Assembly: GCA_046328905.1 (NCBI GenBank)
Contig: JAXLVP010000001.1
Coordinates: 2,294,815 to 2,326,814 of the forward strand
Direction of reading: 5' to 3'
DNA length: 32,000 nucleotides
Source: Bdellovibrionota bacterium
GTDB lineage: Bacteria; Bdellovibrionota_C; UBA2361; SZUA-149; CAZDWZ01
In this document: positions 1 to 32,000 of the stretch, piece after piece
Position numbering within the stretch: the first letter of the stretch is position 1
Layout of the letters: each line of letters starts with the position of its first letter
Made by a program: the position numbers and the translations under genes
The notes under the pieces: model-generated
What the model was told of the DNA's origin: nothing
The model's input: only the letters and a program-made list of their open reading frames with translations
The model's database searches: none

Positions 1-481
1 CCTGCACGATGAAAAGCGCCACGGTGAGCGCTCGGCTTCCCGAGCTCTGCTCAGCCCGATTCCTGAACAAGAGGAATACGAGTGTCGCCATGGCACCGGT
101 TCCTGCGAAGACGATGCGCGCCAGGTGAAACGCTGTGCGACGCTCGGGGAAATCAGTGAATACGAGCACAAGCAGAGCCGCAACGAAGGGGAGTGGATGC
201 AGGTCCCTCCGTGTCCATTCGGCAGTTGATCCGTCGGACGTTCGCCTGAGGCGGTTCAAACAGAAGGGGACGGCATAGAGCACTGAGGCGAGCGCGGCGG
301 CGAGCTTCCAAGTGAGGGGAGTAAGGATAAGAGGTCCTCCTCCATGCCCGAAGGAGACCGTGTTCGCGCAGACGCCTACCACTGAGTAAGCAACGAGCGA
401 GCTGAACAGGAGATCTCCAGCGGTGCGCGCCGCGCTTGTCTTGTGATAGGATTCTGATCTCAGAAAATTATTCAGGCTCAT
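1..481 (-). CDS. hypothetical multi-pass membrane protein, 5' portion only (gene runs off the left edge)
   Basis: Hand translation of the minus strand from the ATG (complement of 479-481) gives an uninterrupted frame of about 160 codons to position 1. It reads MSLNNFLRSESYHKTSAARTAGDLLFSSLVAYSVVGVCANTVSFGHGGGPLILTPLTWKLAAALASVLYAVPFCLNRL...LARIVFAGTGAMATLVFLLF..., with 4-5 helix-length hydrophobic segments. It is absent from the ORF track because there is no stop codon inside the window. The start is uncertain: this ATG overlaps the ATG of the 480 gene, and an in-frame GTG at 382 is an alternative. Confidence 0.4.
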   Translation of the reverse strand, partial: MSLNNFLRSESYHKTSAARTAGDLLFSSLVAYSVVGVCANTVSFGHGGGPLILTPLTWKLAAALASVLYAVPFCLNRLRRTSDGSTAEWTRRDLHPLPFVAALLVLVFTDFPERRTAFHLARIVFAGTGAMATLVFLLFRNRAEQSSGSRALTVALFIVQ

Positions 482-1832
482 GAAAACAATTCGCATCGCC
501 TGCGGTCAGGGCTTTTGGGGAGATTGGCTCGAGGCTCCGGTCAATCTTGTTCGCCAAGGGCCGATAGACTATCTCATTTTGGATTATCTCGCTGAAGTGA
601 CCATGTCAATTTTAGCGAGGCACAAGCAGAAGCATCCCAGCGCCGGATATGCGCGGGATTTCGTCGATCTGATCGATCGGCTCGTTCCCGATCTTCTTGC
701 AAAGAACATCCGCGTGGTTGCCAACGCGGGAGGGGTCAACGCCCTCTCATGCGGGGAGGCGTTACGGAAAGTCGCAGAGAAGCATGGGGTCAGCGATCGT
801 TTGCGGATTGCCGTCGTCACAGGCGATGATCTGCTGACGGACCTTTCGCAACTGGAACAAGACGGTGAGGAGCTGCGGAATCTCGATACGGGAGCATCCT
901 TTGAAGAGATTCGCGGTTCCGTCAGAAGCGCAAATGCCTACCTGGGCGCAGGTCCGATCGTCGAGGCGTTGCAAAGCGGCGCACAGATCGTCGTTACTGG
1001 TCGCGTCGCGGATCCGGCGCTCGCCCTGGCGCCGATGATTCATGAGCTCGGATGGAATGCAGACGACTGGGACAAGCTCGCTTCAGGTATCGTTGCCGGT
1101 CATGTCATCGAGTGTGGGGCCCAATGCACTGGCGGAAACTGTTCGGTTGATTGGCAGTCGATCCCGGATTTAGCAGACATCGGCTATCCGATTGCTGAGA
1201 TGGCGGAAGACGGAACTTTCTTCATCACGAAGCATCCGGGGACGGGCGGCCGTGTTTCAGCCGCGACTGTCAAAGAGCAGATAGTTTACGAAATAGGCGA
1301 CCCAAAAAGTTATCTTACGCCAGACGTGATCGCCGATTTTACGTCTTTCACCCTCACTGATGCAGGTCCGGACAGAGTGCGGATCGAGGGAGCTCGCGGC
1401 AGACGTCGTCCCGAGAAGCTGAAAGTGTCGATGAGCTATGCGCACGGTTACTCCGCCTCCGGCACACTGGTGTATACATGGCCCGACGCCTGCGCAAAGG
1501 CACGAGCCGGAGCAGATATCGTTCGCAAACGGCTGGACGCCGCGGGAGTGAACCTCGCTTTCCGTGCCGAGCTTGTCGGCATCAACTCCTGCCACGGCGC
1601 GCTCACTGACATCGATCTCCCTGAGATCCCCGAAGTCATGCTCCGCATTGCCGTGAGGTCAGCGGAGCAAGCGGCGGTCGAACGGTTCACCCGAGAGATT
1701 GCGCCTCTCGTGCTGAATGGACCACCGTCTGCGACCGCTTATTTCAATAAGCCTCAGGTGCAAGAGGTCATTGCGTATTGGCCGACGCTGATTGAGCGCT
1801 CCCGCGTGCAGCATCACGTGACGTTCGTATGA
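480..1832 (+). CDS. AtuA-like acyclic terpene utilisation family protein (DUF1446)
   Basis: 450-aa ORF. The N-terminus MKTIRIACGQGFWGDW...IDYLILDYLAEVTMSILA...VVANAGGVN matches the DUF1446/AtuA family as I remember it. Confidence 0.8.
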   Translation: MKTIRIACGQGFWGDWLEAPVNLVRQGPIDYLILDYLAEVTMSILARHKQKHPSAGYARDFVDLIDRLVPDLLAKNIRVVANAGGVNALSCGEALRKVAEKHGVSDRLRIAVVTGDDLLTDLSQLEQDGEELRNLDTGASFEEIRGSVRSANAYLGAGPIVEALQSGAQIVVTGRVADPALALAPMIHELGWNADDWDKLASGIVAGHVIECGAQCTGGNCSVDWQSIPDLADIGYPIAEMAEDGTFFITKHPGTGGRVSAATVKEQIVYEIGDPKSYLTPDVIADFTSFTLTDAGPDRVRIEGARGRRRPEKLKVSMSYAHGYSASGTLVYTWPDACAKARAGADIVRKRLDAAGVNLAFRAELVGINSCHGALTDIDLPEIPEVMLRIAVRSAEQAAVERFTREIAPLVLNGPPSATAYFNKPQVQEVIAYWPTLIERSRVQHHVTFV

Positions 1833-1854
1833 TGAACAACCGACAGGCGCATCG

Positions 1855-2172
1855 ATGAAAAAGATCAGATTGGTCGACATCGCTCACGGACGTTCCGGCG
1901 ACAAGGGTAACAGCGCGAACATCGGGCTCGTCGCCAGGACCCCCGGCGATTATGAGATTTTGAAAGAGCACGTCACGGCTACGGCGGTGAAAAGTTATTT
2001 CAGGCATTTCTGTGCCGGCGAAGTCACTCGCTACGAGCTTCCGAATATCTTTGCGCTCAACTTTCTTCTCACCGACACCTTGGACGGCGGCGGGACCGTG
2101 TCTCTGCGGAACGATGCGCAGGGGAAGACCCTCGCCGCAGCGCTGCTCCGCATGGAGATTGAGATTCCGTAG
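1855..2172 (+). CDS. small AtuA C-terminal-domain-like protein (partner of DUF1446)
   Basis: 105-aa ORF lying 22 nt downstream of the DUF1446 gene, in a different frame. GRSGDKGNSANIGL...YELPNIFALNFLL...SLRNDAQGK resembles the C-terminal domain of full-length AtuA, which is often encoded as a separate small gene. Confidence 0.7.
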   Translation: MKKIRLVDIAHGRSGDKGNSANIGLVARTPGDYEILKEHVTATAVKSYFRHFCAGEVTRYELPNIFALNFLLTDTLDGGGTVSLRNDAQGKTLAAALLRMEIEIP

Positions 2173-2566
2173 GCTCTTTTCTCAACATGCTGGATGGATT
2201 CGCCTTTTTTGTAGGGGCTTCTCGGATTGTTGGCTCCATGCGAGCCGAATATACTTGAAGAATACCGTGTGCGGTCTTTAGAGACAGTTCCATGGCCCTC
2301 TTTTGAGGAGTCATATTGAAGAGAGTCTGTTGCCTGAGCAACGTCTTGGTTCAATCGTCTCGTTGTTAAGGCAACAGGCTCTTGCGGGGTATGCGGATGA
2401 ACGTCATGTTTGACTGCGACCCCTCAAAAAGGAATTGGAACTGCCCCTGAGGATCGCAGGTCGTCTGTGTCTCCTCCGCTCGGCGGCAATTGTGCTTGGC
2501 GAAACGGGATCTATCTTCTAAGCTCACCGAAACTGTCTGAGATCAAACATCCCGTAGGCTGACACT

Positions 2567-3124
2567 ATGAAGCTCTCGAGCATTCCTGCGATCTTGGTTC
2601 TGTTCCTCGCGTCTTTAGTCCCGTTTCTCGTATCAAAGGGCTTGGACGCGGCGATCGCCAACTATTCAATTCAATATCAGATACGCGATCTCTTGAAGTC
2701 GCTGAACAGCGGGCCGTGGCAGCCGGTCGTTTTTGGGCTGAGCTTCGGGCTCGCTATTCGCGCTCTTTCGCAGCAGCACAATCGGGCGACGAGAGAAGAG
2801 GTGTTTGCGTTTACACTTCTCTGTGCGCTCGTGAAGGTTTGCTTGCTCTACGGCGGTGCGCTCATCATTGGATTCTTGGCACTCGCTCACATTCCGCCGC
2901 TCGTATTCATGAGCACGCTCGAAGCATTGTTTTTGGCGCTGATCGCCTGGAAAGGTCTCTACGTGAACCTTGGCGGGTTGGGAGTGTTTCTGACGACACT
3001 CCTGGGACTGGCTATTGGAGTCGTGTTGACTCTGTATACCGGATTCCCGATTAACGTGTCGGCGCATTGGTACACGATCGTCGGGACTTTCATGGGCCTC
3101 TTCGCGGCGCTCGACCGAGCATAG
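2567..3124 (+). CDS. hypothetical integral membrane protein
   Basis: 185-aa ORF made almost entirely of helix-length hydrophobic segments (about 5). No family recognised. Confidence 0.55.
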   Translation: MKLSSIPAILVLFLASLVPFLVSKGLDAAIANYSIQYQIRDLLKSLNSGPWQPVVFGLSFGLAIRALSQQHNRATREEVFAFTLLCALVKVCLLYGGALIIGFLALAHIPPLVFMSTLEALFLALIAWKGLYVNLGGLGVFLTTLLGLAIGVVLTLYTGFPINVSAHWYTIVGTFMGLFAALDRA

Positions 3125-3172
3125 TCGGACGCGCTTCAGCGAGCCGAGCACTCGCGAGGAGGGGTTCGGACG

Positions 3173-3853
3173 CTATGACGCTTTTTCCTCTGACAAGCGT
3201 TGCTGCGCTTCGAGGATCTCGCTGAACTTCTCCGCATAGTCTTCTCGACTCAAGCGAATGATCTCGTAAGCCTCGTCCGCATCGAACACGTGCGTGATCT
3301 CGGCCTTGCGATCGGGAGCTCCCGGGATGTCCTTGTACGTCAAGAAGTAGTGACGGATCCGTTCAATCACGTTTTGTGGGCAGTTCTTGATGCTCGTCCA
3401 TCCGCCGTAGATGAGATCGCCGGCCAGTACGGCCACGATCTTGTCGTCCGACTGGTCCTGGTCGAGCATTCTCATTCCTCCGATCGGAATTGCCTGAACG
3501 AGAATGTCCCCGTGAGAAACGGGACGCTCTGAGAGGACACAGATGTCGAGTGGGTCGCCGTCACCATGGATTCCGGTTCGCCCGGTTTTGCTTTCGCAGT
3601 ATGCCCCTACACGGGAGCCGCAGAAGGTCTGAGGCAAAAATCCATACAGCGAAGGCGAACGGCTCGAATACCGCTGCGGCCGATCGAGCTTGAGATGCCC
3701 TGTCACCTTGTCGATCTCGTATTTGACCGAGTCGGTCGGAACCATCTCGATATACGCATTGACTCGTGTCGGCGCATCGGAGCCGATCGACACGCCGTGC
3801 CATGGGTGGGCTTTGAAAAGATGTTTGAGTGTAGTCCAGTCGAGAGATGTCAT
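3173..3853 (-). CDS. ppa: inorganic pyrophosphatase, family I
   Basis: 226 aa with the motifs HPWHG, YEIDK, DGDPLD and DDKIVAV, which are characteristic of soluble family I PPases. Confidence 0.85.
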   Translation of the reverse strand: MTSLDWTTLKHLFKAHPWHGVSIGSDAPTRVNAYIEMVPTDSVKYEIDKVTGHLKLDRPQRYSSRSPSLYGFLPQTFCGSRVGAYCESKTGRTGIHGDGDPLDICVLSERPVSHGDILVQAIPIGGMRMLDQDQSDDKIVAVLAGDLIYGGWTSIKNCPQNVIERIRHYFLTYKDIPGAPDRKAEITHVFDADEAYEIIRLSREDYAEKFSEILEAQQRLSEEKAS

Positions 3854-3869
3854 CAGGCGAAGTGGTCGT

Positions 3870-5156
3870 TTAGGCCGCGTTCACGATCGCCTGCTCCGCA
3901 CTTCGCTGAGGGGCGATATGCGGCAGCTTGATGCTGTGGTCTTCGCTGTACAGGTAATCCGTGAGGATGTGTTCCGCGGACGGGAGATAATATTCACCGT
4001 TTGGCAGCTGAACGGTGGTGTCTTTCAAGCGATACACGTTGTGTCCACACGTGTAGCAACTGAATTTCATGAAATGGTAGCAGATGCACATGCGTTCGGT
4101 CACCGGAAGCTTGTTGCCTTCAGCGTCACAGCCTGCCCGCTCATAGGCGCCGTGATAGAGGCACTTTCCGTCCCGATCGAGGATGTAACCCAGCGCTTCG
4201 CAGTTCGGCTTCACGTTTGATTGAATGCACGGACTGTACGAGAGCATCCGCATCAGATAGCCGGTCGGGGAGATGCTGTTCACCACGACGTCTTCTTCTC
4301 GCGCACGGAGATACTCTTGTTTGACTTTGTCCGGGAGCCCGCATTCCTGCGAGATTGTGAAGCGTGTCGCCACCTGAACTGCGCTGGCTCCCAGGGCTAG
4401 GAAATCGCAGGCGTCAGTGCCGGTGAAGACTCCGCCGGCCGGGATGACCGGTATCTTCAAGCCTTCCTGTTCCAGGAATGCCAGAACGTCCTTCACGATC
4501 GACTTGAGATCATGTTCCTTCCAGTCCTCCCCGAATCCGAGGTGACCGCCGGCCAGAGGGCCTTCGACGATAATATAGTCGGGAGCGCGTTTTACGCGAT
4601 CGGCGCCGCGCAGGAATATCTTCAGTGCGCGCGCGGAGGAAACGATAATTCCGAACTTCACGTCGCGAAACCGCGGATGGTCTTCAGCGAGCTTCAGGGT
4701 GCCGTTGTGAAGTCCGGCGGAAAGGGTGATGCCATCGATGCCGCCGTCCATTGCTCCGCGAAGCCGCGCCCGGAGCGTTTCCGCCGGCGCGCCCATGTTG
4801 AGCTTTTCCATGACGTTGATGAAAACCGCGCCGCTTCCGGTCTTGGCTTCCATCGTCGAGCGACAGTGATTGAGATTTGCCTCGTAGACGGACTCGAAGT
4901 CCCACTTCACCTGGCTCTTGTCCATGGAGTCGGCGAACTGGAGAAACTTTTTCCGCTTTTCGTTTTGAAACCGGGTGCCGAATTTTCGGTCGGAGATGTA
5001 GGGAGCCATTGCGTCGGAAATGTGTCCGATAGCGCCAATGCGTGCGGCGCTCAGTGCAAGCTCCGAAGTGGAGATGTCCACTCCCATTCCACCGGTGACC
5101 ACCGGCAGATATTCTTGCTTTCCGAAGCGTATCGAAAAATCCGCAAGTTTGGTCAC
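3870..5156 (-). CDS. nitronate monooxygenase / 2-nitropropane dioxygenase family flavoprotein with Cys-rich C-terminal extension
   Basis: 428 aa with a GTG start. PVVTGGMGV, GIDGITLSAG and IIVEGPLAGGHLGF are NMO/FabK-like FMN TIM-barrel motifs. The last ~130 aa contain about 10 Cys. The gene lies 16 nt upstream of ppa on the same strand. Confidence 0.75.
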   Translation of the reverse strand: MTKLADFSIRFGKQEYLPVVTGGMGVDISTSELALSAARIGAIGHISDAMAPYISDRKFGTRFQNEKRKKFLQFADSMDKSQVKWDFESVYEANLNHCRSTMEAKTGSGAVFINVMEKLNMGAPAETLRARLRGAMDGGIDGITLSAGLHNGTLKLAEDHPRFRDVKFGIIVSSARALKIFLRGADRVKRAPDYIIVEGPLAGGHLGFGEDWKEHDLKSIVKDVLAFLEQEGLKIPVIPAGGVFTGTDACDFLALGASAVQVATRFTISQECGLPDKVKQEYLRAREEDVVVNSISPTGYLMRMLSYSPCIQSNVKPNCEALGYILDRDGKCLYHGAYERAGCDAEGNKLPVTERMCICYHFMKFSCYTCGHNVYRLKDTTVQLPNGEYYLPSAEHILTDYLYSEDHSIKLPHIAPQRSAEQAIVNAA

Positions 5157-5605
5157 AATTCTACAAAGCTCTCACTACAAGCCCCACTCCACCGCACGGA
5201 AGACCGCACCGCGCGAACGAAGAAAGGAGGAAATAAGCACTACCAATTTTGTCGGAATTAGTCAAAACGAGCCGACCCGGGCATAAACTTCTGGTTTCAG
5301 TTATTCGGCTCAACCGCAAACTTCTGGTCCCCATCGTCGGTCTTGCAGTTTTGCTCGCAAATCCGTGGGAAAGCCGAACTCTTTCTCATTCCCGGTTCGT
5401 TATCGGTAAGTGTCTGCAAACAATCAAAATGCTCGGCGCGCTTGAGCGAGCGCAAACAATTCGACCGTTTGACCGGGGGTTACCCGTGCAGTTTCCGACA
5501 AGCTCCGGCTCTGAAGTCCTGAGGAGAAACCTCAGTGAGAAACGCGGCTAGAGCTTTCTGACAGTCACCGACGCGAGATAATCTCCGCAAAGTCGGATAC
5601 TACTA

Positions 5606-6070
5606 TCACAAACCTTCCCGAACAACCAGCGGCACCGAATCGTTCGAACGAATGCACTCCTCCACAGAGCCCTTGAAATAGTCATCCAGCGCAAGCGTCT
5701 TGCACATCTCTCTCTTGAAGTAGAGGTTCCGCTCGCAGATCGTCTTCGGGATGCCCTGGCGCTCAGTGAGCATCGAGTAGCAATCCTGGACGATATCCTC
5801 TTTGAAATCGTTCGTGCGGTTCAACCACATGCAATACGCGGCCTGCCAGTTGGCGGCGTTACCGCGGACCTGACACTGTGGATTCTCCGACTGCCAGATA
5901 CCCGACCCGATTGAGCCGGCGCCGAGCGAGTGTGAGCGAATCTCGGGAGCTTCTTCGATGTCGTCGACGCTTGGCGAGCAGCCCGAGAAGAACGTCGCCG
6001 AGCACAGCACCGCAGAAAACAGGAGATGCCCCACAAGGCGTAATCGAATCGAGTGGGATGCTGTGTTCAT
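5606..6070 (-). CDS. hypothetical lipoprotein (Cys-rich)
   Basis: 154 aa. The signal peptide ends in the lipobox FFSG|C, and the mature part has further conserved-looking Cys. Its ATG overlaps the stop of the upstream phosphatase gene (ATGA at 6067-6070), which suggests translational coupling. Confidence 0.6.
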   Translation of the reverse strand: MNTASHSIRLRLVGHLLFSAVLCSATFFSGCSPSVDDIEEAPEIRSHSLGAGSIGSGIWQSENPQCQVRGNAANWQAAYCMWLNRTNDFKEDIVQDCYSMLTERQGIPKTICERNLYFKREMCKTLALDDYFKGSVEECIRSNDSVPLVVREGL

Positions 6071-6864
6071 TCTCTCTCTCCGTCATGAATGAGAGCTAAA
6101 AGCTCGTCATGGGTTTTTCCGTTCGATGCCACGAAATACTTGTAGTTCATCGCGCCCTCGTTGAAAGCGATCGGTTTGCCGAGCTCGTCGGTGACCGTGC
6201 CTCCGCTCTCCTGAATGACTACTGCAGGCGCCGCAAGGTCCCATTCTCGGTGGCTTACTATCTTAATGATTACGCCGTCAAACCGGCCTTCGCTAAGGGT
6301 GAGAAAGGCGCAACCCGAGTCGAGCCATCGGTCGTAGACGACCTCTTCGCGTTTCGGTTTCAGATGCCGGACATACACACTGCGCGGACGCAGCTTTGAT
6401 TCGTCTGACACGCGAAGCTTCGTCCCGTTCAGCGTCGCCCCGGCACCTAATGATGCTGTCGCAAATTGCTTTCGTGCGGGAAAGAACATGCCGCCCCAAT
6501 CAGGGGTGCGTCCTGAGCACCGAGCCACCAGGACAGAGAAATCGTCGTTCCCGTCCATGAATGATTTGGTGCCGTCGAGAGGGTCGATGATCCACACACG
6601 CTCTCTGGAGCTCAGCTCCGGGCTGGGAGGGATTTCCTCGGAGAGAATAGCATCGTCGGGGAAGAGTGTCGTGAGACCGCTGATCAAGATTTCGTTCGAA
6701 GCGAAATCCGCTTGCGTGACGAAAGAGCCGTCTCCTTTTTTCTCGGCTCCGAGCGTTCGTGATGCAGGCCGGTCTCCGCCGGGCCAGAATTCGAGAAGCT
6801 TCGCTCCTGCGCTTCGCATGAGCTCTTCGAGCTGTGCTGTTTCTGCTGCGTTGATGCGTGACAT
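6067..6864 (-). CDS. inositol monophosphatase / CysQ (3'(2'),5'-bisphosphate nucleotidase) family phosphatase
   Basis: IMPase-fold motifs are present: AILSEE, WIIDPLDGTKSF and WDLAAP...ESGGTVTD. The ORF track starts at TTG 6900. The first ATG is at 6864 (MSRINAAE...) and I use it here, but the start remains uncertain. Confidence 0.75.
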   Translation of the reverse strand: MSRINAAETAQLEELMRSAGAKLLEFWPGGDRPASRTLGAEKKGDGSFVTQADFASNEILISGLTTLFPDDAILSEEIPPSPELSSRERVWIIDPLDGTKSFMDGNDDFSVLVARCSGRTPDWGGMFFPARKQFATASLGAGATLNGTKLRVSDESKLRPRSVYVRHLKPKREEVVYDRWLDSGCAFLTLSEGRFDGVIIKIVSHREWDLAAPAVVIQESGGTVTDELGKPIAFNEGAMNYKYFVASNGKTHDELLALIHDGERE

Positions 6865-6945
6865 GCGGCGATTTTTAGCACTATTCTGTAGACCGAGCAA
6901 AATGGGTCGCCCTTTGGGCTTCTCGGTTTTTCAGGTCGGACGAGT

Positions 6946-7776
6946 ATGGCTTTTTATCGTTTCGGATTTTATCTCTCATCAACGATTTCAATCGTGCTGG
7001 CGCTGATGCTGATAGCCGAACGACGTGTCCCAGCGGTGGTAACGAAGAACATCCCATCTACGCCCGCGTCAAGACCCGTCGGCGAAGCACGGCCCGATCC
7101 GGCGCGCTCGCCCTCATTACCGGCCGCTGAAGCGACTCATTCAACTCCGTTCCCGCCCGCGTCGGCATCTACCGAGCCGAAGCCCGCTGATTCACGGACC
7201 TTCCCGGCGGTTGAATCGCCGAGCCCGACTCAATCTCCCGCGGAAGACACAGACCGCACTCGCTTTCGCGTGAACGCCCGGATCTCTGCCATCGAAAAAT
7301 TTGTTCAGGTCAGCGATTCACAGCGAGAGCGGCTGCAACAAAAATTTTCAGATGAGCTTGCCAATCGGAAGACCGCAGATCAAACCGAAACCCTCGACGA
7401 CATCCTCGGCGCCGAGAACGCACAGTATTATCGCGACCAGGTGAAGCAAGCCGTAGCCAGAGCAAAGGATGAGGAGAGCGAGCGTGAGCTCTACTATCAA
7501 AGTCGCAAGCTTGGCCTTTCCGCAGAGCAGGAAGATCAGTTCCGGACGGCGCTTCAGTCAACGGAGGCACAGGTGGAGCAGCAAAGCCCGAGCAGTGAAA
7601 ACGCAGATATGCATGCTCGAATGCAGCAGATGCTCCGGGAAGAAGCGCTTCGGGAGCAGCTGCTCGACGAGCGCTTGGCGCAGATCCTCACAGCCGAGCA
7701 GTATCAGCGGTATATCGAGCAGCGACAACAGTCATCGTCCGCCGATTTTCAGGTTTTTCACGATCCTGGGAAGTAG
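6946..7776 (+). CDS. membrane-anchored Pro/Ser-rich protein with LTXXQ-like (Spy/CpxP-type) helical C-terminal region
   Basis: 276 aa. An N-terminal TM anchor (FYLSSTISIVLALMLIA) is followed by a ~90-aa Pro/Ser/Ala linker and then a Q/E/R-rich helical part. That part contains LSAEQ and LTAEQ motifs. The functional call is tentative. Confidence 0.5.
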   Translation: MAFYRFGFYLSSTISIVLALMLIAERRVPAVVTKNIPSTPASRPVGEARPDPARSPSLPAAEATHSTPFPPASASTEPKPADSRTFPAVESPSPTQSPAEDTDRTRFRVNARISAIEKFVQVSDSQRERLQQKFSDELANRKTADQTETLDDILGAENAQYYRDQVKQAVARAKDEESERELYYQSRKLGLSAEQEDQFRTALQSTEAQVEQQSPSSENADMHARMQQMLREEALREQLLDERLAQILTAEQYQRYIEQRQQSSSADFQVFHDPGK

Positions 7777-7848
7777 AAGTCGGCCCGGCAAATTCTCGAC
7801 TGGCGAACACTCGCTCCGGAAGTAACGAGTGAAAAAAGTTGTAGCTGA

Positions 7849-8202
7849 TTATGAGCACTCGCCGTCGGTCGCTACCGACGTGCCGGCGGCCAACGCGCTA
7901 CATTCGTTTCCGTACGTTTTTCCATCACAACCGCACACCGGTGCGAAGATGAGCGTGCACACTTCCGGAATGGACTGGCAGACACCGGTTTGATCCGCCG
8001 CGCCGCAGCTCCGGTCGAGGAAATTGCACACTTCGCCCTCGCCGCAGGCCAGGCCTTGGAGCCCTCCACACTGACTGCCGATTGAGCCGGCGCTCTTGTC
8101 ATCGTCTCCGCCATCGCCGCAAGCGGCAGCACTTGTCAGAAGAATGGTTGCCGCGAAAGCACGAACGAGTGCTCGGAATCGAAGTGACGTCATGGATGTC
8201 AT
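7849..8202 (-). CDS. Kazal-type (follistatin-like) serine protease inhibitor domain lipoprotein
   Basis: The ORF track gives 177 aa from 8382. However, the internal ATG at 8202 begins a signal peptide with the lipobox LLTSAAA|C. The C-terminus VCTLIFAPVCGCDGKTYGNECSALAAGTSVATDGEC fits the Kazal pattern and is preceded by another Cys-rich stretch. Confidence 0.7.
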   Translation of the reverse strand: MTSMTSLRFRALVRAFAATILLTSAAACGDGGDDDKSAGSIGSQCGGLQGLACGEGEVCNFLDRSCGAADQTGVCQSIPEVCTLIFAPVCGCDGKTYGNECSALAAGTSVATDGECS

Positions 8203-8368
8203 GCCCAGATAATGATCCGATGAATTTTCTAGCGATACCATACCGCAAAGACCGGTCGCAACGACGGGCGACGAATTGACGCAAACGAGGCTGCCCAAGG
8301 ATTGCTCCGAGGAGCGCAGTTTGCTACGTTTTTCCTGCTCTAGAAGCCCAGTTCCGCCAGGAGGTCTC

Positions 8369-9568
8369 ATGTTCGTACGCAAGTCTCTCGCAGCTGCTGT
8401 CGCCCTTTCACTTTCCGCTCTGCTCTGTCAGGCGGCGGTCGCCGACGATACCACAATCAAGCTCGTGTCCAGCCTGCCGAGAACAGGGAGCGCGAATGCT
8501 CAAACGACGAGCATGGTGAACGGAATCAAGATGGCGATCGACGAAGTCGGTGGCAAAGTCGGATCCTACACTGTGACCTACGAAGATTGGGACGATGCAT
8601 CACCGGAGCGCGGCGCCTGGGATCCGGCGATCGAAGCCGCGAATGCAGACAAAGCCGTAAAGGATCCGGATGTGATGGCATACATCGGAACGTACAATTC
8701 CGGTGCCGCGAAGATCTCGATGCCGAAGCTCAATCAAGCCGGTCTCGCCATGGTCAGTCCGGCGAATACCTGGCCAGGTTTAACGAAGCCGGGTATCGGC
8801 GAGCCGAACGAGCCGAAGGTTTATCGGCCTTCGGGAAAGGTAACGTATTTTCGAGTCGTGCCGGCAGATGACATTCAGGGTTACATCGCCGCCAAGTTTA
8901 GCAAGGACCAGGGAGCAAAAAAGATCTTCATCATTCACGACGGCGAGCTTTACGGAAAAGGTATCGCCCAGATGTTCAAAAAATCTGCCGGCCCTCTCGG
9001 GCTCGACATCGTTGGCTTCGAGCAGATCGATACGAAAGCTTCGAATTATCGCTCGCTCGCGGTGAAGATCAAGCAATACAGCCCGGACATCGTTTACTTC
9101 GGCGGAACGACACAGACGAACGCCGGGCAGCTCGCAAAGGACCTCGTCGCGGCTGGTGTCAGCGGCAAGTTCATGGTGCCTGACGGTTGCTTCGAGTCGG
9201 CATTCATCGACGCTGCCGGGAAGGAGAACCTTGAAGGCCGAGTGTTTATTACCTTCGGAGGTGTACCTGGGGCGCAGCTCACCGGAAAAGGCAAAGAGTT
9301 CTACGAAAATTACAAGAAGCGTTTCGGCATTGAGCCTGAGGGATACTCAGCTTACGGATACGAGTCGGCGAAGGTCGCACTCGATGCGATTCGGCGGGCC
9401 GGCAAGAAGGACCGTGCAGCGATTGTTGACGCGCTCGCCGCAACGAAGGATTTCGAAGGTGCTCTCGGTAAGTGGTCGTTCGATGCGAACGGCGACACCT
9501 CGCTGAAGACCATGAGCGTCAACACCGTGAAGGACGGCCAGTTTGCTTTCGTAAAGCTCCTCGACTAA
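8369..9568 (+). CDS. branched-chain amino acid ABC transporter substrate-binding protein (type 1 periplasmic binding fold)
   Basis: The ORF track starts at 8276, but ATG 8369 is preceded by AGGAGG (8359-8364) and opens a signal peptide, MFVRKSLAAAVALSLSALLCQAAVA. The rest resembles Leu/Ile/Val-binding-family SBPs. It is the first gene of the liv-type operon. Confidence 0.85.
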   Translation: MFVRKSLAAAVALSLSALLCQAAVADDTTIKLVSSLPRTGSANAQTTSMVNGIKMAIDEVGGKVGSYTVTYEDWDDASPERGAWDPAIEAANADKAVKDPDVMAYIGTYNSGAAKISMPKLNQAGLAMVSPANTWPGLTKPGIGEPNEPKVYRPSGKVTYFRVVPADDIQGYIAAKFSKDQGAKKIFIIHDGELYGKGIAQMFKKSAGPLGLDIVGFEQIDTKASNYRSLAVKIKQYSPDIVYFGGTTQTNAGQLAKDLVAAGVSGKFMVPDGCFESAFIDAAGKENLEGRVFITFGGVPGAQLTGKGKEFYENYKKRFGIEPEGYSAYGYESAKVALDAIRRAGKKDRAAIVDALAATKDFEGALGKWSFDANGDTSLKTMSVNTVKDGQFAFVKLLD

Positions 9569-9582
9569 GCGGGGTGCGCGCG

Positions 9583-10545
9583 ATGACTGATCTCGACGTC
9601 TTTTTGCAGCAGCTGCTGAACGGCCTCTCGAACGGGATGATCATCGCGCTGATAGCCATCGGTTACACGCTGGTGTACGGCATTATCGAGCTCATCAATT
9701 TCGCTCACGGCGATTTGGTGATGCTCGGATGCTTCTTCGCTCTCACGCTTGTCGAAAAGCTCGGCCTGACGGCTGATGCCGCGGGCGGCTTTCCCTTCTA
9801 CAGACACCTCGCGTTGATGTTCCTGTTGGTCGCGGTCTTCTGCGGTCTCCTCAACTGGCTCATCGACTACCTTGCCTATCGTCCGCTCCGTGAATCGCCG
9901 AGGCTCGCCCAGCTGGTGACGGCGATTGGCATCTCTTTCATCTTTGTGAACTTCGGGCTCTTCTGGGGTGGAATGCCGCTCAAGGTTTTCAACAACGGCG
10001 TTGCGGCTGCCGCTCCGAAGGATTTTCCTGCACTTATCTCTGCCGATAACCTACTCGGAGACAGTGTCATCCAGTTCGGAATGAAAGACGTGATGGTGTT
10101 TGCCGTTACGGTGCCGCTTCTGATCTTGCTCACGCTCTTCGTGAAATACACGAAGTGGGGGACTGCAATGCGCGCGGTCGCTCAGAGTCCGATCGCGGCA
10201 AAGCTGATGGGTATCGACGTCGACAAAGTGATCGGCTCGACGTTTATCATCGGCGGAGCGCTCGGCGGGGTCGGCGGAGTAATCTACGCTCTCTACAACA
10301 ATACGATCTACTTTCAGATGGGGTACCGCATCGGTATGGACGGGTTTGTTGCCGCGGTCCTCGGCGGAATCGGAAATCTACCGGGCGCTATGCTCGGCGG
10401 GCTCGTTATCGGACTCGTGCGCGCGATGAGCGACCAGTACATTGCAACCCGTTGGACGAGTGTGATCGTTTACGCGATCCTGATCTTAGTGCTGGTATTC
10501 CGTCCCTCAGGTCTGCTTGGCGCTCGTGTGCGGGAAAAGGTCTGA
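9583..10545 (+). CDS. livH: branched-chain amino acid ABC transporter permease (LivH type)
   Basis: Start trimmed to ATG 9583 (MTDLDVFLQQLLNGLSNGMIIALIAIGYTLVYG...), 14 nt after the SBP stop. The LivH/BraD-type N-terminus and multi-TM body are typical. Confidence 0.9.
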   Translation: MTDLDVFLQQLLNGLSNGMIIALIAIGYTLVYGIIELINFAHGDLVMLGCFFALTLVEKLGLTADAAGGFPFYRHLALMFLLVAVFCGLLNWLIDYLAYRPLRESPRLAQLVTAIGISFIFVNFGLFWGGMPLKVFNNGVAAAAPKDFPALISADNLLGDSVIQFGMKDVMVFAVTVPLLILLTLFVKYTKWGTAMRAVAQSPIAAKLMGIDVDKVIGSTFIIGGALGGVGGVIYALYNNTIYFQMGYRIGMDGFVAAVLGGIGNLPGAMLGGLVIGLVRAMSDQYIATRWTSVIVYAILILVLVFRPSGLLGARVREKV

Positions 10546-10549
10546 CCGT

Positions 10550-11581
10550 ATGTCACGCTCGCAAACGTTCCTAGGCAAGCACTCTTACTGGGCGATTCTG
10601 ATTGTCGCGTTGCTGTTACCGCTGCTTGACCTTGTGTTGCCACGCGAGCTGAGCTTTGCCGACTCCCTTCAGCAGATTTTCATCTTTGCAATCCTCGGGC
10701 TCGGTCTGAATGTGGTGACCGGATACACCGGCATGCTTCATCTCGGCGCCACGGGATTCATGGCAATCGGCGCTTATGCGTATGCGATACTGACCTGCGA
10801 CATTTATCCTTTCCAGCTCGGTTTCTTTTCCGCCGCAGGGCTTGCCTTATTGATTGGCGCGTTCGCGGGGGTGATTCTCGGCCTCCCGATCATGCGGCTG
10901 ACCGGGGATTATCTTGCAATCGTTACCCTGGGATTCGGTGAGATCGTTCAGTCGCTTTTGCGGAACGTCGAGACGGTTACCAAAGGAACGCAGGGCATCA
11001 ACCCGCTCCCACCACCGAACGTGTTCGGTTACGAATTCGATCCCGCATTCTACCAACCGAGATACTATCTTTTTCTTCTGATCCTCTTTCTCGTGGTGCT
11101 GCTCGTTCGCAACCTCGAACATTCGAGAGTGGGTCGAACCTGGATTGCAATCCGGGAGGATGAGCTTGCCGGAAAGTGCATGGCGATTCCGGTTTCCCGT
11201 TCACGGCTGTTGGCCCTCGCGGTGGGCTCCGCAATCTGCAGCCTTGCAGGCGCTCTGTACGCGGCATACCTGGGATCGAGCGGTGAGCCGGGCAACTACG
11301 ACTTTCAGATTTCGATTACGGCGCTCTGCATTGTCATCGTCGGTGGAATGGGGAGCATTCGAGGTGTACTGCTCGGTGCTCTGCTCATGGTCGGATTCAA
11401 TTCGATCTTTCTCGTGAAGCTCTCCGAGCTCCTGATGCGCAGGGGGCTCATCCAGAGCGGAAGCGTCTTCTTCAGCCCGAGCAACTGGAAGTTCTTTATT
11501 TTCGGGATGGCGCTCGTGCTCGTCATGCGCCTGAAGCCTGATGGGCTATTCGGGGAGCGAGAGCTGGAGACCGACGCATGA
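10550..11581 (+). CDS. livM: branched-chain amino acid ABC transporter permease (LivM type)
   Basis: Start trimmed to ATG 10550, 4 nt after the livH stop. The LGLNVVTGYTGMLHLG motif is typical of LivM. The stop overlaps the livG start (ATGA, 11578-11581). Confidence 0.9.
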   Translation: MSRSQTFLGKHSYWAILIVALLLPLLDLVLPRELSFADSLQQIFIFAILGLGLNVVTGYTGMLHLGATGFMAIGAYAYAILTCDIYPFQLGFFSAAGLALLIGAFAGVILGLPIMRLTGDYLAIVTLGFGEIVQSLLRNVETVTKGTQGINPLPPPNVFGYEFDPAFYQPRYYLFLLILFLVVLLVRNLEHSRVGRTWIAIREDELAGKCMAIPVSRSRLLALAVGSAICSLAGALYAAYLGSSGEPGNYDFQISITALCIVIVGGMGSIRGVLLGALLMVGFNSIFLVKLSELLMRRGLIQSGSVFFSPSNWKFFIFGMALVLVMRLKPDGLFGERELETDA

Positions 11582-12603
11582 GCCTGCTCGAGCTGAAAAA
11601 CGTTACGTTACGGTTTGGCGGCTTGACCGCTGTGAACGACGTTTCGTTGTCAGTCGCCAAAGGCGAGATATTTGCCGTTATTGGGCCAAACGGTGCAGGC
11701 AAGACCAGCTTGTTCAACACCATCACCGGGATCTACACGCCAAGCGATGGAGAGATTCTCTTCGGAGGGAAAGATGTCCGACGATCCTTCACCGCGAAAA
11801 CGTTCGCGGGGCTCTTTGCAATCACGATTATTACGTTCCTCGGCGCACTACTCTCGTTTCATATCGAGGAGATCTGGGAAGCCGTAGTAATCTCCAACTA
11901 TATTTACCAGGAGCCGTTTCCTTGGTCGAAGGCCGCTGGAGATCTGTGCGAGCTCATCGGTGCGCTCCTCACGACCAGGTTCGATGTGGTGGCATTCGCT
12001 TGCGGTATATTGGGACTGATTGGCGGCGCCGTGGTGTGGCAGCGTTCTCGGCGAAGTCCCGAAGTAGTCGCCCAGTCCGGCGTTTCCCGGACGTTTCAAA
12101 ACATTCGTCTCTTCCAGACGATGACGGCGCTCGAAAACGTTTTGGTCGGGATGGATCGAAATCTCAGGGTCGGCTTCTTCGAAAGCATGCTTCGACTCCC
12201 GCGCCACTTCAAAGAAAAGCGCCAGGCTGTCTCGCGAGCCCGGGAGATGCTGGAATTCGTCGGGCTCGTAGAGTATGCGGGCACAGAAGCGGGTTGCCTG
12301 CCTTATGGCCATCAACGCCGGCTGGAGATTGCGCGTGCTCTCGCATCGGGCCCTACGCTGCTTCTGCTTGATGAGCCTGCGGCGGGAATGAATCCAAGCG
12401 AGTCGGTGGACCTCATGGAGCTCATCAACAAGATTAAGAGCAAAGGGATTACCGTGCTGCTCATCGAGCATCACATGCGAGTTGTCATGGGAATCTCGGA
12501 TCGGATTGCAGTGCTCGATTACGGCAATAAGATCGCTGAAGGCACTCCGGAAGAGATCCGAGCCAATGAAAAAGTTATCTCTGCCTATCTGGGGAAAGCG
12601 TAA
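11578..12603 (+). CDS. livG: branched-chain amino acid ABC transporter ATP-binding protein (LivG type) with internal hydrophobic insertion
   Basis: Walker A GPNGAGKTS, signature LPYGHQRRLEIARAL, Walker B LLLLDEPAAG and the LivG-type C-terminus ISAYLGKA are all present. At 341 aa it is longer than the ~255 aa I expect for canonical LivG. Confidence 0.9.
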   Translation: MSLLELKNVTLRFGGLTAVNDVSLSVAKGEIFAVIGPNGAGKTSLFNTITGIYTPSDGEILFGGKDVRRSFTAKTFAGLFAITIITFLGALLSFHIEEIWEAVVISNYIYQEPFPWSKAAGDLCELIGALLTTRFDVVAFACGILGLIGGAVVWQRSRRSPEVVAQSGVSRTFQNIRLFQTMTALENVLVGMDRNLRVGFFESMLRLPRHFKEKRQAVSRAREMLEFVGLVEYAGTEAGCLPYGHQRRLEIARALASGPTLLLLDEPAAGMNPSESVDLMELINKIKSKGITVLLIEHHMRVVMGISDRIAVLDYGNKIAEGTPEEIRANEKVISAYLGKA

Positions 12604-13317
12604 GTGGCGGAAGCAATGCTCCAGCTCCAAAACGTCTGCGCGGGATACGGACCGATCGATGCGGTGCGCGGTGTGTCGCTCAACGTCTATCCGGGCGAGA
12701 TAGTGACCATTATCGGTGCCAACGGCGCTGGAAAGACCTCAACCCTCATGTGCATCTCTTCGGTCCTCAAGGTCCGCTCCGGCACGGTCCGGTTCGAGGG
12801 GAAGGACGTCACCAACGCTCCATCGCACGAGCTCGTGGGAAAAGGGCTCGTGCAGATTCCGGAGGGTCGCAAGATCTTTCCTCGCCTTACCGTTTCCGAG
12901 AACCTTCGATTGGGAGCGTTTCTCCGCCATGACGCGGGGATCGAGCGCGATCTGGAGAAGGTGTACAGTCTCTTCCCGGTTTTGAAAGACCGCGCTTCGC
13001 AGAGCGGTGGCACGCTCTCCGGTGGTGAGCAACAGATGCTCGCGATGGGGCGAGCGCTGATGAGCCGACCGAAGCTGCTCCTGATGGACGAGCCCTCGAT
13101 GGGAATTGCACCGCTGCTGGTCGAAAAGATCTTCGCTGCGCTTGTCGAGCTGAACCGAGAAGGGCTGACGGTGCTCCTCGTCGAGCAGAATGCGCACCTC
13201 GCTCTCCAGGTCGCCAAACGGGGATACGTTCTGGAAACCGGTACGGTTGTCATTGAAGATTCCGCAGAAGCACTCGCAGCAAACGAAAAGGTCAGGGAAG
13301 CATATCTCGGTGAGTAG
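12604..13317 (+). CDS. livF: branched-chain amino acid ABC transporter ATP-binding protein (LivF type)
   Basis: GTG start immediately after the livG stop. Walker A GANGAGKTS, LSGGEQQMLAMGRAL, LLLMDEPSMG and the C-terminal EAYLGE are present. Confidence 0.9.
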   Translation: MAEAMLQLQNVCAGYGPIDAVRGVSLNVYPGEIVTIIGANGAGKTSTLMCISSVLKVRSGTVRFEGKDVTNAPSHELVGKGLVQIPEGRKIFPRLTVSENLRLGAFLRHDAGIERDLEKVYSLFPVLKDRASQSGGTLSGGEQQMLAMGRALMSRPKLLLMDEPSMGIAPLLVEKIFAALVELNREGLTVLLVEQNAHLALQVAKRGYVLETGTVVIEDSAEALAANEKVREAYLGE

Positions 13318-13471
13318 CCGAGCGACTTTGACTTTTTGCAGTTCACTTCTTAGACTGCTTTCTCTCCGCTCTCTCCACCCCTGATCGAAATCTTCACTTA
13401 CGCCGCACGTGGATTGCCGATGGCATGCGACGAGCGGTGTGAGACAGAGCTCAGGTTCGCCCCGAGAGCAA

Positions 13472-13512
13472 GAAATCCGTTGGTCGTGCTGCTTGTACGC
13501 GCAACGGATTTC
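13472..13512 (+). promoter_or_regulatory. perfect 11-bp inverted repeat (stem-loop) directly upstream of the 13532 start codon
   Basis: GAAATCCGTTG (13472-13482) and CAACGGATTTC (13502-13512) are exact reverse complements separated by 19 nt. The element ends 4 nt before a GAGGGG Shine-Dalgarno-like site and 19 nt before ATG 13532. Confidence 0.4.
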
Positions 13513-13531
13513 AACCTCGAGGGGCACTATC

Positions 13532-14026
13532 ATGGCTGACCAAAAGATACCCTTCACGGACTGCCGGTTGATGACGGCGATCCGGATCGCCGTCAAGTTC
13601 TCCGCGGACTACGGGAGCTGGCTTATCTCCGAGGTGAAACGCGATCGCCCATCGTTCGCTCCCGGGCCGGAACAAGATGGCGACCCCCTCGACCAGTTCG
13701 ATGGATCTGCCGTTTACGGTGTCACCACCCGTCTGGCGTATTTCCTCCAGCACATTCCGATCGTCTATCAATCAGGAGAGGACCGAGACGAGCTGATCGA
13801 GCTGCTCGAGGCCGTTCTGGAACAGATGCACGAGCACCGAGCAGAACGGTCACGGCGAGGTCTGATTGGGGTCGCCTGGTCGGTCTCTGCGAGAGAGATT
13901 GAACGGGCGATCAAGGCGCTTCAGCAGAACGTCCAGATCATCTGCGTGCACAATCCTACTGATGACGCAGAGGTCGCCGCTCCGGTACAGGACGAAACCG
14001 GATTCACTGACGGAGGCGGCATTTGA
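13532..14026 (+). CDS. hypothetical protein
   Basis: The ORF track starts at GTG 13409. ATG 13532 (MADQKIPFTD...) has a GAGGGG site 9-14 nt upstream. The ~164-aa acidic soluble protein matches no family I recognise. Confidence 0.5.
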   Translation: MADQKIPFTDCRLMTAIRIAVKFSADYGSWLISEVKRDRPSFAPGPEQDGDPLDQFDGSAVYGVTTRLAYFLQHIPIVYQSGEDRDELIELLEAVLEQMHEHRAERSRRGLIGVAWSVSAREIERAIKALQQNVQIICVHNPTDDAEVAAPVQDETGFTDGGGI

Positions 14027-14050
14027 AGCTTGGCTATCGTTTGTTCAGCA

Positions 14051-14115
14051 AGCGCGCGAGAACACCATGTTCACAGGTTTCGCCCTGTCTCGCGCGCTTT
14101 CTCATTTCTCTATTT
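14051..14115 (+). terminator. putative intrinsic terminator after the 13532-14026 gene
   Basis: AGCGCGCGAGA (14051-14061) and TCTCGCGCGCT (14088-14098) are exact reverse complements forming an 11-bp GC-rich stem. The 26-nt loop has an inner CAGG/CCTG pairing. A T-rich tract, TTCTCATTTCTCTATTTCC, follows. Confidence 0.5.
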
Positions 14116-14330
14116 CCTAACTGTGCTCGTAACCGGACCTCAATACCGGGTGCCATGTTGAGCGTACCTGAGAGAGTGGGCTCGACGATAGTTCCTGACT
14201 CTGCGGTGCCAAATGAAACCCTTCCGTCCGCGCTCAATCTTCCGATTTTCGACGCTCGTTATGCGCCGAGCTGTCCATTCTCAAAAAGCGCCCTAGGGTG
14301 GGGGCTCGCAGATATGTTATCCCTGGGCGT

Positions 14331-14921
14331 ATGCGCACGCGAATCTTGCCTTCGGGCGGCCAAGGTTTGGCGGAATACATAATCATCGTTCTCGTCGTTG
14401 CACTCGTCGTGTTGGTCGCTGTACGCCTATTCGGTAAAAGTGTCGAGTGCCAGTTCTCCAATGCTGCAGGTCAGCTCGACGAAGGTTCCTACACGCCGTG
14501 CGCAACGAGCGCTCAGCAGGATCCGGAGTCGCCAGAGGCCCCGCCTCCACCACCACCTTCATCTCCCGCGCCGACGTACGCTGCGCCCCCTCCACCTCCG
14601 CCTCCTCCACCTCCTCCTCCGCCGCCGCCCCCACCACCGTCGCCGCCGCCGGCTCCTTCTCCGATAGCGTCGCCCCCTCAGTTTTGCTACGGCAACTACA
14701 CGTGGTCCGGTCCATGCAAATGGAATGGCGCTCTGTGCGAACAGCCCAGCAATAGCTACAAAGTTACCTGCAGCCCGCTCTACTCGACCAGCCCGAGCGT
14801 TGCCAATTCCGCGGGAGGCTTTTGTTACGATTTCAAAGATGCGGCATCGTGCAACTCCGCCGGCAGTCCCCCGAACTACAGCGGGTTCCAGGTAAGCGGC
14901 TGCGAGGAGTTGAGCTGTTAA
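14331..14921 (+). CDS. Flp/Fap-pilin-like N-terminus fused to polyproline linker and Cys-rich C-terminal domain
   Basis: MRTRILPSGGQGLAEYIIIVLVVALVVLVAVRLFG matches the Flp prepilin motif, a G/xxxEY cleavage region followed by a hydrophobic helix. After it come a Pro-rich tract with 18 consecutive Pro and a ~85-aa region with 8 Cys. An alternative GTG start lies at 14298. Confidence 0.65.
   Translation: MRTRILPSGGQGLAEYIIIVLVVALVVLVAVRLFGKSVECQFSNAAGQLDEGSYTPCATSAQQDPESPEAPPPPPPSSPAPTYAAPPPPPPPPPPPPPPPPPPSPPPAPSPIASPPQFCYGNYTWSGPCKWNGALCEQPSNSYKVTCSPLYSTSPSVANSAGGFCYDFKDAASCNSAGSPPNYSGFQVSGCEELSC
14541..14668 (+). repeat. CCN low-complexity tract encoding a Pro-rich linker (18 consecutive Pro codons at 14586-14639)
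   Basis: Direct reading gives PPPPPPSSPAPTYAA-P18-SPPPAPSPIASPP. The proline codons used are a mix of ccc, cct, cca and ccg. Confidence 0.95.
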
Positions 14922-14951
14922 ATTTTCAGTCGCGGCGACCTGTGGTTTGGG

Positions 14952-15329
14952 TTACGCACGCTCACGCCGATTTTCCATGATGTTCGCAACAACTGAACAG
15001 AGAAGGGCGGCACCGAAAGCGGTTGCGGTAGCTACATCCACCCAGTCTTCGTTCGGATGAATGCCGAACATCCGGATGGCGAGATACGTTATGTAAGAGC
15101 GCGGCAGATTTTGGTTACCGAGCCTTTCGAGAACCTGCCAATGCCAATCGGTGAGCGGGCAGTAGCCGAGCCCATACCAGTAACCGAGCGCTGTCCACGA
15201 CAGGCCTGTTGCGAGGAGTGCGAACAGATTCAAGCGACGTGTTAGGGGGACTACCCAGCCGAAGAGATTAAAGGCGATGAGAGCCGTGTGCGCGGTGAGG
15301 TAGAAATAGTCCCAATGTTCAAGTGTCAT
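14952..15329 (-). CDS. DUF2784-like small membrane protein
   Basis: 125 aa with 4 hydrophobic segments and a central GYCPLTDW motif, as in DUF2784 proteins. This is from memory only. Confidence 0.6.
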   Translation of the reverse strand: MTLEHWDYFYLTAHTALIAFNLFGWVVPLTRRLNLFALLATGLSWTALGYWYGLGYCPLTDWHWQVLERLGNQNLPRSYITYLAIRMFGIHPNEDWVDVATATAFGAALLCSVVANIMENRRERA

Positions 15330-15396
15330 TGCTCAAGGTCGCGGCTCTGGGTAGATCAGATCGGGTGCCCAGCTTTAAAAAATAATAGCCGAAGCC

Positions 15397-16056
15397 ATGA
15401 AAACAAGAAATCTGCGCTTACTCTCACCATTCCTGTTGAGCATAGCACTTACCTTTTTACGCGTTTTACCGGCCGCATTCGCAGCCAGAATGCCGGATCG
15501 GGTGCAAAAAGAATTCGTCATTGTCGGTAGCGAAGCTCTCGAGCTGGCATCCGCGCTGGGGATCCCGTCGGATCAGTCGGGCGACTACTCATTTCCGTGG
15601 GAAGAGAACACTTCGGAGTGCTACCAGGTCGGCGGAGGATTCGCGCGTTGCGATACGAGGCCGACGCCGGTGAACACAGCTCATTTTCAGCCTGGAGAGG
15701 TGCCCCGGCTCACCTTTTCAGGTACTTGGTTGGACACGCGCACCGGAAACGGGAACGACACTCCGGCCTTTCAGTTCAGCCGCCGCTTCAATGATAACAA
15801 GCCGCTGGTGGATTCGTGGGCTGCCGTGTGGCGCTCCTCGGGTGAGAAGCTGCGCGCCGCGAAGAATCACCGGCTCGAGCTGTTCTCTCAGTCTGCCGTG
15901 CTCGCCGTCATCGAGATGGGCGAAATCACGTCTGACCGCTGGCTCACTATTGGGCTCGATGACCGCGAACCGGCGCTGCGCAAGCAGTCCGCAGAGGGAT
16001 ATGAAAAGTGTCTGGAATATCACCGCCGGCACCCGGATCTCGATAGCGGTTGTTAA
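15397..16056 (+). CDS. hypothetical secreted protein
   Basis: 219 aa with an N-terminal signal peptide (LLSPFLLSIALTFLRVLPAAFA|A). No family recognised. Confidence 0.55.
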   Translation: MKTRNLRLLSPFLLSIALTFLRVLPAAFAARMPDRVQKEFVIVGSEALELASALGIPSDQSGDYSFPWEENTSECYQVGGGFARCDTRPTPVNTAHFQPGEVPRLTFSGTWLDTRTGNGNDTPAFQFSRRFNDNKPLVDSWAAVWRSSGEKLRAAKNHRLELFSQSAVLAVIEMGEITSDRWLTIGLDDREPALRKQSAEGYEKCLEYHRRHPDLDSGC

Positions 16057-16086
16057 CGCTGGGGTGACCGCCGGCCCGCCGCGAGA

Positions 16087-17319
16087 CTAATGCGCGAAGA
16101 GAATCGGGCGCCCCATCGCCGCCTGCCGCTCCTCGTCTGAGATGCTGCGCATGTAACGAAGAGCATAGCTCACGAGAACCATGTTCGGTCGGTTCGCTTT
16201 GTATTGCCGCTCATAATCCTTTTTAGGACTGCGGAGAATCGCCGCCAGCCAAGCTGCTTCTTCAGGTGAGAGCTGGCTCGGCAGCTTGTGAAAATAGGTT
16301 TGGCAGGCTGCCTTCGCTCCGTAGATGTTCGGGCCCCATTCCACGATGTTGAGGTAGAGCTCGAGCTCGCGCTTCTTCCCCAACTCCTTGTCGATTTCGA
16401 CCGCATACAGAAGCTCGCGGAGCTTTCGTGCGTATGTCTTTTCGTCGGTCAGAAAAAGGTTCTTCGCGAGCTGTTGGGTGAGGGTGCTTCCCCCGCGTTT
16501 CAATCTTCCGAGTCGTTTGTTGTCGTGCGTCGCGCTGACGATGCTCTCGATATCGAAACCCGGATGATTGTAAAACCCGCGGTCTTCAATTGCGATAATC
16601 GCCGCCGGAAGATGCGGACCAATTTCTTTCAGCGGCAGCCAGTTTGCAGTGCCTTCACCGCCGGTGATGACGATGTCGTTCCCGTCTGCATCTTCGGCGT
16701 GGTAGTCGAACTGACCGCTTTTGTAACGCGCCGTATCAATGAGGCCCGAGACGGTGAAGTCCTTCACCTTCGGCTCGAACTGCAGCATGATGTGAGGCCA
16801 CGTGAACCGGCCGCGGCCTTTCACTGTTCCGGTAATCTTTGCTTGCTCCGCTTCAGGCACGATGGATTTGAGTGCGAGGTAGATCTTCTGAATCTCAGTT
16901 TCCTTCAGATCAAAGGAACCTGTGGCGCTGTAGCTCTGCCATTCCGCTTCGATGTTCGCAGTCACCTGGTCGAGAATCGCCTCTCCGGCAAAATGGTCGT
17001 TCTTCATGAATCCGCGGAGCAGACCTGATTGAGTGCGGAAGGGAACAGAGGAGAGCAGCGGGTTATCGATGTTACACGATGCACATGCAATCTCGAGATA
17101 TTGCCCCTTTGGACTGGAAGAGCTGCGGATCCGAAGCTCGCCGTATTTCGTATGAAGCGCGGGGAATTTTTCGCCGAAGACGCCGACCACCTTTGTGGCC
17201 GACGTCAGGAACAGTCCGAGCACGTTCATGTCGAAGACGGTAGCGGCAATGAAGAAAGTCGCCGCGGCGCCTATGACGAAAGAAAACGCGTAGGCGAAGA
17301 ACCGAAGAAATTTCCGCAT
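16087..17319 (-). CDS. peptidoglycan glycosyltransferase (GT51, monofunctional MtgA-like) with ~220-aa N-terminal extension
   Basis: The C-terminal half carries GT51 motifs: AIIAIEDRGFYNHPGFD, RGGSTLTQQLAKNLFL and a KRELELYLN..EWG-like element. The N-terminus has one TM segment (FAYAFSFVIGAAATFFIAATVF) followed by an unassigned domain. Confidence 0.8.
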   Translation of the reverse strand: MRKFLRFFAYAFSFVIGAAATFFIAATVFDMNVLGLFLTSATKVVGVFGEKFPALHTKYGELRIRSSSSPKGQYLEIACASCNIDNPLLSSVPFRTQSGLLRGFMKNDHFAGEAILDQVTANIEAEWQSYSATGSFDLKETEIQKIYLALKSIVPEAEQAKITGTVKGRGRFTWPHIMLQFEPKVKDFTVSGLIDTARYKSGQFDYHAEDADGNDIVITGGEGTANWLPLKEIGPHLPAAIIAIEDRGFYNHPGFDIESIVSATHDNKRLGRLKRGGSTLTQQLAKNLFLTDEKTYARKLRELLYAVEIDKELGKKRELELYLNIVEWGPNIYGAKAACQTYFHKLPSQLSPEEAAWLAAILRSPKKDYERQYKANRPNMVLVSYALRYMRSISDEERQAAMGRPILFAH

Positions 17320-17345
17320 TGGCTACCGTGAGAGTGAGGCAGTGC

Positions 17346-18194
17346 TCACTCCTGCGTGAGCTGCTTGTACGCTCTCGGCCGGCGGTTTTCGAAGAAACGC
17401 CATCCTTTGCGCACTGCAGCAGAATGATCGAGATCGACCTGGCAGACAAGCACTTGTTCGTCGTTGCCTCCGCGCACGAGGGTCTTTCCGAAGGCATCGC
17501 AAACGAAGGAGCCGCCCCAGAAGGTGGTGTCTCCTTCGGTGCCGACCCGGTTGACCGCGGCGACGACGAGCGCATTTGCGATTGCGTGACCGCGCTGGAC
17601 GTTTTCCCACGCCTCCTGCCAGCTTCCTTCGGCTTCCGGAATTCCTTTCACCGTGCCGATGGCGGTTGGGTAAAAGATGATGTCCGCTCCGAGGAGAGCT
17701 GTGGATCGCGCTGCCTCCGGATACCACTGGTCGTAGCAGATGAGCACTCCGACGTTCGCCTTTTTTGTTTCGAAGATCCGAAACCCCGTATCGCCGGGTG
17801 CAAAGTAGTGCTGCTCATAGAACCCCGGGTCGTGGGGAATATGTGTCTTGCGATAGCTTCCGATCTGTTTCCCTCGCGGGTCAAAGAGAAGCGACGTGTT
17901 GAAGTATTTATCTCCGGCTCGCTCATGGATGGAACCGCCGACGAGCGTCACCTTCGCTTCCTGAGCGACCCTGGAAAGAGCCGACATGGTGTTGCCTGCA
18001 GCTTCCTCGGCGTATTCGAAGCCGGCATCTTCGATGGTGCAAAAGTATGGGCTGGTGAACAGCTCGGGCAGGCAGACGATCTCAGCGCCCTGGGAGGCAG
18101 CTTCGCGAACCATCTGTGCAGCTTTCTCTCGGTTCTTTGCCGCCGAGCGGTCCATGCTCATCTGCACTAAACCTAACGTGACCGGACGTGACAT
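17346..18194 (-). CDS. aguB: N-carbamoylputrescine amidase (carbon-nitrogen hydrolase family)
   Basis: Start trimmed to ATG 18194 (MSRPVTLGLVQM...), which is preceded by GAGGAG. YRKTHIPHDPGFYEQHYFAPGDTGF and VGVLICYDQWYPEAAR...IIFYPTAIG closely resemble AguB/CPA-type nitrilase-superfamily enzymes. Confidence 0.8.
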   Translation of the reverse strand: MSRPVTLGLVQMSMDRSAAKNREKAAQMVREAASQGAEIVCLPELFTSPYFCTIEDAGFEYAEEAAGNTMSALSRVAQEAKVTLVGGSIHERAGDKYFNTSLLFDPRGKQIGSYRKTHIPHDPGFYEQHYFAPGDTGFRIFETKKANVGVLICYDQWYPEAARSTALLGADIIFYPTAIGTVKGIPEAEGSWQEAWENVQRGHAIANALVVAAVNRVGTEGDTTFWGGSFVCDAFGKTLVRGGNDEQVLVCQVDLDHSAAVRKGWRFFENRRPRAYKQLTQE

Positions 18195-18288
18195 AGCTTT
18201 TCTCCTCAGCCGTTTTCCAAGCGTGGCGGAAGCTCCGGGCTCTGACCTGGAGCTTTTCAGGAGCCACGGTTTTCCAGCGATTCTTAAA

Positions 18289-19914
18289 CTATCTTTCGAC
18301 GAACAGATCAACGAATTGAAAGGTTCGACCGTCAAAAAGCCCGAGATCGCTGAGCTTCAGGTCGGGAATCACGAGGAGCGCGAGGAAAGACAGAGTCATG
18401 AAAGGCGACGGCAGGCTGCATCCCAGCTTCTTCGAGAGCAGGTCGAGCTCTTCGTAGGCGTTGCCCACTTTGTATCCGTCGTCAGCAGACATGAGCCCGG
18501 CGATCGGGAGGGGAACGACAGAGCGCGTACCGTTACAGGACAGCGACACTCCACCGTCGTTCTCGATCACGAGGTTGATGGCGTCCGCAATTTCGTCATC
18601 ACCGGCTCCAATCGCGACGATATTGTGGCTGTCATGTGCTACGCTCGATGCCAACGCCCCGCGCTTCAGACCGAATCCGGTTGCAAAGGCAATGGCCGGT
18701 GGAGCAGCTTTGTAGCGGTTGACAACGACGAGCTTGAGGAGGTCGTGCTCCGGATCGCTCACTGCACAGCCGTTCATTATGCGGGCCTTCATCGTCTGCT
18801 CTTTGGTGATGAGCTGACCGGGTAAAGCTTCGATGACCCGGATTGAAGATTTTCCGGCTGGGAGCGCAAGTTCGCCAGGCGAAATATTTGCGCAAGAAAA
18901 ATTGTTGATGAGAGAGATCGGCTGGCGGTCGATCAACGACTTCCCATGTTCAGCTACTTTTTTGCCGTCGATGTAGGTTGCGAGAACATTCAGCGTTCTG
19001 AGACTGTCCATCACAATGAAATCTGCGGGATCTCCTTCCTGAAGCAGTCCGATCGGCAGACCGTAGTGCTTCACCGGATTGAGTGAAGCGGCGCGCAGCA
19101 CGGAGAAGAGCTCGTGCCCACCCGCCAGCGCTCGTTTTACGAGTTGGTTGATGTGCCCCGCTACAAGATCATTCGGGTGTTTGTCGTCCGAGCAAAACAT
19201 GATTCGTTCCGGAAACTCGCGCAGCAGGCCGATGAGCGCCTCGAAGTTCTTCGCGGCGCTGCCTTCGCGAATGATGATGGACATTCCGGCGCGGATTTTG
19301 TCGAGAGCCTCGTCGGCGGTGAAGCACTCATGGTCGGTGGTGATACCGAACGAAGCGTATCTTGCGGCATCTTCACCTCTCAGCCCGGGGGCATGCCCGT
19401 CGATGACTTTGCCCCTTTTTTTTGCCGACTGAAGCTTGGCGTGCACCTCGGTATCCCCGAAGAGCACGCCCGGAAAGTTCATCATCTCTGAGAGATAACG
19501 GATCTCCGGCAGCGAAAGCAGCTCATCGACCTCCGCTGCGGTGATTGCGGCACCGGCGGTCTCGAATGTAGTCGCCGGCACGCAGGACGGGGCGCCGAAA
19601 TTGAATTTGAAAGGAACAGTTTTGCCGTTCTCAATCATCCAGCGAACGCCCTCGACACCAAGCACGTTTCCGATCTCGTGCGGATCGGAGACCGTTCCTA
19701 CGGTCCCATGAACGACAGCGAGGCGTGCGAACTCGGACGGCGCGAGCATCGAGCTTTCAATATGAACGTGTGCATCGACGAAGCCGGGGAGGATGACCTG
19801 GTCTGGAGCGGCATGTAGCCGAGTAACTTTCGCTACGCGGCCGTCAGCTATCTCTAGCTCTCCGGGGAAGATCGCTTCGGCGAGTACGTCGACAATCTGT
19901 CCGGAGATTTTCAT
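18289..19914 (-). CDS. ade: adenine deaminase
   Basis: Start trimmed to ATG 19914 (MKISGQIVDV...). LPGFVDAHVHIESSMLAPSEFA...GTVGTVSDPHEIGNV is the amidohydrolase metal-binding region typical of Ade. Length is about 541 aa. Confidence 0.85.
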   Translation of the reverse strand: MKISGQIVDVLAEAIFPGELEIADGRVAKVTRLHAAPDQVILPGFVDAHVHIESSMLAPSEFARLAVVHGTVGTVSDPHEIGNVLGVEGVRWMIENGKTVPFKFNFGAPSCVPATTFETAGAAITAAEVDELLSLPEIRYLSEMMNFPGVLFGDTEVHAKLQSAKKRGKVIDGHAPGLRGEDAARYASFGITTDHECFTADEALDKIRAGMSIIIREGSAAKNFEALIGLLREFPERIMFCSDDKHPNDLVAGHINQLVKRALAGGHELFSVLRAASLNPVKHYGLPIGLLQEGDPADFIVMDSLRTLNVLATYIDGKKVAEHGKSLIDRQPISLINNFSCANISPGELALPAGKSSIRVIEALPGQLITKEQTMKARIMNGCAVSDPEHDLLKLVVVNRYKAAPPAIAFATGFGLKRGALASSVAHDSHNIVAIGAGDDEIADAINLVIENDGGVSLSCNGTRSVVPLPIAGLMSADDGYKVGNAYEELDLLSKKLGCSLPSPFMTLSFLALLVIPDLKLSDLGLFDGRTFQFVDLFVER

Positions 19915-20271
19915 GCGCTGTTCCTTCTCAAAAGCCCTCACGCCGCACAGCCTGTGTCGGTATCCATAACGTCTTAGGCGAGTCAGAAAAAGACCTCGTT
20001 CGCGGTTGTGACCCCCGGAATCGCGGGTTCCGAGTGGGAAGTACTAGCCCTTGAAATGTTTCGGTTTTTCGCAGGTCGGAGCGCGGCTGTTGTCAGCGGT
20101 TCGTGACAGAACCTGATCTATCGCAGGGTTTACCCATCACCCCCTGAAACATCACAGCATAACTTAGTTGAGATCCGAGGGTAGTTTTCTCGGGTTATGT
20201 GCGACGGTCTCTTAGCGGGACTCCGGTCCCAAATTTCATATGGAGTAGTGAATTGCTTTTTTAAAGGTTTC

Positions 20272-20484
20272 TCAAGGTTTTTTGTTCATCCATTTCCTCT
20301 TCGTCTTGTTGTCGACATGTGTTCGTTGATCTCTCGCTTCACAACGTTTCACTGATTTAAACATCTCTTCAATTTTCCACTCGGTCGCTAGCTCGTTGAC
20401 GTCCTTGGGATGCGAGATCTCGCATTCGAAGCACGTCGGCGTGCCCGCTCCTAGGTGGAGTTGAGGGCGTTTCCGCCGATTCAT
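20272..20484 (-). CDS. questionable small basic ORF (70 aa) in an AT-rich stretch
   Basis: The ORF track gives MNRRKRPQLHLGAGTPTCFECEISHPKDVNELATEWKIEEMFKSVKRCEARDQRTHVDNKTKRKWMNKKP. I see no convincing RBS and recognise no family. It may simply be non-coding promoter or leader DNA of the 20526 gene. Confidence 0.25.
   Translation of the reverse strand: MNRRKRPQLHLGAGTPTCFECEISHPKDVNELATEWKIEEMFKSVKRCEARDQRTHVDNKTKRKWMNKKP
20410..20425. promoter_or_regulatory. 16-bp perfect palindrome ATGCGAGATCTCGCAT (18 of 20 bp over 20408-20427)
   Basis: Read directly from the sequence. It lies ~100 nt upstream of ATG 20526, just downstream of a TTGACG hexamer (20396-20401). It is a candidate operator or stem-loop. 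Confidence 0.35.
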
Positions 20485-20525
20485 CGGATTCAGTGTCCCC
20501 AGTTTCGAAGAAAGAGGTTTCGATC

Positions 20526-21335
20526 ATGTTGAACAATCTGCGCAGCCGCCTGTCCGCGTCGCCCCGCGCCCGTCAGTACACGCGCGACGGCATCACCGCC
20601 GGCCTCACGGGTCTGGCGATCCTCGTCGTCCTGCCGGCGCTCTACCACTACAGCTCCGCCCGCCTGGTCGCGGGCTGGCTCGTGGTGGTCGCGATCCTGG
20701 TCATGGGTTACCTCAAGCGCGGCTCGTACGTGCCCCCCCAGCGCAACTGGTGGATCACGGCGGGCTACATCGGGGTCTTCGCCATGGCGCTCGTGACGCT
20801 CGGCTGGTTCGGCGTCCACAAGCAGCTCCCGTCGGTGCAGCAGGTCCAGTCCGCTCTGCCGGACGTACCCGCCATCCCGGCGCTCAGCTACTGGTGGGTG
20901 AAGGCCGTCGCCGGCCTGCTGGCCGTGGTCCTCGGGATCATGGCGGTGCGCGGCGCGATCCGCTCGCGCATGCGCGTCTGGCAGCTCGGCACCGCCATCG
21001 CCGTCATCGCGCTGTTCTGCGTGGCCTTCGGCTTCGTGCACTTCGGCACCGCCAGCCCCTCCTCCGACGTCGCGACCGTCGGCCAGAACCCGGATCTCCC
21101 GGGCTTCGCGGCCTACGTCTCGTGGCAGAACGAGAAGGACCCGTCGAAGCCCGTCACGCCGAAGCTCTACCGAGAGTTTCTGCGCAACGGCTCCGACGCG
21201 GACAAGAACGCCGTGCACGACCGACAGGATCAGCTGCTCGCGGATTTCGGTCTCAGGCTCGAGGACGGTCGGTTGATCGCGGTCAACCCGACCGGCGTCA
21301 CCAACCTCAAAGACCTGACCACCGCGATGCCGTAA
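20526..21335 (+). CDS. hypothetical 5-TM membrane protein with extreme GC3 (compositionally foreign)
   Basis: ATG 20526 is preceded by AGAAAGAGG. The 269-aa product has five hydrophobic helices and then a ~90-aa soluble tail. By hand count only ~15 sense codons end in A or T. The long shadow ORFs on the other frames are typical of a real high-GC gene. Confidence 0.7.
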   Translation: MLNNLRSRLSASPRARQYTRDGITAGLTGLAILVVLPALYHYSSARLVAGWLVVVAILVMGYLKRGSYVPPQRNWWITAGYIGVFAMALVTLGWFGVHKQLPSVQQVQSALPDVPAIPALSYWWVKAVAGLLAVVLGIMAVRGAIRSRMRVWQLGTAIAVIALFCVAFGFVHFGTASPSSDVATVGQNPDLPGFAAYVSWQNEKDPSKPVTPKLYREFLRNGSDADKNAVHDRQDQLLADFGLRLEDGRLIAVNPTGVTNLKDLTTAMP

Positions 21336-21349
21336 GCGCTGTCGCCCCT

Positions 21350-21380
21350 GGCGCTACTCCCCCGTAGCGCCTTGTATTCT
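21350..21380 (+). terminator. putative intrinsic terminator after the high-GC gene
   Basis: GGCGCTAC (21350-21357) and GTAGCGCC (21364-21371) form an exact 8-bp stem with the loop TCCCCC. TTGTATTCTCT follows. Confidence 0.55.
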
Positions 21381-21386
21381 CTGGGG

Positions 21387-21440
21387 GTGGATGGCCGGTT
21401 TAAAACACCGGTTAGAGCAATTCACGCTCCATCCACTTTT
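21387..21440 (+). other. nested stem-loop element with T4 tail upstream of the first giant ORF
   Basis: GTGGATGG (21387-21394) pairs with CCATCCAC (21429-21436). Inside this stem is a smaller hairpin, CCGGT-TTAAAAC-ACCGG (21395-21411). TTTT follows at 21437-21440. It could be a second terminator or a leader RNA structure. Confidence 0.35.
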
Positions 21441-21530
21441 ATCGCGCGCTTCCTCCGGCGATACAGGTAGGGATCAGCACACCATAATGATTTTAGTAAG
21501 AAACGCTCCGAATTGCGACGCGAAGGATGT

Positions 21531-24500
21531 ATGGGGAACGGTAACGGACCAATAAGAAATCTAGTGAGTGCCATCCGTCATCGACATTGCGAACCCGCGT
21601 GTCAGCCGGTGACATGTCAACCTGTGGTCTATGAATCTGTTGTCTGCCAGCCGACGGTTCAAGTTCCCGCTTATCAACCGGCGTTGAGTCATTCCGAGCA
21701 ACTCAGTCAGAACACCCGTCGCCTTTACACCGAAGGCAAGCGCGACGCAGCCAAGACCGGGCCCGCCCCGGAAGGGACCAACCTCTACTACTTCTCTGAA
21801 GGGCAGCTCTACGACTCGAACGGCGCTCGCATCGGATCGATGGCGCTCGACCCGAAAACCTCGCTCGCCGGAAAAGATACAATTACGACTCCGGGATGGT
21901 TGCAAAACGATCGCGGTCAAAACTGGAACTTTACGCAACAGAACGGGCAGCCCGTATTCGTCGACCAATACGGGCGCGCATCGAAGGCCGAAATTCGGAT
22001 TGGCGCACCTCCCGGAATGAAGGCGACGATGGAGTACCACGTAGCCGATATCATGGTTACGGATCCTCGATACTGTCAGGGCGTTCTCTCGATCGCTCGC
22101 CATGCCGGAAACATCATCGTCTACAAACCTGCCGACCAGGTAAAGACCGAAAGCCTTGATCCAAAAGCTGTGCAGCAGCTCTTCGATTCGCGAACAGGTC
22201 GAATCGAGCTTCCGTCGTCGGGTGGGAAAAAGAGTTTCGATGTGCACCATACTGCGCAGAACGATGGGGCAGACTACGTCTACCTGATGAGCACCGATGG
22301 GACCGAACAGGTTCGGCTCTCCCGCTCTAAAGCAGATGGGACCTATCAGCTCGAACGTCAGTTACATCAGGCCAACCAATGGACCGATTGTTACGGTCGC
22401 CGCATGTACGGGAACGTCGGATGGGTGCCCGACACGAACGTTCAAATTCCAACCGCTGCGGCTCAACAGCCGGGCCGAGTTCTGCCTTCATCGCAAATAC
22501 CGGACCCGAACCCTTCCGAGGCTCCGACCCCGCAACCTCCATCGGTTCCAGTGCCCGATCCGAACGCCGGTCCGCGCCGAGAACCGCAGCCAGCGATGCC
22601 TCGGCCATCGACGGCGCCTGTTCCTGAGGAACCGCCGGCTACCGAGCCTACACCGCCGCCGGAAGTACCTCCGGCAACACCGGGTCCGCGACGTGCCAAT
22701 GTCACCGCTGATGATGGAACTCGCAGAGCGAATGTCGCCCCAGATGGCGAGCCTGACGGAGGCCGCCGGGCGAATGCTGTGCCGGATCCAACTCGAAGAG
22801 CAAACGTGGCTCCAGATCCAAGCGGTGCGGCATCGGCACAACCCGATCCTACACGCCGTGCAGTGGTCGCACCGGACTCAAGCGGTGCTGCCGCGGCGCA
22901 ACCCGATCCGACGCGCCGAGCCGTGGTGGCTCCAGACTCAAGTGGTGCTGCTGCGGCACAACCCGATCCTACACGCCGTGCAGTGGTGGCTCCGGACGCA
23001 AGCGGTAGCCCCGCGGCGCAACCCGATCCGACGCGCCGAGCCGTGGTCGCTCCGGACGCAAGTGGTGCGGCATCGGCACAACCTGATCCGACGCGACGCG
23101 CAGCGGTGGCTCCGGATGCAAGCGGTAGCGCTGCTGCACAACCCGATCCTACGCGAACGGCGGTAGTAGCGCCGGACGCGACTGGCGCAACCGCCCCGCA
23201 ACCCGATCCGACGCGCCGCGCAGCGGTGGCTCCGGATGCAAGCGGTAGCGCTGCTGCACAACCCGATCCTACGCGAACGGCGGTAGTAGCGCCTGACGCG
23301 ACGGGCGCAGCCTCCCCGCAGCCAGATCCGACACGTCGCGTAGCGGCAGCTCCAGACGCAAGCGGTAACGCCGCGGCGCAACCTGATCCTTCGCGAACGG
23401 CTGTAGTAGCGCCCGACGCGAGCGGCGCAGCCGCCCCGCAGCCAGATCCGACACGCCGCGCAGCGGTGGCTCCGGATGCTAGCGGTACTGCCGCAGCGCA
23501 ACCTGACCCAACACGACGAGCGACGGTGACTTCCGGTGCGACCGGAAACCCCGTAGCGCAGCCGGATGCTACGCGGCCCGCAGGCGTTGCACCCGATTCT
23601 CCAGCTTCAGTATCCCCGACCGAGCCACGCAGAGCACGTGTGGCTCCTGATGGCGCCGGTGAGGCGCCCGCACCGAATCCTGACGATGGTGTTCGTCCGG
23701 TTCCTCCCGCAGAAAATCGGGACGATTCGCGGCCTCGAGAGCCCGTGGATCCGACACGGGTCGCACGAGCTCGCTCAGCGCAGGTTGGCGTTACGCCTCG
23801 AACGACCGAGACCATCGAGATCCTCCCCGTCACCGGTACTCCGGTCCCAGTTACCGTTGGCCAGGGCGGACTACTGCCGATCGGGCTCGATCCCACCGGC
23901 GCGCTTACTTTTAGAGTCGCCGGGCAGCAAATTCCTCTCCGTGTCGACGCGAGAGGTACAGTGCCTCTGAGTCTCGGTCCGAATGGAGAGCTCGCAGTCG
24001 ATAGCGCAGCCGCCAGTCAATTCGTTCCTGACTTTCTCGAACGGATGTCGGCACCGTCGCAAGTGCGGCTTGGTGGCGCACCTCCGCGCCAGAACTCGGG
24101 CTTCAATTTACTCACCTCTTCCGGAAGTTCGAGGACTTTGAATCCGTTGACGCCCGATCGCGACACGCCAAGCTTATTGCTTTCCCGAGGTGGGCTCAGC
24201 TTCCAGCTTGGAGCGAACGCGCTCACGCCCGTTCAGTTTGATTCGGCGACTGGTACCTTCAGCACGGACAACCGTCCCGCTTCCGGCGCCCTGCCGATCC
24301 AACGTTCGCTGGACGTGGGATCGGTGTTCGAGATCCCGCTTCAGGTCGCCTCGGACGGCAGCATACGGATAGCGCCGACAACCGGCCGACCGCCGTTCGC
24401 GGTTGATCAATATGGTATGGTGCGGCTCCGGCTGAACCGGACGAGCCCAATCAAGGTCGGCCAAGATGGAACAGCCGCTCTCGCCGTCTCTCCATCCGGC

Positions 24501-24713
24501 TATTTGCAATTCAGGGACGCGACGATGAACCCGCCCGTGATGCGAATCATGGATACGCTCACGATCTCAGACGGGACGGCACCTGGACCGCAGACTGTTG
24601 AGAGCGCAGGCGTGGCGAGCCCGAGAAATACCGTTCCAACTGGAATTCCTGTATCGGTTGACCCAGACGGTCGCCCGCGGCTCGATCTCTCCTCGCTGGT
24701 CGTGCCGAAGTAA
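21531..24713 (+). CDS. giant hypothetical protein: Cys/Gln/Pro N-terminal motif, globular region, 20-aa tandem repeat array, Gly-punctuated beta-repeat C-terminal region
   Basis: A single open frame of 1066 codons from TTG 21513. ATG 21531 (MGNGNGPIRN...) follows an AAGGA site. There is no signal peptide or TM segment. Substitutions between repeat units fall at third codon positions of this frame, which supports it as the coding frame. No family recognised. Confidence 0.8.
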   Translation: MGNGNGPIRNLVSAIRHRHCEPACQPVTCQPVVYESVVCQPTVQVPAYQPALSHSEQLSQNTRRLYTEGKRDAAKTGPAPEGTNLYYFSEGQLYDSNGARIGSMALDPKTSLAGKDTITTPGWLQNDRGQNWNFTQQNGQPVFVDQYGRASKAEIRIGAPPGMKATMEYHVADIMVTDPRYCQGVLSIARHAGNIIVYKPADQVKTESLDPKAVQQLFDSRTGRIELPSSGGKKSFDVHHTAQNDGADYVYLMSTDGTEQVRLSRSKADGTYQLERQLHQANQWTDCYGRRMYGNVGWVPDTNVQIPTAAAQQPGRVLPSSQIPDPNPSEAPTPQPPSVPVPDPNAGPRREPQPAMPRPSTAPVPEEPPATEPTPPPEVPPATPGPRRANVTADDGTRRANVAPDGEPDGGRRANAVPDPTRRANVAPDPSGAASAQPDPTRRAVVAPDSSGAAAAQPDPTRRAVVAPDSSGAAAAQPDPTRRAVVAPDASGSPAAQPDPTRRAVVAPDASGAASAQPDPTRRAAVAPDASGSAAAQPDPTRTAVVAPDATGATAPQPDPTRRAAVAPDASGSAAAQPDPTRTAVVAPDATGAASPQPDPTRRVAAAPDASGNAAAQPDPSRTAVVAPDASGAAAPQPDPTRRAAVAPDASGTAAAQPDPTRRATVTSGATGNPVAQPDATRPAGVAPDSPASVSPTEPRRARVAPDGAGEAPAPNPDDGVRPVPPAENRDDSRPREPVDPTRVARARSAQVGVTPRTTETIEILPVTGTPVPVTVGQGGLLPIGLDPTGALTFRVAGQQIPLRVDARGTVPLSLGPNGELAVDSAAASQFVPDFLERMSAPSQVRLGGAPPRQNSGFNLLTSSGSSRTLNPLTPDRDTPSLLLSRGGLSFQLGANALTPVQFDSATGTFSTDNRPASGALPIQRSLDVGSVFEIPLQVASDGSIRIAPTTGRPPFAVDQYGMVRLRLNRTSPIKVGQDGTAALAVSPSGYLQFRDATMNPPVMRIMDTLTISDGTAPGPQTVESAGVASPRNTVPTGIPVSVDPDGRPRLDLSSLVVPK
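22782..23561 (+). repeat. 13 tandem 60-nt (20-aa) in-frame repeats, consensus PDPTRRAVVAPDASGAAAAQ, with 120-nt superperiod; degenerate copies extend to ~22684 and ~23690
   Basis: Because the listing is 60 nt per line, the repeat aligns in columns across lines 22801-23521. Units start at 22782, 22842, 22902 and so on. A ~73-nt stretch at 23101-23173 is identical to 23221-23293. Confidence 0.95.
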
Positions 24714-24741
24714 TCTCACGAACATTCGCATACCCTCTCGA

Positions 24742-24821
24742 AGCGGCACGGCGCCGCTCGGGGGGACGTGCGCCTTCATCTGATGGAATCTGCCCACATC
24801 AGACCGGATCTGCGCATCCGG
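24742..24821 (+). promoter_or_regulatory. three consecutive short stem-loops in the 226-nt spacer between the two giant ORFs
   Basis: Three stem-loops read directly from the sequence: AGCGGC/GCCGCT (24742-24758), TCTGATG/CATCAGA (24779-24803) and CCGGAT/ATCCGG (24804-24821). None has a T-run tail. A TTGAAA hexamer follows at 24829-24834. Confidence 0.35.
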
Positions 24822-24939
24822 CACCCTCTTGAAAAATTATGCATAACCTATGTATGCGCGAGTGTTTTTTGTTTTCGGGAAGGAGCCGCTTCTCAATCGT
24901 CTCGTGCAATGGTTGTTCGAAAGTTCCTACGAGGTTTCT

Positions 24940-27900
24940 ATGGGTGGTCCCGCAGCGGCAACAAAATCGGAAAATCCCGGATTAGATCTATCGGCTCCGG
25001 TCCGTCAGGCACCGCCCGCCGAACGTCAACCCGCTCAGCTACGAGATGCAAGTGTCGCGCTACCCCCTTCGGCGGCAATTCAAGTTCAACTAGAAAAGGA
25101 GAAGCTTGAGCGGACGCTGGGCACACCTCGCGCCGCGGCAGTCCTCGAAGAAGCGAAACGGGCTGAGCGTGTGCTCGAAGAGATCCAACGCCAATCTGCG
25201 ATGCTCGACAAGGAGTCGCTCGCCAAGTGGAAACCGTATATCGCTTCCGCCGCTGCGAAGATGAATCAAGCATTGGCTGCGGGGGACTTTGCCGGGTTCG
25301 AGAGCCAGCTTTCCACCTTCAATAAGCATCTCGAGCGACTTCAAAAATACATGAGCTACGAGCGAACAGAAGGGCTCGTCGCCGTGCATGCCGAAAGCGG
25401 CGTGCGGATTTACAGCAAAGACGGCGCTGTTTGGCTCGTGACTCCGGACGCTCAGGCATTTGCCGATTATCGCTCTGGCGCGAAGGCCAGAGAGCTCGCT
25501 GGATTTGTGAAAGGAGTCACCGGAGTTTCACTCGATCCGAATCATGCCGTGTATCAAGCCTCCGGCCCGGCCAGAGACGGGCAGACTCTTCTTGCCTGCC
25601 GGATGGATCTCCTGAGCCTGCAGGACGGCAGAAACGAGTTCGGTGTGCGAACCACCCTTCGACGAGATTCGGGCGCGCTTTCGCAAGATATCAACTTCAC
25701 TCGAGAGCAGGTTTCCGGCGGCCGGATTGTAGCGGATGCGACTCGCGGTTTCGGGCATGCGAACGGCTTTCCGTCGATTGCGTTCAGCGCTCCTGGCGTT
25801 CAATCGGGACCTGTCGGAAATCCCGGTTCTGCAGCAGCGCAGCCGCAACAGCTTGCTGCGATTCCAGCCGGTGCGAACGGCCCGGCGCCGGTGCCAGTCA
25901 TACCCGTGTCGCGCGCCACAGCCGCACAAGAACATCCGCAGCCTGACGGGCGTGACGCCGGCGCTGCCATTCGAACCGCTACCCTTGTGACGGCGGCACT
26001 TGGGCAAAATGGCCCGAGCCCGATCACGATGACCACTTTGGCGGAGGCGGCGCAGCGTGTGAATCCGTTGCCTTATCTTGCGGGGCGCCGGGAGGCGGCT
26101 CTCGACAGAGTCATTGAGGAGACGGAGAAGCGGATTGCGAAGGATCTCAAAATTTTAAAGAAGCCCGAGGAGATCGCTGAAGGTCTGAAAGAGGCGACTG
26201 CCGGAGGAGAACGATTCGGCAGAGCATATGCGACTCGCAGAGCCGCGCTCGATGCGGAGCTCGCGAAAGCGGCCACTCCGGCAGAAAAAAGCGCGGTGCA
26301 GGTGAGAATCAATGCGCTGGAAGACCTCCGGGCCCGGGAGGTCATTTATCGTCGCGACCTCCTTGAAAGACAGGTTAGCAGCGCTACGAAGCAGAAGGAT
26401 GTGAAGCTGGCGCGCGATACGAAGCGAACCCTACTCGAGATGAAGGATGACGTCGATCGCGCTTATCAGCATCAGATTCAGAGAGCGACTGCCGACGGCA
26501 AACCGATTGATAAACTGGAAGCGGCAAGAGGGAAGTTCGCCTCAAGGTGCACAACGCTTGCAGACGAGCTTCAAACACTTCGGGGACGCCTGACCAGATG
26601 GGCCGGTGGCGGCCTTTCGTGGGTTGCCGATCATACCGGTTTGAGCGCGCTCAGCGGACGCGTTTCGTCGGCGCTGCATGTAGACATCAAGGTCAGCTCA
26701 CTTACGGGTTGGAACAGGTTCTGGGACTGGGTCGATAAGCGGCAAGCTGCTGCCGTTTCGAAGACATTGGCGGATACAGAACGCTTGCTTCAGACCGGCG
26801 TCGGCACCCTGACCGCTGACGAAGCGGCTTCACAGCTGGCTCTGATGGCGAAGAGACAGCAAACTTTCCAGTCGAGACTCGCTGTCCTCGAGGCGCAGCA
26901 GAAAGGCGGTGCTACCGGGCTCGACACAACGATTCAAGAGCTCAAAGACGGACGCGCGCGATGTGTTCTTCGCCAGAGGGAGATCCTCGAACGCCAAATT
27001 GGCGAGGCAACCGCCGCCGGCGAAGATTGCACTGCTCTGAAATCAAAGCTGTACGGCACGATGAAGCCCGAAGTGGACGAGGCTCACGCGCAGTTGAAAA
27101 TGAAGTCCAAGCCTGAAGCAACTGCCTACAATAAGGCATGCAAGGACTACGCACCGGAGCTTGAGCGTCAGCGAGTGGCAGAGCTGGTAGCCGACACGAA
27201 AACCGTCCGCGCTGCAGCTGATGCGGTTGTGAAGGCAGAAGGCTCACTGAGTAGCGCTGCAGCTGGAACGCCTGCTCACGCTGAGGCGACTGCAGAAGTT
27301 GCCCTCGCAAAAGCTCGACTCGATCTTGCGCAAAAGGACGCTCGAATCGCGCAGCTCGAGGAGAAGCTCAAGCTCAATCCGGCTGATGCTGATGCGACTG
27401 CCGAGGTTCAGCGACTCAGGGTTGATCGCGCGCGTTCAGCGACTGCGGAGCGGGCTTGCGGAGTCGAGCGGGCTTCGAAGCGGGTAGCGCGAATTGATGC
27501 CGATATTGCGGACATCGATGCGGAGCTTGCGAAACCGGACCAATCCGCAAAAGCGATTGCCGAGCTGGAGAAGCGCCGCGGTACTCTGCTTGCGGAGCAG
27601 TCAGAGCTTCGGACACAAACCGAATCTCTCGCCGATACCAAGAAACAGGCTGGCGTTGCGGTGAAGTTGGCTGACCTCGAGCAGGATCTTGCCCAACAGC
27701 GCGCAGAGCGAGCAAAAGCAACTGATCCTGCCGCCCAAAAAACCCTCGACCAGCGTATCGCTGAGTTGGAAGGAAAGCTCAGAGCAGCGAATATCGAGCT
27801 CATCAGGCGCGACCTCGCCGCGACGGAACAGAGCTTGACCCGGCTCCAGGGAGAGCTGGCGGCAGTTGACGCTGAGCTCGGGACACTCACCGGTCAAAAG

Positions 27901-29835
27901 ACGGCACGCGTTACCGAACTCGAAAAGAGCCGTCAACGTCTGCAGGGTAAGATTAAGGGAATGGAGGATACGAAGGAGTTCCTCAACGGACAGCGCGAGA
28001 TTTATTCGTTGGAGTCGAAATGCGCGAAGGCTGGAACCCAACTGGCAGCGAAGGAGGCCGCGCTTGAGACTGCAAAGAAAGCAACCACTCAGGATCCTGC
28101 ACTGATTGCCGCTCTCGAAGGCGAGGTTCAAACTCTTCGTCAAACGTCGACTACTCTTCAACAGGAGCTCACAACGGCCAGAACATCATTCCGCACAACT
28201 TGGTCAGCACGTCTTACTGCGGCGCGCGCAAACTTCGCCGAGCGGGTAATGGGGCGTGTGCAGGGTTACGCTCAGCAGCATCCGATGAAAGCCGCGACGA
28301 TTCTCGCGGTAGCGACCGAATCGCTCCGCGGCGCCGGTATGGCGGACTACGATCCCGAGACCCGGCACACCGTACTGCCTTCGCTGATCTTTCTGCTCAA
28401 TCAGGATTTCGACCAGTGGGCCTACACCACCGAACAGGTTGGAGTTCCCGGAGCGGTCGCCCTTGAAGCTGGTAGCCATGGTGGAAACGCATTGATCATG
28501 AGCGGTGGCGCATACGGGCTGTATAGAATCGGTTCGACAGCCGTAACCTCCAGAGCCGGTCAGGCGGTGGTCACGCGAATTGCCGGTTCGCGGCTTGCGC
28601 AATCCAAGTTTGTCACCTGGGCTGCTCCTAAGGTCGCAAGCTATGCCGGCCCGGCGCTTGTCGGCGTCGGCGCCGCGGCGGACGGGTATTTCACATTCGC
28701 CGACGGAAGCTTCGTCAATTTCAATGACCGTCAGGTTGCAACCGCTACGACGAGCCCAATTGTCGCTGGAGCGGTCGGAGGCGGCGTCTTCTTCGGTCCT
28801 CCCGGAGCGATCGTCGGTGCGGTCGGCGGTGCCATCGGAGAGGTCGCCGGTGTCACTCGTGGTCTCTTCGTGCTTGATGCGGAGGCTACCGCTGACTACA
28901 AAAAACGGAGTGTTCGAGAGAGCATTGAGCTTGCAGAGCAGGGATTTGTTTTCGACGCCAAGGACCCTGCCTTGAGATCACGCAGTCCTGTTCTGTCTGC
29001 TGAGGAGAAAGAGGTGATCGACGGTCACGCTCGAGTTCGCTTCTTACGGACTATTTTCAGCCGTGACCCGAACGTCGGTTTGTCGACTGAGCAGCTGAAA
29101 GCCGCCGGTTTCGTTACCGACCCGGGGAAAACACCGGAGGAGCACGAGGCCGCCGAGCGACATAATTGGGAAAGGTCGGAAGCCCTCTTTACTGCCGGTT
29201 ATTTCAGCGGTGCGCCGATCAATTCTCTCGACCCGGAGCTCCGCGGACGACTCGAACGCGAGCGAGCGGATGCTCATCGGCACTACACGGATCTCTATCA
29301 GACAAGTATGCGTCGCACGTACACCGAATTCAACAAGACCAGCACGCCGGCTGTGGCAGCTTGGGACATTTTAAACACCTACACATTCGGTTGGACTGGC
29401 CCCGGGGGACGTGGGGATCAGGGAGGAGTAGCTATCTCTTCCGAATTTCATGATCGTCTTGCAGTGGTCGCAAAAGAGTTTGCTGAAAAGTTTGGTACCC
29501 GAGACTCGGCAGCAGTCGGGGAAGACCGGGCCGCGCTTGCGGAAGAACAGTGGGGATTTCTCGCGAGCAGGTTCCCTCAGATCGGTCTCATTTTCTCAGA
29601 TACGGAAGCTCGCAGACTCTTCGTTAACGGTTTCTCGATGCTCGCGGGAGAAAAGGGAAAACAATTGGAGGATTACGCGTTGATGAGCGATATCGATCGA
29701 TGCGCCACGGGGGTTGCCATCCTGAGAAACTCCCGCGATGACTTCGCAGTGCAGGTTCAACACCGGCTCGCGCGTGGGCTGACTGACGATCTCGCAGACG
29801 GAGCCGTTCTTGATCAGTTACTCGGTACCAACTAA
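24940..29835 (+). CDS. giant hypothetical coiled-coil protein with glycine-zipper-like hydrophobic module and unassigned C-terminal domain
   Basis: The open frame runs from ATG 24850 (1661 aa). I prefer ATG 24940 (MGGPAAATKSE...) because GAGG lies 5 nt upstream and the first 30 codons look non-coding. About 26070-28250 is heptad-like and rich in A/E/K/L/R/Q. 28440-28885 is Gly/Ala/Val-rich and hydrophobic. No family recognised. Confidence 0.8.
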   Translation: MGGPAAATKSENPGLDLSAPVRQAPPAERQPAQLRDASVALPPSAAIQVQLEKEKLERTLGTPRAAAVLEEAKRAERVLEEIQRQSAMLDKESLAKWKPYIASAAAKMNQALAAGDFAGFESQLSTFNKHLERLQKYMSYERTEGLVAVHAESGVRIYSKDGAVWLVTPDAQAFADYRSGAKARELAGFVKGVTGVSLDPNHAVYQASGPARDGQTLLACRMDLLSLQDGRNEFGVRTTLRRDSGALSQDINFTREQVSGGRIVADATRGFGHANGFPSIAFSAPGVQSGPVGNPGSAAAQPQQLAAIPAGANGPAPVPVIPVSRATAAQEHPQPDGRDAGAAIRTATLVTAALGQNGPSPITMTTLAEAAQRVNPLPYLAGRREAALDRVIEETEKRIAKDLKILKKPEEIAEGLKEATAGGERFGRAYATRRAALDAELAKAATPAEKSAVQVRINALEDLRAREVIYRRDLLERQVSSATKQKDVKLARDTKRTLLEMKDDVDRAYQHQIQRATADGKPIDKLEAARGKFASRCTTLADELQTLRGRLTRWAGGGLSWVADHTGLSALSGRVSSALHVDIKVSSLTGWNRFWDWVDKRQAAAVSKTLADTERLLQTGVGTLTADEAASQLALMAKRQQTFQSRLAVLEAQQKGGATGLDTTIQELKDGRARCVLRQREILERQIGEATAAGEDCTALKSKLYGTMKPEVDEAHAQLKMKSKPEATAYNKACKDYAPELERQRVAELVADTKTVRAAADAVVKAEGSLSSAAAGTPAHAEATAEVALAKARLDLAQKDARIAQLEEKLKLNPADADATAEVQRLRVDRARSATAERACGVERASKRVARIDADIADIDAELAKPDQSAKAIAELEKRRGTLLAEQSELRTQTESLADTKKQAGVAVKLADLEQDLAQQRAERAKATDPAAQKTLDQRIAELEGKLRAANIELIRRDLAATEQSLTRLQGELAAVDAELGTLTGQKTARVTELEKSRQRLQGKIKGMEDTKEFLNGQREIYSLESKCAKAGTQLAAKEAALETAKKATTQDPALIAALEGEVQTLRQTSTTLQQELTTARTSFRTTWSARLTAARANFAERVMGRVQGYAQQHPMKAATILAVATESLRGAGMADYDPETRHTVLPSLIFLLNQDFDQWAYTTEQVGVPGAVALEAGSHGGNALIMSGGAYGLYRIGSTAVTSRAGQAVVTRIAGSRLAQSKFVTWAAPKVASYAGPALVGVGAAADGYFTFADGSFVNFNDRQVATATTSPIVAGAVGGGVFFGPPGAIVGAVGGAIGEVAGVTRGLFVLDAEATADYKKRSVRESIELAEQGFVFDAKDPALRSRSPVLSAEEKEVIDGHARVRFLRTIFSRDPNVGLSTEQLKAAGFVTDPGKTPEEHEAAERHNWERSEALFTAGYFSGAPINSLDPELRGRLERERADAHRHYTDLYQTSMRRTYTEFNKTSTPAVAAWDILNTYTFGWTGPGGRGDQGGVAISSEFHDRLAVVAKEFAEKFGTRDSAAVGEDRAALAEEQWGFLASRFPQIGLIFSDTEARRLFVNGFSMLAGEKGKQLEDYALMSDIDRCATGVAILRNSRDDFAVQVQHRLARGLTDDLADGAVLDQLLGTN

Positions 29836-29870
29836 CGCTTATCGTCTTTCCGTAAAGCAAGGACCTTCCG

Positions 29871-30425
29871 GTGGAAGAAATCGACACCCGCGACGAATCG
29901 CTGAGTAGTGATAACACCCGCTCCCTCTTCTGGGGCTTGAGCTGCTTTGCGATGCTCGTCCCCACGCTCGCAATGGTATTTGCCTGGCTCTACGCCTCGT
30001 ACATGGAGATCTCTTTCAGCAAACACCAGATCAAAGAGATGGTCTTCGCGACATGGGGAATAACCCTCGCTGGGTTACTCCTCTTTGGTTTTTTCAACCG
30101 TCGCGGCGCCGGAAGGAGGCGTTCGGATCCGTCTGATATTATGCACGCGAGTGCTGCCGAGCTGACCGCAACGAAATGGGAGCAGCGAAAGGCGACCCGG
30201 CTCTTCGTTCGGTCCTACCTTGTCTCGTTGATGCTTCCCTGGGCAGGAATCGCCCTGGCACTTATCCCGCTTGTGGCAATGCACACTCCGTTCGGTCATC
30301 GAGAGGCAGTGCTTGTCTTGCAGATCTACGGAATCTCGGCGGCAGTGCTTGTCGTACGGGCGGCCATCCGGTCGCGTGGCGAGCGGATGGTGTATCTTTC
30401 CACCCCTGAAGGCTTGAAAAGCTAA
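29871..30425 (+). CDS. hypothetical 4-TM membrane protein immediately downstream of the giant coiled-coil gene
   Basis: 184 aa. GTG start with AAGGA 7 nt upstream, 35 nt after the giant ORF stop. It has four hydrophobic helices and a basic loop, RRGAGRRRSD. No family recognised. Confidence 0.6.
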   Translation: MEEIDTRDESLSSDNTRSLFWGLSCFAMLVPTLAMVFAWLYASYMEISFSKHQIKEMVFATWGITLAGLLLFGFFNRRGAGRRRSDPSDIMHASAAELTATKWEQRKATRLFVRSYLVSLMLPWAGIALALIPLVAMHTPFGHREAVLVLQIYGISAAVLVVRAAIRSRGERMVYLSTPEGLKS

Positions 30426-30878
30426 TTACTGAGCCAGGGCGATAATCTTCGAGAACTCTTTCTCGGTCACCGGCTGAACGCTTAGCCGCGATCCCCGCTG
30501 AAGGAGCACCATGCCCTTCAACGCAGTTTCCTTCTTCAGCTCGGTCAGTGTGACTATCTCTTTGAACGTCTGAATGTGTTTCAGCTCCGGGGCGAACCAG
30601 CGCGGCTCAGCCTTCGTCGCTTTCGGGTCGTAGTAATCGCTCTTGGGGTCGAACTGCGTTGCGTCTGCGGTCGCAAGCTTCACCACCTGCGCCAGCCCGA
30701 CTACCCCACTTGGCTCGGTGCTCGAATGGTAGAAAAGAACGCTGTCTTTGACCGCCATCTCTTTCAGATAGTTCCGCGCCTGATAGTTCCTTACGCAGTC
30801 CCATGCGGTGGTCTTGTCGCGTGCGAGGTCGTCGATGGAGTAGACGTCAGGCTCCGATTTTACCAGCCAATAGGCCAT
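30426..30878 (-). CDS. EVE domain (PUA-like) protein
   Basis: 150 aa. MAYWLVKSEPDVYSIDDL...WDCVRNYQARNYLKEM...VLFYHS matches the stand-alone EVE/DUF55 family pattern. Confidence 0.85.
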   Translation of the reverse strand: MAYWLVKSEPDVYSIDDLARDKTTAWDCVRNYQARNYLKEMAVKDSVLFYHSSTEPSGVVGLAQVVKLATADATQFDPKSDYYDPKATKAEPRWFAPELKHIQTFKEIVTLTELKKETALKGMVLLQRGSRLSVQPVTEKEFSKIIALAQ

Positions 30879-30894
30879 AGTGCTTAGGTGAGGA

Positions 30895-32000
30895 TTAGCC
30901 GATCAGCTTTTTGAGATTCTTCAGGCCGCGATCGATCTCTTCAATCGGCGGTCCGAAAGAGAACCGTGCGAAGTGTCCGAATCGGCTTGCGCGGTCCGGA
31001 CGGCGCTTTCCGGGATTGATGTCGAAGAACACGCCCGGAACGATGATGACACCAACTTCGAGCGCCTTCCGAAACAGCAGCATCCCTGTATTCAGGCCCT
31101 GCGGCAGCTCGCTCAGGTCTCCCCAACAGTAGAATCCGCCTGACGGTTTCGGAATCACGCGAACGCCGAGGTCTCCCAAGGTCGAAAACATCAGGTCGCG
31201 CTTTTCGGCGAATGTCTTCTTGATTGCTGCCGCCTCTTGGTCTGCGAAGCTGCGGTCAACGAGGCGAATAGCGGCGCGCTGCATCGGTCGAGCGCAGCCG
31301 CCATCGAGGAAGCTGCCGGCTGAAGCGATAGCTTCGATAATGGGTTTTGGAGCGATGGTCCAACAGATGCGAAAGCCCGGATAGCGCCAGTTCTTCGTCA
31401 GTCCGTCGAAAATCACCACCGGGTCCTGGTTCACATCGTCTACATAACGCGCCGCGGAGACCGAGAGGTCCGGAGTGTCGTAGAGGTAGTGGGAATAGAA
31501 CTCGTCGTTGATGAGAGTGCACTCGAGCTCGCGCGCGGTGTTGACCCAGGAGCGCAGCTCTTCGCCGGCAACCACGGTGCCCGTAGGGTTACACGGATTC
31601 GAAAGCAGTACCGCCGACAGTCCGCGCCCGAGAATCTCGTTCTTCAGATCGCTGACGTTGAAGTCGTAGTTCCGGCTCGCATCTCGCAGCATCGGAATTG
31701 CCGAGAACGTATGAAACGCGTCGAGAAGCTCTTCGTAGGCAGTGTAATCGGGGAGAAAGTGACCGACATGCCCCTTGCCCAGGGTCGAGACAAGCCGAGT
31801 GAGCGCCAACCGCCCGCCTGAGCTGATGGCTACGTTTTCGTGGGTGTATTTGCTTTGTTTGTCTGCTCGATAACGCTGGTTATACAGCTCGGCGACTGCC
31901 GTCTTGAGCTCGATAATTCCGTCGATCGGAGCGTACTCATAGTCGTCGAAACGAGCTTCAATGTTCGTGATCCGTTCTGGGCTGCCGGGAAGCATGCCGG
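30895..32000 (-). CDS. pyridoxal-phosphate-dependent aminotransferase, class I/II (probably truncated at the right edge)
   Basis: LLSNPCNPTG, INDEFYSH and DGLTKNWRYPGFRICW (the PLP-lysine region) are present. The frame is still open at position 32000, so the ATG at 31995 may be internal. Confidence 0.85.
   Translation of the reverse strand, partial: GMLPGSPERITNIEARFDDYEYAPIDGIIELKTAVAELYNQRYRADKQSKYTHENVAISSGGRLALTRLVSTLGKGHVGHFLPDYTAYEELLDAFHTFSAIPMLRDASRNYDFNVSDLKNEILGRGLSAVLLSNPCNPTGTVVAGEELRSWVNTARELECTLINDEFYSHYLYDTPDLSVSAARYVDDVNQDPVVIFDGLTKNWRYPGFRICWTIAPKPIIEAIASAGSFLDGGCARPMQRAAIRLVDRSFADQEAAAIKKTFAEKRDLMFSTLGDLGVRVIPKPSGGFYCWGDLSELPQGLNTGMLLFRKALEVGVIIVPGVFFDINPGKRRPDRASRFGHFARFSFGPPIEEIDRGLKNLKKLIG

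What the first reader, a model, noticed from the sequence alone, without database searches (positions are those of the whole stretch)
20200..30425. Accessory-looking block: two giant unassignable proteins bracketed by multi-pass membrane proteins
SEEN: This block sits between recognisable core genes, ade ending at 19914 and EVE/aminotransferase from 30426. About 600 nt of mostly non-coding, locally AT-rich DNA precedes a same-strand run of four genes:
- a 5-TM protein (20526-21335)
- a ~1060-aa protein (21531-24713)
- a ~1630-aa protein (24940-29835)
- a 4-TM protein (29871-30425, only a 35-nt gap)

Neither giant has a Sec signal peptide, a lipobox or any catalytic motif I can name. Both open with short Gly-rich, disordered-looking N-termini (MGNGNGP..., MGGPAAAT...).

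KNOWN: Giant repeat or coiled-coil proteins without Sec signals are typical of non-classically secreted effectors, adhesins and filaments. Small membrane proteins directly downstream of a membrane-active protein are typical immunity genes.

INFERENCE: The block is a self-contained module. It could be a surface or secreted filament/effector pair with dedicated membrane partners, or a membrane-targeting toxin with immunity. No secretion ATPase, integrase or nuclease lies in the window, so both export route and mobility are unexplained.
Basis: partly seen in the sequence, partly recalled or inferred. Interest (0 to 1): 0.75.

Follow-up and report, generated by a model that had tools for sequence, protein, structure and literature searches.

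The report
Four unrelated orphan genes, not a module
The four genes are real and match no described family, but they are not a conserved working unit. Only the 1631-residue protein has relatives: a rare, undescribed family of long helical proteins with a glycine-rich membrane-type segment, seen only in uncultured Bdellovibrionota, where the gene always stands alone.

Summary
OBSERVATION: confirmed. Four same-strand genes lie between ade and the EVE gene:
- TM1, 20526-21335, 5 transmembrane (TM) segments
- G1, 21531-24713, 1060 aa
- G2, 24940-29835, 1631 aa
- TM4, 29871-30425, 4 TM segments

None hits Pfam, NCBIfam, PHROGs, PADLOC or PDB.

INTERPRETATION (self-contained module, or toxin plus immunity): not supported.
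- G1 has no detectable homologue.
- TM1 and TM4 are singleton clusters at 90% identity and had no close relatives where I looked.
- TM1 is a composition outlier (GC3 0.94, against 0.58-0.75 for the other 17 genes) and is followed by a terminator-like hairpin.
- G2 belongs to a small family: 36 representatives among 1.84 billion proteins. Named members are only Bdellovibrionota, Bdellovibrionales or Oligoflexia MAGs, plus two labelled Pseudomonadota.
- In nine other loci the G2 homologue sits alone among differing housekeeping genes. None holds a TM1, G1 or TM4 homologue. In the six loci with wide flanks there is no small multi-TM gene nearby.
- No integrase, tRNA or flanking repeats.
- Two relatives (ade 68-70% identical) keep synteny on one side of ade and differ on the block side.

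BEST READING: a lineage-specific variable region. G2 is probably a membrane-associated long helical tether, anchored by a conserved uncharged glycine-zipper hairpin next to a novel all-helical C-terminal domain. This mechanism is inferred with low confidence.

The parts
19942..20525 (.). Non-coding spacer between the divergent ade and TM1 genes. It holds an imperfect palindrome at 20376-20459.
   Evidence: No ORF of 80 aa or more. Sequence read. No Rfam family and no tRNA. Palindrome I1 with 45-nt arms, 71% complementary. No sigma-70-like promoter site was found here.
20526..21335 (+). TM1: a 269-aa protein with 5 predicted TM segments and a C-terminal soluble tail of about 90 aa. It is a composition outlier.
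   Evidence: Hydropathy. No family hit. Singleton cluster U0136_10120. GC3 is 0.94, sharply bounded by its start and stop, z = 6.6 against the other 17 genes. No close relative in metagenome contigs.
21350..21371 (+). Terminator-like GC-rich hairpin 15 nt after the TM1 stop codon.
   Evidence: 8-bp stem with 6 G-C pairs, followed by a T-rich tail. The number of such sites in the region is no higher than in shuffles, so this is only suggestive.
21531..24713 (+). G1: a 1060-aa orphan protein with no detectable homologue.
   Evidence: Translation. No family or PDB sequence match. No homologue in the 5.8-billion-protein search using its N- and C-domains. None in JGI metagenome contigs. Unrelated to G2 or its family.
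21588..21659 (+). G1 residues 20-43: a Cys/Gln/Pro-rich segment (CEPACQPVTCQPVVYESVVCQP).
   Evidence: Seen in the translation. Only a sub-threshold Keratin_B2_2 match, E 0.021 and 15 bits against a cut-off of 27.
22662..23621 (+). G1 tandem array: 16 units of 60 nt, encoding 20 aa each (consensus QPDPTRRAVVAPDASGAAAA). A 120-nt super-period is present. The array lies inside a Pro/Ala-rich, probably disordered spacer of about 430 aa (residues about 330-760).
   Evidence: TRF gives period 60 (11.6 copies) and period 120 (5.5 copies, 85% matches, 0% indels). The repeat finder family D1 shows strict 60-nt spacing. PD[PA][TS]R recurs 14 times at exact 20-residue spacing. Composition by 100-aa blocks.
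23808..24710 (+). G1 C-terminal region (residues about 760-1060): Gly/Leu/Ser/Pro-rich with short repeats of the form phi-x-phi-xxx-G-x-phi-x-phi. Probably beta-rich.
   Evidence: The motif gives 9 overlapping matches (about 6 distinct sites) against 1.9 +/- 1.5 in shuffles. The motif was chosen after reading the sequence, so this is weak. No PDB or PHROGs match.
24940..29835 (+). G2: a 1631-aa member of an undescribed family restricted to uncultured Bdellovibrionota.
   Evidence: Identical to 'MAG: hypothetical protein U0136_10130 [Bdellovibrionota bacterium]'. Its C-terminal 542 aa find 36 representatives among 1.84 billion proteins, 15 of them at E <= 1e-30. Source names.
25081..25719 (+). 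G2 N-terminal head (residues 48-260): a helical bundle (48-143) followed by a small alpha/beta domain (146-260). Only one subfamily shares it.
   Evidence: phmmer finds it in P0003/P0037, P0004, P0009, P0017 and P0023. Alignment A3. AF2 gives pLDDT 80-90 for residues 50-140 and 60-75 for 146-210. No PDB fold or sequence match.
26137..28254 (+). G2 long helical rod (residues about 400-1105). It is poor in Pro and Gly and rich in Ala, Leu, Glu, Lys, Arg and Gln. A module of about 45 aa is repeated at residues 471 and 678.
   Evidence: Composition. Sub-threshold matches to the coiled-coil arms only of SMC (E 7e-6, 24 bits against 567), JetC (E 1e-5) and LmuB. A crude heptad test is weakly positive: 12% of windows have z>2 against 2-3% in two enzyme controls. 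Repeated module.
28255..29364 (+). Conserved core of the G2 family (residues 1106-1475). It comprises amphipathic helices, the glycine-zipper segment and the first part of the C-terminal helical domain.
   Evidence: This is the region matched in nearly all 36 family representatives. Conserved motifs are visible in alignment A1.
28747..28842 (+). Glycine-zipper segment (G2 residues 1270-1301, TTSPIVAGAVGGGVFFGPPGAIVGAVGGAIGE). It is 31-33 residues long, uncharged across the family, and has a central G-P-x-G turn.
   Evidence: Zero charged residues in the family profile over this stretch. It is the only 19-residue window of family-averaged hydropathy reaching 1.4. Per-sequence view shows both flanks net acidic. 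G188, G192, P198, G200 and G204 are nearly invariant.
28864..29706 (+). G2 C-terminal all-alpha domain (residues about 1309-1589), predicted with confidence and without structural relatives.
   Evidence: AF2 with a 25-sequence alignment gives pLDDT mostly 86-96 over model residues 230-480. Foldseek against PDB (best E 0.58, TM about 0.1) and BFVD (best E 0.22) finds nothing. Profile search of PDB sequences finds nothing significant.
29871..30425 (+). TM4: a 184-aa protein with 4 predicted TM segments and an Arg-rich central loop. It starts 35 nt after G2 and ends where the convergent EVE gene ends.
   Evidence: Hydropathy. No family hit. Singleton cluster U0136_10135. No relative next to any other G2-family gene. 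Not related to TM1, BLASTP E 1.2.

Best explanation
The block is a lineage-specific variable stretch at a synteny break next to ade. It holds at least three independent pieces rather than one machine.

1. TM1 is a separately acquired or separately evolving membrane-protein gene. It has extreme GC3 and its own terminator-like hairpin.

2. G1 is a species-restricted orphan. It is built as a globular N-domain, then a Pro/Ala-rich spacer of about 430 aa (including 16 tandem 20-aa units), then a beta-repeat C-domain. That is the layout of an extended spacer or fibre-like protein.

3. G2 is the only piece with relatives. It belongs to an undescribed, rare family confined to uncultured Bdellovibrionota.

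SHOWN for the G2 family:
- a variable N-terminal head
- a helical rod of variable length
- a conserved core of about 370 aa, in which amphipathic helices surround an uncharged 31-33-residue glycine-zipper helix-turn-helix
- a compact all-helical C-terminal domain with no relatives among solved or viral structures by Foldseek

INFERRED: the glycine-zipper hairpin and its neighbouring helices attach the conserved C-terminal end to a membrane. The rod projects the variable head roughly 100 nm away. G2 would then act as a membrane-anchored tether or scaffold, not as an enzyme.

TM4 is probably co-transcribed with G2 (35-nt gap). It is a genome-specific neighbour, not a family-wide partner.
For: NOT A MODULE
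- G2 homologues lie among differing housekeeping genes in nine other loci: L001, L002/3, L004=L035, L005/6, L056, L067, L069, L127 and L128. tblastn finds no TM1, G1 or TM4 relative in them.
- In the six loci held with 8-10 kb flanks (L001, L002, L004, L005, L127, L128), no small multi-TM ORF lies within 3 kb.
- G1 has no homologue.
- TM1 GC3 is 0.94 against a mean of 0.66 (sd 0.04). G1, G2 and TM4 are native-like, with RSCU distances of 0.085-0.12. A hairpin follows TM1.

VARIABLE REGION
- Relatives keep ade-CN_hydrolase-transglycosylase-DUF2784 at 55-71% identity but differ on the block side.

G2 FAMILY AND ARCHITECTURE
- Family membership and domain layout.
- Names of members.

ANCHOR
- No charged residue across 25 sequences over 31-33 positions, with a GxxxGxxxG pattern and a central GP(x)G.

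NOT AN ENZYME
- The invariant and near-invariant columns are almost all Gly or Pro. The exceptions are N320 (invariant) and H54 (nearly invariant).
- No catalytic family hit.

C-DOMAIN
- Confident, with no Foldseek neighbour in PDB or BFVD.
Against: - The tether mechanism rests on architecture alone. No localisation, partner or phenotype is known.
- The flanks of the glycine zipper are net acidic on both sides. That is atypical for an ordinary inner-membrane anchor. It fits a conditionally inserting hairpin or a buried helix of a soluble bundle equally well.
- AF2 draws the zipper as part of one 71-residue helix at only moderate confidence, pLDDT 60-80.
- My heptad test for a canonical coiled coil is only weakly positive.
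- Only nine neighbourhoods were seen, and some loci are just 8 kb long.
- TM1, TM4 and G1 were never searched with a full profile method, so distant homologues could exist.
Confidence: 0.45

Rival explanations
1. G2 is a membrane-permeabilising toxin and TM4 is its immunity protein. The G2 core would be a colicin- or Bcl-2-style 'inside-out' helical domain. Its buried uncharged hairpin would insert into a target membrane, and the 4-TM TM4 protein would protect the producer.
For: - The core is a run of amphipathic helices around an uncharged helix-turn-helix of 31-33 residues with acidic flanks.
- TM4 is 184 aa with 4 TM segments and starts 35 nt downstream on the same strand.
- From my own knowledge, not tested here: the colicin A immunity protein is similar in size and topology.
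- The best hits of the core profile and model, none significant, are to other Gly-rich membrane-active proteins: a crAss-like phage cargo protein, tape-measure proteins and microcin E492.
Against: - No TM4 homologue next to the G2 homologue in any of the nine other loci. In the six loci with 8-10 kb flanks, no small multi-TM ORF within 3 kb.
- No colicin or other toxin family hit.
- No fold match to any pore-forming domain in PDB.
- No lysis, secretion or receptor-binding module.
- The polarity is the reverse of polymorphic toxins: here the C-terminus is conserved and the N-terminus varies.
Confidence: 0.15
2. G1 and G2 are a pair of non-classically exported surface filaments or effectors, directed at prey or at a eukaryotic host, with TM1 and TM4 as dedicated membrane partners.
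For: - Neither protein has a Sec-type N-terminus. Both start with disordered Gly/Pro-rich peptides.
- Both have very long spacers between terminal domains.
- G2 subfamily members share a short conserved N-terminal peptide that could be an export or chaperone-binding signal.
- The family is confined to a phylum known for predators.
- Six of nine full-length N-termini, including G1, begin Met-Gly.
Against: - The two giants are unrelated and do not co-occur elsewhere.
- No secretion ATPase, chaperone or usher lies in the window or next to other family members.
- TM1 is compositionally foreign and separately terminated.
- G1 lacks the signal peptide and the conserved N-domain that define the known Bdellovibrio surface fibres (PMC10769870).
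- Only 3 of the 6 Met-Gly N-termini fit the loose PROSITE myristoylation pattern. I judged this from the sequences.
Confidence: 0.15
3. The whole block is a horizontally acquired genomic island.
For: - It sits at a synteny break beside ade.
- TM1 has GC3 0.94.
- GC rises to 0.62-0.70 inside G1.
Against: - No integrase, transposase, tRNA or flanking direct repeats.
- G1, G2 and TM4 have native-like codon usage: GC3 0.575-0.68 and RSCU distance within the range of the flanking genes.
- The GC peak inside G1 coincides with the Ala/Pro/Arg-rich repeat region. It shows in codon positions 1 and 2 (GC1 0.71, GC2 0.60), not in position 3 (GC3 0.575).
- G2 relatives are all in the same phylum.
Confidence: 0.1
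4. G2 is a domesticated phage tape-measure or ejection protein: a long helix with Gly-rich hydrophobic segments and a C-terminal domain.
For: The top BFVD and PDB-sequence hits include tape-measure proteins, but none is significant (E 0.2-0.5).
Against: - No PHROGs hit.
- No phage gene near any family member.
- The family motif was not found in any real family member among 2.9 million viral contigs.
Confidence: 0.03

Closest known systems
Membrane-anchored coiled-coil tethers and polar scaffolds (for example Caulobacter TipN and PodJ, Vibrio HubP, eukaryotic golgins). This comparison is from my own knowledge.
   Same: A very long helical rod, a hydrophobic anchor at one end and a distinct head at the other. 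Lineage-restricted, fast-evolving, monocistronic genes with no enzymatic motif.
   Different: No sequence or fold relationship was found. The anchor here is an uncharged 31-33-residue glycine-zipper hairpin with acidic flanks, not a classical TM helix. It is followed by a conserved helical domain of about 330 aa. Localisation is unknown.
Colicin A/E1-type pore-forming domains with their 3-4-TM immunity proteins. This comparison is from my own knowledge.
   Same: A helical region of about 200 aa containing one long uncharged helical hairpin. In this genome a 4-TM, 184-aa protein is encoded directly downstream.
   Different: No Pfam Colicin hit and no Foldseek match. The putative immunity gene is absent beside the other family members. 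No translocation, receptor or lysis functions. The protein is five to ten times larger.
Transmembrane glycine-zipper motifs, (G/A/S)xxxGxxxG, as in the VacA N-terminus and MscS TM3. This comparison is from my own knowledge.
   Same: G2 carries GxxxGxxxG runs (G200, G204, G208) in a fully uncharged, family-conserved segment. A weak profile hit to an MscS-domain chain covers the same stretch, E 0.9.
   Different: This is a motif, not a family. Nothing shows channel formation here.
Coiled-coil arms of SMC, MukB, JetC and LmuB
   Same: G2 residues about 786-1108 align weakly with the coiled-coil arms: TIGR02168 at E 7e-6, JetC at E 1e-5.
   Different: Scores are far below the cut-offs, 24 bits against 567. 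No ATPase head, hinge or Walker motifs matched. This is similarity of composition only.
Bdellovibrio bacteriovorus MAT chimeric fibre proteins (PMC10769870)
   Same: G1 is a protein of about 1000 aa from the same phylum, with a long spacer and a repeat-rich, probably beta C-terminal part.
   Different: [quoted passage not shown] G1 has no hydrophobic N-terminus. It matches no solved MAT fragment or any other PDB chain.

Membership tests
Colicin-type pore-forming toxin with immunity protein | Sequence match to the pore-forming domain family (Pfam Colicin) or to a related toxin model | tested here: not met
   No such hit for G2 or for 25 family members in Pfam, NCBIfam or PADLOC.
Colicin-type pore-forming toxin with immunity protein | A compact helical bundle of about 10 helices burying one hydrophobic hairpin | tested here: inconclusive
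Colicin-type pore-forming toxin with immunity protein | A cognate small membrane immunity gene always adjacent | tested here: not met
   TM4 is adjacent only here. None of the nine other loci holds a TM4 homologue. In the six loci with 8-10 kb flanks no small multi-TM ORF lies within 3 kb.
SMC / MukB / JetC | N- and C-terminal ATPase head halves (Walker A and B, signature motif) and a hinge | tested here: not met
   Only model positions 670-952 (the coiled-coil arm) align, at 24 bits against a cut-off of 567. JetC likewise matches over the arm only.
Bdellovibrio MAT fibre proteins | A signal peptide followed by the conserved beta-rich N-domain of about 130 aa (PMC10769870) | tested here: not met
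   G1 has no N-terminal hydrophobic segment. Its N- and C-regions match no PDB chain at E < 0.05. The full-length MAT N-domain sequence itself was not available for a direct comparison.
Trimeric autotransporter or other Sec-dependent adhesin | An N-terminal signal peptide and a C-terminal beta-barrel anchor domain (YadA-like) | tested here: not met
   No signal-like segment. No adhesin or anchor domain in Pfam or NCBIfam for G1 or G2.
Genomic island or mobile element | Integrase or transposase, a tRNA or att-type flanking direct repeats, and foreign composition across the block | tested here: not met
   No such gene in the window among the ORFs scanned. No tRNA. No flanking repeats. Only TM1 is a composition outlier.
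Type III, IV or VI secreted effector | The cognate secretion system present in the genome, plus an adjacent chaperone or adaptor | not testable with these tools
   Only 32 kb of a 3.26-Mb contig is held. No chaperone-like gene lies beside G2 or its relatives.
Phage tape-measure or ejection protein | Match to a tape-measure family and location in a tail-gene cluster | tested here: not met
   No PHROGs hit. No phage neighbours. No family member in viral contigs. BFVD best E is 0.22.

The most novel reading that the evidence does not exclude
The G2 family is a new, phylum-specific class of membrane-inserting proteins of uncultured Bdellovibrionota. It would be a roughly 100-nm helical rod that carries a variable target-binding head. 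A glycine-zipper hairpin with acidic flanks would insert conditionally into a prey or host membrane, or into the predator's own membrane at the contact site. Export would be by a non-Sec route. G1 would be a co-opted, rapidly evolving fibre partner specific to this species.
Probability: 0.12. Interest if true: 0.7.

Novelty: new variant of a known kind. Interest (0 to 1): 0.3.

Why it matters
The proposed four-gene system does not hold up, so there is no new secretion or toxin-immunity module to report.

What remains is a previously undescribed protein family of 36 sequence clusters, all from uncultured Bdellovibrionota. It has a conserved glycine-zipper segment and a confidently predicted helical domain with no match among solved (PDB) or predicted viral (BFVD) structures by Foldseek.

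If the family proves to act at the predator envelope or on prey membranes, it would add a component to the poorly known cell biology of predatory bacteria outside the model Bdellovibrio. As it stands, it is one of many lineage-restricted families of unknown function.

The extreme GC3 of TM1 is a clean small example of a single foreign-looking gene placed next to native orphan genes.

Tried and rejected
SEARCHES THAT FOUND NOTHING
- Full-length G2 in the word-indexed 5.8-billion-protein search returned only itself. The helical-rod words probably swamped the candidate list. The C-terminal fragment in the exhaustive HMMER search is what found the family.
- A chimeric query of the G1 N- and C-domains returned nothing, not even G1 itself. 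The exact G1 sequence is also absent from the collection.
- Exact look-ups of window proteins for source contigs failed.
- Single-protein scans found no close relatives: G2 in genome contigs, G1 in metagenome contigs, TM1 in metagenome contigs.
- Profile and fold searches of the G2 head (A3) gave nothing.
- Pfam on five long family members gave nothing.

TOOLS THAT FAILED OR WERE UNAVAILABLE
- The search for related loci with alignments A1 and A2 failed, because no stretch was conserved enough.

PARTIAL RESULT
- A degenerate DNA pattern for the glycine zipper gave 116 genome hits, of which only 4 are real family loci. In viral contigs it gave 3 hits, none real.

HYPOTHESES REJECTED
- TM1 and TM4 as paralogues. 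The shared 'VRxAIRSR' is a chance match, BLASTP E 1.2.
- G1 as related to G2 or to the alternative N-terminal heads of the family.
- The two 255-aa ORFs near P0003 and P0009 as a conserved partner.
- The antisense 477-aa ORF in the G1 repeats as a gene.

COILED-COIL TESTS
- Fourier analysis gave no clear signal.
- A first heptad score did not discriminate at all.
- The window-shuffle version was only weakly positive.
- I therefore call the rod 'helical, coiled-coil-like', not a proven coiled coil.

Full report
1. OBSERVATION

- TM1, 20526-21335
- G1, 21531-24713
- G2, 24940-29835
- TM4, 29871-30425

Each stated start is preceded by a Shine-Dalgarno-like motif. Three of the four models are identical to public annotation of a MAG labelled 'Bdellovibrionota bacterium' (U0136_10120, _10130, _10135), on a contig of 3.26 Mb.

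The flanks are ordinary metabolism genes. On the left are ade (TIGR01178, E 2e-177), a CN-hydrolase, a transglycosylase and a branched-chain amino-acid ABC system. On the right are an EVE-domain gene and an aminotransferase.

Hydropathy gives 5 TM segments in TM1 and 4 in TM4. G1 has none. G2 has a single strong segment, at residues 1274-1292, and neither giant has a hydrophobic N-terminus. None of the four proteins reaches threshold in Pfam, NCBIfam, PHROGs or PADLOC, and PDB sequence searches of the domains of G1 and G2 find nothing.

2. ARE THE FOUR GENES ONE UNIT?

They are not related to each other. TM1 against TM4 gives E 1.2, and G1 against G2 gives no significant match.

Composition separates TM1 from the rest. 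Its GC3 is 0.94, and 0.83-1.00 in every 30-codon window, with sharp edges at its start and stop. The other 17 genes of the window, including G1 (0.575), G2 (0.593) and TM4 (0.681), lie between 0.575 and 0.748. That puts TM1 at z = 6.6.

A GC-rich hairpin with a T-rich tail follows TM1 at 21350-21371. The gaps TM1-G1 (195 nt) and G1-G2 (226 nt) are long. Only G2-TM4 (35 nt) looks co-transcribed.

There is no tRNA, no Rfam element, no integrase and no flanking direct repeat.

3. RELATIVES

G1
- Its N- and C-domains find nothing among 5.8 billion proteins.
- They find nothing in JGI metagenome contigs.

TM1 and TM4
- Both are singleton clusters at 90% identity.
- TM1 has no close relative in metagenome contigs.

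G2
- The full-length query found only itself.
- Its last 542 residues, searched exhaustively against 1.84 billion representatives, find 36 proteins, 15 of them at E <= 1e-30. Most are 800-2458 aa long, with the match at their C-terminal end.
- All come from metagenomes or MAGs. The only informative names are Bdellovibrionota, Bdellovibrionales and Oligoflexia, plus two MAGs labelled 'Pseudomonadota bacterium'.
- A degenerate DNA pattern for the most conserved motif found only four true family loci in one genome from each of 185,579 species.
- The same pattern found none in 2.9 million viral contigs.

4. NEIGHBOURHOODS OF G2 HOMOLOGUES

Nine other loci were read (59/60, 92, 93). In every one the gene is monocistronic-looking, often with 500-700 nt of upstream spacer. 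It lies among unrelated housekeeping genes, for example:
- sulfatase, DUF188
- AbiEii, Na/Ca exchanger
- Y1 transposase, ArgRS
- MltF-like SLT, FGGY kinase
- ABC transporter, GH28
- TerB, trypsin

tblastn finds no TM1, G1 or TM4 relative in any of the nine. An ORF-by-ORF hydropathy scan of the six loci held with 8-10 kb flanks finds no small multi-TM ORF within 3 kb of the G2 homologue.

5. SYNTENY

The nearest ade homologues are only 68-70% identical, so no close relative is available.

Two of their contigs keep the order ade-(variable insert)-CN_hydrolase-transglycosylase-DUF2784-ABC transporter. For one of them, tblastn confirms 55-71% protein identity.

On the other side of ade, where the block lies here, one contig has a divergent small TM ORF at the contig end. 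The other has Fic, SDR and small unknown genes. So the block sits at a synteny break. It is 'accessory' in that weak sense, but it carries no mobility hallmarks.

6. ANATOMY OF G2 AND ITS FAMILY

The alignments (A1 with 25 sequences, A2, A3) show the following layout.

(a) N-terminus. It is disordered and Pro-rich. One subfamily shares a short peptide of the form phi-x-phi-x-G-[TS]...L-x-phi-P.

(b) Head. It differs between subfamilies. G2's type is shared by P0003/37, P0004, P0009, P0017 and P0023. AF2 predicts a helical bundle plus a small alpha/beta domain, but only residues 50-210 have usable confidence. Foldseek finds nothing.

(c) Rod. It varies in length and is about 700 aa in G2.
- It is poor in Pro and Gly.
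- It gives sub-threshold matches to the arms of SMC, JetC and LmuB only.
- A module of about 45 aa is repeated within it.
- The heptad signal is weak.

(d) Conserved core, with these motifs:
- ADYSPxxxHxxxPxL
- GVGAAxxGYxTFSDGxF
- SPIxxGAxxGxxxGPxGAxxGAxxGAxGE
- KRxVRES
- LGF
- HNWxR
- YxDLYxRS
- FPxL

Within the core, the third motif forms a stretch of 31-33 residues with no charged residue in any of 25 sequences. It has a central G-P-x-G and GxxxGxxxG spacing. Both flanks are net acidic.

(e) C-terminal domain. It is all-alpha and is predicted at pLDDT about 90. It has no neighbour in PDB (best E 0.58, TM about 0.1) or BFVD.

The invariant and near-invariant columns are almost all Gly or Pro. 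N320 (invariant) and H54 (nearly invariant) are the only polar ones. This argues for a structural or binding role rather than catalysis.

7. ANATOMY OF G1

- A Cys/Gln/Pro-rich N-terminal segment.
- A globular-looking N-domain, residues about 60-310.
- A Pro/Ala-rich spacer of about 430 aa. It contains 16 in-register 60-nt units, with 85% matches at the 120-nt super-period and no indels.
- A C-terminal region of 300 aa with short phi-x-phi-xxx-G-x-phi-x-phi repeats. This last point is weak and was defined after the fact.

The known Bdellovibrio surface fibres (MAT proteins) have a signal peptide and a conserved N-domain (PMC10769870). G1 has neither, and it matches no solved fragment.

8. MOST LIKELY EXPLANATION

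SHOWN
- The block is not a conserved module.
- G2 belongs to an undescribed family restricted to Bdellovibrionota, whose genes stand alone.
- TM1 is compositionally distinct.

INFERRED
- G2 is a membrane-associated helical tether or scaffold. Its conserved C-terminal end is fixed to a membrane by the glycine-zipper hairpin, and its variable head is held about 100 nm away. The 100 nm assumes 700 aa at about 0.15 nm per residue.
- TM4 may be a genome-specific co-transcribed neighbour.

I put about 0.8 on the 'not a module, new family' part and about 0.35 on the tether mechanism.

RIVALS
- Pore-forming toxin with TM4 as immunity, 0.15. This reading is attractive because of the uncharged hairpin, the acidic flanks and the 4-TM neighbour. 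It is contradicted by the absence of any such neighbour elsewhere and by the lack of toxin-family or fold matches.
- Non-Sec secreted effector or fibre pair, 0.15.
- Whole-block genomic island, 0.1.
- Phage tape-measure derivative, 0.03.

9. COMPARISON WITH WHAT IS KNOWN, AND VERDICT

No defining feature of any considered family was met (see the membership table). The resemblances to coiled-coil membrane tethers, to the colicin hydrophobic hairpin and to glycine-zipper motifs are analogies of architecture only.

The family itself is undescribed. It has no curated model, and three full-text literature searches found nothing.

I rate the finding as real genes in an ordinary kind of genomic situation: lineage-specific orphans in a variable region. 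The modest point of interest is the new family. Overall interest is 0.3.

Noticed in passing
window 20526-21335: TM1 has GC3 of 0.94, sharply bounded by its start and stop codons. Every other gene in the window has GC3 of 0.575-0.748. This suggests a single recently acquired gene from a high-GC donor, or extreme codon selection.
   Followed up: partly
window 21531-24713: G1 is absent from the 15-billion-protein collection in any form (no exact match, no self-hit), although its three neighbours are present. The locus-tag series also leaves room for U0136_10125. It may be annotated as a pseudogene or have been filtered out. Unexplained.
   Followed up: partly
window 21531-21551 and 24940-24963; proteins P0014, P0017, P0021, P0037: Six of nine full-length N-termini begin Met-Gly. 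These are four of the six family homologues whose N-termini were read, plus G2 itself and the unrelated G1. Only three fit the loose PROSITE N-myristoylation pattern. This is a possible lead to host-dependent lipidation, or it may be chance.
   Followed up: no
window 24979-25074 (G2 residues 14-45); alignment A3: A short N-terminal peptide of the form phi-x-phi-x-G-[TS]...L-x-phi-P is conserved in the G2 subfamily ahead of the first helix. It could be a docking or export signal.
   Followed up: no
window 26350-26487 and 26971-27108 (G2 residues about 471-516 and 678-723): A helical module of about 45 aa, (V/I)xxR(R/Q)xxLLE(R/K)Q(V/I/L)...(V/I)(D/E)xAY, is repeated inside the rod. It recurs one to three times in subfamily members P0004, P0009, P0017 and P0037.
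   Followed up: partly
window 20376-20459: An imperfect 45-nt-arm palindrome (71% complementary) lies in the spacer upstream of TM1. No Rfam match and no promoter-like site were found there.
   Followed up: no
window 22463-23896 (- strand): A 477-aa antisense ORF spans the G1 repeat array. Its translation is low-complexity Gly/Ala/Ser/Arg text. It is an artefact of stop-free GC-rich repeats.
   Followed up: yes
L123 2352-3527 and the JGI contig of P0051 (6937-8564): In relatives, the interval between ade and the CN-hydrolase gene is itself variable. One has a BD-FAE-like gene there. The other has a ParD antitoxin and small ORFs. In this window the two ORFs, as listed from their first possible start codons, overlap (17346-18335 and 18289-19914). 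Both sides of ade therefore seem prone to insertions.
   Followed up: partly
window 22806-23567: The G1 repeat has a 120-nt super-period. Two variant 20-aa units alternate, ...TRRAAVAPDASGSAAAQ and ...TRTAVVAPDATGAxxPQ. This implies expansion by duplication of a two-unit block.
   Followed up: no

Follow-up and report, generated by a model that had tools for sequence, protein, structure and literature searches.

P0004 of an uncultured Bdellovibrionota bacterium: a small modular protein family with a conserved glycine-zipper hairpin, and a possible Sec-independent membrane tether or effector

A window of 32,000 nucleotides, the whole stretch of DNA that was analysed, was taken from the genome of a Bdellovibrionota bacterium that is uncultured and whose sole record is in wastewater metagenomes. 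The window encodes a very long protein, P0004, which has no match in Pfam, PHROGs or the PDB and gives only sub-threshold coiled-coil matches in NCBIfam. The gene is as follows (all positions are those of the window).

24940 to 29835 (stop codon included), plus strand: gene for the 1631-aa protein P0004, from the open reading frame and the database gene call

The open frame spans 24850 to 29835, and the ATG start at 24940 is preceded, at a distance of 5 nt, by a GAGG ribosome site. The start of the database gene call is identical, which bears out the start proposed in the initial annotation; the length of 1630 aa given there is to be read as 1631 aa. Strain variants were collected from independent sludge metagenomes, and among the 40 listed there are 34 synonymous and 6 non-synonymous changes and no indels. 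In view of the ribosome site and this ratio, P0004 is a real gene under purifying selection within the species.

A word-indexed search of 5.8 billion proteins returned P0004 itself as the sole match. Relatives surfaced only in six-frame genome searches and when HMMER was run exhaustively over 1.84 billion representatives, the latter giving no more than 33 of them. P0004 is thus a member of a small, lineage-restricted and unannotated modular protein family. The family ranges over one small phylum with a patchy distribution, being present in 12 of the 31 genomes of the order, in 7 of 93 in the remaining phylum and in neither of the other two genomes of the source organism's own family, while genome G023 carries several copies. 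Its constant core is a Gly/Ala-rich module with a terminal zipper hairpin, followed by a helical C-terminal domain of ~315 aa. The N-terminal beta-rich domain belongs to at least two unrelated types (head swapping), and the middle is a spacer made up of repeat modules and ~320 aa of heptad-rich helix or, in short members, of a low-complexity linker. Two of its domains fold confidently and have no relatives that could be detected, the zipper is sharply conserved and the evolution is clearly modular. Being compact and well-delimited, it deserves a family definition, whether its members are exported or resident.

The N-terminal part of P0004 is divided as follows.

24940 to 25074 (aa 1-45), plus strand: polar N-terminus with a Met-Gly start, from the sequence; no hydrophobic window
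25078 to 25791 (aa ~47-284), plus strand: N-terminal domain of type A, a predicted three-helix bundle and beta-sandwich, from alignment A3 and AF2
25792 to 26124 (aa ~285-395), plus strand: Pro/Ala/Gly-rich low-complexity linker, from composition and from AF2 pLDDT below 50 where modelled

Residues 1-45 are likely disordered, and no Sec signal was found in P0004. The Met-Gly start is common to at least 12 of ~30 relatives. In the alignment of type A heads (A3), the motifs V-R-x-Y, P-D-x-x-A-F and C-R-x-D are invariant, and AF2 gave a confident fold for aa ~47-285 (pLDDT ~88). Foldseek of this model against the PDB gave only weak Ig-like, NEAT and GAE matches (E >= 0.026), none of which is significant, and nothing significant was obtained in a PDB profile search. 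The folded region and the Pro/Ala/Gly-rich stretch behind it agree with the earlier description of the first ~390 aa as mixed globular and Pro/Ala-rich.

The middle of the protein carries three further features.

26218 to 26496 (aa 427-519), plus strand: helical repeat module, copy 1, from BLASTP and HMM tests
26857 to 27117 (aa 640-726), plus strand: helical repeat module, copy 2, from BLASTP and a copy-1-only HMM
27268 to 28233 (aa 777-1098), plus strand: heptad-rich helical spacer, a candidate coiled coil, from a heptad scan

P0004 is rich in A/E/K/L/R/Q from aa ~390 to ~1100, and a crude heptad scan exceeded the 99th percentile of shuffles over 351 residues (514-557, 777-904 and 920-1098). 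Both composition and scan are in line with the view that ~26070 to ~28250 encodes coiled-coil-compatible helix; a homodimer prediction for aa 777-1100 gave no support. An SMC or cytoskeletal coiled-coil ATPase was considered and rejected, the match to TIGR02168 (cut-off 567) reaching no more than 23.8 bits, all of it within the coiled-coil residues 861-1138. Neither an SMC_N nor a hinge domain of Pfam was found in P0004. A whole-protein match to such a family, which the initial annotation had set against its own proposal of a membrane-inserting protein, was not observed, and what there is amounts to coiled-coil noise.

The two repeat copies share 27 of 80 residues (BLASTP E = 1e-5). To avoid circularity, P0004 was excluded and an HMM was trained solely on copy 1 as it occurs in 11 other family members; on P0004 it scored 39 bits at copy 1 (427-519) and 26 bits at copy 2 (640-724), the best of 1000 shuffles being 12.3. 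An iterated profile detected two copies of the module (three in P0008) in 11 of the 13 long relatives, and its position is kept in most long relatives, with two to three copies each. The paralogous segments reported earlier are therefore real, but the unit is ~90 aa at a spacing of 213 aa and not a module of ~210 aa.

The conserved core and the gene that follows it are given next.

28282 to 28884 (aa 1115-1315), plus strand: Gly/Ala-rich, weakly hydrophobic module, from composition, hydropathy and conservation
28753 to 28875 (aa 1272-1312), plus strand: predicted helical hairpin of glycine-zipper type, turning at Pro-Pro-Gly, from alignment A1 and AF2
28885 to 29832 (aa 1316-1631), plus strand: conserved C-terminal domain, predicted mostly alpha-helical with two short strands, from AF2
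29871 to 30425, plus strand: 184-aa protein with four hydrophobic helices (4-TM), from translation and hydropathy

The Gly/Ala/Val-rich hydrophobic module with GxxxG spacing noted at the outset is present and conserved. The Gly/Ala module is shared by 28 relatives, AF2 helices being placed there at pLDDT ~60, and alignment A1 showed that G1289, G1293 and G1335 are invariant and that the Gly/Ala/Val module with the zipper is conserved more strongly than any other part of these proteins. In the hairpin, variable hydrophobic residues stand between invariant glycines of GxxxG spacing; across 28 diverged relatives a stretch of ~30 residues is, glycines apart, uniformly hydrophobic and uncharged, and a Glu is conserved within the second zipper helix. 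AF2 predicts a helix at 1263-1285, a turn and a helix at 1287-1333, with a confidence of only ~60, and the second of these helices runs straight into the folded C-terminal domain. For the last ~315 aa the AF2 model is folded, with pLDDT ~90. Foldseek of the C-terminal model against the PDB and BFVD gave nothing (best E 0.22 and 0.35, TM ~0.1), nor did a PDB profile search of the domain. The last ~320 aa, earlier described as a region without recognisable motif, thus form a conserved and folded domain for which these searches found no relative.

The hairpin is only marginally hydrophobic. Its Kyte-Doolittle peak is 1.64, and a single 19-aa window exceeds 1.4. A crude translocon-scale sum (19 residues, with neither position nor length taken into account) gave +5.9 to +6.6 kcal/mol, whereas the 4-TM protein next door has values of -0.7 to +3 for its four helices. 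Secreted transmembrane effectors occupy a niche of intermediate hydrophobicity, with a minimal dGapp of ~ -3 to +2 kcal/mol for those of T3SS/T4SS (PMC6110835). The crude sum of ~ +6 kcal/mol lies above this range, on a scale that is itself crude, and the Kyte-Doolittle values are borderline. Because of this energy and the conserved Glu, the hairpin may not span the bilayer.

Ten family members were compared with the zipper families of Pfam, and all stayed below the cut-off (given in brackets): Gly-zipper_Omp 13.8 bits (25), YMGG (PF13441) 11.4 (28.9) and C19orf12 16.2 (30). The sub-threshold Pfam matches of the hairpin were C19orf12, Bacteriocin_IIc, Gly-zipper_Omp, MccV and RTX, and no other families. 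With the glycine-zipper families (Gly-zipper_Omp PF13488 as in SlyB/PCP, C19orf12 PF20721, Bacteriocin_IIc PF10439, MccV and the RTX N-terminal domain) it shares the GxxxG/GxxxGxxxG spacing and the small and hydrophobic residues in between. It differs in that the matches of the P0004 family reach 7-18 bits against gathering thresholds of 25-30, and in that those families are small proteins or peptides, whereas this zipper sits in a 1631-aa modular protein with a conserved tail domain. Language-model features also suggest membrane-insertive helices, which is a lead only, since the scores are below 0.9. Given the conserved zipper, the AF2 helix-turn-helix, the sub-threshold matches to membrane zippers and the lack of both a Sec signal and an SMC or cytoskeletal match, a membrane-active anchor is the most economical reading of the glycine hairpin. 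The membrane insertion proposed in the initial annotation is accordingly favoured by the zipper, the helix-turn-helix and the missing Sec signal, and weakened by the marginal hydrophobicity (~ +6 kcal/mol).

With a probability of about 0.4, P0004 is exported independently of Sec and inserts into a membrane as a tether or effector. The hairpin would engage a membrane, its glycines packing helix against helix and its variable hydrophobic positions facing lipid or a partner, and the spacer would keep a binding domain tens of nanometres off that membrane. The protein would probably leave the producer independently of Sec and insert in the membrane of a target cell, as a tether or as a membrane-perturbing effector. 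Export independent of Sec is suggested by the absence of a signal peptide, by a hairpin too weakly hydrophobic for SRP/Sec, and by the swapped heads and the extra copies in at least one genome (G023).

It is possible, if rather doubtful, that P0004 stays at home as a scaffold or tether, with the hairpin in the inner membrane of the producer and both ends in the cytoplasm, the spacer placing the N-terminal binding domain inside the cell, for example at a pole or at a motility or predation machine. Long coiled-coil scaffolds are frequent in bacteria. A resident protein would need no signal peptide, and a helical hairpin leaves both termini on the same side. The gene lies among housekeeping genes with no secretion genes adjacent, and selection within the species is purifying. 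A core structural role would be unusual, however, for a family that is patchy (0/2 in the other genomes of the organism's own family), swaps its heads and loses the coiled coil in short members, and in hydrophobicity the hairpin falls far short of the genuine TM helices of the adjacent 4-TM protein. Were it resident, P0004 would be a bacterial tether of a new kind, anchored by a hairpin.

A soluble helical protein, in which the Gly/Ala segment forms a tight small-residue interface between helices of a bundle or filament, is unlikely. It would account for the insertion energy of ~ +6 kcal/mol on the crude scale, for the single 19-aa window above a Kyte-Doolittle value of 1.4, for the Glu conserved in the second helix, and for the continuity of that helix with the folded C-terminal domain in the AF2 model. 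It sits poorly with non-glycine positions that 28 diverged relatives keep hydrophobic and uncharged along ~30 residues, with closest sub-threshold matches that are all membrane glycine-zipper families, and with an AF2 confidence that is low for this segment, unlike that of the adjacent globular domain.

The neighbourhood was examined for partners. The 4-TM gene lies 35 nt downstream on the same strand, with no terminator-like site of the plus strand in the gap. Upstream lies another orphan.

21531 to 24713, plus strand: orphan 1060-aa protein (P0002) with 60/120-nt tandem repeats and a Met-Gly start, from translation

No homologue of P0002 was found in 40 relatives, and it has no similarity to the P0004 family. 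The remaining neighbours are housekeeping genes; no secretion gene and no chaperone gene is adjacent. At its own locus and at 10 homologous loci the family gene stands alone, and at the latter neither a conserved neighbour nor a small multi-TM gene downstream was found. In relatives, homologues of the 4-TM protein do not share a contig with the giant gene.

Several T6SS membrane-disrupting effectors, such as VasX, Tse4 and Ssp6, are accompanied by small membrane immunity proteins. By the same arrangement, P0004 would be a pore-forming toxin of the glycine-zipper kind, with the 4-TM protein conferring immunity to it, which is very improbable. The short gap on one strand free of a terminator-like site fits such a pair, as do a glycine-zipper or colicin-like membrane-active region with a small multi-TM gene directly behind it, and a VasX_N cluster is among the weak language-model neighbours of P0004. 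The predicted contacts of the two proteins, which are unsupported, fall on the zipper and TM3/TM4, and the complex scored 0.16 versus 0.00 in controls. This score is below the mark of 0.34, however, the downstream gene does not accompany the family elsewhere (0/10 loci, homologues on other contigs), and P0004 has no MIX, PAAR or VgrG context. TssC (VipB/TssC, PF05943), the T6SS sheath gene, is absent from the own genome (G000) and from four other family-bearing genomes, an E. coli control being positive. The partner or immunity role that had been proposed for the 4-TM gene is thus not supported.

Tape-measure proteins are long, helical and often provided with Gly-rich hydrophobic segments, and P0004 resembles them in these three respects. 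That it is a stranded tape-measure-like protein of a phage or contractile injection system can nevertheless be dismissed as extremely improbable, as the eCIS_core clusters among the weak language-model (ESM Atlas) neighbours of its N-terminal part (0.43-0.46) stand against a nil PHROG match for the whole protein and either half, no structural match in BFVD, and no phage or tail genes nearby or at the 10 homologous loci.

For the preferred reading, export from the producer, a route has to be considered. Nearly all genomes of the lineage carry extra T3SS-type export gates: of the 124 genomes of the phylum, almost every one has three FHIPEP paralogues. FHIPEP does not track the P0004 family, since it is near-universal and the family is patchy; as TssC is absent and VirB4 was not found in G000, co-occurrence with secretion systems does not discriminate. 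In G000, divergent SctV, SctJ, SctQ, SctR and SctD-like genes abut genes for a Tad ATPase, TadB/C-like proteins and RcpC. About 0.9 Mb of contig C1 separates the giant gene from the nearer of the T3SS-like sets, and the Tad-linked set is on a different contig.

P0004 was compared with the transmembrane substrates of T3SS/T4SS, namely the translocators SipB/IpaB/YopB, the effectors Tir, SseF and SteD, and the chlamydial Inc proteins. Like these, it has a polar N-terminus without a Sec signal, helical or coiled-coil regions and a hairpin of reduced hydrophobicity, and its genome carries T3SS-type export genes. Reduced hydrophobicity of a hairpin is a principle by which SRP targeting is escaped (PMC6110835). 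Unlike them, it shows no similarity in sequence or fold, is 2-4 times larger, and has a hairpin less hydrophobic than the reported range. Its gene lies outside the T3SS-like loci found elsewhere in the genome and is not beside a class II (TPR) chaperone. No translocator family of the SctE/SctB class in Pfam and NCBIfam matched P0004 at E <= 0.1; a HrpK1 cluster is a weak language-model neighbour (0.52-0.72).

The candidate export route would be the divergent needleless-T3SS-like apparatus beside the Tad pilus genes, which resembles the contact-killing Kil/T3SS* pair of Myxococcus. In M. xanthus, the Kil Tad pilus and a needleless T3SS* form a predation pair, the effectors of which are unidentified (PMC12075869). 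For this reason an orphan, Sec-less and membrane-active family is a plausible candidate for such cargo. The likeness is one of gene context alone (SctR/Q/J/D/V-like genes directly beside Tad genes in G000), and the apparatus is near-universal in the phylum whereas the P0004 family is patchy; a link between the two is a conjecture by analogy. It is quite unlikely, though worth stating, that the contact-dependent predation machinery of needleless T3SS*/Tad type has here its first candidate cargo, a family exported independently of Sec and anchored in a prey or host membrane by its hairpin, with interchangeable beta-rich heads at the N-terminus that set target specificity and a conserved tail that is active or serves in docking. 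As a variant, the over-represented Met-Gly (+Cys) N-termini could be acylation signals inside eukaryotic hosts. If exported, the family would offer a handle on what predatory bacteria deliver through their needleless T3SS-like systems, which even Myxococcus has not provided.

Some minor observations were made on the locus and its genome. Met-Gly giants were considered as a genome-wide class and rejected, the other two Met-Gly proteins of more than 1000 aa being a glycosyltransferase and an M11 protease. In G001 and G002, which have the nearest family members, the genes that flank P0004 here are on different contigs, and hence an insertion at this locus is not inferable. That the two membrane proteins on either side are paralogues was likewise rejected (BLASTP E = 1.3), though a short VR-x-AIRSR motif does align between them.

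The giant gene lies in an open frame on the + strand from 24850 to 29835, and probably begins with the ATG at 24940: GAGG precedes this codon by 5 bases, and the sole database copy, P0004 (1631 aa), has the same start. Its sequence is present in contigs from at least 10 wastewater, sludge and bioreactor studies. Of four runs, from four studies, compared with the window, two had strain variants and none an indel; the 40 variants listed comprised 34 synonymous and 6 non-synonymous changes. A search for RNA runs listed none. It follows from the variants that the frame is translated and that purifying selection acts on it; the start, the variant ratio and the lack of indels bear out the reading frame 24940-29835 proposed in the initial annotation. 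What that annotation described for this stretch was confirmed overall, while its interpretation held in part. The protein is built as follows (residues of P0004).

Features of P0004
aa 1-45: polar start, Met-Gly, without a hydrophobic signal
aa ~47-284: three-helix bundle and beta-sandwich (pLDDT ~88)
aa ~285-395: Pro/Ala/Gly-rich linker
aa 427-519 and 640-726: two copies of a ~90-aa helical module
aa 514-557, 777-904 and 920-1098: heptad periodicity above the 99th percentile of shuffles
aa 1115-1315: Gly/Ala-rich, weakly hydrophobic module
aa 1272-1312: glycine-zipper hairpin with a Pro-Pro-Gly turn
aa 1316-1631: mostly helical domain with two short strands (pLDDT ~90)

The whole protein gave no match in Pfam and nothing beyond coiled-coil noise in NCBIfam; PHROGs and PDB sequence profiles gave no match either, nor did a Foldseek search of the C-terminal model against PDB and BFVD. 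Foldseek relates the N-terminal domain only weakly to Ig-like folds, among them NEAT and the gamma-adaptin ear (E ≥ 0.026, TM ≤ 0.39), and the domain's V-R-x-Y, P-D-x-x-A-F and C-R-x-D motifs are invariant in nine relatives.

The last 482 residues were used to scan 1.84 billion representatives exhaustively with HMMER; this yielded 33 proteins, 137-1873 aa long and each of the same type as P0004. Six-frame searches placed the family in 12 of the 31 genomes of the order, namely in all six of family f10, in five of six of f13 and in the window's own genome; the other two genomes belonging to the window's family gave no match. In the rest of the phylum set (124 species genomes), it was found in 7 of 93, six belonging to one genus and one being a marginal match (E = 2.8e-6); one related genome (G023) holds several copies. 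Short members (800-1200 aa) have Pro/Ala/Thr/Ser-rich linkers in place of the repeat modules and coiled coil, and many relatives carry a different beta-rich N-terminal domain, so that the Gly/Ala module and the tail form the constant core, with an interchangeable head and a middle that acts as a spacer.

The two module copies share 27 of 80 identities (BLASTP, E = 1e-5). In a non-circular test, an HMM trained solely on the first copies from eleven other members of the family scored 39 bits on copy 1 and 26 bits on copy 2 of P0004, against 12.3 bits for the best of 1000 composition-matched shuffles and less than 2 bits for the remaining helical region. With an iterated profile, 11 of 13 long relatives showed the module twice, or three times in P0008, at corresponding positions. 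Judged by these comparisons, the duplication is both real and old; the module size of ~210 aa first proposed was not upheld, as the unit is ~90 aa and 213 aa is the spacing. It was also observed that 23 of the 40 listed sludge-metagenome variants, mostly synonymous, cluster at 26418-26871, between both modules and in the beginning of copy 2; strains may have recombined here.

When 28 relatives are aligned, no columns are invariant except glycines, those of the zipper and those of the first turn that follows; the positions between them hold a mostly conserved Glu and hydrophobic residues that vary. The spacing, the ~30 uncharged residues and the conservation exactly at the glycines count for a membrane element, as does Pfam, where every sub-threshold match is to a membrane glycine-zipper family; language-model features also favour it, as leads only. 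Against it, a single 19-residue window exceeds a KD value of 1.4, and a crude translocon-scale sum that omits position terms may point the same way, at ~+6 kcal/mol, compared with -0.7 to +3 for the four helices of the 4-TM protein (184 aa, 29871-30425, + strand) and about -3 to +2 reported for secreted transmembrane effectors (PMC6110835). The AF2 model has a helix at 1263-1285, a turn, and a helix at 1287-1333 continuing into the next domain, with a confidence of only ~60. A membrane-engaging glycine zipper is plausible; insertion and pore formation, as proposed in the initial annotation, are putative. An exported membrane-inserting tether or effector is tentatively favoured (probability roughly 0.4). 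That P0004 is a scaffold resident in the cell is possible but rather doubtful. A soluble helical protein, consistent with the low hydrophobicity of the hairpin, is improbable.

The earlier suggestion that the 4-TM gene, 35 nt downstream, encodes a cognate partner or immunity protein found no support. Its homologues occur in f13 and in genome G001 on contigs separate from the giant gene; comparison of all neighbours at 11 loci showed no conserved neighbour, and no small multi-TM gene downstream at the other loci. A predicted complex between the 4-TM protein and residues 1100-1631 reached a score of 0.16, short of the 0.34 mark, which neither supports binding nor speaks against it. A toxin-immunity pair, for which the proximity of the two genes would speak, is unlikely, and a tape-measure protein is very unlikely. 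The genome (5.15 Mb) is in three contigs, and the one that holds the window measures 3.26 Mb; the neighbours of the giant gene are housekeeping genes (AtuA, pyrophosphatase, branched-chain amino-acid ABC transporter, transglycosylase, nitrilase-type hydrolase, adenine deaminase, EVE-domain protein and aminotransferase).

As to an export route, TssC and VirB4 are absent from the same genome (G000). Three FHIPEP paralogues are present: a true FlhA, which scores above the equivalog cut-off, and two divergent SctV-like genes, each with SctJ-like genes. One of these sets also has SctR-, SctQ- and SctD/FHA-like genes and directly adjoins a Tad ATPase, two TadB/C-like genes and RcpC.

Candidate export loci outside the window
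L034, G000:C2:311000-330000: SctR-, SctQ-, SctJ-, two FHA/YscD-like, Ser/Thr kinase and SctV-like genes beside two T2SSF, a T2SSE ATPase and RcpC/CpaB; every T3SS match below the NCBIfam equivalog cut-off
L035, G000:C1:1385000-1404000: second SctV-like gene, SctJ-like gene nearby

The L034 arrangement resembles the predation pair of Myxococcus, the Kil Tad pilus and needleless T3SS*, whose effectors are not known (PMC12075869). Nearly every one of the phylum's 124 genomes has three FHIPEP paralogues. Possession of them is therefore no guide to which genomes carry the P0004 family, and the lineage seems as a rule to carry two non-flagellar T3SS-type export gates. That the family is cargo of this T3SS-like/Tad route is a conjecture.

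Among roughly 30 relatives whose N-terminus is complete, at least 12 start with Met-Gly, across different head types (P0004 at 24940, P0013, P0018, P0019, P0022, P0024, P0025, P0030, P0031 and loci in G011, G089 and G024). By crude gene calls, 4.9% of the proteins of the window's genome have Gly in second place, giving a ~eight-fold excess (binomial p = 7e-9, relatives not being independent). Cys or basic residues often follow closely, and some starts (MGNFCS, MGC) resemble eukaryotic acylation signals. Arg directly follows Met-Gly in about half, and N-myristoyltransferase disfavours Arg at this place; eukaryotic myristoylation rules fit these starts only partly. Met-Gly giants as a class in this genome were rejected, the others being ordinary enzymes.

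The upstream giant (P0002, 1060 aa, 21531-24713, + strand) also has a Met-Gly start and a Cys-rich beginning; its 60/120-nt tandem repeats code for 20-aa units rich in Pro, Asp and Ala, and its C-terminal part is beta-rich. It has no similarity to the P0004 family and no homologue in 40 related genomes; one weak paralogue lies on contig C2. The membrane proteins 20526-21335 and 29871-30425, which flank both giant genes, both have, behind a hydrophobic helix, the short stretch VR-x-AIRSR; paralogy between them was undetectable beyond this motif (BLASTP E = 1.3). A 207-aa protein (14298-14921), whose long proline run and Cys-rich end had been spotted initially, weakly matches a class-III (Flp/archaeal-type) signal (17.6 bits); it might be a pilin whose 'tip' domain varies, as described for Kil pili.
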